Positions 1 to 64,000 of a stretch of DNA of 64,000 bases are shown in pieces. Every line of letters begins with the position of its first letter. Position 1 is the first letter of the stretch. The notes under the pieces are model-generated. The model saw only the letters and a program-made list of their open reading frames with translations, had not been told where the DNA came from and did no database searches. The stretch covers positions 773,624 through 837,623 of the forward strand of contig JAHJTE010000001.1 in NCBI GenBank assembly GCA_018830005.1, written 5' to 3'. Source of the stretch: Candidatus Omnitrophota bacterium. Its GTDB lineage: Bacteria; Omnitrophota; Gorgyraeia; JAHJTE01. The position numbers and the translations under genes are program-made.

Positions 1-11693: not shown

Positions 11694-12370
11694 TGACGTA
11701 ACAACGCTAGCCTGCTCCGAAAAATATCGGAGAATAATTACCAACTATATGCAGGAAACTCCTCAAAAAGTGTTGATACTAGCTCGACTATTGAGTCGGA
11801 GCAGTAAAAATGCAACATTCAAGGGGAAAATCCGCAGGGAAGTCTGAAAGGAGAAAATATGACCCCTCAGAGACCAAACGTTGGAAATCGTGGCAGAGTT
11901 TCGAGATTGACTGATGAATGGATTTCGGGTTTTATCGATGGGGAAGGATGTTTCCATATCGGAATCAGTAAACATAATGATTTACGAATAGGATATCAAA
12001 TCCTCCCAGAGCTAACCGTAGTTCAACACAAGCGCGATTTAGATTTACTTCATGAATTGCGTTCAACGATGAATTGCGGGGTAGTGCGAAGAAACCACGG
12101 AGATCGATTCTGTTGGAGAGTAAGAAATTTGCAAAATCTCTCAGAAGTGATAATTCCGTTTTTTGATAAACATCCGTTAAGATCAAAAAAATATGTAGAT
12201 TTTTTGAAATTCAGAAAAGTGGTTATGAAGATGCAAAAAGGGGAACATCTTACAAAGGATGGTTTCCAGCAAATAGTAAAAATTGCATCAAAAATGAATC
12301 GCTGTCAATCAAAAATGAAGCCAGATTTAAGAGAGAGTCCACTCCAGGATGAAAATTCTGGGTAATAGTG
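11694..12370 (+). mobile_element. Group I-like intron in 23S at position ~1931 (between cctaaggt and agcgaaattcc) carrying a LAGLIDADG homing endonuclease gene
   Basis: A 677-nt insertion. The 5' exon ends in U and the intron ends in G (..taatagtg|agcgaaatt). It contains the 168-aa ORF listed below. L1931 is a recurrent group I intron site in bacterial and organellar LSU rRNA. Confidence 0.7.
11859..12365 (+). CDS. Single-motif LAGLIDADG homing endonuclease (I-CreI-like size, 168 aa) encoded inside the 23S intron
   Basis: Motif ..DEWISGFIDGEGCFHIGIS.. (a LAGLIDADG variant). The size of 168 aa is typical of homodimeric LAGLIDADG enzymes. The ORF lies wholly within the rRNA intron. Confidence 0.8.
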   Translation: MTPQRPNVGNRGRVSRLTDEWISGFIDGEGCFHIGISKHNDLRIGYQILPELTVVQHKRDLDLLHELRSTMNCGVVRRNHGDRFCWRVRNLQNLSEVIIPFFDKHPLRSKKYVDFLKFRKVVMKMQKGEHLTKDGFQQIVKIASKMNRCQSKMKPDLRESPLQDENSG

Positions 12371-12805
12371 AGCGAAATTCCTTGTGGGGTAAGTTCCCAC
12401 GCGCACGAATGGTGTACCAACATGGGCGCTGTCTCGACGAGAGACTCGGTGAAATTGTAGTGGCGGTGAAGATGCCGCCTACCCGCAGCAAGACGAAAAG
12501 ACCCCGGAACTTTTACTGTATCCTGGTATTGAATTTTGGTCCGATATGTGTAGTATAGGTGGGAGGCTTTGAGGCCCGGCCGCTAGGTTGGGCAGAGCCA
12601 TCAGTGAAATACCACCCTTATTTTCCTAAAATTCTAACCCCTTAGCTTTAATCAGCTAGGGAAACAGTGCCAGGTGGGCAGTTTAACTGGGGCGGTTTCC
12701 TCCTAAAATGTAACGGCGGAGCCCAAAGGTTCCCTCAAGGCGGTCGGCAATCGCCTGTTGAGTGTAAGGGCATAAGGGAGCTTAACTGCAATTCCGACAG
12801 GAAGC

Positions 12806-12840
<35 letters not shown>

Positions 12841-13422
12841 AGAAAGTGGGATTGCCATCGCTCAACGGATAAAAAGTACTCCGGGGATAACAGGCTTATC
12901 GCGCTCGAGAGTTCATATCGACAGCGCGGATTGGCACCTCGATGTCGGCTCATCCTATCCTGGGGCTGTATAAGGTCCCAAGGGTCCGGCTGTTCGCCGG
13001 TTAAAAGGGTACGCGAGCTGGGTTTAGAACGTCGCAAGACAGTTCGGTCTCTATCTGCTGTGGGCGTAAGGATACTTGAAGGGAAGCTCTCCCTAGTACG
13101 AGAGGACCGGGAGAGACGGACCGCTGGTGTACCAGTTGTCCTGCCAAGGGCAAGTGCTGGGTAGCCATGTTCGGAAAGGATAAGCGCTGAAGGCATCTAA
13201 GTGCCAAGCCCCTCTCAAGAATAGGTATCCCTTCCCGAGCAATCGGGATGAAGGCAGGCTGTAGACTACAGCCTTGATAGGCTCTGTGTGTAAGATCTGT
13301 AAGGATTTTAGCTGAAGAGTACTAATAGCCAATCGGCTTGACCACTCGGTATATTAGTTATAAGAAGCTGGTCTATTGTATTTAGTTTCACCCTGAATCT
13401 TAGTTGTTTTTAATTAAAAATT

Positions 13423-13538
13423 GGGAGTGTCTTTACTGAGGAGGAAACACCCGTTCCCATTCCGAATACGGTAGTTAAGCTCCTCGAGGTCGATGGTACT
13501 GTAGTGGTAACGCTACGGGAGAGTAGATAGGTGCTCCC
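13423..13538 (+). rRNA. rrf: 5S rRNA
   Basis: ..cccgttcccattccgaatacggtagttaagc..ggtactgtagtggtaacgctacgggagagtagataggtgctccc has the length and conserved blocks of bacterial 5S. Confidence 0.85.
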
Positions 13539-13550
13539 TTAGACTTTAAT

Positions 13551-13586
13551 AGCCCTTTGAAATTAATTCAGAGGGCTATTTTTTTT
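13551..13586 (+). terminator. Rho-independent terminator of the rrn operon
   Basis: Hairpin agccctttgaaattaattcagagggct followed by a T8 run. Confidence 0.7.
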
Positions 13587-13610
13587 AAATTGCAAAATAC
13601 AAACAGCTCT

Positions 13611-13639
13611 TGATTGACTTTTATGAATAGATTTGTTAC
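13611..13639 (+). promoter_or_regulatory. Candidate promoter TTGACT-17-TACTAT immediately upstream of the pfkB-family gene
   Basis: ttgact..tttatgaatagatttgt..tactat; the ATG lies about 13 nt downstream of the -10. Confidence 0.35.
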
Positions 13640-13651
13640 TATATTAGCGCT

Positions 13652-14548
13652 ATGAGTTTATTAGTCTTAGGAACAGTAGCTTTAGATTCAGTGAGAACTC
13701 CAGCTGGGCTGCGCAGGAAAATGCTAGGTGGTTCAGCCGTGCATTTTTCAATGAGCGCCAGACTTTTTACGCCAGTAGCTCTGGTCGGGGTAATCGGTTT
13801 TGATTTTCCTAAGGAATATATCCGACTCTTACGCAGAAAGGGTATTAACTTAGATAGTCTTAAGAGGGCCAAAGGCAAGACATTCCACTGGCAGGGTGAG
13901 TATAAGGGTGATATGAATTCTGCCATTACTATTAATACTGAATTAGGCGTTCTTATTAGCTCAAAGCCAATACTTGCCCCCGAACATAGGAAGATAAAAA
14001 ATATCTTCTTAGCTAATATTGATCCTGATGATCAAAGATTGGTTTTGGATTTAGTGCATCAGGCAGAATTTGTAGGCCTAGACAGTATGAATTACTGGAT
14101 TGATAATAAAAAGAAGAGTCTGCTTAAGGTTATGAAAAGAGTGCATCTTTTCGTTGCCAACGAGCATGAGGCGCGTAGTTTAACCGGAGAATTCAATTTG
14201 ATCAAGGCTGCTAAAAATTTATCCTCTCTAGGCCCTGAGATAATTGTAATAAAGAAAGGAGAGCACGGGCTTATTTTTTATACCTCGAATTTCCTTTTTT
14301 GCCTGCCGGCTTATCCTATAACTGGAGTTGTTGACCCTACTGGCGCTGGAGATACCTTTGCCGGCGCATTAATGGGCTACCTTAGTTCACACAAAAAAAA
14401 CAGCTCTAACATTAAAAAGGCGCTCTGTAATGCTGTTGTCTGCGCCAGTTTTAATGTAGAGGGATTCGGTTTAGATGTAACGAAAGATCTAGAGGCATCT
14501 CAATTATGCAGACGCATCAGAGAGTTTAAAAAGATAACTTCGATATAG
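13652..14548 (+). CDS. PfkB-family carbohydrate/nucleoside kinase (ribokinase-like)
   Basis: C-terminal PfkB signature DPTGAGDTFAGALMGYL. The N-terminus MSLLVLGTVALD is ribokinase-like. 298 aa. Confidence 0.75.
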   Translation: MSLLVLGTVALDSVRTPAGLRRKMLGGSAVHFSMSARLFTPVALVGVIGFDFPKEYIRLLRRKGINLDSLKRAKGKTFHWQGEYKGDMNSAITINTELGVLISSKPILAPEHRKIKNIFLANIDPDDQRLVLDLVHQAEFVGLDSMNYWIDNKKKSLLKVMKRVHLFVANEHEARSLTGEFNLIKAAKNLSSLGPEIIVIKKGEHGLIFYTSNFLFCLPAYPITGVVDPTGAGDTFAGALMGYLSSHKKNSSNIKKALCNAVVCASFNVEGFGLDVTKDLEASQLCRRIREFKKITSI

Positions 14549-14557
14549 ACTAAAATT

Positions 14558-15283
14558 ATGGAAATAAAGATTCGAACTACTAAGGATACAGCGATCTTAG
14601 ACCTCAGGGGGAATTTAGATGTCAATGCCTCTAATTTTATTGAGGCAATCGGCGAGGTCTTGCGGCAGGGTTTTAAAAAGGTTATTTGTAATTTTAAGGA
14701 TGTAGATATTATTGACTATATGGGACTTTCCGGATTAGCGATTGCTTACAAGAATATCAGTAACCACGATGCCGTCTTGAAGCTTTCTGATGTGCCGACC
14801 CATATAAAAAGCGTTTTTTCGCTTCTGTTATTGGATAATGTTTTAGAGATTTGCGGCACTGAAGCTGAGGCCCTGAAAAATTTTCAATATGATGATTCCT
14901 TTTCAAAGATAGAAAGTAAGAAACTGCGCAGAAGATTCAAACGCCTGCCAATAAATCTAAAAATAAAGTTTAGGCGCAAATTTAGCTCCTCTAAAGATTT
15001 TTTAGAAGGAAAGATATTCAACATTAGTGCCATAGGTGTTTTTATATACACAAAGAAGACTTTTGAGCTTAATGATATTTTGAGGTGTCGAATTCTACTG
15101 GGGGCAGAGAAAGAAACAATTGAATTTGATGCCAGAGTGGTTTGGCTTGCGGATAAAAGGCTGCAACCGCAGATTGCCCCTGGTATGGCAGTGGAATTTT
15201 ACAAGATGCCCAGTAGGATTCAGAAAAAGATTGTCGAATTCGTTGATAAAAATATTTCCCACGCAAGAGACATTGATACTTGA
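14558..15283 (+). CDS. Two-domain protein: N-terminal STAS (anti-sigma-factor-antagonist-like) domain fused to a C-terminal PilZ (c-di-GMP receptor) domain
   Basis: Residues 1-110 resemble the SpoIIAA/STAS fold (..ILDLRGNLDVNASNFIEAIGEVL..). The C-terminal part carries the PilZ motifs RRRFKR (RxxxR) and NISAIGVF (D/NxSxxG). Confidence 0.55.
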   Translation: MEIKIRTTKDTAILDLRGNLDVNASNFIEAIGEVLRQGFKKVICNFKDVDIIDYMGLSGLAIAYKNISNHDAVLKLSDVPTHIKSVFSLLLLDNVLEICGTEAEALKNFQYDDSFSKIESKKLRRRFKRLPINLKIKFRRKFSSSKDFLEGKIFNISAIGVFIYTKKTFELNDILRCRILLGAEKETIEFDARVVWLADKRLQPQIAPGMAVEFYKMPSRIQKKIVEFVDKNISHARDIDT

Positions 15284-17391
15284 GAATGAAGGAATTTTCT
15301 CGCTCCGTTAAATTCTTAAAGGGCGTTGGACCCTCCCGCGCAAAAATCTTAAAAAAATTATCCATTGAGACAATCGAGGATATTCTCTATTATTTTCCCC
15401 GCCGTTACGAAGATCGCAAAAACTTTATTAGTATAAGCCAGATAAAAGAGGATTCAAGTTATACCTTAAGAGCAAGGATTCTTTCCGTCGGAGTTCACAG
15501 TTCATTTAAAAGGCGCAATTTTAATATAGTGACTGTAAGCGTTGCTGATAATTCTGGCAAGATTGATGCTGTTTGGTTTAATCAGCGGTTCCTTGCGAAT
15601 ATGCTTAAGGTTGGCCAGGAGATTATTCTTTACGGTGAATTAAGCAGGTATAAAGATAGATTGCAGTTAAACTCACCCGAATTCGAGATAATTTCTGAAG
15701 ATGATATCTCACAAGATAATCTTAATGTCGGTCGCATAGTTCCAATCTATTCTCTGGCAAAGTTTTTAAGCCAGCGTCAGATGCGCCGGCTCGTAAAAAA
15801 TGCAATCGATGACTTTATTAGCCAAGTAAGGGATTTCCTGCCCTACGATGTTCGTAGCCGCGAAGGCCTTATTAATTTAGCAAAGGCCTTAATCAGCATT
15901 CACTTTCCACAGAATTTTAAACTCCTCGATGATGCCTATAGGAGATTGTGTTTTGACGATTGTTTTCTTTATCAGATACCGATTCTTATGCGAAAGGTTA
16001 AGGCGAGGCAAAGGAAGGGAATTTCACTAGAGACTCAAGATGGTTTTGTTGAACAAATCTTGCCTAAGTTGCCTTTTAAATTAACACCTTCTCAGTTCTA
16101 TGTCTTAATCCAGATAGAGAAAGATCTATCGAGTCCAATTCCAATGCAAAGATTATTGCAGGGCGATGTCGGCTCTGGGAAGACAATCGTGGCTTTTTTA
16201 TCAGCCTTGGTTGCGATAGAAGCAGGCGTTCAGGTTGCGCTGATGGTACCGACAGAGATTATCGCCAAACAGCATTTTCGCGTTTTAGCTAAAGTCGCAA
16301 AGGATGTTGGAAAAGATATAAGTTTTGGCCTGCTTACGGGTTCGCTAAGGCCTAAGGAAAAACAAGGCCTCTACGATAAAGTGAAGGATGGGGGTATTGA
16401 TTTATTGATTGGCACGCATGCCTTATTAAGCGAAAAGCTACGCTTTGAGAAATTGGGCTTGGTTATCATTGATGAACAGCACAAATTTGGCGTGGAGCAG
16501 AGAGCAGAGCTTTCTAAAAGGACCTTTCAGGAGAATGGAAAATACTGGCCACATAACTTAATTATGACAGCAACGCCTATACCTCGAACCCTAGCAATGA
16601 CTATCTATGGGGATTTAGAGGTATCTGTATTAAAAGAATTGCCACCAGCAAGACAGCCTATAATTACCAAAAAATTCTCACAAGGCGAAGTCGAGAAGGC
16701 ATATGGATTCTTAAAGGAAGTCCTAGCTTGTGGTGGCCAGGCGTATATAATTTATCCAATTATCGAAGAATCCCAAAGCATGGACTTGAAGGCAGCCAAG
16801 GCTATGTATGAGGCATTAAGAAAGGAAATTTTTAAGGATTTCCGCATTGGTCTAATTCATAGTCGTCTAAATCAGACAGAGCAGGGCCGAATTATGGAAG
16901 GCTTTTATGAAGGAAAAATAGATATATTAGTAGCAACAAGCATCTTAGAGGTCGGCGTAGATGTGCCGGATGCGTCATGCATTTTAATTGAAGAGGCAGA
17001 TCGCTTTGGGCTTTCGACTTTACATCAGTTGCGCGGTAGGGTTGGAAGGTCAGATAAGCAGTCGTATTGTCTTATAGTTAGTTCTTCTCGCACCCAAGAA
17101 GGCGCAGCGCGTATTAAGGCTATAACCAGCCTTTCTGATGGTTTTAAGCTTGCTGAGGCTGATTTGCGAATCAGGGGTCCAGGCCAATTTTTCGGTAGAG
17201 AGCAGCATGGTCTTAGTGATCTGAAATTTGTCGATCCTTTAGGGCAGATGCACATTTTGAAAAATGCCAGAGATGAAGCTATCCGCTTATTGGATAAAGA
17301 TCCCCAACTAAGTCAACGCCAGCATCACCTCATGCGCTTGGCCCTGAAAAGTAGATATCCTGATTTTGAGACGTTGATGATGACAGGTTAG
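15280..17391 (+). CDS. recG: ATP-dependent DNA helicase RecG
   Basis: The N-terminal wedge-domain region reads FLKGVGPSRAKILKKLSIETIEDILYYFPRRYEDR. Helicase motifs are GDVGSGKT, DEQHKFGV and TATPIPRTL. 703 aa. Confidence 0.9.
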   Translation: MRMKEFSRSVKFLKGVGPSRAKILKKLSIETIEDILYYFPRRYEDRKNFISISQIKEDSSYTLRARILSVGVHSSFKRRNFNIVTVSVADNSGKIDAVWFNQRFLANMLKVGQEIILYGELSRYKDRLQLNSPEFEIISEDDISQDNLNVGRIVPIYSLAKFLSQRQMRRLVKNAIDDFISQVRDFLPYDVRSREGLINLAKALISIHFPQNFKLLDDAYRRLCFDDCFLYQIPILMRKVKARQRKGISLETQDGFVEQILPKLPFKLTPSQFYVLIQIEKDLSSPIPMQRLLQGDVGSGKTIVAFLSALVAIEAGVQVALMVPTEIIAKQHFRVLAKVAKDVGKDISFGLLTGSLRPKEKQGLYDKVKDGGIDLLIGTHALLSEKLRFEKLGLVIIDEQHKFGVEQRAELSKRTFQENGKYWPHNLIMTATPIPRTLAMTIYGDLEVSVLKELPPARQPIITKKFSQGEVEKAYGFLKEVLACGGQAYIIYPIIEESQSMDLKAAKAMYEALRKEIFKDFRIGLIHSRLNQTEQGRIMEGFYEGKIDILVATSILEVGVDVPDASCILIEEADRFGLSTLHQLRGRVGRSDKQSYCLIVSSSRTQEGAARIKAITSLSDGFKLAEADLRIRGPGQFFGREQHGLSDLKFVDPLGQMHILKNARDEAIRLLDKDPQLSQRQHHLMRLALKSRYPDFETLMMTG

Positions 17392-17417
17392 CGCTAGCCT
17401 GTAGATGAGATGAGGTA

Positions 17418-17975
17418 ATGAGAATAATAGCAGGAGAGTTTAAAGGTAGAAACCTCTTAGGCCCTAAGTCAATTAGGCCGACTGAAGATAAGGTCAAAAA
17501 GTCTCTTTTTGATATCTTCAGGGAGCCTGTATTAGATTCGCGTTTCCTGGATTTATTTGCTGGATCAGGTGCAGTAGGCATTGAAGCGCTCTCGCGCGGG
17601 GCAAGAGAGGTGTATTTCGTAGAGAATAATTTTAATGCCTGCAAGATAATCGAACAAAACATAAGCAAGTTAAGGCTTAAGGAGCAGACTTATAAGATAT
17701 TAAGCATGGATGTTGAAAGGGCAATTCTTCATTTTCATAAGGCCAAGGAGGTATTTGATTTGGTATACTTAGACCCTCCTTACTATCAGGATATGGCAAA
17801 AAAAGCCTTGCAAATGCTAAGTAGCTATGATATATTAGGCCAGAATGGTTTTGTGATTGTTCAACATCATAGTAAAGATAGATTAGAGCAAGAGTCTGAC
17901 AAACTAAAGCTATGGCGCACAAGGAGTTATTCAACTACGTTGCTCTCCTTTTATAGCAAAATAACCAACCTTTAA
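17418..17975 (+). CDS. rsmD: 16S rRNA (guanine966-N2)-methyltransferase RsmD
   Basis: RPTEDKVKKSLFDIF.., LDLFAGSGAVGIEALSRGA and DPPY motifs; 185 aa. Confidence 0.8.
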   Translation: MRIIAGEFKGRNLLGPKSIRPTEDKVKKSLFDIFREPVLDSRFLDLFAGSGAVGIEALSRGAREVYFVENNFNACKIIEQNISKLRLKEQTYKILSMDVERAILHFHKAKEVFDLVYLDPPYYQDMAKKALQMLSSYDILGQNGFVIVQHHSKDRLEQESDKLKLWRTRSYSTTLLSFYSKITNL

Positions 17976-18030
17976 TTTGAATAAGCAAAAATAGTTATAA
18001 CTTTATATTTTACAAGAGGTTAGATGAATT

Positions 18031-18516
18031 ATGTGTCGAAAAGCCATTTATCCCGGGACATTTGATCCAGTCACCTTTGGGCATTTGGATTTGATTGAAA
18101 GAGCTGCAAGAATTTTCGATGAGGTAATAATTGCCATAGCAGAAAATCTTGAAAAGAAGCCATTGTTCAGTCTGGAGGAAAGAGTAGCTATGATTAAGAA
18201 GGCTACTCTAGACTTTGATAACGTCTCTGTTGAGGCCTTTGATGAGCTAGTTGTAGATTATGCCCGGAGAAAGAAGATTAGCGTTATCATTCGCGGTCTG
18301 CGTATGATTTCAGATTTTGAGTTCGAGTTTCAAATGGCCCTAACCAATAGAAAGTTGGCATCTGATATTGAGACGATATTTCTTATGCCAAGCGAGTCAT
18401 TATCTTATATTTCAAGTAAGCTACTTAAAGAGGCGGCATTTTTAGGGGCAGACTTAAAGGAATTCTTGCCGGATTTTGTTGAAGTTGCTTTAAAGAAACG
18501 CCTAAAAGCTAGATAG
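18031..18516 (+). CDS. coaD: Phosphopantetheine adenylyltransferase
   Basis: AIYPGTFDPVTFGHLDLIERA (HxGH nucleotidyltransferase motif), 161 aa. Confidence 0.9.
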   Translation: MCRKAIYPGTFDPVTFGHLDLIERAARIFDEVIIAIAENLEKKPLFSLEERVAMIKKATLDFDNVSVEAFDELVVDYARRKKISVIIRGLRMISDFEFEFQMALTNRKLASDIETIFLMPSESLSYISSKLLKEAAFLGADLKEFLPDFVEVALKKRLKAR

Positions 18517-18552
18517 TCACAAGACTGTATCTGTCGGTCATCTGTATATAAT

Positions 18553-18966
18553 ATGAAAATAGCTCTTAGGGATATTCCTGATACAGGTACATTGAATCTT
18601 GTACATACATTTGGCTTGAATGAACTTGATTTGTGTACAGATTCTACTTTGTTATCTGAGCCGGTGAATATAAATGTCAAGATATCCAAAGGTATAAATA
18701 TTGTTATAGTTGATGCTCAGATTCGCGGTGCAATGCAGTTTGATTGTGCACGCTGTCTAAAGGCCTTTAAATGGCCATTTGATAAAAGTGCGAGATTTGA
18801 TTACCAAGTGCAGCCCAACGATTCATATATAATAGTTGATGATAATTTGAGAGAAGAGATTGTATTAGATTTTCCAGTTAAGCCGCTTTGTAAAAGCGAT
18901 TGCCGTGGCCTGTGTCCAAATTGCGGCGAAGATTTGAATCTTGCACTCTGCAAGTGCAAAAAGTAG
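18553..18966 (+). CDS. yceD: YceD/DUF177 family protein (23S rRNA accumulation protein), in the conserved position upstream of rpmF
   Basis: C-terminal CxxxCxxxCPNCG cluster (CKSDCRGLCPNCGEDLN) and gene context yceD-rpmF-plsX. Confidence 0.7.
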   Translation: MKIALRDIPDTGTLNLVHTFGLNELDLCTDSTLLSEPVNINVKISKGINIVIVDAQIRGAMQFDCARCLKAFKWPFDKSARFDYQVQPNDSYIIVDDNLREEIVLDFPVKPLCKSDCRGLCPNCGEDLNLALCKCKK

Positions 18967-19002
18967 ACTAAAGATAGTAATCTAAAATTTCAGGAGGTAG
19001 GA

Positions 19003-19206
19003 ATGGCGTTACCAAAAAGAAGATTTTCGCGTTCTCGAAGTTTAAAGAAAAGGGCTCATAAGAAGCTTGCTAATTTAAAACTTTCAATATGTCTTCACTG
19101 TAAATCTAAGAAAATACCGCATACGATCTGTCCTGTTTGCGGATTTTATAAAGGCAAGCAGGTTATCGAGATCAAAAAGAAAGAAAAGAAAGAGAAGAAG
19201 AGGTAG
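19003..19206 (+). CDS. rpmF: 50S ribosomal protein L32
   Basis: MALPKRRFSRSRSLKKRAH.. with a Cys4 zinc ribbon (CLHC..CPVCG). Confidence 0.9.
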   Translation: MALPKRRFSRSRSLKKRAHKKLANLKLSICLHCKSKKIPHTICPVCGFYKGKQVIEIKKKEKKEKKR

Positions 19207-19223
19207 TTAGGAGTTATTGACTT

Positions 19224-20228
19224 ATGAAGATAGCAGTTGATGCAATGGGTGGAGATTACGCCCCTAAAACAACAGTTGCGGGTGCAGTCCAAGCAAAAAA
19301 ACTTTATGATGTTGACATTGTCCTCGTAGGAAAGAGTGATGTAATCCGGAAAGAGTTATCTCGTATAAAACATGCTCCTTCTGATGTTGAGATTGTTGAT
19401 GCGTCTGAAGTTATTGTCATGCGCGAACCAGCGGCAGCCAGTGTGCGAAAGAAGCGGCACTCTTCAATAGTCACTGGAATAGGTCTGTTAAAAGATAATA
19501 AGGCAGATGCCTTTGTTAGCGCTGGAAACACTGGGGCTGTCGTGTGTGCTGCTACTTTGAGTCTAAGATTATTGCCAGGGATAGAACGGCCTGGAATCTC
19601 AATAGTAATTCCAACTTTAAAAAGTGCAGGGCTGATCATTGATGTTGGAGCCAATATCGACCCTAAGCCTATACATCTGCTTCAATATGCCATAATGAGT
19701 GATGCCTACTTAAGGAATATAATGAAAAGACAAAACCCACGCATTGGGCTTCTTAATATCGGCGAGGAAGAGACCAAGGGTACGGATTTTCTTAAAGAGA
19801 CATATCAACTTATGGAGAGGTCTGATTTTAATTTTATCGGCAATATAGAGGCAAGAGATATATTCTCGGGAAACTGTGATGCTGCTGTTTGTGATGGTTT
19901 TGTTGGAAATGTCTCTCTTAAGATTTTAGAAGGCGTAGGCGAGGTTGTTTCAGAGCTTCTGCGACGGGAATTAAAGGGCAATCCGCTGGCAAAGATAGGT
20001 TTGCTTTTTGCCAAGAATAGCTTGCGTAGATTTAGGAAGAGGCTAGATTATTCCGAATACGGAGGTGCGCCTCTTTTAGGGGTTGACGGCGTAATCATTA
20101 TCGGCCATGGACGTTCTAGCGCAAATGCGATTAAAAACGCCATCAGGGTAGCTAAGGAAGAAGTTGAGAATAAGGTAAACGAAAAGATTGTTGATCGAAT
20201 CAGGCATTCCAGGAGCGTTAATGACTAG
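19224..20228 (+). CDS. plsX: Phosphate acyltransferase PlsX
   Basis: MKIAVDAMGGDYAPK.. N-terminus, 334 aa, position between rpmF and fabH. Confidence 0.9.
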   Translation: MKIAVDAMGGDYAPKTTVAGAVQAKKLYDVDIVLVGKSDVIRKELSRIKHAPSDVEIVDASEVIVMREPAAASVRKKRHSSIVTGIGLLKDNKADAFVSAGNTGAVVCAATLSLRLLPGIERPGISIVIPTLKSAGLIIDVGANIDPKPIHLLQYAIMSDAYLRNIMKRQNPRIGLLNIGEEETKGTDFLKETYQLMERSDFNFIGNIEARDIFSGNCDAAVCDGFVGNVSLKILEGVGEVVSELLRRELKGNPLAKIGLLFAKNSLRRFRKRLDYSEYGGAPLLGVDGVIIIGHGRSSANAIKNAIRVAKEEVENKVNEKIVDRIRHSRSVND

Positions 20229-21198
20229 GGTAGGGATTATTGGAGTGGGAGATTATCTCCCGAAAAGGATCTTAAATAATAGCCATCTGGAGAAAATGGT
20301 TAATACTTCAGATGAATGGATTTTTACTCGCACTGGAATAAAGGAAAGAAGAATTGCTAGAAAAAATGAGTCTACGTCAGATATGGCTGTTGTTGCTGCT
20401 CGGCGTGCCTTAAGAAATGCCCACCTGAAAGCTCAAGACGTGGATCTAATTATTGTAGCCACTATAACGGGCGATATGCATTTTCCTTCAACAGCCTGTT
20501 TGGTTCAAAATGCCCTGGGTGCTTTTAATGCAGCATGTTTTGATATAAACGCAGCCTGTCCTGGGTTTGTTTATGCACTTGTTAATGCCCAGGCATTTAT
20601 CAAAAGTGGGATTTATCGTAATGCCTTAATTATCGGCGCAGAAAAATTGACATCTATAACTGATTGGACAGACAGGAATACTTGCATATTGTTTGGTGAT
20701 GGAGCAGGCGCTGCTGTTTTAGCCCCAGTAAAAAGAGGCGGGATACTTTCAAGTTTCTTAGCAAGTAATGGCGCCTTAGCAGATTTACTATTTCTGCCTG
20801 CAGGAGGTTCAAAACTGCCAACGAGCAAACAAACGCTAAAGCAGCGAATGCATTTTATAAAGATGCGCGGAAATGAATTATTTAAATTTGCTGTTAAGTT
20901 AATGGTAGATGCTGCAAACTCTGCTTTAAAAAAATGCGGCCTTAATTGTTCTGATGTTACTTATATAATTCCGCATCAGGCAAATATAAGGATTCTTTTA
21001 GCAGTTGCAAGGAAACTGGGACTTCCTAAAGAAAAGATATTCTTGAATCTTCACAAATACGGTAATATGTCAAGCGCTTCCACAGCAGTAGCCCTATCTG
21101 AAGTAATTAAAAAGAAGAAACTGAAAAAAGGCGATATTCTTGTTCTCGATGCCTTTGGTGCAGGTCTGGTGTGGGGTGCAGCAGTGATTGAATGGTGA
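20221..21198 (+). CDS. fabH: 3-oxoacyl-ACP synthase III (FabH). The ATG at 20221 overlaps the plsX stop by 8 nt; the ORF-track start at 20188 is an in-frame upstream extension.
   Basis: MTRVGIIGVGDYLPKRILNN.., active-site region AACPGFVYAL, HQAN and GNMSSAS motifs. Confidence 0.9.
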   Translation: MTRVGIIGVGDYLPKRILNNSHLEKMVNTSDEWIFTRTGIKERRIARKNESTSDMAVVAARRALRNAHLKAQDVDLIIVATITGDMHFPSTACLVQNALGAFNAACFDINAACPGFVYALVNAQAFIKSGIYRNALIIGAEKLTSITDWTDRNTCILFGDGAGAAVLAPVKRGGILSSFLASNGALADLLFLPAGGSKLPTSKQTLKQRMHFIKMRGNELFKFAVKLMVDAANSALKKCGLNCSDVTYIIPHQANIRILLAVARKLGLPKEKIFLNLHKYGNMSSASTAVALSEVIKKKKLKKGDILVLDAFGAGLVWGAAVIEW

Positions 21199-22144
21199 AC
21201 AGATGAATAAGAAAATCGCTTATATCTTTCCTGGTCAAGGTGCTCAATATCCAGGTATGGGCAAAGATCTATATGAGAGCTCTGAAGCTGCTAGGAGGAT
21301 TTTTGAAAAGGCTGATAATTTACTAGGGTTTTCATTAAGTAATATATGTTTTAACGCTTCCTCAGAAGAGTTGAAGCGCACTGACATATGTCAGCCAGCA
21401 ATTTTGACAGTAAATATTGCAGCACTTGCGGCCTTGGAAGAACACAATAACAATATTCCTTCAGCGAGTTTTTGCGCTGGGCTAAGCTTAGGAGAGTATG
21501 CTGGGCTTGTGGCAGCTGATGTTTTCACATTCGAAGATGCCTTGAAAATAGTCTGTAAACGTGGCCAATTTATGGAAGAGGCAGCAAGTAAGACTAAAGG
21601 GGCGATGGCAGCAATAATTGGCCTTGATGAAAAAATAGTGCGCAAGATTACCTCTGATTCTGGCGTCTATATTGCTAATTTGAATTGCCCAGGACAGATT
21701 GTAATTTCAGGTGAAGCAGAAAGGCTTAAAAAAGCAGCTCAGAGAGCGAAAGAGGCAGGCGCACTTAAGGTGATAAACTTAGAGGTAAGCGGGGCTTTTC
21801 ATTCACCGCTTATGAAAGAGGCCTCAGATAAACTTCTTGAGGAACTTTCCCGATATACGATAAATCCAGCGAAAACAGATATTGTTTTTAATGCTACTGC
21901 CCAACCTGCAGATTCTAGTCAGGATATAAAGGACAATCTAGTAAAGCAGGTTGCCTCAAGTGTACTTTGGGAGAATTCAATGCGTTACATTATAAATAAT
22001 GGTGTATCTTTATTTATTGAACTTGGTCCGGGAAAGGTGCTTAAAGGATTATTAAGGCGTATTGATTCATCTGTGGATGTCCTGAATCTGGCAAAGCAAA
22101 AGGATGTAGAAGAAGTTGTATCGCAATTAATGGCTGTCGTCTAA
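21188..22144 (+). CDS. fabD: Malonyl-CoA:ACP transacylase
   Basis: FPGQGAQYPGMG and GLSLGEY (active-site Ser) motifs. Confidence 0.9.
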   Translation: MNGEQMNKKIAYIFPGQGAQYPGMGKDLYESSEAARRIFEKADNLLGFSLSNICFNASSEELKRTDICQPAILTVNIAALAALEEHNNNIPSASFCAGLSLGEYAGLVAADVFTFEDALKIVCKRGQFMEEAASKTKGAMAAIIGLDEKIVRKITSDSGVYIANLNCPGQIVISGEAERLKKAAQRAKEAGALKVINLEVSGAFHSPLMKEASDKLLEELSRYTINPAKTDIVFNATAQPADSSQDIKDNLVKQVASSVLWENSMRYIINNGVSLFIELGPGKVLKGLLRRIDSSVDVLNLAKQKDVEEVVSQLMAVV

Positions 22145-22162
22145 ATATAAGGGGAATGGATT

Positions 22163-22906
22163 ATGAGATTAAAAGGCAAGCTTGCTTTGGTTACTGGCGC
22201 CGGCAGAGGTATTGGTAAGGAGATTGCTTCTTGCTTTGTGCGTGAAGGAGCAGATTTGATTATTTGTGATGTGCAACCAGAGTTGGTAGAAGAGGCTGCA
22301 AGAGACCTTTCTAAAACAGGCACTAAAGTGGAAGGCCTTGTGAATGATGTTACGGATTCTAAGCAAACTACTGAAATGGTAAACAAAATTCTTGACAAAT
22401 TCTCCAAGATTGATATATTAGTTAACAACGCAGGTATCACGCGAGATAATCTTATTATTAAAATGACTGAAGACGATTGGGATAAGGTTATCGCCGTGAA
22501 TTTAAAAGGCGCTTTTAATTGTATAAAAGCCGTTACGCGTTCTTTCTTAAAGCAAAGACACGGAAAGATTATTAATGTTGCTTCAATTATTGGCATAATG
22601 GGTAATGCCGGCCAGGCTAATTATGCTGCATCTAAGGCAGGCATCATTGGCCTGACAAAAGCAGTTGCAAGAGAGTTTGGTTCTCGCGGTATCAACGTTA
22701 ATGCAATTGCTCCTGGATTCATTCAAACAGCTATGACGGATAAATTAAGCAAAGAAGTTCAGGAGAAGATGCTTGCTCAGATTCCGCTAGGCAGATTCGG
22801 CAAGCCAAAAGACGTGGCAGATCTGTGTTTGTTCCTGGCGAGTGAAGATTCAAGTTACATTACCGGTCAGGTATTCATTATAGATGGCGGGATGTTTATG
22901 CAGTAG
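22163..22906 (+). CDS. fabG: 3-oxoacyl-ACP reductase (SDR)
   Basis: TGAGRGIG Rossmann motif, NNAGI, YAASKAG catalytic tetrad region; 247 aa. Confidence 0.9.
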   Translation: MRLKGKLALVTGAGRGIGKEIASCFVREGADLIICDVQPELVEEAARDLSKTGTKVEGLVNDVTDSKQTTEMVNKILDKFSKIDILVNNAGITRDNLIIKMTEDDWDKVIAVNLKGAFNCIKAVTRSFLKQRHGKIINVASIIGIMGNAGQANYAASKAGIIGLTKAVAREFGSRGINVNAIAPGFIQTAMTDKLSKEVQEKMLAQIPLGRFGKPKDVADLCLFLASEDSSYITGQVFIIDGGMFMQ

Positions 22907-22964
22907 GTGTAGGCGAAAATAATTTTTTGGGATTCAAGTTCAAACACATAAAGGAGGAAGGCAC

Positions 22965-23207
22965 ATGGCAGTAGGCGAAAAAGTGAAGTCAATCATTGCA
23001 GAGCAGTTAGGAGTTAAGGAAGAGGAAGTAACTCCTAAAGCTTCATTTATTGATGATTTAGGAGCAGATTCTTTGGATACAGTAGAATTAGTTATGGCAT
23101 TAGAGGAAGAATTTGGTATTGAGATACCTGATGAAGACGCAGAGAAGATGTCCACAGTAGGCGAAGCCATAAAATACATCGAAGAAAAAACAGTCAGCAA
23201 AAAATAA
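22965..23207 (+). CDS. acpP: Acyl carrier protein
   Basis: [21 protein letters not shown] carries the phosphopantetheine-attachment Ser motif. Confidence 0.95.
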
Positions 23208-23237
23208 GTGCAAAAGAGTATTCTTTATAGACGAAAA

Positions 23238-23270
23238 AAGCCCCGACTAATAATCGGGGCGTCGTATTTT
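23238..23270 (+). terminator. Hairpin plus short T-tract after acpP (partial terminator/attenuator ahead of fabF)
   Basis: aagccccgactaataatcggggcgtcgtatttt. Confidence 0.4.
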
Positions 23271-23313
23271 ATATACTGCGTTAAATAATTAAAGATTTGA
23301 TTACGAAAACAAT

Positions 23314-24555
23314 ATGAAAAGAAGAGTTGTTGCTACAGGCCTAGGTGTAATTTCGCCTCTTGGTAATGATATAAAGATTTTCTGGGATAATCTTGTTAAA
23401 GGTAGGAGTGGTATAAGTAAGCTGACCGCCTTTGATCCCACAGGGTTTTCTTCCCAGATTGCAGGTGAAGCTAGGGACTTTGATCCTTCTCTCTATATGG
23501 AGAAGAAGGAGGTAAAGCGCACAGCCAGGTTTGTCCAGTTTGCTGTTGCTGCGGCAAGACAGGCATTAGCTGATTCCAAGATTAATTTAGAACAAGAGGA
23601 CCCAAATCGCATCGGCGTTTTAGTTGGTTCTGGAATTGGCAGTTTAAAAGTAATCGAAGATGAAACGAGGCGCTATCTAGAGAAAGGCCCCAGAAAGATA
23701 TCGCCATTCTTAATACCAACGTTAATCGTAAATGAGGCAGCAGGCTGGATTTCTATTATTTTTAAGTTGAAAGGTCCAACTTCCTGTGTGGCAACTGCCT
23801 GTGCTACAGGCAACCACGCAATTGGAGATGCATTCAGGATTATCCAGCGTGGCGACGCAGATGTTATGATCTGCGGCGGCACTGAAAGCGCTATTACTCC
23901 TTTGGGAGTAGGCGGATTTTGCGCGCTTAAGGCCTTAAGCAGCAGGAATGATACACCTGAGACTGCAAGTCGGCCTTTTGACAAAGATAGAGATGGTTTT
24001 GTAATTTCAGAAGGGGCTGGCATTGTTGTTTTAGAGCTCTTAGAGCATGCCCAAAAACGCTCTGCACCCATTTACTGCGAGCTTGTTGGTTATGGCATGA
24101 GTTCTGATGCCTATCATGTTACTGCGCCTGATCCTACTGCTGATGGTCCATCGCGTGCAATTAAAATAGCTTTAGATGATGCAAATCTTAAGCCAGAAGA
24201 TGTAAATTATATAAATGCACATGGGACCTCTACAATACTTAATGATCGCATTGAGACCAAGGCCATAAAAATTGTTTTTGGTGATTACGCAAAGAGAATT
24301 GCTGTTAGTTCCACAAAATCTATGACCGGACATTTATTAGGAGGTGCCGGTGGCGTAGAATTCATTGCCTTAAGTTTTTCCATAAGAGATGGAATCGTTC
24401 CACCCACAATCAATTATCACAATCCTGATCCGGAGTGCGATCTTGATTATGTCCCCAATGAAGCTCGCCGCGTGAATGTGCAAGTCGGGCTTTCTAATGC
24501 TTTAGGCTTCGGCGGTCACAACGCCACCCTCGCTGCAAAAAAGTTTAGTGGATAG
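23314..24555 (+). CDS. fabF: 3-oxoacyl-ACP synthase II
   Basis: KAS I/II family: ..ATACATGNHAIGDA.. (active-site Cys), ..NAHGTST.. and ..GHLLGGAG.. motifs. Confidence 0.9.
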   Translation: MKRRVVATGLGVISPLGNDIKIFWDNLVKGRSGISKLTAFDPTGFSSQIAGEARDFDPSLYMEKKEVKRTARFVQFAVAAARQALADSKINLEQEDPNRIGVLVGSGIGSLKVIEDETRRYLEKGPRKISPFLIPTLIVNEAAGWISIIFKLKGPTSCVATACATGNHAIGDAFRIIQRGDADVMICGGTESAITPLGVGGFCALKALSSRNDTPETASRPFDKDRDGFVISEGAGIVVLELLEHAQKRSAPIYCELVGYGMSSDAYHVTAPDPTADGPSRAIKIALDDANLKPEDVNYINAHGTSTILNDRIETKAIKIVFGDYAKRIAVSSTKSMTGHLLGGAGGVEFIALSFSIRDGIVPPTINYHNPDPECDLDYVPNEARRVNVQVGLSNALGFGGHNATLAAKKFSG

Positions 24556-24620
24556 CTTAAATCCTAATTTCAAATACTACAAAATCCAAAATTTTTTGGT
24601 ATGTATTTTTATTTTATACT

Positions 24621-25892
24621 ATGGGTTACACAATAGCAGAAAAGATATTATTAAGTCATTCTGAGAAAGACAGGATTTCTCCCGGTGAATTTATCTGGGC
24701 TGATGTTGATTTCTGTCTGGGTAATGATATTACAGCACCTTTAGCAATTGAAGAATTTAAGAATCTTAAGGCCAATAAGGTATTTGACCCTGAAAGAATA
24801 GCCCTTATTCCAGACCATTTTACTCCAGCCAAGGATTTTAAGGCTGCAAATGCTGTTAATATCTTGAAGGAATTTTCTCGCCAATACAACATCAGACATT
24901 TCTATGAGGTCGGGCGCGTAGGGATTGAGCATGCGCTTCTTCCTGAATTAGGATTAGTGGGCCCAGGAGATTTGGTTATCGGAGCTGATTCTCATACCTG
25001 CACATACGGAGCCCTAGGTGCCTTTGCTACAGGAGTTGGCTCGACAGATTTAGGTGCTTGTCTTGCTACTGGCAAGGTTTGGTTAAAGGTGCCAGAATCA
25101 ATAAAATTTATTTATAAAGGGAAACCTTCCAAGTGGGTCAGCGGAAAAGATATAATTCTTTACACAATAGCTGATATAGGCGTTGATGGTGCAAACTACA
25201 TGTCAATGGAATTCAGTGGTCAGGCAATCACTAGTTTGGCCATAGAAGAGCGTTTTGCAATTTCTAATATGGCGATTGAAGCTGGAGCAAAGGCAGGCAT
25301 TATTGCACCTGATAAAACTACATTAGCCTACTTAAAGCAGGCGAAATACCCTCGCATTAAAAAGGCAGGAAATCTTCAATCAGATTCCGATGCAAGATAT
25401 GCCTTAATCAAGGAATATGATATTAAGAGTTGGGAGCCGGCTGTGGCATGTCCGCATCTACCTAGCAATGTCAAGGCAGTGAGTGAACTTGAAGATATCA
25501 AGATAAATCAGGTGGTTATCGGTTCTTGTACTAATGGTTATTTGAATGATTTAAGGATTGCCGCTAAGATTATAAGAGGACAATCAGTCCATCCAGATGT
25601 GCGTTTGATTGTTATACCAGCAACGCAAAAGATTTATCTTGCCGCAGTAAGAGAAGGACTGGCTGAAATTTTCGTTAAGGCAGGAGGCGTATTTTCGACT
25701 CCTACTTGTGGACCCTGCCTTGGCGGGCATATGGGGATTCTAGATAAAGGCGAGGTTGCCTTAGCAACAACCAATAGAAATTTTCTAGGCAGAATGGGCC
25801 ATGCGGAAAGTTTCCTGTATTTGTCTAATTCGGCAGTGGCAGCAGCCTCAGCGATTAAAGGACGCATAGCGCATCCAGAAGAGGTCATGTAG
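24621..25892 (+). CDS. leuC: 3-isopropylmalate dehydratase large subunit (short, archaeal/'type II' aconitase-family LeuC)
   Basis: Aconitase-family Fe-S ligand regions (..GSCTNG.., ..[11 protein letters not shown]..). 423 aa. Paired with leuD and leuB. Confidence 0.75.
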
Positions 25893-25894
25893 CG

Positions 25895-26380
25895 ATGATA
25901 ATAAAAGGTAAGGTTCATAAATTCGCTGATAACGTCAATACTGATGAGATAATCGCCTCGCGTTATCTTAATGCTACTGATCCAAAGGAATTAGGCTCAC
26001 ATTGCATGGAAATCTTAGATAAAGATTTCTCAAAAAATGTAGTTAAGGGTGATATAATAGTAGCTGGTAGGAATTTTGGTTGTGGTTCAAGCAGGCAACA
26101 TGCCCCCTTGGCAATAAAGGGCGTAGGAATATCCTGTGTTATAGCCTTGAGTTTTGCGAGGATATTCTACCGCAATTGCCTAAACTTAGGTCTACCTATT
26201 TTAGAGATTAAAGGGGCTGATAAGATAACTCCTGGATCAGAATTAGAGATTGATTTGGCAAGCGGCCGGATAGTAGATACCACTAATAATAATGTATTTC
26301 AAGCAGCTGCCTACCCTGAATTTATGCGATCAATCATTAATGCCGGCGGATTGATTAATTGGCTTCGAATGCAGACATAG
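25895..26380 (+). CDS. leuD: 3-isopropylmalate dehydratase small subunit
   Basis: Aconitase swivel-domain protein of 161 aa (..[13 protein letters not shown]..); its start lies 3 nt after the leuC stop. Confidence 0.8.
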
Positions 26381-26410
26381 GCTATAGTCTCATTTAGGAG
26401 GGATAAAAAA

Positions 26411-26692
26411 ATGAAGGCAGAGCGAGATGTAATCAAGGTAGGTATTGTTACGGAACATCATAAGCTGGTCGGTAATATCCATATTGTTCCGGGTGGCAGG
26501 ATAACTGATTTTCTTTCCTCCCGGGCAGGGGGAAATTTCATACCTATTACTGATGTGAAGGTATTCTCAGTCGGAGATGAAAAATTACTTATGGAGACCG
26601 ATTTTTTAACTGTGAATACGAACTTTATTGTCTTGCTTTATCCTATGGGTAAAGATAGAGCATCCAAGGAGGGTTTTAAGAAAGATGCTTAA
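26411..26692 (+). CDS. Small conserved-looking hypothetical protein (93 aa) embedded between leuD and leuB
   Basis: SD-like ggaggg lies 8 nt upstream. The stop overlaps the leuB ATG by 8 nt, suggesting translational coupling. No recognisable motif. Confidence 0.45.
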   Translation: MKAERDVIKVGIVTEHHKLVGNIHIVPGGRITDFLSSRAGGNFIPITDVKVFSVGDEKLLMETDFLTVNTNFIVLLYPMGKDRASKEGFKKDA

Positions 26693-27734
26693 AATAGCTG
26701 TTATACCGGGTGACGGTACAGGGCCAGAAGTAGTTAGGGAAGGCTTAAAGGTATTAAAGGAAGTTGCAAAAAAATACAATATAAGCTATGAGACTAAAAC
26801 CTTTCCTTTTGGCGGAGAATATTATCTCAAGAATAAGGTTCCCATGCCTGGCGATGCACTCGAGGAATTAAAGCAATTTTCATGCATATTTTTAGGCGCC
26901 ATTGGTCATCCCAAGGTAAAACCAGGAATTCTAGAATTAGGAATTTTGTTAAAAATCAGATTCGGTCTAGATCAGTATATAAATTTAAGGCCGATTAAAT
27001 TGTTTGATGAGAGATTTTGTCCTTTAAAAGATAAAACTAGCAAGGATGTTGATTTTGTAGTTGTAAGGGAAAATTCAGAAGGCCTATATAAAGGTATGGG
27101 CGATTTTACTGACAAGGGCACAAAGCAGGAGATTGCAAGGCAGATTTCTTATAATACGCGTAAAGGCGTAGAACGTTGTATTCGTTATGCCTTTGAATTT
27201 ACGAAAAAACGCAACAAAAACAAGAGGCTCACGCTTTGCGGTAAAACTAATGTTCTCACATATGCCTGGGATTTATGGGAGAGAACGTTTCAGGAGATCG
27301 CTGGAGAATATCCAGATGTTTCGACTGATTATGCCCATGTTGATGCTACCTGTATGTGGATGGTAAAGAATCCAGAATGGTTTGACGTAATTGTTACTGA
27401 TAATATGTTCGGAGACATAATTACAGATTTGGGTGCTATGGTTCAAGGCGGTATGGGCATTGCAGCAGGCGGAAATATTAGTCCTAGCGGCGTATCAATG
27501 TTTGAGCCTATCGGAGGTTCTGCTCCAAAATATACGGGAAAAGATGTAATCAATCCCTTGGCAGCAATTTGTGCTTTATCCATGATGCTAGAGGAGGCAG
27601 GTCAGGGCAAGGCAGCAGAGACAGTAGAAAATGCTGTAATTAAGGTTGTGCGCACGAAACTAAAATCGCTCTCAGCTGGTAAGATGGGGTACTCAACGAG
27701 TGAAGTAGGCGATTTAGTAGTAGAAAATTTATAA
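26685..27734 (+). CDS. leuB: 3-isopropylmalate dehydrogenase (isocitrate/isopropylmalate DH family). The true start MLKIAV lies at 26685; the ORF-track start at 26628 is an extension.
   Basis: [16 protein letters not shown].. N-terminus typical of the family; ..[12 protein letters not shown].. motif. Confidence 0.8.
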
Positions 27735-27753
27735 TTATTTAGCGGATAGTAAA

Positions 27754-28764
27754 ATGAAGATGAATAAAAAGAGTAAATACAATGTAGCTGTTGTTGGTGT
27801 TGGTGTTGTGGGTATTGAAATGTTACGCTGTTTAAAACAGCGCGCGTTCCCAATAAATGAGTTACGTATATTTGCGCGCTCTGCTCGAGAAATTAGCGTA
27901 GACAATCATATTTACAAGGTAGGGGCAGTTAGTCCGGAAGGTTTCCAGAATATAGATATAGTATTTTTTGCCGGAACAGAGGGAGAGAAGGGCGCTGCAG
28001 TAACTTTTGCGCCTGAGGCAGTTCGATGCGGTGCAGTAGTTATTGATAATGGCGCTGATTTTCGTCTTAAAAAGACAGTGCCATTAGTTGTTCCTGAGGT
28101 GAATCCTAAGGATGTAGCCAGACATAAGGGTATTATTGCCAATCCAAACTGCTCTACTATTCAAATGGTAGTAGCAATTTGGCCGATAAAAAAGAGCGTA
28201 GGATTAAAAAGGATAATAGTCTCTAGCTATCAGGCAGTCTCAGGCGCTGGCCGCAGCGGTGTAATTCAACTTGAAAATGAACTAAAAGGTAGAGAGGTGG
28301 CGGGTGGCGCATTTGCCTATTTAATAGCTAATAATATCATCCCTCAGATAGGAGACTTTGGTAGAGCAGATTATACTTCTGAAGAGTGGAAGATGGTTCA
28401 TGAAACCCATAAGATTCTGCATGATGAATCAATTAAGATTTCTGCTACTTGTGCCAGGGTTCCGGTGATAACCGGACATTGTGAGGCAATATATCTTGAA
28501 ACTAAAAAGGGCATAAGCGTAGAAAACATAAGAAAGCTCCTAAGCAAGAATCCAGGTATTAAAGTAATTGATGAGCCAAAAAAAGGACTCTATCCTTTAC
28601 CTATTGTTGCTGAAGGTAAAGATGAGGTCTTCGTTGGCCGCATAAGAAAAGACCCATTTCAAAAGAACGGCTTCTGGCTGTGGGTAGTATCTGATAATCT
28701 GCGTAAAGGCGCAGCATTGAACGCCATTCAGATTGCAGAACTTTTAATAAAGCGCAAAGCGTAA
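27754..28764 (+). CDS. asd: Aspartate-semialdehyde dehydrogenase
   Basis: VAVVGVGVVG NAD-binding site, NPNCSTI (active-site Cys) and ..SGAG.. motifs. Confidence 0.9.
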   Translation: MKMNKKSKYNVAVVGVGVVGIEMLRCLKQRAFPINELRIFARSAREISVDNHIYKVGAVSPEGFQNIDIVFFAGTEGEKGAAVTFAPEAVRCGAVVIDNGADFRLKKTVPLVVPEVNPKDVARHKGIIANPNCSTIQMVVAIWPIKKSVGLKRIIVSSYQAVSGAGRSGVIQLENELKGREVAGGAFAYLIANNIIPQIGDFGRADYTSEEWKMVHETHKILHDESIKISATCARVPVITGHCEAIYLETKKGISVENIRKLLSKNPGIKVIDEPKKGLYPLPIVAEGKDEVFVGRIRKDPFQKNGFWLWVVSDNLRKGAALNAIQIAELLIKRKA

Positions 28765-28840
28765 AACTAGATTGCAAAACTTAAAAGTTTTTTAGTCTTT
28801 GAGTTTTCGTTTTGCGCTTTTTGCTTTAGACCTTTAACTT

Positions 28841-29623
28841 ATGAGAAATATTAAGCTTAGCATCTCTTATGACGGAACTAATTACTGTGGATGGCAGGTC
28901 CAAAAAAATAGAGGCGAGAGGAGGTCTATCCAGGGAGTTATTGAAAAGACCTTAAAAAAGATTTTGCAGGAGAGGGTTAGACTTATCGGCTCTGGTAGGA
29001 CTGATGCTGGCGTGCATGCCTTGGGTCAGGTAGCAAATTTTAAGACCACCTCAACAATAGAGGCAGTTAATATCAAACGCGCCTTAAATTCTTTATTGCC
29101 GCAGGATATAAAAATATCCAGTGCATCTGAAGTGGATTTAGGTTTTCATTCTCAGCACGGAGCTAAACTTAAGACCTATCAGTATCTCATACTTAATAGC
29201 AGAGATTCCAATCCGCTATTATTTCGTTATGTGCATCAGGTTGCCTTTTCTCTAGATATTCCTCTTATGGCTGCTGAGTTGCGTCTTCTAAGAGGCAGGC
29301 ATAACTTTAAGTCCTTTTGTGCAAGTGGCTCAAAGGTGAAAAGTACTACCAGGACCGTAAAGAAATTGGCTTTAAGAACCAGTGCCAAATTCTCTGCTTG
29401 GGACTTGATGAATAAGGCAAGATTGGTTATAATTAGCATAGAGGCTGATGGGTTTCTTTATAACATGGTAAGAAATATTGTCGGGACATTGATTGATATT
29501 GGCCGTGGCCATCTAAAAAAAGGCGATATGAAGAGAATCCTGAAGGCTAAGGACAGGAGATTAGCCGGCTCAACAGCTCCTGCAAAAGGGCTGTATCTTT
29601 GTGAGGTTAAATATAAGAAATGA
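28841..29623 (+). CDS. truA: tRNA pseudouridine(38-40) synthase
   Basis: GSGRTDAGVHALGQVANF carries the catalytic Asp motif. Confidence 0.9.
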   Translation: MRNIKLSISYDGTNYCGWQVQKNRGERRSIQGVIEKTLKKILQERVRLIGSGRTDAGVHALGQVANFKTTSTIEAVNIKRALNSLLPQDIKISSASEVDLGFHSQHGAKLKTYQYLILNSRDSNPLLFRYVHQVAFSLDIPLMAAELRLLRGRHNFKSFCASGSKVKSTTRTVKKLALRTSAKFSAWDLMNKARLVIISIEADGFLYNMVRNIVGTLIDIGRGHLKKGDMKRILKAKDRRLAGSTAPAKGLYLCEVKYKK

Positions 29624-30123
29624 TTAGACAGATTTCAGAGTGGTCAGTTAGATTGTCCAAAAGTATTAATAATAAAGCAGCCGTGAATTTATATGCTGTG
29701 ATAATTATGGTTGTTGTCTTAGCTATTCTGGCTGCTGCAGCAGTAGTGAGAGTAACCAATATCCAAGGTGACGCTACTTTATTGAGTGAGGAGGCCCTGT
29801 TACGCTCGCTTACTAAGGCTGCGATGCTTTATAACGTAGAGAATGATGATTGGTATGGCCGCAATGCTAATGATGATATTTTTGCCGAATTTTTACAAGA
29901 TCCGCCACCCCATTCTACCGCGACTACTCTCTTTGAACTTCTTGATTTGAGCGGAGGCCCTGATGAGGAATGGGAGCTTTATTATTTTTCGGCTAATGAG
30001 TGGTATATAGGTTGTCCTCATCTCCGAGGAATTTCTGCGAGTGGGGGTGGTACAGCGTGGCGTTTCTTCGTTGAAGGAGGCAAAGTTGAACTTTTGTGGG
30101 GACCAAACCACATTTGGCCTTGA
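29620..30123 (+). CDS. Hypothetical membrane-anchored protein (167 aa); its start overlaps the truA stop
   Basis: An N-terminal hydrophobic helix (AVIIMVVVLAILAAAAVV) is followed by an acidic, W/Y-rich domain. It lacks the G-F-T-L-I-E prepilin motif. No family recognised. Confidence 0.4.
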   Translation: MIRQISEWSVRLSKSINNKAAVNLYAVIIMVVVLAILAAAAVVRVTNIQGDATLLSEEALLRSLTKAAMLYNVENDDWYGRNANDDIFAEFLQDPPPHSTATTLFELLDLSGGPDEEWELYYFSANEWYIGCPHLRGISASGGGTAWRFFVEGGKVELLWGPNHIWP

Positions 30124-30144
30124 GGAGTGAGATGACAATTTATA

Positions 30145-30173
30145 TTGACACATGAGCTTGTTTTTGCTATAGT
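30145..30173 (+). promoter_or_regulatory. Sigma70-like promoter TTGACA-17-TATAGT for rplM-rpsI
   Basis: ttgaca (30145-30150), 17-nt spacer, tatagt (30168-30173). Confidence 0.45.
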
Positions 30174-30182
30174 TACACCCTT

Positions 30183-30626
30183 ATGAAAATTAAGCGAAAT
30201 CGTACATACTTACCAAAAAAGCAAGAAATTAAACGCAGGTGGTATATTGTTGATGCCGAGAATATGGTACTGGGCAGGATTGCAGCCAAAATTGCCACTG
30301 TATTAAGAGGTAAGAATAAGCCGCAATTTACTCCACATCTTGATACCGGAGATGGGGTTATTGTAATCAATGCCCAAAAAGTGAGGGTTACAGGAAAAAA
30401 GGGTCAGGATAAGATTTATCAGCGTTATTCAGGATACCCCAGTGGGTTGAAAGAAATAAACCTTAACGAACTGATGAGCAAAAAGCCACAACTCGTTATC
30501 ACAAATGCAGTTAAGAATATGCTCCCTGACAATAAGTTGAAGAGAGTCGTTCTTAAAAGGTTAAAGATATATAAAGATGAGGTACATCCTCATTCTGGCC
30601 AAAACCCAGTTAAATTAGAGATTTAA
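30183..30626 (+). CDS. rplM: 50S ribosomal protein L13
   Basis: ..RRWYIVDAENMVLGRIAAKIATVLRGKNKPQFTPHLDTGD.. Confidence 0.95.
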   Translation: MKIKRNRTYLPKKQEIKRRWYIVDAENMVLGRIAAKIATVLRGKNKPQFTPHLDTGDGVIVINAQKVRVTGKKGQDKIYQRYSGYPSGLKEINLNELMSKKPQLVITNAVKNMLPDNKLKRVVLKRLKIYKDEVHPHSGQNPVKLEI

Positions 30627-31022
30627 ATGAGTGAGATTAGTAAATATAAAGGTTTAGGTAGGCGCAAAGAGTCAGTTGCGCAGGTAATTTTACAGCCAGG
30701 CAAAGGCGGCATCCAGGTTAATAGTCTTGATTGGCAACAGTATTTCAAGCGCGAGACTGACCGCTTATTAATCTGCCAACCTTTAGAGCAGACAGGAAAT
30801 TCCAACAAATTTGATATTATGATTAAGGTAAGCGGGGGTGGGATTTCTGGTCAGGCTGGCGCAACCAGGCTTGCCATAGTCAGGGCCTTGCTTTTAGCGC
30901 AACCCGACTCTAAAACAGTGCTTAAAAAATTCGGATTTCTTACTAGGGATTCACGCATGAAAGAACGTAAGAAATTTGGACGAAAAGGGGCAAGAAAGAG
31001 GTTTCAGTGGACTAAACGATAA
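30627..31022 (+). CDS. rpsI: 30S ribosomal protein S9
   Basis: ..GGGISGQAGATRLAIVRAL.. and a C-terminal KKFGRKGARKRFQWTKR. Confidence 0.95.
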   Translation: MSEISKYKGLGRRKESVAQVILQPGKGGIQVNSLDWQQYFKRETDRLLICQPLEQTGNSNKFDIMIKVSGGGISGQAGATRLAIVRALLLAQPDSKTVLKKFGFLTRDSRMKERKKFGRKGARKRFQWTKR

Positions 31023-31046
31023 ACGAACCATAATTTCAGATAGAGA

Positions 31047-31077
31047 ATCCGCTAGAGACCCTAGCGGATTTTTTTTA
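31047..31077 (+). terminator. Rho-independent terminator after rpsI
   Basis: atccgctagagaccctagcggat followed by T9. Confidence 0.8.
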
Positions 31078-31251
31078 TGCATTTGGCGATTGAACTCATT
31101 TCTAGATAAGGGGTTGTGCATCATGATCTGATATTTGTAGGCATTTATACAGTCGGGAGTAGGCGGAAATACTTATTGACCCTGTTAGAAATTGTGATAA
31201 GATGTTATTCTTAGCTTATGTCAGTATTTTGATTCTGATAGAGGAAAAATT

Positions 31252-32262
31252 ATGGTAAAGGTTGGGATAATTGGAGTTACAGGTTTTAGTGGCGAGGAAT
31301 TGTTGCGGATCTTACTTAAGCATGCGCATGCCTCTGTTGTCTCTGTCTCAGCAAAGATTGATGCTGAAATGCCTTTAGATGAGATTTATTCTGATCTGAA
31401 AACAAAGTTAGGCCTTACATGCGCAGAACCTGATATTGATGAGATATCAAAAAAATGCGATGTAATCTTTTTAGCCTTGCCCCATACTGTATCAATGAAA
31501 ATCGCGCCTTTGCTGCTTAAAAAAGGCAAATTAGTTATAGATTTGAGTGCTGACTATAGACTCGACGCCCCAACTTATGAAACCCATTATAAGGTTAAGC
31601 ATTTAGATCTGGATAATTTAGGAAAGGCTGTTTATGGTCTGCCGGAAATTAATCGCGACCTTATTAAGAAGACCAAGTTGATCGCTAACCCCGGCTGTTA
31701 TCCCACTGCAGCATTACTGGGAATTTTGCCGTTATTAAAGGCTGCTATATCAGTTGACTCTATTTATATTGATGCAAAATCAGGGATTAGTGGTGCGGGA
31801 AGAAAGCCAGAATTAAAATTAGATGAATTTAAAGAAAAAGGCAATCTTAAGGCATATAAGGTTAATAGTCATCAACATGCACCTGAGATTCTACAGCAAA
31901 TAAACAAGCTTACTAAGTCACGACCAGAATTAGTATTTGTGCCGCATCTAATTCCTGCGCAACGCGGCATACTAGAGACAATATACATAAGATGCAAGAT
32001 TCAAAAAGCAGAAAGTGCAATCACAGGATTATATAAGAAATTCTATAAGCATGAGCCGTTTGTGAGAGTGTTGGATGATGGAGTATTTCCTCAATTGCAG
32101 AATGTCGTTAATACTAATTTTTGCGAGATAGGACTAAAGGTTGAGGATGATCTTCTAATTGTTGTTAGCGCCATTGATAATCTGGTTAAAGGCGCTTCAG
32201 GTCAGGCTATACAGAATATGAACATTGCCTGTAGATTTAAGGAAACAGAGGGTCTGTTATGA
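31252..32262 (+). CDS. argC: N-acetyl-gamma-glutamyl-phosphate reductase
   Basis: VGIIGVTGFSGEEL and ..NPGCYPTA.. (active-site Cys) motifs. Confidence 0.9.
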   Translation: MVKVGIIGVTGFSGEELLRILLKHAHASVVSVSAKIDAEMPLDEIYSDLKTKLGLTCAEPDIDEISKKCDVIFLALPHTVSMKIAPLLLKKGKLVIDLSADYRLDAPTYETHYKVKHLDLDNLGKAVYGLPEINRDLIKKTKLIANPGCYPTAALLGILPLLKAAISVDSIYIDAKSGISGAGRKPELKLDEFKEKGNLKAYKVNSHQHAPEILQQINKLTKSRPELVFVPHLIPAQRGILETIYIRCKIQKAESAITGLYKKFYKHEPFVRVLDDGVFPQLQNVVNTNFCEIGLKVEDDLLIVVSAIDNLVKGASGQAIQNMNIACRFKETEGLL

Positions 32263-33407
32263 GTTCTAGTTTTAGTGCAATCACGCGAGCCAAGGGTTTT
32301 TTTGCAGCTGGCATATCCTGCGGTATAAAAAAATCTAATAAGAAAGATTTGGCACTTATCTTGTCAGTAAATAAGGCGCTTGCAACTGGTTTGTTTACTG
32401 CAAATAGCGTTAAGGCAGCTCCGCTTCTGGTCACTAGAGACCACCTTAAAAATGGTCGTGCACAAGCAATCCTGATAAATAGCGGCAATGCCAATTGTTT
32501 TACAGGAGTTGGAGGTTTAGCTGATGCCAGGAAAGTTGTACGTCTTGTGGCCAAGTGCTTAACGATAAAGACAGCTGATGTCCTGACAGCTTCGACTGGA
32601 ATAATCGCCAAGCCTTTACCATTGAATAAAATTATCCCCTCGATTCCCAGTCTTTGTTTGAAACTTAGAAGAGGAGGAGGTCAAGATGCGGCTTACGCGA
32701 TTCAGACAACAGATACCTTCTTAAAACAGGCAGCTAAAAGTTTTAAGATCGGAGCTAAGACCGTATCCATTGGAGCTATGGCAAAGGGCGCTGGTATGGT
32801 CTTTCCTCATCTTAGGGGCCATGCAACTACACTCTGCTTTATTACTACAGATGCTGATATCCAATATCGCGCCTTAAAAGAGGCATTAGGCTTTGCAGTT
32901 GAGGAATCATTTAATGCCATAACTATTGATGGCTGTATGAGCACCAATGATATGGTTTTGATCTTAGCAAACGCAGCAGCCAACAATCGCAAGATTAAAT
33001 TAGGCAGTAGAGAATTTTATAAATTTAGAGATATACTTAGCGGGATTTGCAAAGAATTAGCCAAGAAAGTAGTAGCTGATGCAGAAGGAGCGAGTAAATT
33101 CATAGAGATAAGAATAAAAGGCGCTAAGACACAGATACAGGCTAAGCAGGCCGCATTTGCTATTGCCAATTCAGCCTTGTTTAAAAGTGCTTGTTTTGGT
33201 GAAAATAAAAATATTGGCAGAATTGTTCAATCAGTGGGTGCTATAGGCATAAAACTTGAGGAGCGAAAGACAAAAATTAGCCTGAGTAACCTAAGAAGTA
33301 AAAATATCATAGTCGGAGTTGATTTAGGTCAGGGAAAATTCGATAGCGTGGTTTATACTTCGGATTTAACCCCAGCCTATGTGAAAATTAATGCCGGCTA
33401 TAATTAG
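32259..33407 (+). CDS. argJ: Bifunctional ornithine acetyltransferase / N-acetylglutamate synthase
   Basis: The ..HATTLCFITTDA.. autoproteolytic site corresponds to the ArgJ ATML motif. Confidence 0.85.
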   Translation: MSSSFSAITRAKGFFAAGISCGIKKSNKKDLALILSVNKALATGLFTANSVKAAPLLVTRDHLKNGRAQAILINSGNANCFTGVGGLADARKVVRLVAKCLTIKTADVLTASTGIIAKPLPLNKIIPSIPSLCLKLRRGGGQDAAYAIQTTDTFLKQAAKSFKIGAKTVSIGAMAKGAGMVFPHLRGHATTLCFITTDADIQYRALKEALGFAVEESFNAITIDGCMSTNDMVLILANAAANNRKIKLGSREFYKFRDILSGICKELAKKVVADAEGASKFIEIRIKGAKTQIQAKQAAFAIANSALFKSACFGENKNIGRIVQSVGAIGIKLEERKTKISLSNLRSKNIIVGVDLGQGKFDSVVYTSDLTPAYVKINAGYN

Positions 33408-33425
33408 GTACAAGGAATTAAAACC

Positions 33426-34286
33426 ATGCAAGAGATAGTAAGAAAAGCTGATATCTTAATCGAAGCGCTGCCATACATTAAGGCATTTCATAAGAAGATA
33501 CTGGTTATAAAATATGGCGGCAGCATCTTAGGTGATGATAAGATTCGCAAGGGTGTTTTAGAAGATATAGTATTCTTAAATTTTATGGGATTAAGACCTA
33601 TGCTTGTTCATGGAGGCGGACCTCATATCAGCGAGCGTATGAAAAAAGAGGGCAAGAAGGTAAGATTCATTGATGGAATCCGTATCACAGATAAGCAAAC
33701 ATTAAAAATCGTCATAGAGGAATTGGAAATAATAAACAAAAAAATTGTAGCAGAGTTCAAGGAATTGGGGGCAGATGCTAAAGGAATTACTGCAGGCCAA
33801 AAAAATATAATTAAGGTGAAAAGAAAACTATCTAAGCAGCGTAAAAGCTTAGGCTTTGTGGGTAAGATATCGGAAGTTAACGCAAGACCTTTGAAGAAAA
33901 TACTTGAACAAGATTCGATTCTCGTACTTTCTCCTATAGGCACAGGAGAAGACGGAAAGCAATACAATATAAATGCTGATGAGGTTGCGGCTCATTTAGC
34001 TGTTAGTCTAGGCGCTGAAAAACTTGTTTTGCTGACTAATGTAAAAGGTATAATGCGCAACCCCGAAGATAACCATTCATTTATTGCTACACTTAACATT
34101 GAAGAGGCCAGGCACTTGGTGAAAGAGAAGGTAATTCAGGAGGGTATGATTCCTAAGGTATCAGCAGCTATTGAGGCCATCAGTAAAGGAGTGGGCAAAG
34201 CGCATATAGTTGATGCTAGATTAAATCGCGCCCTGTTGCTTGAGATCTTTACAGAACAGGGTATAGGCACTGAAATTGTTAAGTAG
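33426..34286 (+). CDS. argB: Acetylglutamate kinase
   Basis: ..VIKYGGS.. and ..LVHGGGP.. amino-acid-kinase motifs. Confidence 0.9.
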   Translation: MQEIVRKADILIEALPYIKAFHKKILVIKYGGSILGDDKIRKGVLEDIVFLNFMGLRPMLVHGGGPHISERMKKEGKKVRFIDGIRITDKQTLKIVIEELEIINKKIVAEFKELGADAKGITAGQKNIIKVKRKLSKQRKSLGFVGKISEVNARPLKKILEQDSILVLSPIGTGEDGKQYNINADEVAAHLAVSLGAEKLVLLTNVKGIMRNPEDNHSFIATLNIEEARHLVKEKVIQEGMIPKVSAAIEAISKGVGKAHIVDARLNRALLLEIFTEQGIGTEIVK

Positions 34287-34313
34287 GGTTTAATTTCTAT
34301 AGTTGATGAGAAG

Positions 34314-35492
34314 ATGAAACAAGAAGAGATTTTCCAAAGCTACAAACAATACATAATGGGTACGTATACCCGCACACCATTAATTTTTACCAAAGGTAAA
34401 GGTAGTAAGCTCATTGATATTAATGGAAAGGAGTATCTTGATTTTTTCCCAGGCTGGGGTGTAAATAATCTAGGCCATTGTCATCCCAAAGTGATTGCAG
34501 CTGTCAAGGATCAGATAAAGAAATTGACATTTATTCCTAATAATTTTTATCATATTAATCAGGCGAAATTAGCACAAGAGATTAATTTCTGGAGCTTTGA
34601 TTCTAAGGTGTTCTTTTGTAATTCAGGTGCAGAGGCAAACGAGGCAGCCATAAAATTTTCAAGGGTTTATGGAAAGGGTAAGCGTAGCCAGATAATTAGT
34701 TTTTATAATTCTTTTCATGGCCGTACATTTGGTGCCCTTTCAGCAACCGGCCAGGAAAAATACAAAAAAGGCTTCCAGCCTTTATTGGCTGGTTTTAAGT
34801 TTGTAGAGTTTAACAATCTAGAGGCAGTTAAAAATGCCCTGACAGAAGATACTGTTGCTATTATGTTGGAATTGATTCAAGGTGAGGGCGGCATTAATGT
34901 AGCTGGGAAAGAATTCATTAAGGATTTGAGAAGACTCTGTGATGAAAAAAAGTTACTGTTAATAATTGATGAGGTTCAGACGGGCATGGGTAGAACCGGA
35001 GAGATGTTTTGCTTTAAGCATTACGCAGTCACGCCAGATATAATGACCTTGGCTAAGTCTTTGGGCGGTGGACTTCCGATTGGAGCAATGTTAGTAGCAA
35101 GACCGATTGCTGATATCCTAAAACCTGGTATGCATGCTTCAACATTCGGTGGCTCTCCTTTGGTGTCAAAAGCAGCCCTTGCTGTCTTTAGTGCAATCCA
35201 AAAGGAGAAGATGTTAAGCAATGCCAAAAAAATGGGTGAATATTTATTCGAGAGACTCAATGAGTTAAAGAGCAAGTTTAAGATTATAAAAGATATTCGA
35301 GGTTTAGGTCTGATGTGTGGTGTTGAACTTGAAATAGAAGGTAAGCCAATAGTTGATTTTTGCCTAACTCAAGGGCTGATAATAAATTGTACACAAGGCA
35401 AGGTCTTGCGGCTGATGCCCGCATTAAACATAGATAAAAAGAAAATAGATAAGGCGCTTAGGATTCTGAAATGCGCCTTAGAAAAACAATAG
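34314..35492 (+). CDS. argD: Acetylornithine aminotransferase (class III PLP aminotransferase)
   Basis: ..IIDEVQTGMGRTG.. and the PLP-Lys motif ..LAKSLGGGLPIGA.. Confidence 0.85.
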   Translation: MKQEEIFQSYKQYIMGTYTRTPLIFTKGKGSKLIDINGKEYLDFFPGWGVNNLGHCHPKVIAAVKDQIKKLTFIPNNFYHINQAKLAQEINFWSFDSKVFFCNSGAEANEAAIKFSRVYGKGKRSQIISFYNSFHGRTFGALSATGQEKYKKGFQPLLAGFKFVEFNNLEAVKNALTEDTVAIMLELIQGEGGINVAGKEFIKDLRRLCDEKKLLLIIDEVQTGMGRTGEMFCFKHYAVTPDIMTLAKSLGGGLPIGAMLVARPIADILKPGMHASTFGGSPLVSKAALAVFSAIQKEKMLSNAKKMGEYLFERLNELKSKFKIIKDIRGLGLMCGVELEIEGKPIVDFCLTQGLIINCTQGKVLRLMPALNIDKKKIDKALRILKCALEKQ

Positions 35493-35503
35493 AGAGTGAA
35501 ATT

Positions 35504-36418
35504 ATGAAAAAGGATTTTATTTCAATAAAGGATTTAAGCTATGAGGATATTAATCACATATTTGAATTAACGCGTGAATTGAAAAAGGGGCCTCAGGCTT
35601 TTAAAAATTCTTTGGCTGATAAGTCAATAATTTTAGTATTTGAGAAGCCATCCAGTAGAACGCGCGTCTCTTTTGAGGTGGGTATCTGGCAATTAGGAGC
35701 CAAATGTATATATTTAGGCCAGCAGAATGCGCGTTTAGGTGTGCGTGAATCAATAAAAGATATGGCACACACCTTAAGTCGCTATGTGGATGCAATCGTT
35801 TTACGTACATTTTCTCATAAGTTATTAGAGGATTTAGCTCATTATGCCAGTATCCCGGTGGTAAATGCCTTGACGGATTTATTGCACCCCTGTCAGGCAT
35901 TATCTGATGTCTATACCTTGACTGAGAAATTTTCAAATCTTGACAACAAGACAATTGCCTTTGTGGGTGATGGAAATAATGTCTGTCATAGCCTGATAAT
36001 TATCTGTTCTAAGTTGGGGATTAATTTAAATATTGCAACGCCAAAGAAATTTGCTCCTAAACCGCAGATAATCAAAGAGGCAAAGGAATCTGCTAAGAAT
36101 GATGCAGGAATAAACTTGTTTAACGATGCAGTCAGCGCAGTCAAAGGCGCTGATGTAATTTATACTGATGTCTGGACAAGCATGGGCAAGGAAAGCGAGG
36201 CAAAGAAAAGAATAAAGGCGTTTAAGGCATTCCAGATAAATAAAGATCTGATTGATGATAGTGGTAAGGATGTCCTTATAATGCATTGCCTGCCTGCACA
36301 TCGGGGCGAGGAAATAACGGATGAGGTTATTGATGGTCAAAACTCAATTGTATTTGACCAGGCGGAGAATAGATTGCATGTGCAAAAGGCAATACTTCTG
36401 GAGCTTCTAAAAAACTAG
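35504..36418 (+). CDS. argF: Ornithine carbamoyltransferase. The start MKKDF.. lies at 35504, with an SD-like gagtgaa upstream; the ORF-track start at 35471 overlaps argD.
   Basis: STRTR (carbamoyl-phosphate binding), HCLP and ..DVWTSMG.. motifs. Confidence 0.85.
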   Translation: MKKDFISIKDLSYEDINHIFELTRELKKGPQAFKNSLADKSIILVFEKPSSRTRVSFEVGIWQLGAKCIYLGQQNARLGVRESIKDMAHTLSRYVDAIVLRTFSHKLLEDLAHYASIPVVNALTDLLHPCQALSDVYTLTEKFSNLDNKTIAFVGDGNNVCHSLIIICSKLGINLNIATPKKFAPKPQIIKEAKESAKNDAGINLFNDAVSAVKGADVIYTDVWTSMGKESEAKKRIKAFKAFQINKDLIDDSGKDVLIMHCLPAHRGEEITDEVIDGQNSIVFDQAENRLHVQKAILLELLKN

Positions 36419-36443
36419 GCTGTTTTGAAATGGAGAATTTGAA

Positions 36444-37628
36444 ATGTCAAAAAATATCGTTTTAGCTTATTCCGGAGGATTGGATACGTCCTGTTGTATC
36501 AGTTGGCTTAAAGAGCAGGGCTACAAAGTTTTTTGTTTTATTGCCGATGTTGGCCAGGATGAGGATTTGGCAAAGATAAAGCAAAGGGCCTTAAATATCG
36601 GCGCTGAGGATGTTATTATCCGCAATTTAAAGCAGGAATTTGTCAACGACTACATTTTACCGACTTTAAAAGCCGGCGCAATTTATGAAGAGAAGTACTT
36701 ATTGGCAACGGCATTATCGCGGCCATTGATTGGGAAGCATCTTGTCGATGTAGCCCATAAAGTCGGCGCTTCTAGCCTTGCTCATGGCTGTACCGGCAAA
36801 GGCAATGACCAGGTGCGCTTTGAAGTGGCAGTTTCTGTCCTGGCTCCAAAGCTCGAAGTCATCGCTCCTTTGAGACTTTGGGAATTAAAATCAAGAGAAG
36901 AGGAAATTAAATACGCCAAGCAAAAAAATATCCCGCTTTCAGTTAGCAAGAAAAAGCTTTACAGTATTGACAAGAATCTTTGGGGTGTAAGTATTGAAGG
37001 CTCTAAATTAGAAAATATAAATACTGAACCACCTGAGGGTTGCTATCAGTGGACCAAAACATCTAAGTCCAAGAGCGGCAATAAAAAATATTTGCTTATT
37101 GAATTTAAGAAGGGTGTGCCTACTAAATTGAACGCAAAGCAGATGCCTCTTATTAAGATCATTCAGGAATTAAATGAGATTGGTGCAAGTTTTGGAATCG
37201 GAAGAACGGATTTGATTGAAGATCGGCTTGTAGGCATAAAATCTCGCGAGATTTATGAGGCGCCGGCGGGTTGGATTCTATATACTGCACACAAAGAACT
37301 TGAGAGTCTAACCCTTGATAAGGACACCATAAATCTAAAAATGCTCTTGGCTGCTAAATATGCGCAATTAGTCTATGATGGTTTATGGTTTTCGTCTTTA
37401 AAGGAATCGCTAGATGCCTTTATGACTCATACTCAAAAAAATGTAAGCGGTGTTATCAAATTAAAGCTTACAAAAGGAAATTGTGTCTGCGTTGGGAGAA
37501 AATCGCCACACGCCCTTTACAGTAAGGAAATGGCAACATATTCTAAGGATGATAAGTTTGACCATACAGCAGCAGAAGGATTTATTAAAATCTGGAGCCT
37601 TCCCTATAAAGGCAAGAAAAAAGGATGA
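36444..37628 (+). CDS. argG: Argininosuccinate synthase
   Basis: AYSGGLDTS PP-loop; 394 aa. Confidence 0.9.
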   Translation: MSKNIVLAYSGGLDTSCCISWLKEQGYKVFCFIADVGQDEDLAKIKQRALNIGAEDVIIRNLKQEFVNDYILPTLKAGAIYEEKYLLATALSRPLIGKHLVDVAHKVGASSLAHGCTGKGNDQVRFEVAVSVLAPKLEVIAPLRLWELKSREEEIKYAKQKNIPLSVSKKKLYSIDKNLWGVSIEGSKLENINTEPPEGCYQWTKTSKSKSGNKKYLLIEFKKGVPTKLNAKQMPLIKIIQELNEIGASFGIGRTDLIEDRLVGIKSREIYEAPAGWILYTAHKELESLTLDKDTINLKMLLAAKYAQLVYDGLWFSSLKESLDAFMTHTQKNVSGVIKLKLTKGNCVCVGRKSPHALYSKEMATYSKDDKFDHTAAEGFIKIWSLPYKGKKKG

Positions 37629-37635
37629 AGTAAAC

Positions 37636-39021
37636 ATGGCTAAGAAATTATGGGGTTCAAGATTCAAGAAATCTACAAGTAAAATTGCGGATAAATTCAC
37701 ATCCAGCATAGCCTTTGACAAAAGATTAGCCGTTTATGACATTGAAGGAAGCATTGCCCATGTGAAAATGCTGGCGGCTTGTAAGATTCTAACAAAGGCA
37801 GAAACCAAAAAGATTGTAAGCGGGCTCAGGAGCCTATTATCACAATTACAGCTGGGTAAGTTCAAATTTGATTTTGCATGCGAGGATATTCATAGCAATA
37901 TCCAAAATGCCCTAAAGAAAAAAATAGGTAAAGTCGCTGATAAGTTGCATACTGCGCGTTCTCGAAACGATCAGGTAGTGTTGGATATTAAGATGTATTG
38001 TAAGGATATAATCGATGATTTGGTGTATGAATTGGTCCTCCTGGAGAAGCAGATTTTGAAGTTTGCCAAGGAAAATATTGATTGCATCTTGCCTTTCTAT
38101 ACGCATCTGCAGCCTGCCCAGCCTGTACTTTTAGCACATTATCTTGCGGCATATCTTGAGATGTTTGAAAGAGATAAGGCAAGATTGGAATCTGCAAAAG
38201 AATCATGTGATATTATGCCTCTGGGGAGCTGTGCCTTAGCTGGGACAGGTTTGGCTATCGATCGTTTTTTTGTCGCTAAAGAGCTAGGTTTTAGCAAGGT
38301 TACCAAAAATAGCATTGACACTGTAAGCGATAGAGATTTTATCCTTGATCTACTTTCTGCTGTGGTAATACTTTCTATACATTTCTCTAGAATCTCGGAG
38401 GATTTGATTATTTGGTCGACTAAAGAATTCTCGTTTGTTGATATTGACTGGTCACTTTGTACAGGCTCTAGTATTATGCCGCATAAGAAGAATCCGGATT
38501 GCTTAGAGCTTGTTCGCGGTAGCGCTGGTAAAATCCAGTCAGACTTAAGCGCAGTATTGATTATGCTAAAAGGCCTGCCGCTTTCCTATAACAGAGATAT
38601 GCAGCTAGACAAAGAACCTCTCTTTGATGCTGTAGAAAGAATCGATGTGATATTGGAAATCTTCAAAGAGATATTTAAGGCGATGAAGGTTAATACACAT
38701 AAATTAAGAGAGAAATTGCTTGATGAGTCGCTCTACTGTGTAGACATCATGGAATATCTCATCAGCAAAGGACTCTCTTATCGAGATGCCCATGATACAG
38801 TGGGTAGATTGGTTAAGAATACACTGGATAAGAATAAAAAGATAAGCTCCCTTACATTAAAAGAATTAAAGAAATTCTCCAAGCTTTTCGACAACAAGGT
38901 ATATAACTTGCTTAATGCAGAAGTTTCTGTAAATCGCAAAAAGACATATGGCGGTACAGCAAAGAAGAACGTAGTTAATGCCCTAAAAGATATGGAGAAG
39001 AGGATTGCTCTAGGAAAATAG
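37636..39021 (+). CDS. argH: Argininosuccinate lyase. The start MAKKLWGSRF lies at 37636; the ORF-track start at 37483 is an in-frame 5' extension overlapping argG.
   Basis: MAKKLWGSRF.. N-terminus and fumarate-lyase signature region ..GSSIMPHKKNPD.. Confidence 0.9.
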   Translation: MAKKLWGSRFKKSTSKIADKFTSSIAFDKRLAVYDIEGSIAHVKMLAACKILTKAETKKIVSGLRSLLSQLQLGKFKFDFACEDIHSNIQNALKKKIGKVADKLHTARSRNDQVVLDIKMYCKDIIDDLVYELVLLEKQILKFAKENIDCILPFYTHLQPAQPVLLAHYLAAYLEMFERDKARLESAKESCDIMPLGSCALAGTGLAIDRFFVAKELGFSKVTKNSIDTVSDRDFILDLLSAVVILSIHFSRISEDLIIWSTKEFSFVDIDWSLCTGSSIMPHKKNPDCLELVRGSAGKIQSDLSAVLIMLKGLPLSYNRDMQLDKEPLFDAVERIDVILEIFKEIFKAMKVNTHKLREKLLDESLYCVDIMEYLISKGLSYRDAHDTVGRLVKNTLDKNKKISSLTLKELKKFSKLFDNKVYNLLNAEVSVNRKKTYGGTAKKNVVNALKDMEKRIALGK

Positions 39022-39023
39022 TC

Positions 39024-40283
39024 ATGCATGATTTTAAATTTATAAAGGATAGGCTTTTTTGTGAAGGTGTTCCCGTAATGAAAATCGCCAAGGAATTCAA
39101 GACACCTTTGTATATTTATAGCTACAAGACGATAATTGAACATTTTCATAAATTATATAGTGCATTTTCAGATTTTAAGCCTTTAATCTGTTATTCCCTG
39201 AAGGCAAACTCTAATCTTAGTATAGCCAGGGTGCTCCTTAAACAGGGGGCAGGGCTTGACATTGTCTCTGGTGGTGAACTATATAAGGCCCTAAAGATCG
39301 GCGCTAGTCCACGTAGAATAGTCTATGCATCTGTTGGAAAGACAGAAGAAGAGATTACTAGGGCAATTCAGGTGGGAATCTTATTTTTTAATGTCGAATC
39401 AGATTCAGAGTTAAGGGTTATCAATCGCATAGCAGGCCAACTAGGCAAAATTGTACAGGTAGCGATTCGTATTAATCCAGATATCGAACCGCAGACCCAT
39501 GAGTATATTACTACTGGTAAACTAACTAATAAATTCGGAGTCAGCCTTGATCTGGCGCGAAGGATATTCATAAATAGAGGTAGCTTTCCTAATATTAAGT
39601 TTAATGCTGTTCATATGCATATTGGGTCTCAGATTATTAGTAGTCGTCCTTTTATTGGAGCAATCAGGCGAGTCCTTGATTTTGTCCTAGAGTTGCTTTC
39701 ATTGGGGATCAAAATAGAATATTTGAATATTGGCGGTGGTCTGGGTATTATTTATAAGAACGAAAAACCACAGACTGCACATCAATTTTCAAAGAATATC
39801 AGTGGTCTCTTAAGAAGGGCTAACTTGAAAATAATTTTGGAGCCAGGTAGATTTATTGTTGGAAACGCCGGTATTTTGGTTACCAAGGTAATCTACGTAA
39901 AGAAAAACCATAAAAAAATATTCGTTATAGTGGATGCTGGAATGAATGATTTAATGAGGCCAGCCTTGTATGGGGCATACCACGATATACTGCCTTTAGC
40001 GAGACGAAATAATAGAGGTAAGGTTAGTGTAGATGTAGTAGGTCCTATTTGTGAGAGCGCTGACTTTTTGGCCAAGAATAGAAAAATACAGAAGGTCTCT
40101 GAAGGTGAGCTATTGGCAGTGATGAGTACAGGTGCCTATGGCTTCTCTATGGCGAGTAATTATAATTCGCGCCTTCAACCAGCAGAGGTATTGGTTAAGG
40201 GTAAGAATAGCTATCTTATAAGAGAACGGCAGAATTTCAAAGATTTAATTAAGGGTGAGCATATCGTTAAGTTTTTGGAATAG
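39024..40283 (+). CDS. lysA: Diaminopimelate decarboxylase
   Basis: Orn/DAP/Arg decarboxylase family 2 motifs (..YSLKAN.., ..GGG.., ..PICESAD..); placed with the dap genes. Confidence 0.8.
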   Translation: MHDFKFIKDRLFCEGVPVMKIAKEFKTPLYIYSYKTIIEHFHKLYSAFSDFKPLICYSLKANSNLSIARVLLKQGAGLDIVSGGELYKALKIGASPRRIVYASVGKTEEEITRAIQVGILFFNVESDSELRVINRIAGQLGKIVQVAIRINPDIEPQTHEYITTGKLTNKFGVSLDLARRIFINRGSFPNIKFNAVHMHIGSQIISSRPFIGAIRRVLDFVLELLSLGIKIEYLNIGGGLGIIYKNEKPQTAHQFSKNISGLLRRANLKIILEPGRFIVGNAGILVTKVIYVKKNHKKIFVIVDAGMNDLMRPALYGAYHDILPLARRNNRGKVSVDVVGPICESADFLAKNRKIQKVSEGELLAVMSTGAYGFSMASNYNSRLQPAEVLVKGKNSYLIRERQNFKDLIKGEHIVKFLE

Positions 40284-40292
40284 AGTCTTTCA

Positions 40293-41099
40293 ATGAAAAT
40301 TGAGCTGAAAAAATTTTCCGCAAGTGGAAACACATTTTATTTACTTGATACTTCCAAATATTCATTCGACTATAAGCCTTCAGAACTTGCTAGGAACGTA
40401 TGCTTAAAGTCAGGAAAGGTTGATGTAGATGGCTTACTCATCATAGAGCATTCCAAAAATTGCGACATTAAAATGCGCATTTTTAATCCAGATGGCTCTG
40501 AGGCTGAGATGTGCGGTAACGGCGCAAGATGTGTAGCATTTTATTTGAGTCGCCTAGATAGGAAAGATCTAAGAATCGAGACAATGGTTGGTATAATTCA
40601 GGCAGAAGTAAGCTCCGGGCATGTAAGAATCAAGCTGACTGACCCATCTGATATTAAGCTTAATATGCCGTTAGAGGTCAATGCCCGCATGATTCACGTT
40701 AGTTCTATAGATACAGGTGTGCCGCACGTAGTTGTTTTTGTCAATGCCCTCTCCAGAATAGATGTTGCTTGTATCGGGGCAATGATAAGAAATCATGAGA
40801 GATTTGCTCCCCGCGGCACAAATGTTGATTTTGTTGAGATTAGGAGCTTTGATTCTTTAGCAGTACGTACGTATGAACGTGGCGTTGAATCTGAAACGCT
40901 TGCTTGCGGTACTGGTATTGTAGCCAGCGTCCTTATAAGTTATCGTCTTTCTTTTATTCGCAGTAGAAAGATTAATGTTAAGCCTACTTCGCAAGAACTC
41001 TTAACAGTTGAATTTGAATACGAGAAGGGAAATTTTAGCGATATATGGTTAGAAGGTAGGGTGCAGAAACTAACGGGAAAGAAAATAGAAGTCTCCTAA
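40293..41099 (+). CDS. dapF: Diaminopimelate epimerase
   Basis: ..NPDGSEAEMCGNGARC.. and ..LACGTG.. catalytic Cys motifs. Confidence 0.85.
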   Translation: MKIELKKFSASGNTFYLLDTSKYSFDYKPSELARNVCLKSGKVDVDGLLIIEHSKNCDIKMRIFNPDGSEAEMCGNGARCVAFYLSRLDRKDLRIETMVGIIQAEVSSGHVRIKLTDPSDIKLNMPLEVNARMIHVSSIDTGVPHVVVFVNALSRIDVACIGAMIRNHERFAPRGTNVDFVEIRSFDSLAVRTYERGVESETLACGTGIVASVLISYRLSFIRSRKINVKPTSQELLTVEFEYEKGNFSDIWLEGRVQKLTGKKIEVS

Positions 41100-41150
41100 T
41101 TTTATCTTTTATCCGTCAATAATCTTGACGGTTTCATTGAAGGAGAGGAC

Positions 41151-42047
41151 ATGAAAGCAGTTAATATTAAAGGGTCTATGGTAGCCATGGTGACTCCATT
41201 TTCTGCTCAGGCTGATACTATTGATGAAAAGAAGTTAACTGAGCTTGTAAACTGGCATATTGAACAAGGAACAGATGGTATTGTTCCTTGCGGCACAACT
41301 GGTGAGTCTCCTACGCTTTCCTTTCAAGAACATGAAAGGGTTATTGAGATTGTGATCTCTGCTGCTAGAGGAAAGATACCGGTAATTGCAGGGACTGGCT
41401 CAAACTCGACAAAAGAGGCAATCACGCTAACACAAAAAGCTCAAAAGGCAGGCGCAAATGCCTCTTTGCAAGTAACGCCTTATTATAACAAGCCAACCCA
41501 GGAAGGATTGTATCAGCATTTTAAGGCAGTTGCTGATTCAGTTGATATTCCGATTATTCTTTATAATATTGTTGGACGCACTGCAAGAAACATTGAACCA
41601 GAGACAATTGCCAGGCTTTGTGAGACTTGTTCAAATATTATTGGAGTCAAGGAGGCCTCTGGTTCCCTAGAACAGATGGAGCGCACTAAGGCGATTTGCC
41701 CTAAAGATTTTTTACTTATTTCCGGCGATGATAGTCTGACCTTGCCGCTTCTCTCCATTGGTGGCGTTGGTGTGATATCAGTAGCTGCCAATATTGTTCC
41801 GACTGAAGTCAAGAATCTCTGCGAGAGTTTTTCTAAGGGGGATATAGAAGAGGCACGGAAGTTGCATTATAGGCTACTGCCTTTAATCAAGGCATTATTT
41901 ATTGAAACCAATCCCATACCAGTTAAGACAGCTATGGGAATTTTAGGTATGTGCGAGCCAAGTTTAAGACTTCCAATGTGTTCTATGGACCTTAAAAATT
42001 TAGAGGTTTTAAAACAAGCGTTAAAGGAACACGGTCTTACTAAATGA
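41151..42047 (+). CDS. dapA: 4-hydroxy-tetrahydrodipicolinate synthase
   Basis: ..VPCGTTGES.. and the Schiff-base Lys region ..GVKEASG.. Confidence 0.85.
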   Translation: MKAVNIKGSMVAMVTPFSAQADTIDEKKLTELVNWHIEQGTDGIVPCGTTGESPTLSFQEHERVIEIVISAARGKIPVIAGTGSNSTKEAITLTQKAQKAGANASLQVTPYYNKPTQEGLYQHFKAVADSVDIPIILYNIVGRTARNIEPETIARLCETCSNIIGVKEASGSLEQMERTKAICPKDFLLISGDDSLTLPLLSIGGVGVISVAANIVPTEVKNLCESFSKGDIEEARKLHYRLLPLIKALFIETNPIPVKTAMGILGMCEPSLRLPMCSMDLKNLEVLKQALKEHGLTK

Positions 42048-42059
42048 GGTTTAGTTAAA

Positions 42060-42782
42060 ATGCTTAAATTAGCAGTTAGTGGTGCCTGTGGCAGAATGGG
42101 CTCTAGAATTATTGCCTTGGCTAAGAATGATAAGGAGCTTTCTGTTGCTGTTTGCCTTGAACGCAAAGGACATGCGAAACTGGCTAGTCAGATTGAAGGT
42201 ATGTCAATAACTGATGATTACTCTCTTGTATCTGGCGTTGATTGCGTTATTGAATTTACTGAGCCAGAGGCAACTCTTAAAAATTTAGAGACTTGCCTAA
42301 AATATAAACGTCCCATGGTAATAGGCACTACAGGCCTGAAGCAAGAGTCAATAGCAGTTATAAATAAAGCGGCAGGGACTATTCCGATCGTATTATCTGT
42401 CAATATGTCAGTTGGAGTAAACCTTGTATTTAAGGTTGTAAAAGAATTGGCGAATGTCTTATCTGATTATGAGATAAAGATTATTGAAGCGCACCATATT
42501 CATAAAAAAGATGCACCCAGCGGAACAGCAAAAAAAATTGCCCAGATTATTAAAGAGGCTAGAGGTAAAGCGGCTGAGGATATACAATCAATTAGAGAAG
42601 ATGAAATTGTCGGTGATCATGAGATAATTTTCGATGGGCAATTTGATAGAGTTTCTCTAAAACATAGCGCAAAAAGTCGTGATATCTTTGCACAGGGTGC
42701 TTTAATTGCTGCAAAATGGGTAGTTTCAAAAGAGTGTGGTCTTTATACGATGGCCGATTGCCTATCAGCCAATGAAGAATAA
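42060..42782 (+). CDS. dapB: 4-hydroxy-tetrahydrodipicolinate reductase
   Basis: ..AVSGACGRMG.. and ..EAHHIHKKDAPSGTA.. Confidence 0.85.
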   Translation: MLKLAVSGACGRMGSRIIALAKNDKELSVAVCLERKGHAKLASQIEGMSITDDYSLVSGVDCVIEFTEPEATLKNLETCLKYKRPMVIGTTGLKQESIAVINKAAGTIPIVLSVNMSVGVNLVFKVVKELANVLSDYEIKIIEAHHIHKKDAPSGTAKKIAQIIKEARGKAAEDIQSIREDEIVGDHEIIFDGQFDRVSLKHSAKSRDIFAQGALIAAKWVVSKECGLYTMADCLSANEE

Positions 42783-43170
42783 AATTATTACTGTTGTTAA
42801 AGTTGCGCTTGTATTAATAGTATGCCTTGTAATTATTTTACCTTTCTTGAAACGCCAATCTTTAAAACTGACAGAGTCAAATTACATAGAAAAATTTGTA
42901 AAATTAGAAGATTACGATATTCTAAGAAATTATGAGGATTCTTCAGCTCAAATCAATTTGAGCGTTAGTAATCAAGGAGATATGCTTCTGAGCAGTCTGT
43001 TTCTAGATATTATTTATCTTGATGATGCTAGAGAGATTCTAGAAAAGGACAGAATCGATTTATTGACGATGACCAATGATGTTATTGTAGCCGGCGCGAT
43101 AAAGACATTCACAATAGATGTAACATATCCGCAAGAGACTGAATTTATTGAACTAGAAGTAAAATATTAA
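42772..43170 (+). CDS. Hypothetical single-pass membrane protein (~132 aa) inserted between dapB and dapL
   Basis: N-terminal helix ITVVKVALVLIVCLVIILPF followed by a soluble domain; no family recognised. The ATG at 42772 overlaps the dapB end. Confidence 0.4.
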   Translation: MKNKIITVVKVALVLIVCLVIILPFLKRQSLKLTESNYIEKFVKLEDYDILRNYEDSSAQINLSVSNQGDMLLSSLFLDIIYLDDAREILEKDRIDLLTMTNDVIVAGAIKTFTIDVTYPQETEFIELEVKY

Positions 43171-43198
43171 AAATTTTCATCAGCAAAGGTAGAGAAAA

Positions 43199-44356
43199 AT
43201 GGCAGATTTTAATTTGGATCCATCAAAAAGACTAGAGAGTCTTCCGCCCTATCTATTCGTAGAGATTGATAAGGCAAAGAGACTTGCACAAGAAGCAGGC
43301 AGGGATATCATTGATTTAGGCATTGGAGATCCTGATCAGCCTACGCCTGAATTTATCATTGAAGCACTCAAAAAGGCTGCAGAGGATGGCACAAACCATC
43401 ATTATGCCTTGGATGCAGGACTATTTAGCTTAAGAGAGCAGATAGCAAAATGGTATTTAGAGCGGTTTAATGTAAAACTAGACCCTGAAACCGAGGTCTA
43501 TCCATTAATCGGCTCTAAAGAAGGCCTTGCACATTTACCTTTGGGTCTGATAAATCCGGAAGATAAGGTATTGGTTCCTGAACCAGCCTATCCAGCCTAT
43601 CGTTCAGCAGCGATATTTGCCGGAGCCAATGTCATTGCTATGCCTCTTCTTGAGAAAAATGGCTATCTGCCGGATTTAGACAGAATCCCAAAGGCAAAGT
43701 TAGCCTATGTAAATTATCCTAATAATCCTACGGCAGCGGTTGCTGAGGAATCATTTTATAAGAAGCTAACCTTGCTAGCTGCAAGGTGTAATATGGTTGT
43801 AGCCAGCGATCTTGCATATTCTCAAATTTATTATGACGATGTACCACCAATGAGTTTTCTTCAGGTTGAAGGGGCAAAAGAGGTTGGAATTGAATTTCAC
43901 TCTTTAAGCAAGACATATAATATGACGGGCTGGCGGATTGGTTGGGTATGTGGCAATAAAAAGATAATCAGTTATTTAGCACGCGTAAAGAGCAATATTG
44001 ATTCTGGGATATTTCAGGCGATTCAGTTTGCAGCAACAGTGGCACTTAAAGACAGGAGCGATTTTTGCAAAAAGATGAGAGATCTCTATCAAGAGAGAAG
44101 AGATATTTTTGTTGAGGGTTTAAATGAAATTGGCTGGAAGACAAAAAAACCCCTTGCTACTTTTTATGTATGGGCCCATGTTCCGACAAAAGAGATCTCA
44201 GTTGAATTCGCAAAGAGGCTCCTTGAAGATGCTGATATTGTCTCTACGCCCGGGGTTGGCTTTGGAAAATACGGCGAGGGCTATGTAAGGTTTGCTTTGA
44301 CAGTAAGTAAGGAGCGCCTGCAGGAAGCAGTCAGAAGGATAAAAAAGGTCCTTTAG
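43199..44356 (+). CDS. dapL: LL-diaminopimelate aminotransferase (DapL-type class I aminotransferase)
   Basis: ..LPPYLFVEIDKAK.., ..LGIGDPDQPTP.., ..SLSKTYNMTGWRIGW.. and ..NIDSGIFQAIQ.. match the DapL family. No dapD/C/E in the cluster. Confidence 0.7.
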   Translation: MADFNLDPSKRLESLPPYLFVEIDKAKRLAQEAGRDIIDLGIGDPDQPTPEFIIEALKKAAEDGTNHHYALDAGLFSLREQIAKWYLERFNVKLDPETEVYPLIGSKEGLAHLPLGLINPEDKVLVPEPAYPAYRSAAIFAGANVIAMPLLEKNGYLPDLDRIPKAKLAYVNYPNNPTAAVAEESFYKKLTLLAARCNMVVASDLAYSQIYYDDVPPMSFLQVEGAKEVGIEFHSLSKTYNMTGWRIGWVCGNKKIISYLARVKSNIDSGIFQAIQFAATVALKDRSDFCKKMRDLYQERRDIFVEGLNEIGWKTKKPLATFYVWAHVPTKEISVEFAKRLLEDADIVSTPGVGFGKYGEGYVRFALTVSKERLQEAVRRIKKVL

Positions 44357-44365
44357 AAAAGAGGT

Positions 44366-44794
44366 ATGACATTAGTTTATTTAGGCCTGGGAAGCAACAT
44401 CGGCAATAGGCGAGAGAATATCAAGAGGGCCTTAAGTTTGTTAAATAAGGATGGCCTAAAGATAAGAGAGGTATCCAAGCTTATCGAAACAGAGCCAGTT
44501 GGTTTAAGGCAGCAGCGAAAATTCCTAAATGCTGTAGCGTGTTTGTCTACTGAGCTTTCTCCCATTAAACTTTTAAGAAAGGTAAAAAGAATAGAAAAGG
44601 AGATGGGTAGAAAATCCAGTGTTAGATTTGGCCCACGTATTATCGATTTAGACATTCTTATCTACGGAAATCTTAAATTAAAAAGTAAAGAACTAACGAT
44701 TCCTCATCCGCGCATGCATAAGCGTGATTTTGTATTAAAACCCTTGAGTTCCCTTACCAAGTTGTCCCACTTAAGAATTAAGAATAAAAAATGA
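44366..44794 (+). CDS. folK: 6-hydroxymethyl-7,8-dihydropterin pyrophosphokinase (HPPK)
   Basis: VYLGLGSNIGNR.., ..GPRIIDLDILIYG.. and ..HPRMHKRDFVLKPL.. Confidence 0.85.
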   Translation: MTLVYLGLGSNIGNRRENIKRALSLLNKDGLKIREVSKLIETEPVGLRQQRKFLNAVACLSTELSPIKLLRKVKRIEKEMGRKSSVRFGPRIIDLDILIYGNLKLKSKELTIPHPRMHKRDFVLKPLSSLTKLSHLRIKNKK

Positions 44795-45636
44795 AAGTAG
44801 TCAAGTATCCCGATAGGATGCAGGCTATATGCAGACGCCTTAAAGCGCAAGGCAAGAGATTGGGCTTTGTTCCTACAATGGGGTATCTGCACGAAGGCCA
44901 TCTTAGTCTTATGCGCCAGGCAAAGGCAGAAAATGACATTTGTATTATAAGCATTTTTGTTAATCCTTTGCAATTTGGTCCGCGTGAAGATTTTAAGAGA
45001 TATCCGCGGGATTTCAATCGAGATAGAAAACTCGCTAAAGATGTTGGCGTAGATTTTATATTCTTTCCTTCCCAGGCTGATATGTATTCTCACAATTTTT
45101 CAAGTGAAGTTAATGCAGGGAAGATGGGTGAGATTTTATGCGGCATTTCACGCCCGGGTCATTTTAAAGGCGTTACGACCGTAGTCCTTAAATTGCTCAA
45201 TATAACCTTGGCTGATGTGGCATATTTTGGTCAGAAGGATTTTCAGCAAGCGCGGATTATCCAAAATATGGTTAAGGATTTGAACCATCCGGTTAAAATA
45301 AAGATGTTGCCAATTATAAGAGATGAGGACGGCCTGGCCATGAGTTCAAGAAATAGATATCTTTCCACAAGAGGCAGATCAGATGCTAGGGTTCTTTACC
45401 GTTCTCTTATTGAAGCCAGGCGCAAGATAGGAGGTGGTTGTAGATCTTCCAAGGCTATAATATCGACGATAAAAAACTTGATTTCGACGGTAAGATCTGC
45501 TAGAATTGATTATATTGTAATTGTCGACGTAGATGATTCAAGTTGCATGAGCCGGCTGCGTGGTGAGATTGCAATTTTGCTCGCGGTAAAAATTGGCGGC
45601 GTGAGATTAATCGATAACATAATAATTAAAATATGA
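44791..45636 (+). CDS. panC: Pantoate--beta-alanine ligase
   Basis: ..GFVPTMGYLHEGHLSLMR.. (HxGH). Confidence 0.9.
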   Translation: MKVVKYPDRMQAICRRLKAQGKRLGFVPTMGYLHEGHLSLMRQAKAENDICIISIFVNPLQFGPREDFKRYPRDFNRDRKLAKDVGVDFIFFPSQADMYSHNFSSEVNAGKMGEILCGISRPGHFKGVTTVVLKLLNITLADVAYFGQKDFQQARIIQNMVKDLNHPVKIKMLPIIRDEDGLAMSSRNRYLSTRGRSDARVLYRSLIEARRKIGGGCRSSKAIISTIKNLISTVRSARIDYIVIVDVDDSSCMSRLRGEIAILLAVKIGGVRLIDNIIIKI

Positions 45637-46445
45637 AGAAATTAGCGGTTGGCCTCGTCGGATGCGGGGCAATCGGAACATATTTAGCCAAAAGAATCGA
45701 TAGGGAATTAAGCAAGGAGATTGCTCTTACTGCCATCTGCGATATCAATCCACTATCTGCAAATCGTCTAAGAGACAGCCTGCGTCAGAAACCCACTATT
45801 TGTAATATTTCTCACCTTATTAAAAAATCAGATCTTGTTATAGAGGCCGCAAGTGTTAAAAGTTGTCTATTATTGTTAGATGATGTCATATCTTCTGGTA
45901 AAGACATTTTGGTCATGAGCGCAGGCGCCTTATTACTCAAAAAAAATATTGCTAAATTGGCAAAAAGAAAAGGAGCTAGGATTTATATTCCAAGTGGCGC
46001 CATAGCTGGTGTAGATGCTATTAGGGCAGCAGGATTTGGTAAGATAAACAAGATCCAGCTTACAACAAGAAAGCCGGCCAGAACCTTACTCGATGTACCT
46101 TATCTAAAAAAGAAAAGATTAGATATGGCTAAGCTGAAAGGAGAGGTAGAATTGTTTAGCGGAAACGCTTCTTCTGCTATATCGAATTTTCCAAAAAATA
46201 TAAATGTTGCAGCGATAATTTCACTATCTTCGCTTGGCCCCAAAAAAACTAAGGTCAAAATATTAGCAAGTTCAAGGATAAGTAGGAATATTCATGAAAT
46301 AGAAGTGAATGCAGACTGTGGCAGAATTTTTACTAGAGTTGAGAATAGACCATCGCGCGATAATCCTAAGACGAGCTATTTAGCGATGTTATCTGCATTT
46401 GCAACTATTAAGAATATATTAAGTCCCTTAAAGATTGGGGGCTGA
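45633..46445 (+). CDS. nadX: L-aspartate dehydrogenase (NadX family)
   Basis: ..VGLVGCGAIG.. NAD-binding site; ..IPSGAIAGVDA.., ..FPKNINVAA.. and ..RNIHEIEV..NPKTS.. follow the Thermotoga Tm1643-type Asp-DH pattern. Confidence 0.65.
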   Translation: MKKLAVGLVGCGAIGTYLAKRIDRELSKEIALTAICDINPLSANRLRDSLRQKPTICNISHLIKKSDLVIEAASVKSCLLLLDDVISSGKDILVMSAGALLLKKNIAKLAKRKGARIYIPSGAIAGVDAIRAAGFGKINKIQLTTRKPARTLLDVPYLKKKRLDMAKLKGEVELFSGNASSAISNFPKNINVAAIISLSSLGPKKTKVKILASSRISRNIHEIEVNADCGRIFTRVENRPSRDNPKTSYLAMLSAFATIKNILSPLKIGG

Positions 46446-46552
46446 TTTATCCACCTAGGTTTTGGCGTTTTGCTTTTAAGCGGATTAACTCGACCTGACA
46501 ATTTACGCTTTTTTCACTATGTAAATTGTGGTCTTATAAAAGGAGGTGAATT

Positions 46553-46801
46553 ATGGCACAGAAAGTAATGAAGGTAGGGATAAAGAGACAGAAAGGTTAT
46601 CTTTATTATGTAGATAAGAAAGGTGACGTCTCCATGGCCAAGATGGCAAGAGGCAAGAAAAAAGGAGGCTCGCCCAAAAAGGTAGCCAAATGTGGTATCA
46701 CGAGAAAGAAGGGATACCTTTACTTCATCGATAAGAAAGGTGACGTCTCCATGGCCAAGATGGTTCGGGGCGGCAGAAGGAAGAAAAGGAAGAAAAGATA
46801 A
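46553..46801 (+). CDS. Very basic small protein (82 aa) composed of two tandem ~35-aa repeats; strong SD (aaggaggtg)
   Basis: The repeats are GIKRQKGYLYYVDKKGDVSMAKMARGKKKGG and GITRKKGYLYFIDKKGDVSMAKMVRGGRRKK, sharing a 34-nt exact DNA identity, with a C-terminal K/R tail. A candidate promoter ctgaca-17-tatgta lies upstream. Confidence 0.55.
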   Translation: MAQKVMKVGIKRQKGYLYYVDKKGDVSMAKMARGKKKGGSPKKVAKCGITRKKGYLYFIDKKGDVSMAKMVRGGRRKKRKKR

Positions 46802-46820
46802 TAGTTTGTTTGAATCAAAA

Positions 46821-46902
46821 GAAGGCCTCTGTAATGATAGTTTTCCTGTTGAAATTTTTAATATAAATTAAAATTTAAGACAGGTATTACAGAGGTCTTT
46901 TT
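46821..46902 (+). terminator. Long imperfect hairpin with a T-tract downstream of the small basic gene
   Basis: aaggcctctgtaat ... attacagaggtctttttt, with a nested cctgtt/gacagg stem in the loop. Confidence 0.55.
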
Positions 46903-46942
46903 TGATTAGACTCGTTATATAAAAATAACAAGAAATATTACA

Positions 46943-48340
46943 ATGCTTAAATTAAATAAAAAAGCAGGGCCTTTATTACTTTTTTTCATTATAATCTTTG
47001 CCTTTGTTCTTAGGATTTACGGAATTTCTAAGTTACCTGCTCTTACCACTGATGGTTATATGTATATGAAGATTGCGCAAGGGGTATATGAAAATCCTCT
47101 GAATTATTCTTCCCGTAATTTTCATGATAAATTTACAGCTGAAGGTCGAAGGCTGCCAGATTTTATTAATCGTCCGCTTTTTGTTTATCCGCCAGTTTTC
47201 TGTTATCTGATTGCCCTAATGTATTTTCTCTGGGGCGTGGCTACTGAATCAGCCATGCTTGTGCCGTTATTCTTCGGTTTAGGGACAATCATTGTTACCT
47301 TCTTTATTGCAAAGAACCTTTATAACAAAAATATAGCTATTCTTTCGGCTTTGTTTGTGAGCATCGAGCCTATTAATTGGCTTTGTTCTCAAAAGGTTTG
47401 GATTGAGACCGCTTATACTTTTTTTTCCTCTTTGGCAATATTGTTTTTTATTAACACTAAAAGGAGCAGGAAATACTTTGTTTTTGCCGGTATTAGTTTG
47501 GGTATAGCATTGCTCAGTAAGTATCAGGCAATTTTGACCCTCTTTGTTATTATCGGATTCATGCTACTTAGAAAAAGAAAGCTGTTATTACAAAAAGATT
47601 TTTTATTTTTCTTAGCGAGCATAGGTCTTCTTTTCCTACCATGGATAATTTGGAATGCCTTGATTGATAAATTTCAGACTTTAAGAGGTTTTGTGATTGC
47701 CAATATAACTCGGCCGTTTGAGGCATTCAGTTTAGTAGTTATTATCTTTTCCTCTGTTCTGGCTATAGCCTTAATCTTGAGAAAGGCATTATTAAGCCTA
47801 AAAGATAAGGGGCACCAGACTTATAATTTAGGCAGATTAAAAAAATTGATAGTTGTTTTTTCCTGCTCTTTGGCAGTTTTATTTTTAGTTCGATATATTT
47901 TGCCTATCGTCTTCTCATTCACTATCCCTAAATCGGGCTGGTATCAGGGCATATTTAGAGGAGAGCCACCCTATTTTTATTTAAAAAGATTAATCGAATT
48001 TTCACCCCTCTATTTATTTTCCTATATTGCGATAATCTATTATTATTTTAAGAAGGGTGAGGAAGATTTTTTATTAATTCTTTGGGCAGTTGTTATATTG
48101 GCCTTTCACATTCTCTGGGGCAATTATCAGAGTCGTTATATTATATTATCCATACCACCCTTACTAATTTTGGCATCAAAACTTTGTCATGATTTATATA
48201 ATAGGATTACCAAGATTGATGCCGTTAAGGTAAGAATAACTTATGAGATTATATTTATTCTTATTCTACTTTTTTCAGTATTTAAAACTTTCTGGGTAGG
48301 TGGTATTTTGGCCACAACCTCTCAGCCATGTTATTTTTAG
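46943..48340 (+). CDS. Polytopic membrane protein, GT-C fold glycosyltransferase family 39/83-like (ArnT/PMT-like)
   Basis: 465 aa with about 11 hydrophobic helices. The first loop region (..LRIYGISKLPALTTDGYMYMKIAQGV..) resembles the ArnT/PMT N-terminal segment. Confidence 0.45.
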   Translation: MLKLNKKAGPLLLFFIIIFAFVLRIYGISKLPALTTDGYMYMKIAQGVYENPLNYSSRNFHDKFTAEGRRLPDFINRPLFVYPPVFCYLIALMYFLWGVATESAMLVPLFFGLGTIIVTFFIAKNLYNKNIAILSALFVSIEPINWLCSQKVWIETAYTFFSSLAILFFINTKRSRKYFVFAGISLGIALLSKYQAILTLFVIIGFMLLRKRKLLLQKDFLFFLASIGLLFLPWIIWNALIDKFQTLRGFVIANITRPFEAFSLVVIIFSSVLAIALILRKALLSLKDKGHQTYNLGRLKKLIVVFSCSLAVLFLVRYILPIVFSFTIPKSGWYQGIFRGEPPYFYLKRLIEFSPLYLFSYIAIIYYYFKKGEEDFLLILWAVVILAFHILWGNYQSRYIILSIPPLLILASKLCHDLYNRITKIDAVKVRITYEIIFILILLFSVFKTFWVGGILATTSQPCYF

Positions 48341-48383
48341 TTATTTAGGACGTATTCAGGGCTTAGCATACCCGAGGGTCTCG

Positions 48384-49601
48384 ATGAATAGATTATTTTA
48401 TGTGATTATTTGGATTTTAGTTTTATTTTCAATCACAAATATATATTTTACAATTCCAAAAGAAAGTGATTTCTACACCTCTGCAGATGAAGGCCGATAT
48501 TTTAAATATGCAAGTGCAGTTGCGACTGGAGGCTTAGGGGAATTTAGAAAATTAGCAAAGCAATATGTCCAGGATAAGAATGAACATCTTTTTCCATCAC
48601 CTTTAAGGGCAGGCCACATTCTGGCGACCTCTTTATGGTTTAGGTTATTTGGTATCAGCTTTGTCTCTCTTGCAAGATTTTCCTGGTTTTGCTTTATCCT
48701 GTTTTTACTGGTCTCATTTTATTTTTGTAAAAAATATTTCGATAGAGATTTAGCTCATTTCTATGTTTTATTGCTGTCTTCCTCGCCGTTACTTATGGCA
48801 ATGGCAAGAAGGGCCCTATCAGATAGCAACGCGAATTTATTTTGTTGTATAGCTGTTTGGCTTTTTTTTGTATTTTTAAAGCAACAGAACAAGATCAACT
48901 ATTGTTTATTTCTTTTGTTTTTTTGCTTTGCCATTTCTATTAAATTGCCAAGTTTACTCCTTTTGCCATTTTTTATACTTTCCTTTTTACTGTATAAATA
49001 TGTTTACAAAAATAAGATATCCAACCTATGTCTTGTTGGCACAATTTTTATACCAGTTCTATTATTACCTGTTTTCTATCTAGTATTATTTGGCAACTTT
49101 CAGGATTTTTTGTTATTAGTAAAAGCATGGTCAGGTCATTACCTTACTGGTACTGTACCTAGCAGCTACGCAATACTTTTTAATGACGGGCCTTGGTATA
49201 CCCACATAATTCATTATCTCCTGCTTAGTCCGATAACAACGCTCCTGTTTATCGGCTATTTTTGTTATACGCTACTATCAAGAAAATTTGTCTGGAGGAC
49301 TACTTATTTCTTTAATTATTTTTTAGTCTATTTTATAATTGTATCTAATTTAAAGTATGCTAGAGTCGCACGCCATATTCTAAATTTAGAAATGGTCGTA
49401 TACTTATTTTCGGTAGTGATGCTATATGAATTATTCAGACAGAAGACCAAGCTCTATCAGCTCTATTTAGTTTTTGCAAGCTCAGTATTAATATTCTTCC
49501 TGAACTATTTTAATTTCATGGACATATTTTATTATAAGAAAATCTATGATCCTGTCAGTTATTGGCTTTTAATGGCAAAAAATATTATTCCAAAATTTTA
49601 A
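48384..49601 (+). CDS. Second polytopic membrane protein (GT-C-like, paralogous arrangement). The start MNRLFYV lies at 48384; the ORF-track start at 48300 overlaps the upstream gene.
   Basis: About 405 aa with many TM helices and a hydrophilic first loop (..[17 protein letters not shown]..). No specific family assignable. Confidence 0.4.
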
Positions 49602-49659
49602 ATTTCCCTTTGCTAAAGTTAATCTAATCAAGCCTACGTATAAATATACCCCCGATAGC

Positions 49660-52491
49660 ATGGATAGGCAGCTGTCTAAAGGAATTAAGAGCAATATCGT
49701 GAAAGATTCTATTGTTATTAACGGTGCTAAAGAACACAATCTTAAAAATATAAAGGTTGTGATTCCTCGCAATAGCCTGACGGTAATCACGGGTTTAAGT
49801 GGTTCCGGGAAATCTTCTTTGGCCTTTGATACTATATATGCTGAAGGCCAGCGCCGTTATATCGAAAGTCTTTCTGCATACGCCCGCCAATTCTTGCAGC
49901 AACTTCAAAAGCCGAACATTGAATCCATCGAAGGAATCTCGGCGACAATTGCAATAGAACAGCGCAGCGCATCTAGCAATCCGCGTTCTATTGTAGCGAC
50001 ACAGACTGAAATCTATGATTATCTGCGTCTTTTATTTGCACGTATTGGACGCCCTTTTTGTCATAAATGCGCTCGAGAAATCAAGAGTCAGAGCTCAGAA
50101 GAGATTATAGAGCAGGTTATTACTTCCATGCCTAATTCAATAATTAGTATCTTTGCTCCTGTCATAAGAGGTAAAAAAGGCCATTATCGAAGTCTGCTTG
50201 AACAGATTCGTAAAGACGGATTTAGCAGGGTTAGGATCGACAAGAAAGAACATGCCTTAGGAGAGGACGTCGCCTTAGATAGATACAAGATACACACAAT
50301 AGAGATTTTTATCGACAGATTAAAAGTCCAGGCAAAGTCTAAGGATCGCCTTGCGGATTCGATAGAGATGGCCCTTAAGATCGGAGGCGGAACAGTTATT
50401 ATCCTTAAAGAAAATGCTAGGCATGAGAGCATATTTAGCGAGCAGTATGCATGCGTACACTGCGGTGAAAGCCTGGGTGAGATCCAACCGCGGTTTTTTT
50501 CTTTTAATTCTCCCTATGGCGCTTGTCCTGCGTGTAACGGTTTAGGCACCAAGTTGGAATTTGATCCAGATTTGATTATCCCTGATAAAAGTAAGTCGAT
50601 CGCAGAAGGGGCTGTTGCTCCTTGGAAAAAAGGTGGCAGGAGCTATCTTATGTATTATCGCGCCCTTTTGCGTGAGTTAGCCAGAGAATTAGACTTCAGC
50701 TTAAATGTACCCTTTAGGAAATTGCCACAATCTATACGTAAGGCAATCCTTTATGGGGTTGATATACATATTTGGGGCAAGCCGTTTGAAGGCATTATTC
50801 CTCATCTTACGAGATTATTCAGTCAGACAAAAAGTGATTTTCTCAAAGGTGAAATATCCAGATTTATGAGTGTATTAGCTTGTCCTGAGTGTTTTGGCGC
50901 ACGATTGAAAAAGGAGAGTTTGTCAGTAAAAATCGCAGGTCTTTCTATATGGGATGTATGTCAATTCTCAATTAAGGAAGCTAAGAAATTCTTTGATAAT
51001 TTGAAGTTGTCTAGTAAAGAAGCAGTGATTGGGATGGAGGCCTTGAAAGAGATAAGAAATAAGCTCAATTTTTGCATTAATGTTGGACTTGATTATTTAA
51101 CATTGGAGCGAAAGAGCTCGACGCTTTCCGGTGGAGAGGCTCAGAGGATTCGACTTGCAACACAGATTGGCTCAGGATTAGTTGGTGTTATATATATTCT
51201 TGATGAGCCTAGCATTGGCCTGCACCAGCGCGATAACCGTAAGCTGATTAAGAGCCTCTTGTCATTGAGAGACTTAGGCAATACAGTGATAGTAGTAGAG
51301 CATGATGAGACCACAATAAGAAGCAGCGATTTTATAGTTGATTTAGGCCCGCAAGCAGGAGCTGGCGGTGGTTATTTGATTTATTCCGGAGGCCTTCCTG
51401 GTCTGCTTAAGTCCAAAAAATCTCTAACCGCAAAATTTTTAAATGGGGAACTTAGGATTCAGGCGCCAGGAGAAAGAAGGATCGCTGATTTTAGCAAGGC
51501 CTTAAGAATTGAAGGCGCCTGCGAACACAATCTCAAAAAAATTGATGTTAATATACCTTTAGGAGTGTTTAATTGCGTAAGCGGCTTATCCGGATCAGGC
51601 AAGTCGACATTGATTTATGATATTCTCTATAAGGCATTAGCCTCTCACTTTTATAATTCTAAAGAGAAGGCGGGTAAACACTCCAAGATTTCAGGTTTAG
51701 AATTTATTGATAAGGTAATTATCGTTGATCAGGCTCCTATAGGCAGGACGCCACGTTCCAATCCGGCTACATATACAGGCGTCTTTGCACACATTAGGGA
51801 AGTTTTTTCCAGACTTCCATTATCGCGGGCACGCGGATATAAGCCTGGAAGATTCAGCTTTAACGTAAAAGGAGGCAGGTGTGAGGCCTGTTTGGGTGAT
51901 GGCATTAAAAAAATCGAAATGCATTTTTTGCCTGATGTTTACGTCCACTGTGAAGTATGTAAAGGCACGCGGTTTAATCAACAGACTCTAGAGGTTAGAT
52001 TTAAAGGTAATTCAATAAGTGATTGCCTTAATTTGTGTGTGAGTGAGGCGCGTGAGCTTTTTGCAAATATTCCCAAGATAAAACGTATATTAGATACTCT
52101 TAGTGATGTTGGTTTAGGCTATATTCAGTTAGGGCAGTTCGCAACAACACTTTCAGGAGGCGAGGCCCAGAGGATAAAGCTCTCAGAGCAATTGAGTAAA
52201 CGCTCAAGCGGCAGGACGCTTTATCTTTTGGATGAGCCTACAACAGGACTTCATTTTGCTGATGTTGATAAGTTGCTTGATGTCTTACATAGATTGGTTG
52301 ATGCAGGTAATACTGTTTTAGTTATTGAACATAATCTAGATGTCTTAAAGTCCTGTGATTATATAATTGATCTGGGTCCTGAAGGCGGCGATGCCGGAGG
52401 TGAAGTAGTCGCTTGCGGTTCACCAGAGGAAATTATTGCCAGCCTTAAGAGTTATACCGGTATTTACCTTAAGAAGGCACTGCGGCGCTAA
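49660..52491 (+). CDS. uvrA: Excinuclease ABC subunit A
   Basis: Two ABC modules ([14 protein letters not shown].. and [13 protein letters not shown]..), LSGGEAQRI signature motifs, Zn-finger Cys clusters; 943 aa. Confidence 0.95.
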
Positions 52492-52568
52492 ATTACGTAT
52501 TTTTGACCTCTTAAAAGTGTTCAAAAAAAGGTATTGAGCAAGCTTTGAAATTCTGTTATAGTTAGTAC

Positions 52569-55073
52569 TTGATGAAGAAAAAATGCTTTCTTTTAACTAG
52601 TGTTTTTTTGTTTTTTTGGATAGCCCAGAGTCTATTACTCCCTAATCGGGTATACTGCATTGAAAGTAATGAGGCGGAGGATTTTTATGTGGCAGCCAAG
52701 GCATTCCAAGACGGTTTTTACGATCTCTCCTTAGAAAGTTTCAAGCGTTTTATTAAGCGTTACCCGGATAGTTCTTATCTTTATGAGACGCAATTTTATA
52801 TTGGAAGATGCCTATTTTTTAAAGGCCAATTTATTGAGAGCCTTTCACAATTCGAATCTTTACTAAAAAATCCTAAAACGAGCCAAATCCAGGACGGCCT
52901 TAATTTTTGGATTGCTGAAGTCCATTTTAAAGGGAAGGATTACAAGAAGGCCGCCAGCTTTTACTATAAGGTCATTGAAGATTATCCTGATTCGGAATTT
53001 CTTACCCCAGCTTATTATTCTGTTGCTTTATGTATGTTTGAACTTAAAGATTATGCGAAGGCAGTCGATTCTTTTAGTCAATTGATATCTAAATTTCCCA
53101 AGCACCCTTTAGTAGAGCCTTCAAGCTTTAAGATGGCACAAAGCCATTATCTCTCTGGGCAGCGCCAACAGGCCAAAAGTACATTTAATGAATTCATTAA
53201 AGATTTTCCAAAAAGCAATCGTTTGCCTGAGGCCTTTTTCTTTTTGGCGGAAATCTTTTATTATCAAGCAGATTATAAAAATGCAGTAGATTTCTATCAG
53301 AGAACATTGGAAATGCTTAAAACCAATATAAAGGTTGCAGATTCTGATAAGCTGAAGAATTTAGCCATTGTCGGTATTGCCTGGTGTTATATAAATGAGA
53401 AAAAAATAAAAGAGGCAAAGAAGGTGCTCCTCGCTGCTGAAGTAACGGATGCAATTCTTTTGGCAAAGGCGGCAGTTGAATTCATGGAGGATGATTTAGG
53501 AGTAGCAATTGAAATTTACAATAGACTGATTAGGCAGTTTCCAGAAAGTGATTATCTGCTGGAGGCCTTCTTAGGCAAGGCAGAGGCCCTATATAATCGT
53601 GACTCATTTGATATTGCCGTAGTTCTATATAGAGAAATGATCGATAGATTCTCTAATCTTGAAAAGTTTAAAGATTTTGAGAGTAAGATTTATTACGGGC
53701 TTGCCTGGTCTTATCTTAAGATAGGACAGTTCCAGGAGGCAATAAATGAATTCGATAAGATTGCCAAGACATCCAATGATGAGATTGTAAAGATTAGCGC
53801 CTTATGCCAAATGGGTGATACTTATCAAGAGACAGGCCAATTAGATAAGGCCCTAGAAACTTATGATGAAATTCTAAAAAGTTACCCGGATTCGCTTTAT
53901 AGCGATTATGTCCAGTTCCAGGTCGCAGCCAGTCTTTACAAATCAGAGCAACTCGATGCGGCTATATTAAGTTTCCGGGCATTGCTCGATAATTTCCCTA
54001 AGACGAAGCTTAAAAATAGGGCGCAATATTATTTGGGATTGGTTTATTTTCAGCAGGGAAATTACAAAGGCGCTATAGACCAGCTTAATAAATTTTTAAC
54101 TGAATTCCGCGAAACTAATTTGGCGTCTGACGCTATGTATCTATTGGCATCTTCCTTTTACAACCTAGGTGAATATAAAAAATCTCTTTCTGCTTTTGAA
54201 AGAATCTTCAAAGAAAATATAAAACGGGATGAAAAAATCAGCCAGGCTGCCGAGTATGAAATTGCAAATTGCCTTTTCCAGTTAGGAAAGGAAAAAGAGG
54301 CCCTGCAAAGACTAAAGGTCTTTTTAAAAAAGCATCCAGAATCAAAAATATGTGCTGATGTTTTTTATTGGTTGGGTGAATATTATATGGCAATCGACAA
54401 TTTTGAAATCGCACGTAGATACTTTCGTCGACTATTAAGCGATTTTCCCGAACATGAGCTTTCTGACGCTGCTTTTTTCAATATAGCAGTAAGCTATAGT
54501 GAATCAGAACGTTTCAAGGCGGCATTAAAGGCATTTTCGCAAGTTAGGGATTCTAAAAATATTGAGTTGAGTTTGAATGCTAATATTTCAATGGCGGAAA
54601 TTTATTTGGCAAACAAAGACCATCGAAGCGCCTTAGCAATTTATGATAAACTTTTGCAAGAACAACGATTTTCAGCTTACAAAACGTTGATCTTAACCAA
54701 AAAGGCGGATTCTTTAAGATCAATAAGAGATTACTCAGAGAGCCTCTCTAACTATAGAGATGCACTTAAGGCCTCTTCGCGTGAATATAATCCGGAGATT
54801 TTATTTAAGATTGCGGAGGTTGAAGAAGAGAGGGGTAATCTAAAATTGGCACTTGAAAATTATCTTAAGATAAGTTATCTACCTGGATTTGAACAAGATC
54901 TCGCCAAGCGAGCACTTCTTAGGGCTGCCAGGATCTGCGAAACGCAGCGCAATTGGAAAGAGGCGAAGAAGATATACAATAAATTGAAAGATACAGATTT
55001 TGATGAGGCTAAATATGCCTATGATCGCTTGAATTGGATTGAGAAAAATATTGATAAGGCTCAAGGAAAATAG
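52569..55073 (+). CDS. Large secreted/periplasmic TPR-repeat protein (834 aa)
   Basis: N-terminal signal peptide followed by more than 15 consecutive TPR-like 34-aa units (W-LG-Y...A...F...P motifs throughout). Confidence 0.7.
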   Translation: MMKKKCFLLTSVFLFFWIAQSLLLPNRVYCIESNEAEDFYVAAKAFQDGFYDLSLESFKRFIKRYPDSSYLYETQFYIGRCLFFKGQFIESLSQFESLLKNPKTSQIQDGLNFWIAEVHFKGKDYKKAASFYYKVIEDYPDSEFLTPAYYSVALCMFELKDYAKAVDSFSQLISKFPKHPLVEPSSFKMAQSHYLSGQRQQAKSTFNEFIKDFPKSNRLPEAFFFLAEIFYYQADYKNAVDFYQRTLEMLKTNIKVADSDKLKNLAIVGIAWCYINEKKIKEAKKVLLAAEVTDAILLAKAAVEFMEDDLGVAIEIYNRLIRQFPESDYLLEAFLGKAEALYNRDSFDIAVVLYREMIDRFSNLEKFKDFESKIYYGLAWSYLKIGQFQEAINEFDKIAKTSNDEIVKISALCQMGDTYQETGQLDKALETYDEILKSYPDSLYSDYVQFQVAASLYKSEQLDAAILSFRALLDNFPKTKLKNRAQYYLGLVYFQQGNYKGAIDQLNKFLTEFRETNLASDAMYLLASSFYNLGEYKKSLSAFERIFKENIKRDEKISQAAEYEIANCLFQLGKEKEALQRLKVFLKKHPESKICADVFYWLGEYYMAIDNFEIARRYFRRLLSDFPEHELSDAAFFNIAVSYSESERFKAALKAFSQVRDSKNIELSLNANISMAEIYLANKDHRSALAIYDKLLQEQRFSAYKTLILTKKADSLRSIRDYSESLSNYRDALKASSREYNPEILFKIAEVEEERGNLKLALENYLKISYLPGFEQDLAKRALLRAARICETQRNWKEAKKIYNKLKDTDFDEAKYAYDRLNWIEKNIDKAQGK

Positions 55074-55126
55074 TTTTGCGTCAATTAATATCAAAGACAG
55101 AAATAATTAACTAGAGAGGTGAATTA

Positions 55127-55825
55127 ATGTCTGAAATAATTCAAAAGATTGGTTTGTTGCTTTTAAGTATTGTAGTCGCCTTTCTTCTCTATTTGAAAGT
55201 CGGCATTATTAATAAGGGTGGACCGGTAATGATTTTACTCATTGTCTGTTCAATCTTTGCTTTGGCAATTGTCATGGAGCGGTTTTGGTTGCTTCATAGA
55301 ATGCGCTTAGACGCCAGTAAATTCCTGGAGAAAATAGTTGATACCTTAAAAAGGCAAAGGGTTAAAGAGGCTATTGAGTCTTGCGATAAGTCACCACATC
55401 CAATCGGATTAATTTTAAAGGCAGGGATTGTAAAGTCTGATCGTTCTCGAGAGGATATAAAAGAAGCAATGGAAGATGCTTCTTTATATGAGGTGCCGAG
55501 AATGGAGAAGAATTTAGGCCTTCTGGCTACATTAGCGCATATCTGTCCTCTTTTGGGGTTATTAGGTACGGTAATGGGCCTGGTGAGATGTTTTCAGGTT
55601 ATACAATTGAAGTCAGTAGGATTTCAGCCAGTGAGTCCGGGAGATCTTGCGGGTGGAATATGGGAGGCATTAATTACTACGGTGGCAGGTCTCTCAATAG
55701 CCATTCCCACATACGTAGCTTACAACTATCTTGTTAATCGTGTAAATAGTTTTATTCTAGAAATGGAACGCTCAGCTACAGAGTTGCTTAATTTCTTAAC
55801 CGAAAGGACGTTTTCTGAATCATGA
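55127..55825 (+). CDS. exbB: MotA/TolQ/ExbB-family proton channel protein
   Basis: Three TM helices with the conserved ..ATLAHICPLLGLLGTVMGLV.. segment typical of ExbB/TolQ. Confidence 0.75.
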   Translation: MSEIIQKIGLLLLSIVVAFLLYLKVGIINKGGPVMILLIVCSIFALAIVMERFWLLHRMRLDASKFLEKIVDTLKRQRVKEAIESCDKSPHPIGLILKAGIVKSDRSREDIKEAMEDASLYEVPRMEKNLGLLATLAHICPLLGLLGTVMGLVRCFQVIQLKSVGFQPVSPGDLAGGIWEALITTVAGLSIAIPTYVAYNYLVNRVNSFILEMERSATELLNFLTERTFSES

Positions 55826-56229
55826 AATTCAAAAGACATATGCAGTTAGAGCATGGCCTAGGTCAACTCGACATCGCGCCTTTAATTGATGTCATCTTTC
55901 AGCTATTGATATTTTTTATGTTAACTTCAAGTTTTGTATTACGATCTGGGATACGTGTAAATTTACCCCAGGCAGTTACAAGCGAAGTAGTCAAAGATAA
56001 GAATGTTATTATAACTGTTAGCGCTGAAAATGTTTTGTATCTAGGAGGTTCCGTAGTAACTCTAGATGAATTAAAAGCGAGATTGAAGGCCGTTAAACGC
56101 GTTTCGGGTTCTGTTCTGATTAAAGCTGATTCCAAGGCTTACTTGGGACGCGTTGTTGAAATTTGGGATTTATGTCGTGAAATTGGACTGGAACAAATAA
56201 ATGTCGCTACTAACCAACAGGTTGAATGA
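55822..56229 (+). CDS. exbD: ExbD/TolR-family protein
   Basis: N-terminal ..LDIAPLIDVIFQLLIFFML.. single TM with the conserved Asp, and a periplasmic domain; 135 aa; start overlaps the exbB stop. Confidence 0.75.
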   Translation: MKFKRHMQLEHGLGQLDIAPLIDVIFQLLIFFMLTSSFVLRSGIRVNLPQAVTSEVVKDKNVIITVSAENVLYLGGSVVTLDELKARLKAVKRVSGSVLIKADSKAYLGRVVEIWDLCREIGLEQINVATNQQVE

Positions 56230-56890
56230 AGGTATTCCAAGGAATAATCGCAATAGGCGCGCCTTAAAAATTTCTTGCGTTATTTCTTTCTGTTGGCATA
56301 TCTGCCTTTTTAGTGTTGTAGACATAACCTTCCCAGATATAAAAGTGCCTGCTGTAAATAAAGAAGTTATGTTCCTGGGCTCTTATCTTGCTGATTATGA
56401 TTTTTTTCCTTCAGAAGATAAAAACATTCACAAAAATATATATTTTGATACTGCAGTAAAGAATGCATTAGGGCAAGATCTGGAGGGTTACCCAAAATTA
56501 GAGATATTTCTTGAAAAGCCAGAAAAATATTTCCTTGCTCAAAAGAGCCAGAGAGAAGAGGTCTATTATAGATCCCAGCTAGATACCTTGCCAAGTGAGA
56601 TTCTTTTGTATTCTGGTCTGCCCAAAAAAGATTTGGAATTTTTTGATTCCAAAAGATTACCTGCTATGAATATTTATTTTAAAGAAGGGATTCCGCGGCC
56701 AGTTAAATTTAAATTATATATTTCGGAAAGAGGCAGGGTTAGGCTCTCGGAGAAGACAATTTCTTCTGGTAGTTTTGATGCAGATATGTTTATTCAAAGG
56801 GCGCTAAGAAGATTGGTTTTTGATACTTGCGCATTCGGTAGGGCTAACTGGCACGAACTCGAGTTAGATCTTAAAAATGATACCAATTAA
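56201..56890 (+). CDS. TonB-like protein (TM anchor with S-x-x-x-H motif plus C-terminal TonB_C-like domain, no Pro-rich spacer)
   Basis: The TM helix ..ISCVISFCWHICLFSVV.. parallels the TonB Ser16/His20 anchor (SVCIH). The C-terminus ..LYISERGRVRLSEKTISSGSFDADMFIQRALRRLVF.. is TonB_C-like. Position directly after exbBD. Confidence 0.45.
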   Translation: MSLLTNRLNEGIPRNNRNRRALKISCVISFCWHICLFSVVDITFPDIKVPAVNKEVMFLGSYLADYDFFPSEDKNIHKNIYFDTAVKNALGQDLEGYPKLEIFLEKPEKYFLAQKSQREEVYYRSQLDTLPSEILLYSGLPKKDLEFFDSKRLPAMNIYFKEGIPRPVKFKLYISERGRVRLSEKTISSGSFDADMFIQRALRRLVFDTCAFGRANWHELELDLKNDTN

Positions 56891-57152
56891 TTTTAGCTGG
56901 TTGATTTTTCTATTTGTTTCCTGCCCGCTTTTATTTTTATTTGTCATGTGGGTGATACCTTTAAAGAGACAACGTTTTTTTAATATATTGGAGTCTGAAA
57001 AGGATGCCTGGCATTGTAACGTTTGTACGTATACTTATTTAATTTTTGATAAGAAGACAGCAATTTCTAAATGTCCACGCTGTGGTAGTTTCAATAGAAG
57101 GGTAGAGTCTTCAACCTCGAATTCTAATTTTTCTCTGGAAAAAATCAGCTAA
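56877..57152 (+). CDS. Small membrane protein with a C-terminal zinc-ribbon (CxxC..CxxC)
   Basis: TM segment WLIFLFVSCPLLFLFVMWVI, then CNVCTYTY..CPRCGS. Confidence 0.4.
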   Translation: MIPINFSWLIFLFVSCPLLFLFVMWVIPLKRQRFFNILESEKDAWHCNVCTYTYLIFDKKTAISKCPRCGSFNRRVESSTSNSNFSLEKIS

Positions 57153-57216
57153 GTGGATTATAATAAAGAAAGTTATAGCTTAGCTTAAGTTTAAGCGGAC
57201 ATAAATTGTCTGCTCA

Positions 57217-57444
57217 TTGGAGGAGGCAGTTATGATTACAAGGATAGGCATAGCAGCAGGCGAGGTCTGGCATTTTCTGGATAGTCATGGCCAAGCAAAA
57301 TTAGAAGATGTCTTATCTAATATTGATAAACCACGCGATATCTTATTAATGAGCATCGGTTGGTTAGCCAGAGAAGGTCATGTTGTGCTGAATAATGATG
57401 GTGAAAGTTATTTATTGATATTGAGAAAAGCGGAAGTTGGATAG
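57217..57444 (+). CDS. Small winged-helix protein (DUF2582-like wHTH)
   Basis: ..IGIAAGEVWHFLDSHGQAKLEDVL..LMSIGWLAREGHVVL.. matches the small wHTH family often found in archaea and bacteria; 75 aa. Confidence 0.45.
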   Translation: MEEAVMITRIGIAAGEVWHFLDSHGQAKLEDVLSNIDKPRDILLMSIGWLAREGHVVLNNDGESYLLILRKAEVG

Positions 57445-57449
57445 CTCTT

Positions 57450-57776
57450 ATGAATACCAGCAATACCAGAGGCAAGATTAATAAGAAGAAAGGAGTAGCT
57501 TTAGTTACAGTATTGATCTTCGTTTTGTTAGTTTCTATGGTTGCAATAACCTCAGTGTATTTAATGACAAACCAAGCTAGGCAGATAGAGAAGCAAATTC
57601 GCAGAATAACTGCCTTTTATTCTACTCAGGCAGCCGCTGTACAGGCAAGAGAAGATATTTTTAAAGATCGTACCTTAAACGTTTTAGATTTAGATCCAAT
57701 AAATAACCAAAAAGTAGATATTGCTTATTATCCCGCCACAGAAAGATTAGAAACTAACATCATCTATTTCCCATAA
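57450..57776 (+). CDS. PilX_N-like minor pilin/pseudopilin (type IV pilus assembly)
   Basis: Basic N-terminus followed by KKGVALVTVLIFVLLVSMVAITSVYLMT, the PilX N-terminal helix pattern; 108 aa. Confidence 0.5.
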   Translation: MNTSNTRGKINKKKGVALVTVLIFVLLVSMVAITSVYLMTNQARQIEKQIRRITAFYSTQAAAVQAREDIFKDRTLNVLDLDPINNQKVDIAYYPATERLETNIIYFP

Positions 57777-57986
57777 AGACCCTCTTTAAAAAGACCCCGC
57801 TCTTTAAGTCACAAAGAGAAATTACCTAAACGTCAAGTAAATCCCGGTAAGTCTAAGTAAATTAATAATAATTTTTTATTGACAAAGTAAGTATAATATG
57901 TTTTAATTAAGAATATATTAGTTTAAGTAAGATGTAGAATATAATTATGTTATACTTTTTGCTGATAACATATTGAGGTGCAAGGT

Positions 57987-58163
57987 ATGTCCAGATTAAT
58001 GGATATTCAAGAATTAGCGGATTACTTACGACTTAAAAGGCAGACTATTTATAACTGGCTGAATCAGAAGAAGATTTCAGGCATTAAGGTGGGAGGCGTT
58101 TGGCGTTTCGATAGAAGAAGTGTCGATAAATGGCTGAGGTCTCACGAACAAAAGGCAGATTAG
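57987..58163 (+). CDS. Small helix-turn-helix DNA-binding protein (excisionase/MerR-like HTH_17). The start MSRLMD lies at 57987, after the RBS gaggtg.
   Basis: ..MDIQELADYLRLKRQTIYNWLNQKKISGIKVGGVWRFD.. matches the HTH_17 pattern. It is the first gene of the pil operon. A possible extended -10 promoter (tgttatact at about 57946) lies upstream. Confidence 0.6.
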   Translation: MSRLMDIQELADYLRLKRQTIYNWLNQKKISGIKVGGVWRFDRRSVDKWLRSHEQKAD

Positions 58164-58170
58164 GATAAAG

Positions 58171-59724
58171 ATGAGAGGTTTTAACAAGACACAATTAGGC
58201 ATTAATTTAAGCGCGGACGCGATTACACTTGTTGAATCCAGCGCTAGAAAGATTGTTAAATACTGCAGGCAGGAACTATCAGAATTTAGCGTTAACCTGA
58301 TGGAACTTTCCGAGGATGAGATAAAATTTTCTGCAATTTTACAAAAGATTTTAAGGGAGAATGAATTTACAGGCCGCGACGTTTACGTTGGTTTGCCTGC
58401 GCACGATATTATTGTAAGATCTTTTCAAATTCCACTTGTATCAAAAAGGGAAATAGACTCGACCATTAATTATGAAGCAAGAAAATATCTACCGTTTCGA
58501 ATAGAGGAATTAATATTTGATTTTCTCACGCGACGCAATAAAAGGAGTAAAGGCTTTAATGTAATATTTGCTGCAATTAAAAAGAAAGCCGTTGAGAGGT
58601 ATGTTAAGGTACTTAATCAGGTGGGATTTAATATCGTTTCATTGGAACCGGCAAGCTTGAGTTTTCTGCGTGCAGCCTTTGTTAAGACCAGAATCAATTT
58701 AAAAAAAATAGTACTAATTATAAATATTGATTCTCGCCTTTCAGAAGGAGATATCCTGATTTTAGATTCCAATATGCCTTGTTTTATTCGCGATTTAAAA
58801 TTATCTACCGCAGGCGAGGCCCCAGAGCAGGACAATCTCGAAAGCAAATTAAATAAACTAATAAATGAAATAAGAATTTCTATTGATTATTTCCGCCACC
58901 AGCAGCTTGCATTGCAAGATAATATTTCAGAGATTTTATTATTTACAGACGTCTCTGAAACAAATTCTTGGGCGCAGGCGATTGCTCAGGAGTTAGGTAT
59001 ATCAACCACTGCATTTTTAGCGGCCGAGACCTTAGGGATTGATTCAGCCCACTGCGATTTGCTTAAGGCAGCAGGGGCATCGTTTCGTGGTTTATGTAAT
59101 TTTCCAGTTGAGTTAAATCTCCTAAAGAAGAAAGAAGAGAAGTTGATAAGAAAAGAATCACAATTTGCTCAGATTTCAAAGTTATTTGTTTTTAAACCAC
59201 TATTTAAAAAATGTCTTATTTCTGGCGGAATATTCATAGCTTTAATAATTGCTATATATGTCCTTGGAAATTTTAAAATAAAAAAATTGGAAAAGCAATT
59301 AAATCTAACTCGAGCCCCTAAAGAACAGCTTGCATTTTTACCAAAGGCTATTGATTTTAGTCAGAAGGAGCTTGTTGCAATAAAGAAGTTGGTTCAAGAC
59401 CAGCTGGATCAAGTCGAGGCAACAATTGCATCAAGGGTTTATCTAACTGAAAAGATTGAGCGCCTTCAAGCCTTGTTGCCTGATGGCGTCTGGCTTGAAG
59501 GTCTAGACTTTCGTAAGGACAGAGGCAGCTTAGAAATGGTACTTGAGGGAGTTGCATATCTGCCTTCAGGTGAAAATGCATTAGTCGTAATCGATCAATT
59601 CTTAAGTAAATTACGCAATGATACGAAATTCAACAAAGGTTTTAAGGATATTGTACTTAGTTCGGTGAGGCAATCAGCCAGGGATGATTTTGTGATCCGG
59701 TTATTTCAGATTAAATGCCGTTAG
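58171..59724 (+). CDS. pilM: Fused PilM (actin-like ATPase fold) / PilN (TM plus periplasmic domain) type IV pilus assembly protein
   Basis: The N-terminal ~330 aa are PilM-like (..LGINLSADAITLVE.., ..DVYVGLPAHDIIVRSFQIP..). A TM helix (ISGGIFIALIIAIYVLG) follows at about aa 345, then a PilN-like coiled-coil/periplasmic region; 517 aa total. Confidence 0.6.
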   Translation: MRGFNKTQLGINLSADAITLVESSARKIVKYCRQELSEFSVNLMELSEDEIKFSAILQKILRENEFTGRDVYVGLPAHDIIVRSFQIPLVSKREIDSTINYEARKYLPFRIEELIFDFLTRRNKRSKGFNVIFAAIKKKAVERYVKVLNQVGFNIVSLEPASLSFLRAAFVKTRINLKKIVLIINIDSRLSEGDILILDSNMPCFIRDLKLSTAGEAPEQDNLESKLNKLINEIRISIDYFRHQQLALQDNISEILLFTDVSETNSWAQAIAQELGISTTAFLAAETLGIDSAHCDLLKAAGASFRGLCNFPVELNLLKKKEEKLIRKESQFAQISKLFVFKPLFKKCLISGGIFIALIIAIYVLGNFKIKKLEKQLNLTRAPKEQLAFLPKAIDFSQKELVAIKKLVQDQLDQVEATIASRVYLTEKIERLQALLPDGVWLEGLDFRKDRGSLEMVLEGVAYLPSGENALVVIDQFLSKLRNDTKFNKGFKDIVLSSVRQSARDDFVIRLFQIKCR

Positions 59725-60308
59725 TCAAAAATAAGATGAATCTAAAAGAGATAAAAATTGAGGATATCCTAAAAAAAACCGATAATCTTTTTATTATCGC
59801 TATAGTTTTAATCGGCTTAATTATCTCAGTAAATATTATTAAGAAGAATGCGAATGCTTATAAGCTCTTGCAGCAGAAGATTAAAACAGAGGAGAATATG
59901 AGTAATCTACTGACAGAGATTAACGATAGCGCTAAAGATTATAATTATTATCAGAAAAAAATACTATTCGATAAAGACAGCCGTCAGGTGGTTAATGCTA
60001 TTAATGAGTGGGCGAGTGCCTCTGGGGTAGAGATAATATCCTTAACGCCCCAGTTCGTAAAAGGTGATGAACGATTTTACTACGTTCCCGTTGATCTTGT
60101 AGCAAAGGCTGATTATTACGGATTAGGACTATTCTTAAGTAGAATTGAGGATTACGAAGGTTTCATTGAAATTAGAAATCTTAAGGTTTCTGCAGAGGGG
60201 GGGAGGATTTGGCAATCTATGCAATCGCAAAAGTTAAATATCAATCTTTCCTTGTATGCAGTCGCCCTGAAGGAATTAGATGTATCTGAAGCGTTTTCAA
60301 GATACTAG
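59715..60308 (+). CDS. pilO: PilO-like type IV pilus inner-membrane component
   Basis: N-terminal TM (LFIIAIVLIGLIISVNII), coiled coil, periplasmic domain; position between pilN and pilP. Confidence 0.55.
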   Translation: MPLVKNKMNLKEIKIEDILKKTDNLFIIAIVLIGLIISVNIIKKNANAYKLLQQKIKTEENMSNLLTEINDSAKDYNYYQKKILFDKDSRQVVNAINEWASASGVEIISLTPQFVKGDERFYYVPVDLVAKADYYGLGLFLSRIEDYEGFIEIRNLKVSAEGGRIWQSMQSQKLNINLSLYAVALKELDVSEAFSRY

Positions 60309-60321
60309 GATTGTACTAAAA

Positions 60322-60711
60322 ATGAAAAATACTTCTTTAATTGTCTTATTCATAACTATTTTTCTTCTGTCGTTGTACAGCCTAGGTCAGGCAGATGTTG
60401 TTTCTTCCAAGAAGGTTGCTTTTAAACCTTCTGGCTTACGCAGTCCATTTAGGTCTCTATTACCGGAAAAAAAGGCAGAAGAAGCAAAAGAAGTAATTAA
60501 GGCACCTGAAAGAGAGATACCTGTTTCTTCTCCAAAAGTCAAGATAAATGGAATAGTCTGGGGGGGATTATTTCCCCAGGCAATTATCAACGATGAGGTA
60601 ACAAGAGAAGGAGATGTCCTAGGGAAGCCAGAATCGATTACGGTTCTAGAAATTAAACCACGAGAGGTAGTGGTCTTATTTAAGGGAAAGATATTTAGTT
60701 TAAATCCTTGA
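60322..60711 (+). CDS. pilP: PilP-like lipoprotein/periplasmic component
   Basis: Signal/TM (MKNTSLIVLFITIFLLSLY), a Pro/Lys-rich linker, and a C-terminal beta domain (..INGIVWGG..AIINDEVTREGDVL..VLEIK..VVL..). Confidence 0.5.
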   Translation: MKNTSLIVLFITIFLLSLYSLGQADVVSSKKVAFKPSGLRSPFRSLLPEKKAEEAKEVIKAPEREIPVSSPKVKINGIVWGGLFPQAIINDEVTREGDVLGKPESITVLEIKPREVVVLFKGKIFSLNP

Positions 60712-60744
60712 TTTGAGCCTAAGTAAAAAAATAAGGGGGAATAA

Positions 60745-62259
60745 ATGAAAAACCTTAAGGGAAATTACAGGATAAAGATGCTATCCATTGGCATAGTTGT
60801 TTATTTGTCATTGTTTTTATTTGTTCCGAAGATTTATTCGGACGATTTGCCTGCCTGGCAGAATATTATCTTTGAAGATGAAACACAAAAGATTTCAATG
60901 GATTTCAAGGAGGCAAATCTCAAAGATGTATTGAAGATATTCTCTCAGCAGGCAGAGCTTAATTTTATTGCAAGTTCTGCTATAGAAGATCGTAAAATCA
61001 CATTATATTTAAACAATGTTCCTGTAGATGAGGCATTGGATAAGCTTCTTAGAGCTAATAATTTAGGTTACGAGAGGGATAGCTATTCTGATATTTTTAT
61101 AGTAAGGGACAAAGGCGAGTCTGCAATAGAGACTGAAACCCGCGTATTTTATTTAAAATATGCTCGAGTTCCAAGTTCCCGCTTGAGCCGAGAGATTGAA
61201 AGTGCTGCTTCAGATACAGAGGATGCCTCAGGAGGAACATCGGCAAGCAATGAGTTCAATATCGTTGAGGCAATAAGAAGACTGCTTTCTCTTCACGGCA
61301 ATATTGTTGAGGATGCGCGGACAAACAGTCTGATTGTTACAGATATTCATTCAAGATTTGCAGTGATTGAAAACACTATTGCAAAACTTGACATTTCAAT
61401 TCCTCAGGTAGCGATTGAAGTTGAGATGCTGGATATTAATCAGAATGTTTTAGATGAATTAGGTGTTAAATTTGCCAATGCTGATCTTTTGAGCTTTACA
61501 GGACCTTCTGCGGAGACTGACTTTCTCTTTAATAAAAATCGCGCTAATGCCCCAACTAGTCAAGAAACGCATTTTGGCATCTTGAGCGCAGAGCGTTTAA
61601 TCCTTACTCTAGAATTATTAAAGACACGCACTGATACTAAATTTCTGGCTAGGCCTCGCCTGTTAACACTTTCCAATGAGACATCTGAGATAAAGATAAC
61701 CGCTGATGAGGCTATTGGCGTTACTACTGAGACAGCGGCAGCGGGTGGTACTACAGGTTCAATAACCGAGACTGCCGAAAGAGCAGAAACCGGTATTTCA
61801 TTGCGTGTTACGCCACAGGTAAATATTACAAGTGGCGAAATTATAATGCTTTTAGAGACAAAGGTTATTGAGGCAAAAACAGGGTCAATAACCCTTGGCG
61901 GAAATATATTAAAGGACCCGGAGGTTCGTGGCACTAAGTCCATAGTAATGGTTAACGATGGAGAGACTGTTGTAATCGGCGGATTGATTCGTACTACTGA
62001 TTCCCAGACAAAGAAGAGGGTTCCTTTTTTGGGGGATATTCCTTTTCTGGGAGCACTTTTTCGTCATCGAGAAGGTGATACAAAGAATCGCGAGCTGATT
62101 ATCTTTATTACGCCACGCGTTGTCAAAAGCGGCGGCGTTCCATTAATACAATCTGCCGGACGGTTTATTAACAATGAGCGTGAACAAGGGCCATTGGGTT
62201 CTTCCTCTGATGAGGTTGATAAGGCTCTTACAGAGTTTGAAGAACGTAATGATCTATGA
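60745..62259 (+). CDS. pilQ: Type IV pilus secretin PilQ (short form, 504 aa)
   Basis: Secretin C-terminal signature ..VPFLGDIPFLGALFRHREGDTKNRELIIFITPRVV.., with N0/secretin_N-like modules upstream. Confidence 0.85.
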   Translation: MKNLKGNYRIKMLSIGIVVYLSLFLFVPKIYSDDLPAWQNIIFEDETQKISMDFKEANLKDVLKIFSQQAELNFIASSAIEDRKITLYLNNVPVDEALDKLLRANNLGYERDSYSDIFIVRDKGESAIETETRVFYLKYARVPSSRLSREIESAASDTEDASGGTSASNEFNIVEAIRRLLSLHGNIVEDARTNSLIVTDIHSRFAVIENTIAKLDISIPQVAIEVEMLDINQNVLDELGVKFANADLLSFTGPSAETDFLFNKNRANAPTSQETHFGILSAERLILTLELLKTRTDTKFLARPRLLTLSNETSEIKITADEAIGVTTETAAAGGTTGSITETAERAETGISLRVTPQVNITSGEIIMLLETKVIEAKTGSITLGGNILKDPEVRGTKSIVMVNDGETVVIGGLIRTTDSQTKKRVPFLGDIPFLGALFRHREGDTKNRELIIFITPRVVKSGGVPLIQSAGRFINNEREQGPLGSSSDEVDKALTEFEERNDL

Positions 62260-62280
62260 TGTAATTTGAGGTGTGAGTAA

Positions 62281-63996
62281 ATGGCCAAGCCCAGATTAAG
62301 ATTAGGTGAACTGCTTGTAAAGGAAGGAATCATTACTAAAGAGCAGTTAATGAAAGCAGTGGATGAGCAGCGAAAGTACGGCGGCTCAAGAATTGGCGAG
62401 GTTTTAGTGCAGTTGGGCATGGTTAGTGAGCAGGACTTGATTGCTACGCTGGGCAAACAGCTGGGGATTTCCTATGTTACTTCCGGTACTGGCTTGTTGC
62501 GGCCGGCAATTAACCAGGGACTGGAAAGATTGATTTCCAAGGATTTTGCCATTAAGAATGTAGTGCTGCCTCTATCTAAAAATCTTAATTCCTTGACCTG
62601 CGCAATTTTCGATCCATTAGATTTAGTTTTATTAGATAACCTGCGTAAGATTACGGGGTGTGAAATAAATTCAGTTATTGCTACAAAGCCAGATATACTA
62701 AAAGCAATCGAGGAGTTTTATGGAAAGGTAGATCTACTTAAAGAGGCAGTAAAGGAATCCTATATAGATACAGGTCAGATTGATGAGGCAGATGCTGATT
62801 TGAATGAAGATGAGTTGAGTCTGGACACATTGATTGCCAAGGCAGAAGAGGCCCCTGTAGTAAAGTTAGTTGATTTGATAATCCGTCAGGCAATCGATGA
62901 ACGCGCCTCAGACATTCATATTGAACCCTACAAAGAGAGGATAAGTTTAAGATATAGAATAGATGGAGCGCTTTATGACATTCCGCCTCCAGCTAAACAT
63001 CTGCACCTTCCTATTATTTCCAGGATAAAAATTTTGGCTAAGATGGACATTGCAGAGAAACGCCTGCCACAGGACGGGGCTTTCATGGTACGCTCTGAAA
63101 AGCGCGCCATTGATTTAAGGATTTCTACTATACCTACAGTTTATGGCGAGAAGGTGGTTATTAGGCTACTTGATCGCAGTCAGCTTCCCTTGGAGCTGAC
63201 ACAGCTGGGCCTTGAGCAAAAACAATTAGAAATATTTCGCCAGGCTATAAGTTCGCCTCATGGAATGATTTTCCTGACTGGTCCTACAGGTAGCGGAAAA
63301 ACAACGACTTTATATGCTGCCCTAAGTGAGATAAATAGCCCTCATAAAAATATTATTACTGTTGAGGATCCGGTTGAATACCGTCTTGACGGTATAAGTC
63401 AAGTCCAGATAAAGCCCGAAATCGGTCTCACATTTGCTACTGCCCTACGTTCATTTTTACGTCAGGATCCTGATATAATGATGGTGGGAGAAGTAAGGGA
63501 TTTGGAGACTGGACGTATCTGTGTGCGTTCGGCATTGACAGGCCATCTTGTCCTAAGCACCCTGCATACAAACGATGCCCCTTCAGCAATTACGAGATTG
63601 GTTGATATCGGCGTAGAACCCTATCTTTTAATGCCAGCCTTGTTATTAGTTGTGGCCCAGAGGTTAGTGCGCAAATTATGCCCTGACTGCAAAGAGGCAT
63701 ATGAGCCGTCCGGGGAGAAGCTGGGAAATACTAAACTCAATGCTGATCTTATCTATAGGGCTAAGGGCTGCGAGAAATGTAATCAGATTGGCTATCGTGG
63801 CAGGGTTGGCGTCTATGAAGTTATGAGTATTAACGAAGAGATTTCTCATTTTGCCTTGGAAGGAGTAGAAACTGCAAAGATTAGGGAGGCATCAATAGCT
63901 AACGGCATGAATACGTTATGGGAAAATGGCCTGAAAAAAGTTGAAAAAGGCATTACAAGTCTGGAAGAGATAATGGCAGTGGTAGTTGAAGGATAA
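62281..63996 (+). CDS. pilB: Type IV pilus assembly ATPase PilB (GspE family) with N-terminal tandem MshEN-type motifs
   Basis: Walker A GPTGSGKTTT, Asp and His boxes, tetracysteine CPDC..CEKC. The N-terminal segments RLGELLVKEGIITKEQLMKAVDEQ and RIGEVLVQLGMVSEQDLIATLGKQ fit the 24-aa MshEN c-di-GMP-binding motif. Confidence 0.85.
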   Translation: MAKPRLRLGELLVKEGIITKEQLMKAVDEQRKYGGSRIGEVLVQLGMVSEQDLIATLGKQLGISYVTSGTGLLRPAINQGLERLISKDFAIKNVVLPLSKNLNSLTCAIFDPLDLVLLDNLRKITGCEINSVIATKPDILKAIEEFYGKVDLLKEAVKESYIDTGQIDEADADLNEDELSLDTLIAKAEEAPVVKLVDLIIRQAIDERASDIHIEPYKERISLRYRIDGALYDIPPPAKHLHLPIISRIKILAKMDIAEKRLPQDGAFMVRSEKRAIDLRISTIPTVYGEKVVIRLLDRSQLPLELTQLGLEQKQLEIFRQAISSPHGMIFLTGPTGSGKTTTLYAALSEINSPHKNIITVEDPVEYRLDGISQVQIKPEIGLTFATALRSFLRQDPDIMMVGEVRDLETGRICVRSALTGHLVLSTLHTNDAPSAITRLVDIGVEPYLLMPALLLVVAQRLVRKLCPDCKEAYEPSGEKLGNTKLNADLIYRAKGCEKCNQIGYRGRVGVYEVMSINEEISHFALEGVETAKIREASIANGMNTLWENGLKKVEKGITSLEEIMAVVVEG

Positions 63997-64000
63997 ACAA

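Follow-up and report, generated by a model that had tools for sequence, protein, structure and literature searches.

A STAS-PilZ fusion protein of Omnitrophota and the possible control of its STAS domain by c-di-GMP

Few bacterial signaling modules are as common as PilZ receptors and STAS switches, and one gene in the 64-kb stretch of DNA analyzed here (the window) encodes both in a single polypeptide. The question raised by this locus is what operates such a protein, serine phosphorylation of the STAS domain or c-di-GMP bound to the PilZ domain. If c-di-GMP replaces serine phosphorylation, the protein would represent a new way to drive a partner-switch and a first means of learning what c-di-GMP controls in Omnitrophota. 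This phylum is uncultured, and its cells, which carry many pilZ genes, are very small and probably dependent on hosts. The original prediction, which had recognized the two domains, called their coupling not a textbook arrangement, and this agrees with the literature searched (PilZ with STAS, anti-sigma factor antagonist, Omnitrophota), where no description of a STAS-PilZ fusion was found. In a review of PilZ architectures, fusions to REC, GGDEF, EAL, HD-GYP, MCP, CheC, HlyD and PilZN are covered, and STAS is not among them (10.1101/814665).

Domain architecture and the c-di-GMP motifs

The gene and the parts of its product are as follows.

14558..15283, + strand: STAS-PilZ gene, from the ORF list, with an ATG start and 241 aa plus stop
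14564..14872, + strand: STAS domain of the SpoIIAA/RsbV type, aa 3-105, from Pfam PF01740, PDB profile matches and Foldseek
14861..14926, + strand: linker, a predicted helix at aa 102-120 and a connector to aa 123, from AlphaFold secondary structure
14927..15247, + strand: PilZ domain, aa 124-230, a six-stranded barrel and C-terminal helix, from Pfam PF07238, AlphaFold and Foldseek
14927..14944, + strand: PilZ RRxxxR motif, R124-R125-R126-F127-K128-R129, read from the sequence
15020..15037, + strand: PilZ (D/N)xSxxG motif, N155-I-S157-A-I-G160, read from the sequence

The start methionine is common to the homologs in the alignment, and the protein is identical to P0001, whose entry name is 'PilZ domain-containing protein [Candidatus Omnitrophica bacterium]'. 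Both predicted domains were recovered, each scoring about twice its Pfam gathering cut-off. The N-terminal STAS domain matches PF01740 with 44.2 bits against a cut-off of 22.6 (E 1.8e-11), and the C-terminal PilZ domain matches PF07238 with 48.1 bits against 22.5 (E 1.5e-12), the two motifs named in the prediction, RRRFKR and NISAIG, being present at aa 124-129 and aa 155-160. The PilZ half also gives a sub-threshold match to the PilZ paralogue family TIGR02266.

With a family profile searched against the PDB, the best matches are SpoIIAA (E 1e-15), TM1442, RsbV and RsfB, spanning 1e-15 to 1e-7, and the STAS fold is shared with these proteins at a target TM of 0.86-0.89 by Foldseek (SpoIIAA 1th8_B, 0.86; TM1442, 0.89; RsbV, 0.88-0.89). 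In the AlphaFold2 model of the 241-aa protein (mean pLDDT 83, pTM 0.50), six strands are predicted in the PilZ half between aa 134 and 214, with a helix following at 219-236. Foldseek matches it to the Alg44 PilZ domain with c-di-GMP (4rt0/4xrn) at a target TM of 0.75; the PilZ domains of BcsA, YcgR and MotI are further matches, and MrkH is also among them. Confidence in the linker falls after about aa 113, with pLDDT below 50 for aa 114-127. Since this stretch includes the RRxxxR linker, and the pTM is 0.50, the model fixes no inter-domain orientation for the apo form. In the linker helix, E102, A105 and F109 are at least 90% conserved in an alignment of 40 sequences, and the distance between Y54 and RxxxR falls mostly within 66-71 residues in 168 unique family sequences. 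The RRxxxR motif forms the end of the linker, a segment that is unstructured in the ligand-free model.

Residue conservation was assessed in these same two sets, the 40-sequence alignment and the 168 unique family sequences. In the former, which reaches down to 37% identity, L123, R124, R125, R126, F127 and R129 are invariant, as is G160, and conservation at N155 and S157 is 90% or more. In the latter, [DN]xSxxG is found in 160 sequences and NxGxxG in 7. The conservation of both motifs in both sets argues for a PilZ domain that has retained c-di-GMP binding. Not every PilZ-family protein binds c-di-GMP; exceptions are discussed by Galperin and Chou, who state that PilZ domains within fusion proteins invariably keep the binding (10.1101/814665). 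A domain that no longer senses c-di-GMP and serves only for protein binding or as a scaffold would suit the window itself, within whose 64 kb no diguanylate cyclase gene is encoded. However, non-binders typically lose their motifs, whereas both are essentially invariant across the 168 sequences, and GGDEF domains and many pilZ genes have been reported from Omnitrophota (10.1101/2023.11.21.568195). We consider the loss of sensing highly improbable.

A tyrosine at the phospho-serine position

SpoIIAA-type proteins carry their phospho-serine on the face of helix alpha2, and the corresponding segment of the STAS-PilZ protein is located as follows.

14714..14731, + strand: D53-Y54-M55-G56-L57-S58, the DYxG[LI]S signature of the family, where helix alpha2 begins, from HMMER alignments
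14717-14719, + strand: codon of Y54, at the SpoIIAA phospho-Ser position, from HMMER alignments to 1th8_B and 1tid_B

The original prediction had raised the matter of a phosphorylatable serine in the STAS domain. The canonical position is occupied by a tyrosine instead: D-S-S-G-L of SpoIIAA pairs with D53-Y54-M55-G56-L57, and none of Y54, G56 and S58 varies in the 40-sequence alignment. Tyrosine is found at position 54 in at least 163 of the 168 unique family sequences. Among the nearest representatives it is also nearly confined to the family. Of the 151 STAS domains that these 150 proteins contain, 98 have Ser at the position and 29 have Tyr, and all of the Tyr cases but one (P0219) are STAS-PilZ proteins or their fragments; in the nearest STAS domains from outside the family, Ser is found in 98 of 122. 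Helix alpha2 as a whole is unusually conserved (DYxGLSxLAIAYKNxxNH). Shared with SpoIIAA and RsbV are the G-x-[IL]-D loop, an Asp that precedes the switch residue and a Gly two positions beyond it. Four residues after the switch residue, in a change coupled to that at position 54, the family has its invariant Ser58, unlike other STAS domains, which have Gly. Unlike SpoIIAA and RsbV, the protein also has the additional C-terminal PilZ domain. It does not reach the cut-offs of the anti-sigma antagonist models of NCBIfam, scoring 39.1 bits against 53.45 for TIGR00377 and 34.4 bits against 114.75 for TIGR02886.

Because the invariant Tyr replaces the phospho-Ser, the switch is probably operated by c-di-GMP and not by phosphorylation. 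The contrary reading is of a canonical anti-anti-sigma factor in a cascade of RsbW-type kinase and PP2C phosphatase, with the PilZ domain as a second, c-di-GMP input. It agrees with the closeness of the STAS domain to genuine antagonists by structure and profile, and with the name 'anti-sigma B factor antagonist' that some family members bear in the sources, although such names are automatic. Moreover, Ser58 follows Tyr54 by one turn of the helix and shares its face of alpha2, and phosphorylation may conceivably occur on Ser58, or on Tyr54 itself. The canonical serine (DS[SQE]G) is kept in rarer, more distant STAS-PilZ proteins, P0160, P0166, P0205 and P0213. Besides the invariant Tyr and the missed cut-offs, the genes around the family speak against such a cascade. 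The area searched for a kinase or sigma factor was the 64-kb window and about 8 kb on each side of 82 other loci, 1.16 Mb around 83 family genes in all. Within it, phmmer and jackhmmer matched neither an RsbW/SpoIIAB-like kinase nor a SigB-like sigma factor, with single sequences of RsbW, SpoIIAB and SigB and three HATPase_c_2 domains as queries, three of them approximate. Among the neighbors annotated with Pfam there is likewise no RsbW/SpoIIAB-type kinase, SigB-like sigma factor or PP2C phosphatase gene, and no stressosome or RsbS/RsbT-like proteins were seen among them. The canonical cascade appears distinctly unlikely. Of the proposed link between c-di-GMP and partner-switching, what stands is the fusion itself and the antagonist-like STAS domain; a phosphorylation-driven module is disfavored by Tyr54, the sub-cut-off TIGR scores and the lack of a kinase or sigma gene nearby.

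Gene neighborhoods

In the window the gene order is pfkB, STAS-PilZ, recG. The gap between pfkB and the STAS-PilZ gene is 9 nt, and that between the latter and recG is 2 nt, assuming that recG starts at the ATG at 15286. One candidate start site lies ahead of them.

13614..13642, + strand: promoter-like site TTGACT-17-TACTAT, TG-extended, 5' of pfkB, from a consensus scan only

It is preceded by a terminator-like hairpin (13548-13580) 3' of a 5S rRNA gene. The arrangement suggests that pfkB, STAS-PilZ, recG and the following genes would form a transcription unit starting at the promoter-like site, in which the STAS-PilZ gene would be co-transcribed with housekeeping genes.

The family comprises proteins of about 240 aa in 92 clusters at 90% identity, all keeping both domains at 37-100% identity, which puts the architecture far beyond chance. 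At least 104 species-representative genomes carry it, and almost all of these are Omnitrophota. ORFs were called and clustered at 82 related loci, about 8 kb on each side, and no neighbor or operon partner recurs family-wide among these clusters. A single large pattern is seen. About 40 of the 82 loci have the STAS-PilZ gene embedded in, and on the same strand as, a waaA-lpxK-lpxL lipid A/core block in the order DprA-TopA-XerC-WaaA-[STAS-PilZ]-(HAD/UPF0016/OsmC)-LpxK-LpxL-like-GT1/heptosyltransferase. The identities of the block genes were judged from cluster sequences, and by Pfam for locus L003. At 23 loci WaaA is at most two genes upstream, and the STAS-PilZ proteins of these loci share as little as 39% identity.

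This placement raises the possibility of an envelope adaptor, with the STAS domain binding some part of the machinery for lipid A/LPS-core synthesis or transport, as MlaB binds the ABC ATPase MlaF, and c-di-GMP tuning outer-membrane biogenesis. Within the MlaFEDB lipid transporter MlaB is the STAS subunit, its target being an envelope-lipid machine, and no phospho-switch is known for it; the waaA-lpxK synteny is what would make it a parallel to the STAS-PilZ protein. However, the block also contains the unrelated housekeeping genes topA, xerC and dprA, so that it may be inherited synteny rather than a functional operon. The equally unrelated greA, osmC, a deaminase and HAD are often inserted beside the STAS-PilZ gene, and other clades, including that of the window with pfkB and recG, are without the waaA-lpxK link. 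The STAS domain matches SpoIIAA and RsbV, and MlaB is absent among the matches listed, by sequence or by structure; nor was an ABC ATPase seen in the recurrent block. An adaptor of this kind is unlikely.

The original prediction had also taken the STAS-PilZ gene, together with a downstream PilB carrying the MshEN motif, as a joint hint of c-di-GMP control of surface behavior. The PilB is there: ORF 62281..63996 has T2SSE and MshEN domains, and belongs to a full pilM/pilO/secretin/pilB(MshEN)/pilC/pilin cluster within the window. Two near-perfect copies of the 24-residue motif RLGxx(L/V/I)(L/V/I)xxG(L/V/I)(L/V/I)xxxxLxxxLxxQ (PMC5013675) occur in tandem, RLGELLVKEGIITKEQLMKAVDEQ at aa 7-30 and RIGEVLVQLGMVSEQDLIATLGKQ at aa 37-60, with three conservative replacements (L to V, L to I and [LVI] to M) and a spacer of 6 residues instead of 5. 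The joint hint is not supported by this: the two genes are 47 kb apart and a shared ligand is all that connects them. A more specific version would make the protein a type IV pilus regulator. Its PilZ half would act like the PilZ of Xanthomonas or Pseudomonas that binds PilB, with the STAS domain as a second contact. Jointly with the MshEN-type PilB, the protein would put attachment to surfaces or hosts by the pilus under the control of c-di-GMP. Indeed, the best PDB profile match on the PilZ side is the type IV fimbriae PilZ of Xanthomonas (3cnr, 7lkq; E about 3e-6), and both MshEN motifs and the full pilus cluster are present in the window. However, the 3cnr match spans the barrel core only and Alg44 ranks higher by structure. 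Xanthomonas PilZ is without the c-di-GMP motifs, unlike the STAS-PilZ family, which keeps them. The pilus cluster is 43-47 kb distant, and no pilus gene recurs as a neighbor at the 82 loci. We regard a role in pilus regulation as very unlikely.

A possible c-di-GMP-operated STAS switch

The reading that we prefer, and to which we give about an even chance, is of a soluble two-domain c-di-GMP receptor whose STAS domain provides a protein-protein output and whose switch is c-di-GMP and not serine phosphorylation. As other PilZ proteins do, such a receptor would hold c-di-GMP between its barrel and the RRxxxR arm. The ligand would order the linker and re-orient the STAS domain or dock it against the PilZ domain. 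The alpha2 face of the STAS domain (the region of Y54, S58 and H82) would thereby be exposed or hidden, and a partner protein would then be captured or released by this face. No candidate partner gene adjoins the STAS-PilZ gene. A bolder form of the proposal, which we hold to be possible but doubtful, is that an ancestral phospho-serine switch has been replaced in Omnitrophota by the docking of PilZ-bound c-di-GMP onto the Tyr54/Ser58 face of the STAS domain, or by the uncovering of that face. If true, this would be the first second-messenger-gated switch of the anti-sigma-antagonist type. Moreover, bacteria of a whole phylum, ultra-small and host-associated, would have in it a core effector of c-di-GMP, with possible control of lipid A/LPS-core biogenesis (from the waaA-lpxK synteny) or of a sigma factor.

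Parts of the scheme are known from other proteins. Regulation of a STAS domain by a sensor without phosphorylation is established for YtvA (LOV-STAS) and RsbR (globin-STAS), and RsfA is redox-regulated; in all three, signal input controls the STAS domain without a Ser phospho-switch. The STAS-PilZ protein would resemble them in having its STAS domain governed by a sensing domain, but unlike in YtvA and RsbR the sensor is PilZ with c-di-GMP and is C-terminal to STAS. On the PilZ side, YcgR, MotI/DgrA, PlzD/VCA0042 and MrkH also have a C-terminal canonical PilZ domain, with RRxxxR in the linker to an N-terminal domain, and in two-domain receptors c-di-GMP binds at the inter-domain linker (Galperin and Chou, 10.1101/814665). 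Their N-terminal domain, however, is a degenerate PilZ-like (PilZN) barrel. With STAS in place of PilZN, the partner is therefore unlikely to be the flagellar motor or DNA.

Circuits that combine c-di-GMP with anti-sigma or antagonist proteins are also on record. In Pseudomonas, the STAS antagonist HsbA reportedly acts on the diguanylate cyclase HsbD directly. The two work together (PMC5085249), and in Streptomyces c-di-GMP glues RsiG, an anti-sigma factor, to sigma(WhiG) (PMC13232838). RsiG is unrelated to the STAS-PilZ protein, and the latter differs from both systems in that the STAS protein itself bears the c-di-GMP receptor domain.

Being small and soluble, with obvious residues to mutate (R125, R129, N155, S157, Y54 and S58), the protein could be tested cheaply in vitro without culture. 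Four candidates for the reverse order, PilZ-STAS, were rejected, P0164 and P0173 being STAS-STAS tandems and P0196 and P0227 PilZ-PilZ tandems. The distant STAS-PilZ groups comprise canonical-Ser and SSSG types, and a further protein, P0124, has three STAS domains followed by an RsbW-like part.

Domain architecture and predicted fold

The STAS-PilZ gene, the domains of its product (the query) and the two PilZ motifs lie as follows.

STAS-PilZ gene and protein features
14558..15283, + strand: STAS-PilZ ORF, ATG start, 241 aa
aa 3-105, + strand: STAS domain (Pfam, 44.2 bits against a cut-off of 22.6)
aa 124-230, + strand: PilZ domain (Pfam, 48.1 bits against a cut-off of 22.5)
nt 14927-14944, + strand: RRxxxR motif, R124-R125-R126-F127-K128-R129, canonical PilZ c-di-GMP-binding motif
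nt 15020-15037, + strand: (D/N)xSxxG motif, N155-I-S157-A-I-G160, canonical PilZ c-di-GMP-binding motif

The STAS-PilZ fusion claimed in the original prediction is confirmed by Pfam scores over threshold for both domains and by superposition of an AlphaFold2 model (mean pLDDT 83), for which the input was a 40-sequence alignment. The strings then quoted for the PilZ domain, RRRFKR and NISAIGVF, are real and match both canonical motifs. The N-terminal half of the model superposes on SpoIIAA, TM1442 and RsbV (target TM 0.86-0.89), and the C-terminal half on the c-di-GMP-bound PilZ domain of Alg44 (0.75). A helix predicted at aa 102-120 runs out of the STAS domain, and the linker after it ends in RRxxxR. 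The pLDDT falls below 50 at residues 114-127 and the pTM is 0.50; the model thus consists of two confidently predicted domains whose mutual orientation is not fixed. Lack of a fixed domain orientation is commonly seen where the N-terminal arm of a PilZ protein orders only upon ligand binding.

The switch position and the c-di-GMP motifs

HMMER alignments to SpoIIAA structures pair the SpoIIAA D-S-S-G-L with D53-Y54-M55-G56-L57, so that, as aligned, Tyr54, which begins helix alpha2 in the model, stands where SpoIIAA has its phosphorylated serine. The phosphorylatable serine that the original prediction had proposed to look for is therefore not at this site. Tyr54, G56 and S58 are invariant in the 40-sequence alignment, and Tyr occupies the switch position in at least 163 of the 168 unique family sequences. 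In the 151 STAS domains of the 150 nearest representatives, the position is Ser in 98 and Tyr in 29, the Tyr cases being members of the family or its fragments with a single exception (P0219, a protein of 239 aa). A coupled change is found at +4, where Ser is present in 26/29 family domains and Gly in 81 of the 122 other STAS domains. Strong conservation in the 40 sequences extends to the entire helix alpha2 (DYxGLSxLAIAYKNxxNH) and H82, consistent with a conserved interaction surface. The best solved relatives of the family profile are SpoIIAA (1e-15), TM1442, RsbV and RsfB; the SulP-type STAS domain 3t6o is matched only weakly (E 0.005), and MlaB has no entry among the listed profile matches to solved structures. 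The protein scores under the NCBIfam anti-sigma-antagonist cut-offs. Judged by sequence, the STAS domain is antagonist-like and without the phospho-switch. Tyr54 or the invariant Ser58 could still be phosphorylated.

The PilZ domain appears functional from its conserved residues: in the same alignment L123, R124, R125, R126, F127, R129 and G160 never vary, conservation of N155 and S157 is at least 90%, and [DN]xSxxG is present in 160 of the 168 unique sequences. According to a review of PilZ proteins, c-di-GMP can bind at inter-domain linkers, and PilZ domains in fusions retain binding (10.1101/814665). Many further PilZ proteins are encoded near the gene in Omnitrophota loci, including a fusion of Peptidase_M48 with PilZ and, frequently, PilZ proteins of ~125 aa that stand alone (L006, 3182..4675; L004, 1955..2332; clusters c8 in L070, L081, L069, L079, L073 and L085), which fits the reported abundance of pilZ in Omnitrophota.

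Distribution of the family

The query is identical to a GenBank entry of a Candidatus Omnitrophica MAG, and the window has its match in contig JBDRIX010000001 of GCA_043815545.1. Clustered at 90% identity, the family found among 5.8 billion proteins makes up 92 clusters, whose identity to the query ranges over 37-100%, all of 225-258 aa with both domains present; members named by organism are from Omnitrophota. With each GTDB species represented by a single genome, relatives were found in at least 104 genomes, a lower bound because a single peptide pattern was used. The 80 loci kept comprise 67 with the label Omnitrophota or Omnitrophica, 10 labelled 'uncultured Planctomycetales/Planctomycetia', 1 labelled Margulisiibacteriota and 2 from unnamed bacteria; several loci not labelled Omnitrophota have the same gene order as Omnitrophota loci.

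When 1.84 billion representatives were searched exhaustively with the profile, the 34 matches below 1e-30 were the family and its fragments. A second tier comprises proteins of 230-245 aa, Pfam-confirmed as STAS+PilZ, that are rare and metagenome-only. The architecture therefore also exists outside the Omnitrophota family, though no other group approaches that family in size. P0160, P0166, P0205 and P0213 keep the canonical DS[SQE]G serine, and others of the second tier have SSSG; with either motif, these four and P0123, P0134, P0136, P0139, P0149, P0180 and P0191 bear Ser at the phospho-site. The fusion therefore occurs in two forms, one phosphorylatable and one with Tyr. Outside the family, the nearest STAS match is of another kind, metagenomic proteins of 562-608 aa (P0124, P0259-P0261) with three STAS domains and an RsbW-like HATPase_c_2 domain (PF13581), antagonists and kinase in one chain.

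Databases already hold the family under the automatic names 'PilZ domain-containing protein', 'anti-sigma factor antagonist' and 'STAS domain-containing protein', and the sequence itself is therefore not new. What appears new is its recognition as a family that many Omnitrophota genomes conserve and that has Tyr for Ser at the switch. As originally stated, the coupling is not textbook: the component domains are, the combination is not, and no description of it was found in the literature searched. Known crossings of c-di-GMP and sigma control differ in mechanism. In Pseudomonas, the STAS antagonist HsbA and the diguanylate cyclase HsbD are reported to work together (PMC5085249); in Streptomyces, RsiG and sigma-WhiG are held together by c-di-GMP (PMC13232838).

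Genomic context and candidate partners

The gene lies between pfkB, 9 nt away, and recG, 2 nt away; rsmD, coaD, yceD, rpmF, plsX and fab genes follow recG. Two sites precede pfkB.

Sites upstream of pfkB
13548-13580: terminator-like hairpin, after the 5S rRNA gene
13614-13642: promoter-like site, after the hairpin and ahead of pfkB

The rRNA operon upstream has features of its own. Its 23S rRNA gene (9436..13345) spans ~3910 nt against a 2925-nt model and harbours a group I intron (RF00028, 60.7 bits; signal 11449..11665) with an ORF (11859..12365, +) for a 168-aa LAGLIDADG homing endonuclease (PF00961, 95.5 bits). The spacer from the 16S rRNA end to tRNA-Ile (8147..8928) is unusually long, ~780 nt, with no Rfam match and, among the ORFs listed, none of 100 aa or more. 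Directly upstream of the operon, 3165..6389 (+) encodes a 1074-aa protein with Peptidase_C25 (gingipain-like) and Flg_new_2 domains.

ORFs were called and clustered across 82 related loci, and no neighbour is common to the whole family. About half of these loci share a same-strand block, DprA-TopA-XerC-WaaA-[STAS-PilZ]-(HAD/UPF0016/OsmC)-LpxK-LpxL-like-GT1/heptosyltransferase (for example L031, L066, L088, L019, L035 and L043, match at ~8001-8720), its genes identified from cluster sequences and, for L003, by Pfam. In 23 loci WaaA is encoded at most two genes upstream, and identity among the STAS-PilZ proteins of these loci goes down to 39%. In another clade the gene order is YqeY...M23 peptidase-[STAS-PilZ]-pentapeptide channel-radical SAM. 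Neither order is found in the clade to which the window belongs (L001, L015), and the WaaA-LpxK block is absent from the window.

Neither a GGDEF/EAL gene nor one for an RsbW-type kinase, a PP2C phosphatase or a sigma factor is present in the 64-kb window. RsbW, SpoIIAB, SigB and three HATPase_c_2 queries had no matches in 1.16 Mb (83 loci and the window). Of the original proposal, the coupling of c-di-GMP to a STAS switch is kept, and the specific kinase/phosphatase/sigma cascade is dropped, since tests for three features that define it came out negative: a score over the NCBIfam cut-offs, a Ser/Thr at the switch position, and a kinase, phosphatase or sigma gene linked to the STAS-PilZ gene in the loci and window covered. 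The findings are most simply read as a c-di-GMP receptor that would have the STAS interaction surface as its output, with c-di-GMP at the linker motif and barrel replacing the lost phospho-serine switch.

Three candidate STAS partners can be named, none strongly supported. One is an unlinked anti-sigma-like protein. Another, from synteny, is a lipid A/LPS-core component; the WaaA-LpxK synteny may be merely inherited. The third is the type IV pilus ATPase, put forward because Xanthomonas PilZ is the best PilZ-side sequence match of the family profile in the PDB and because the window has a pilus cluster (58171..64000; PilM_2, PilO, secretin and PilB, with PilC and a pilin just past the window end). 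Its PilB (62281..63996), with T2SSE and MshEN domains, does carry the MshEN c-di-GMP motifs first predicted for it, two near-perfect copies at aa 7-30 and 37-60. Directly upstream of the pilus cluster lie the genes for ExbB/ExbD and for a TPR protein of 834 aa.
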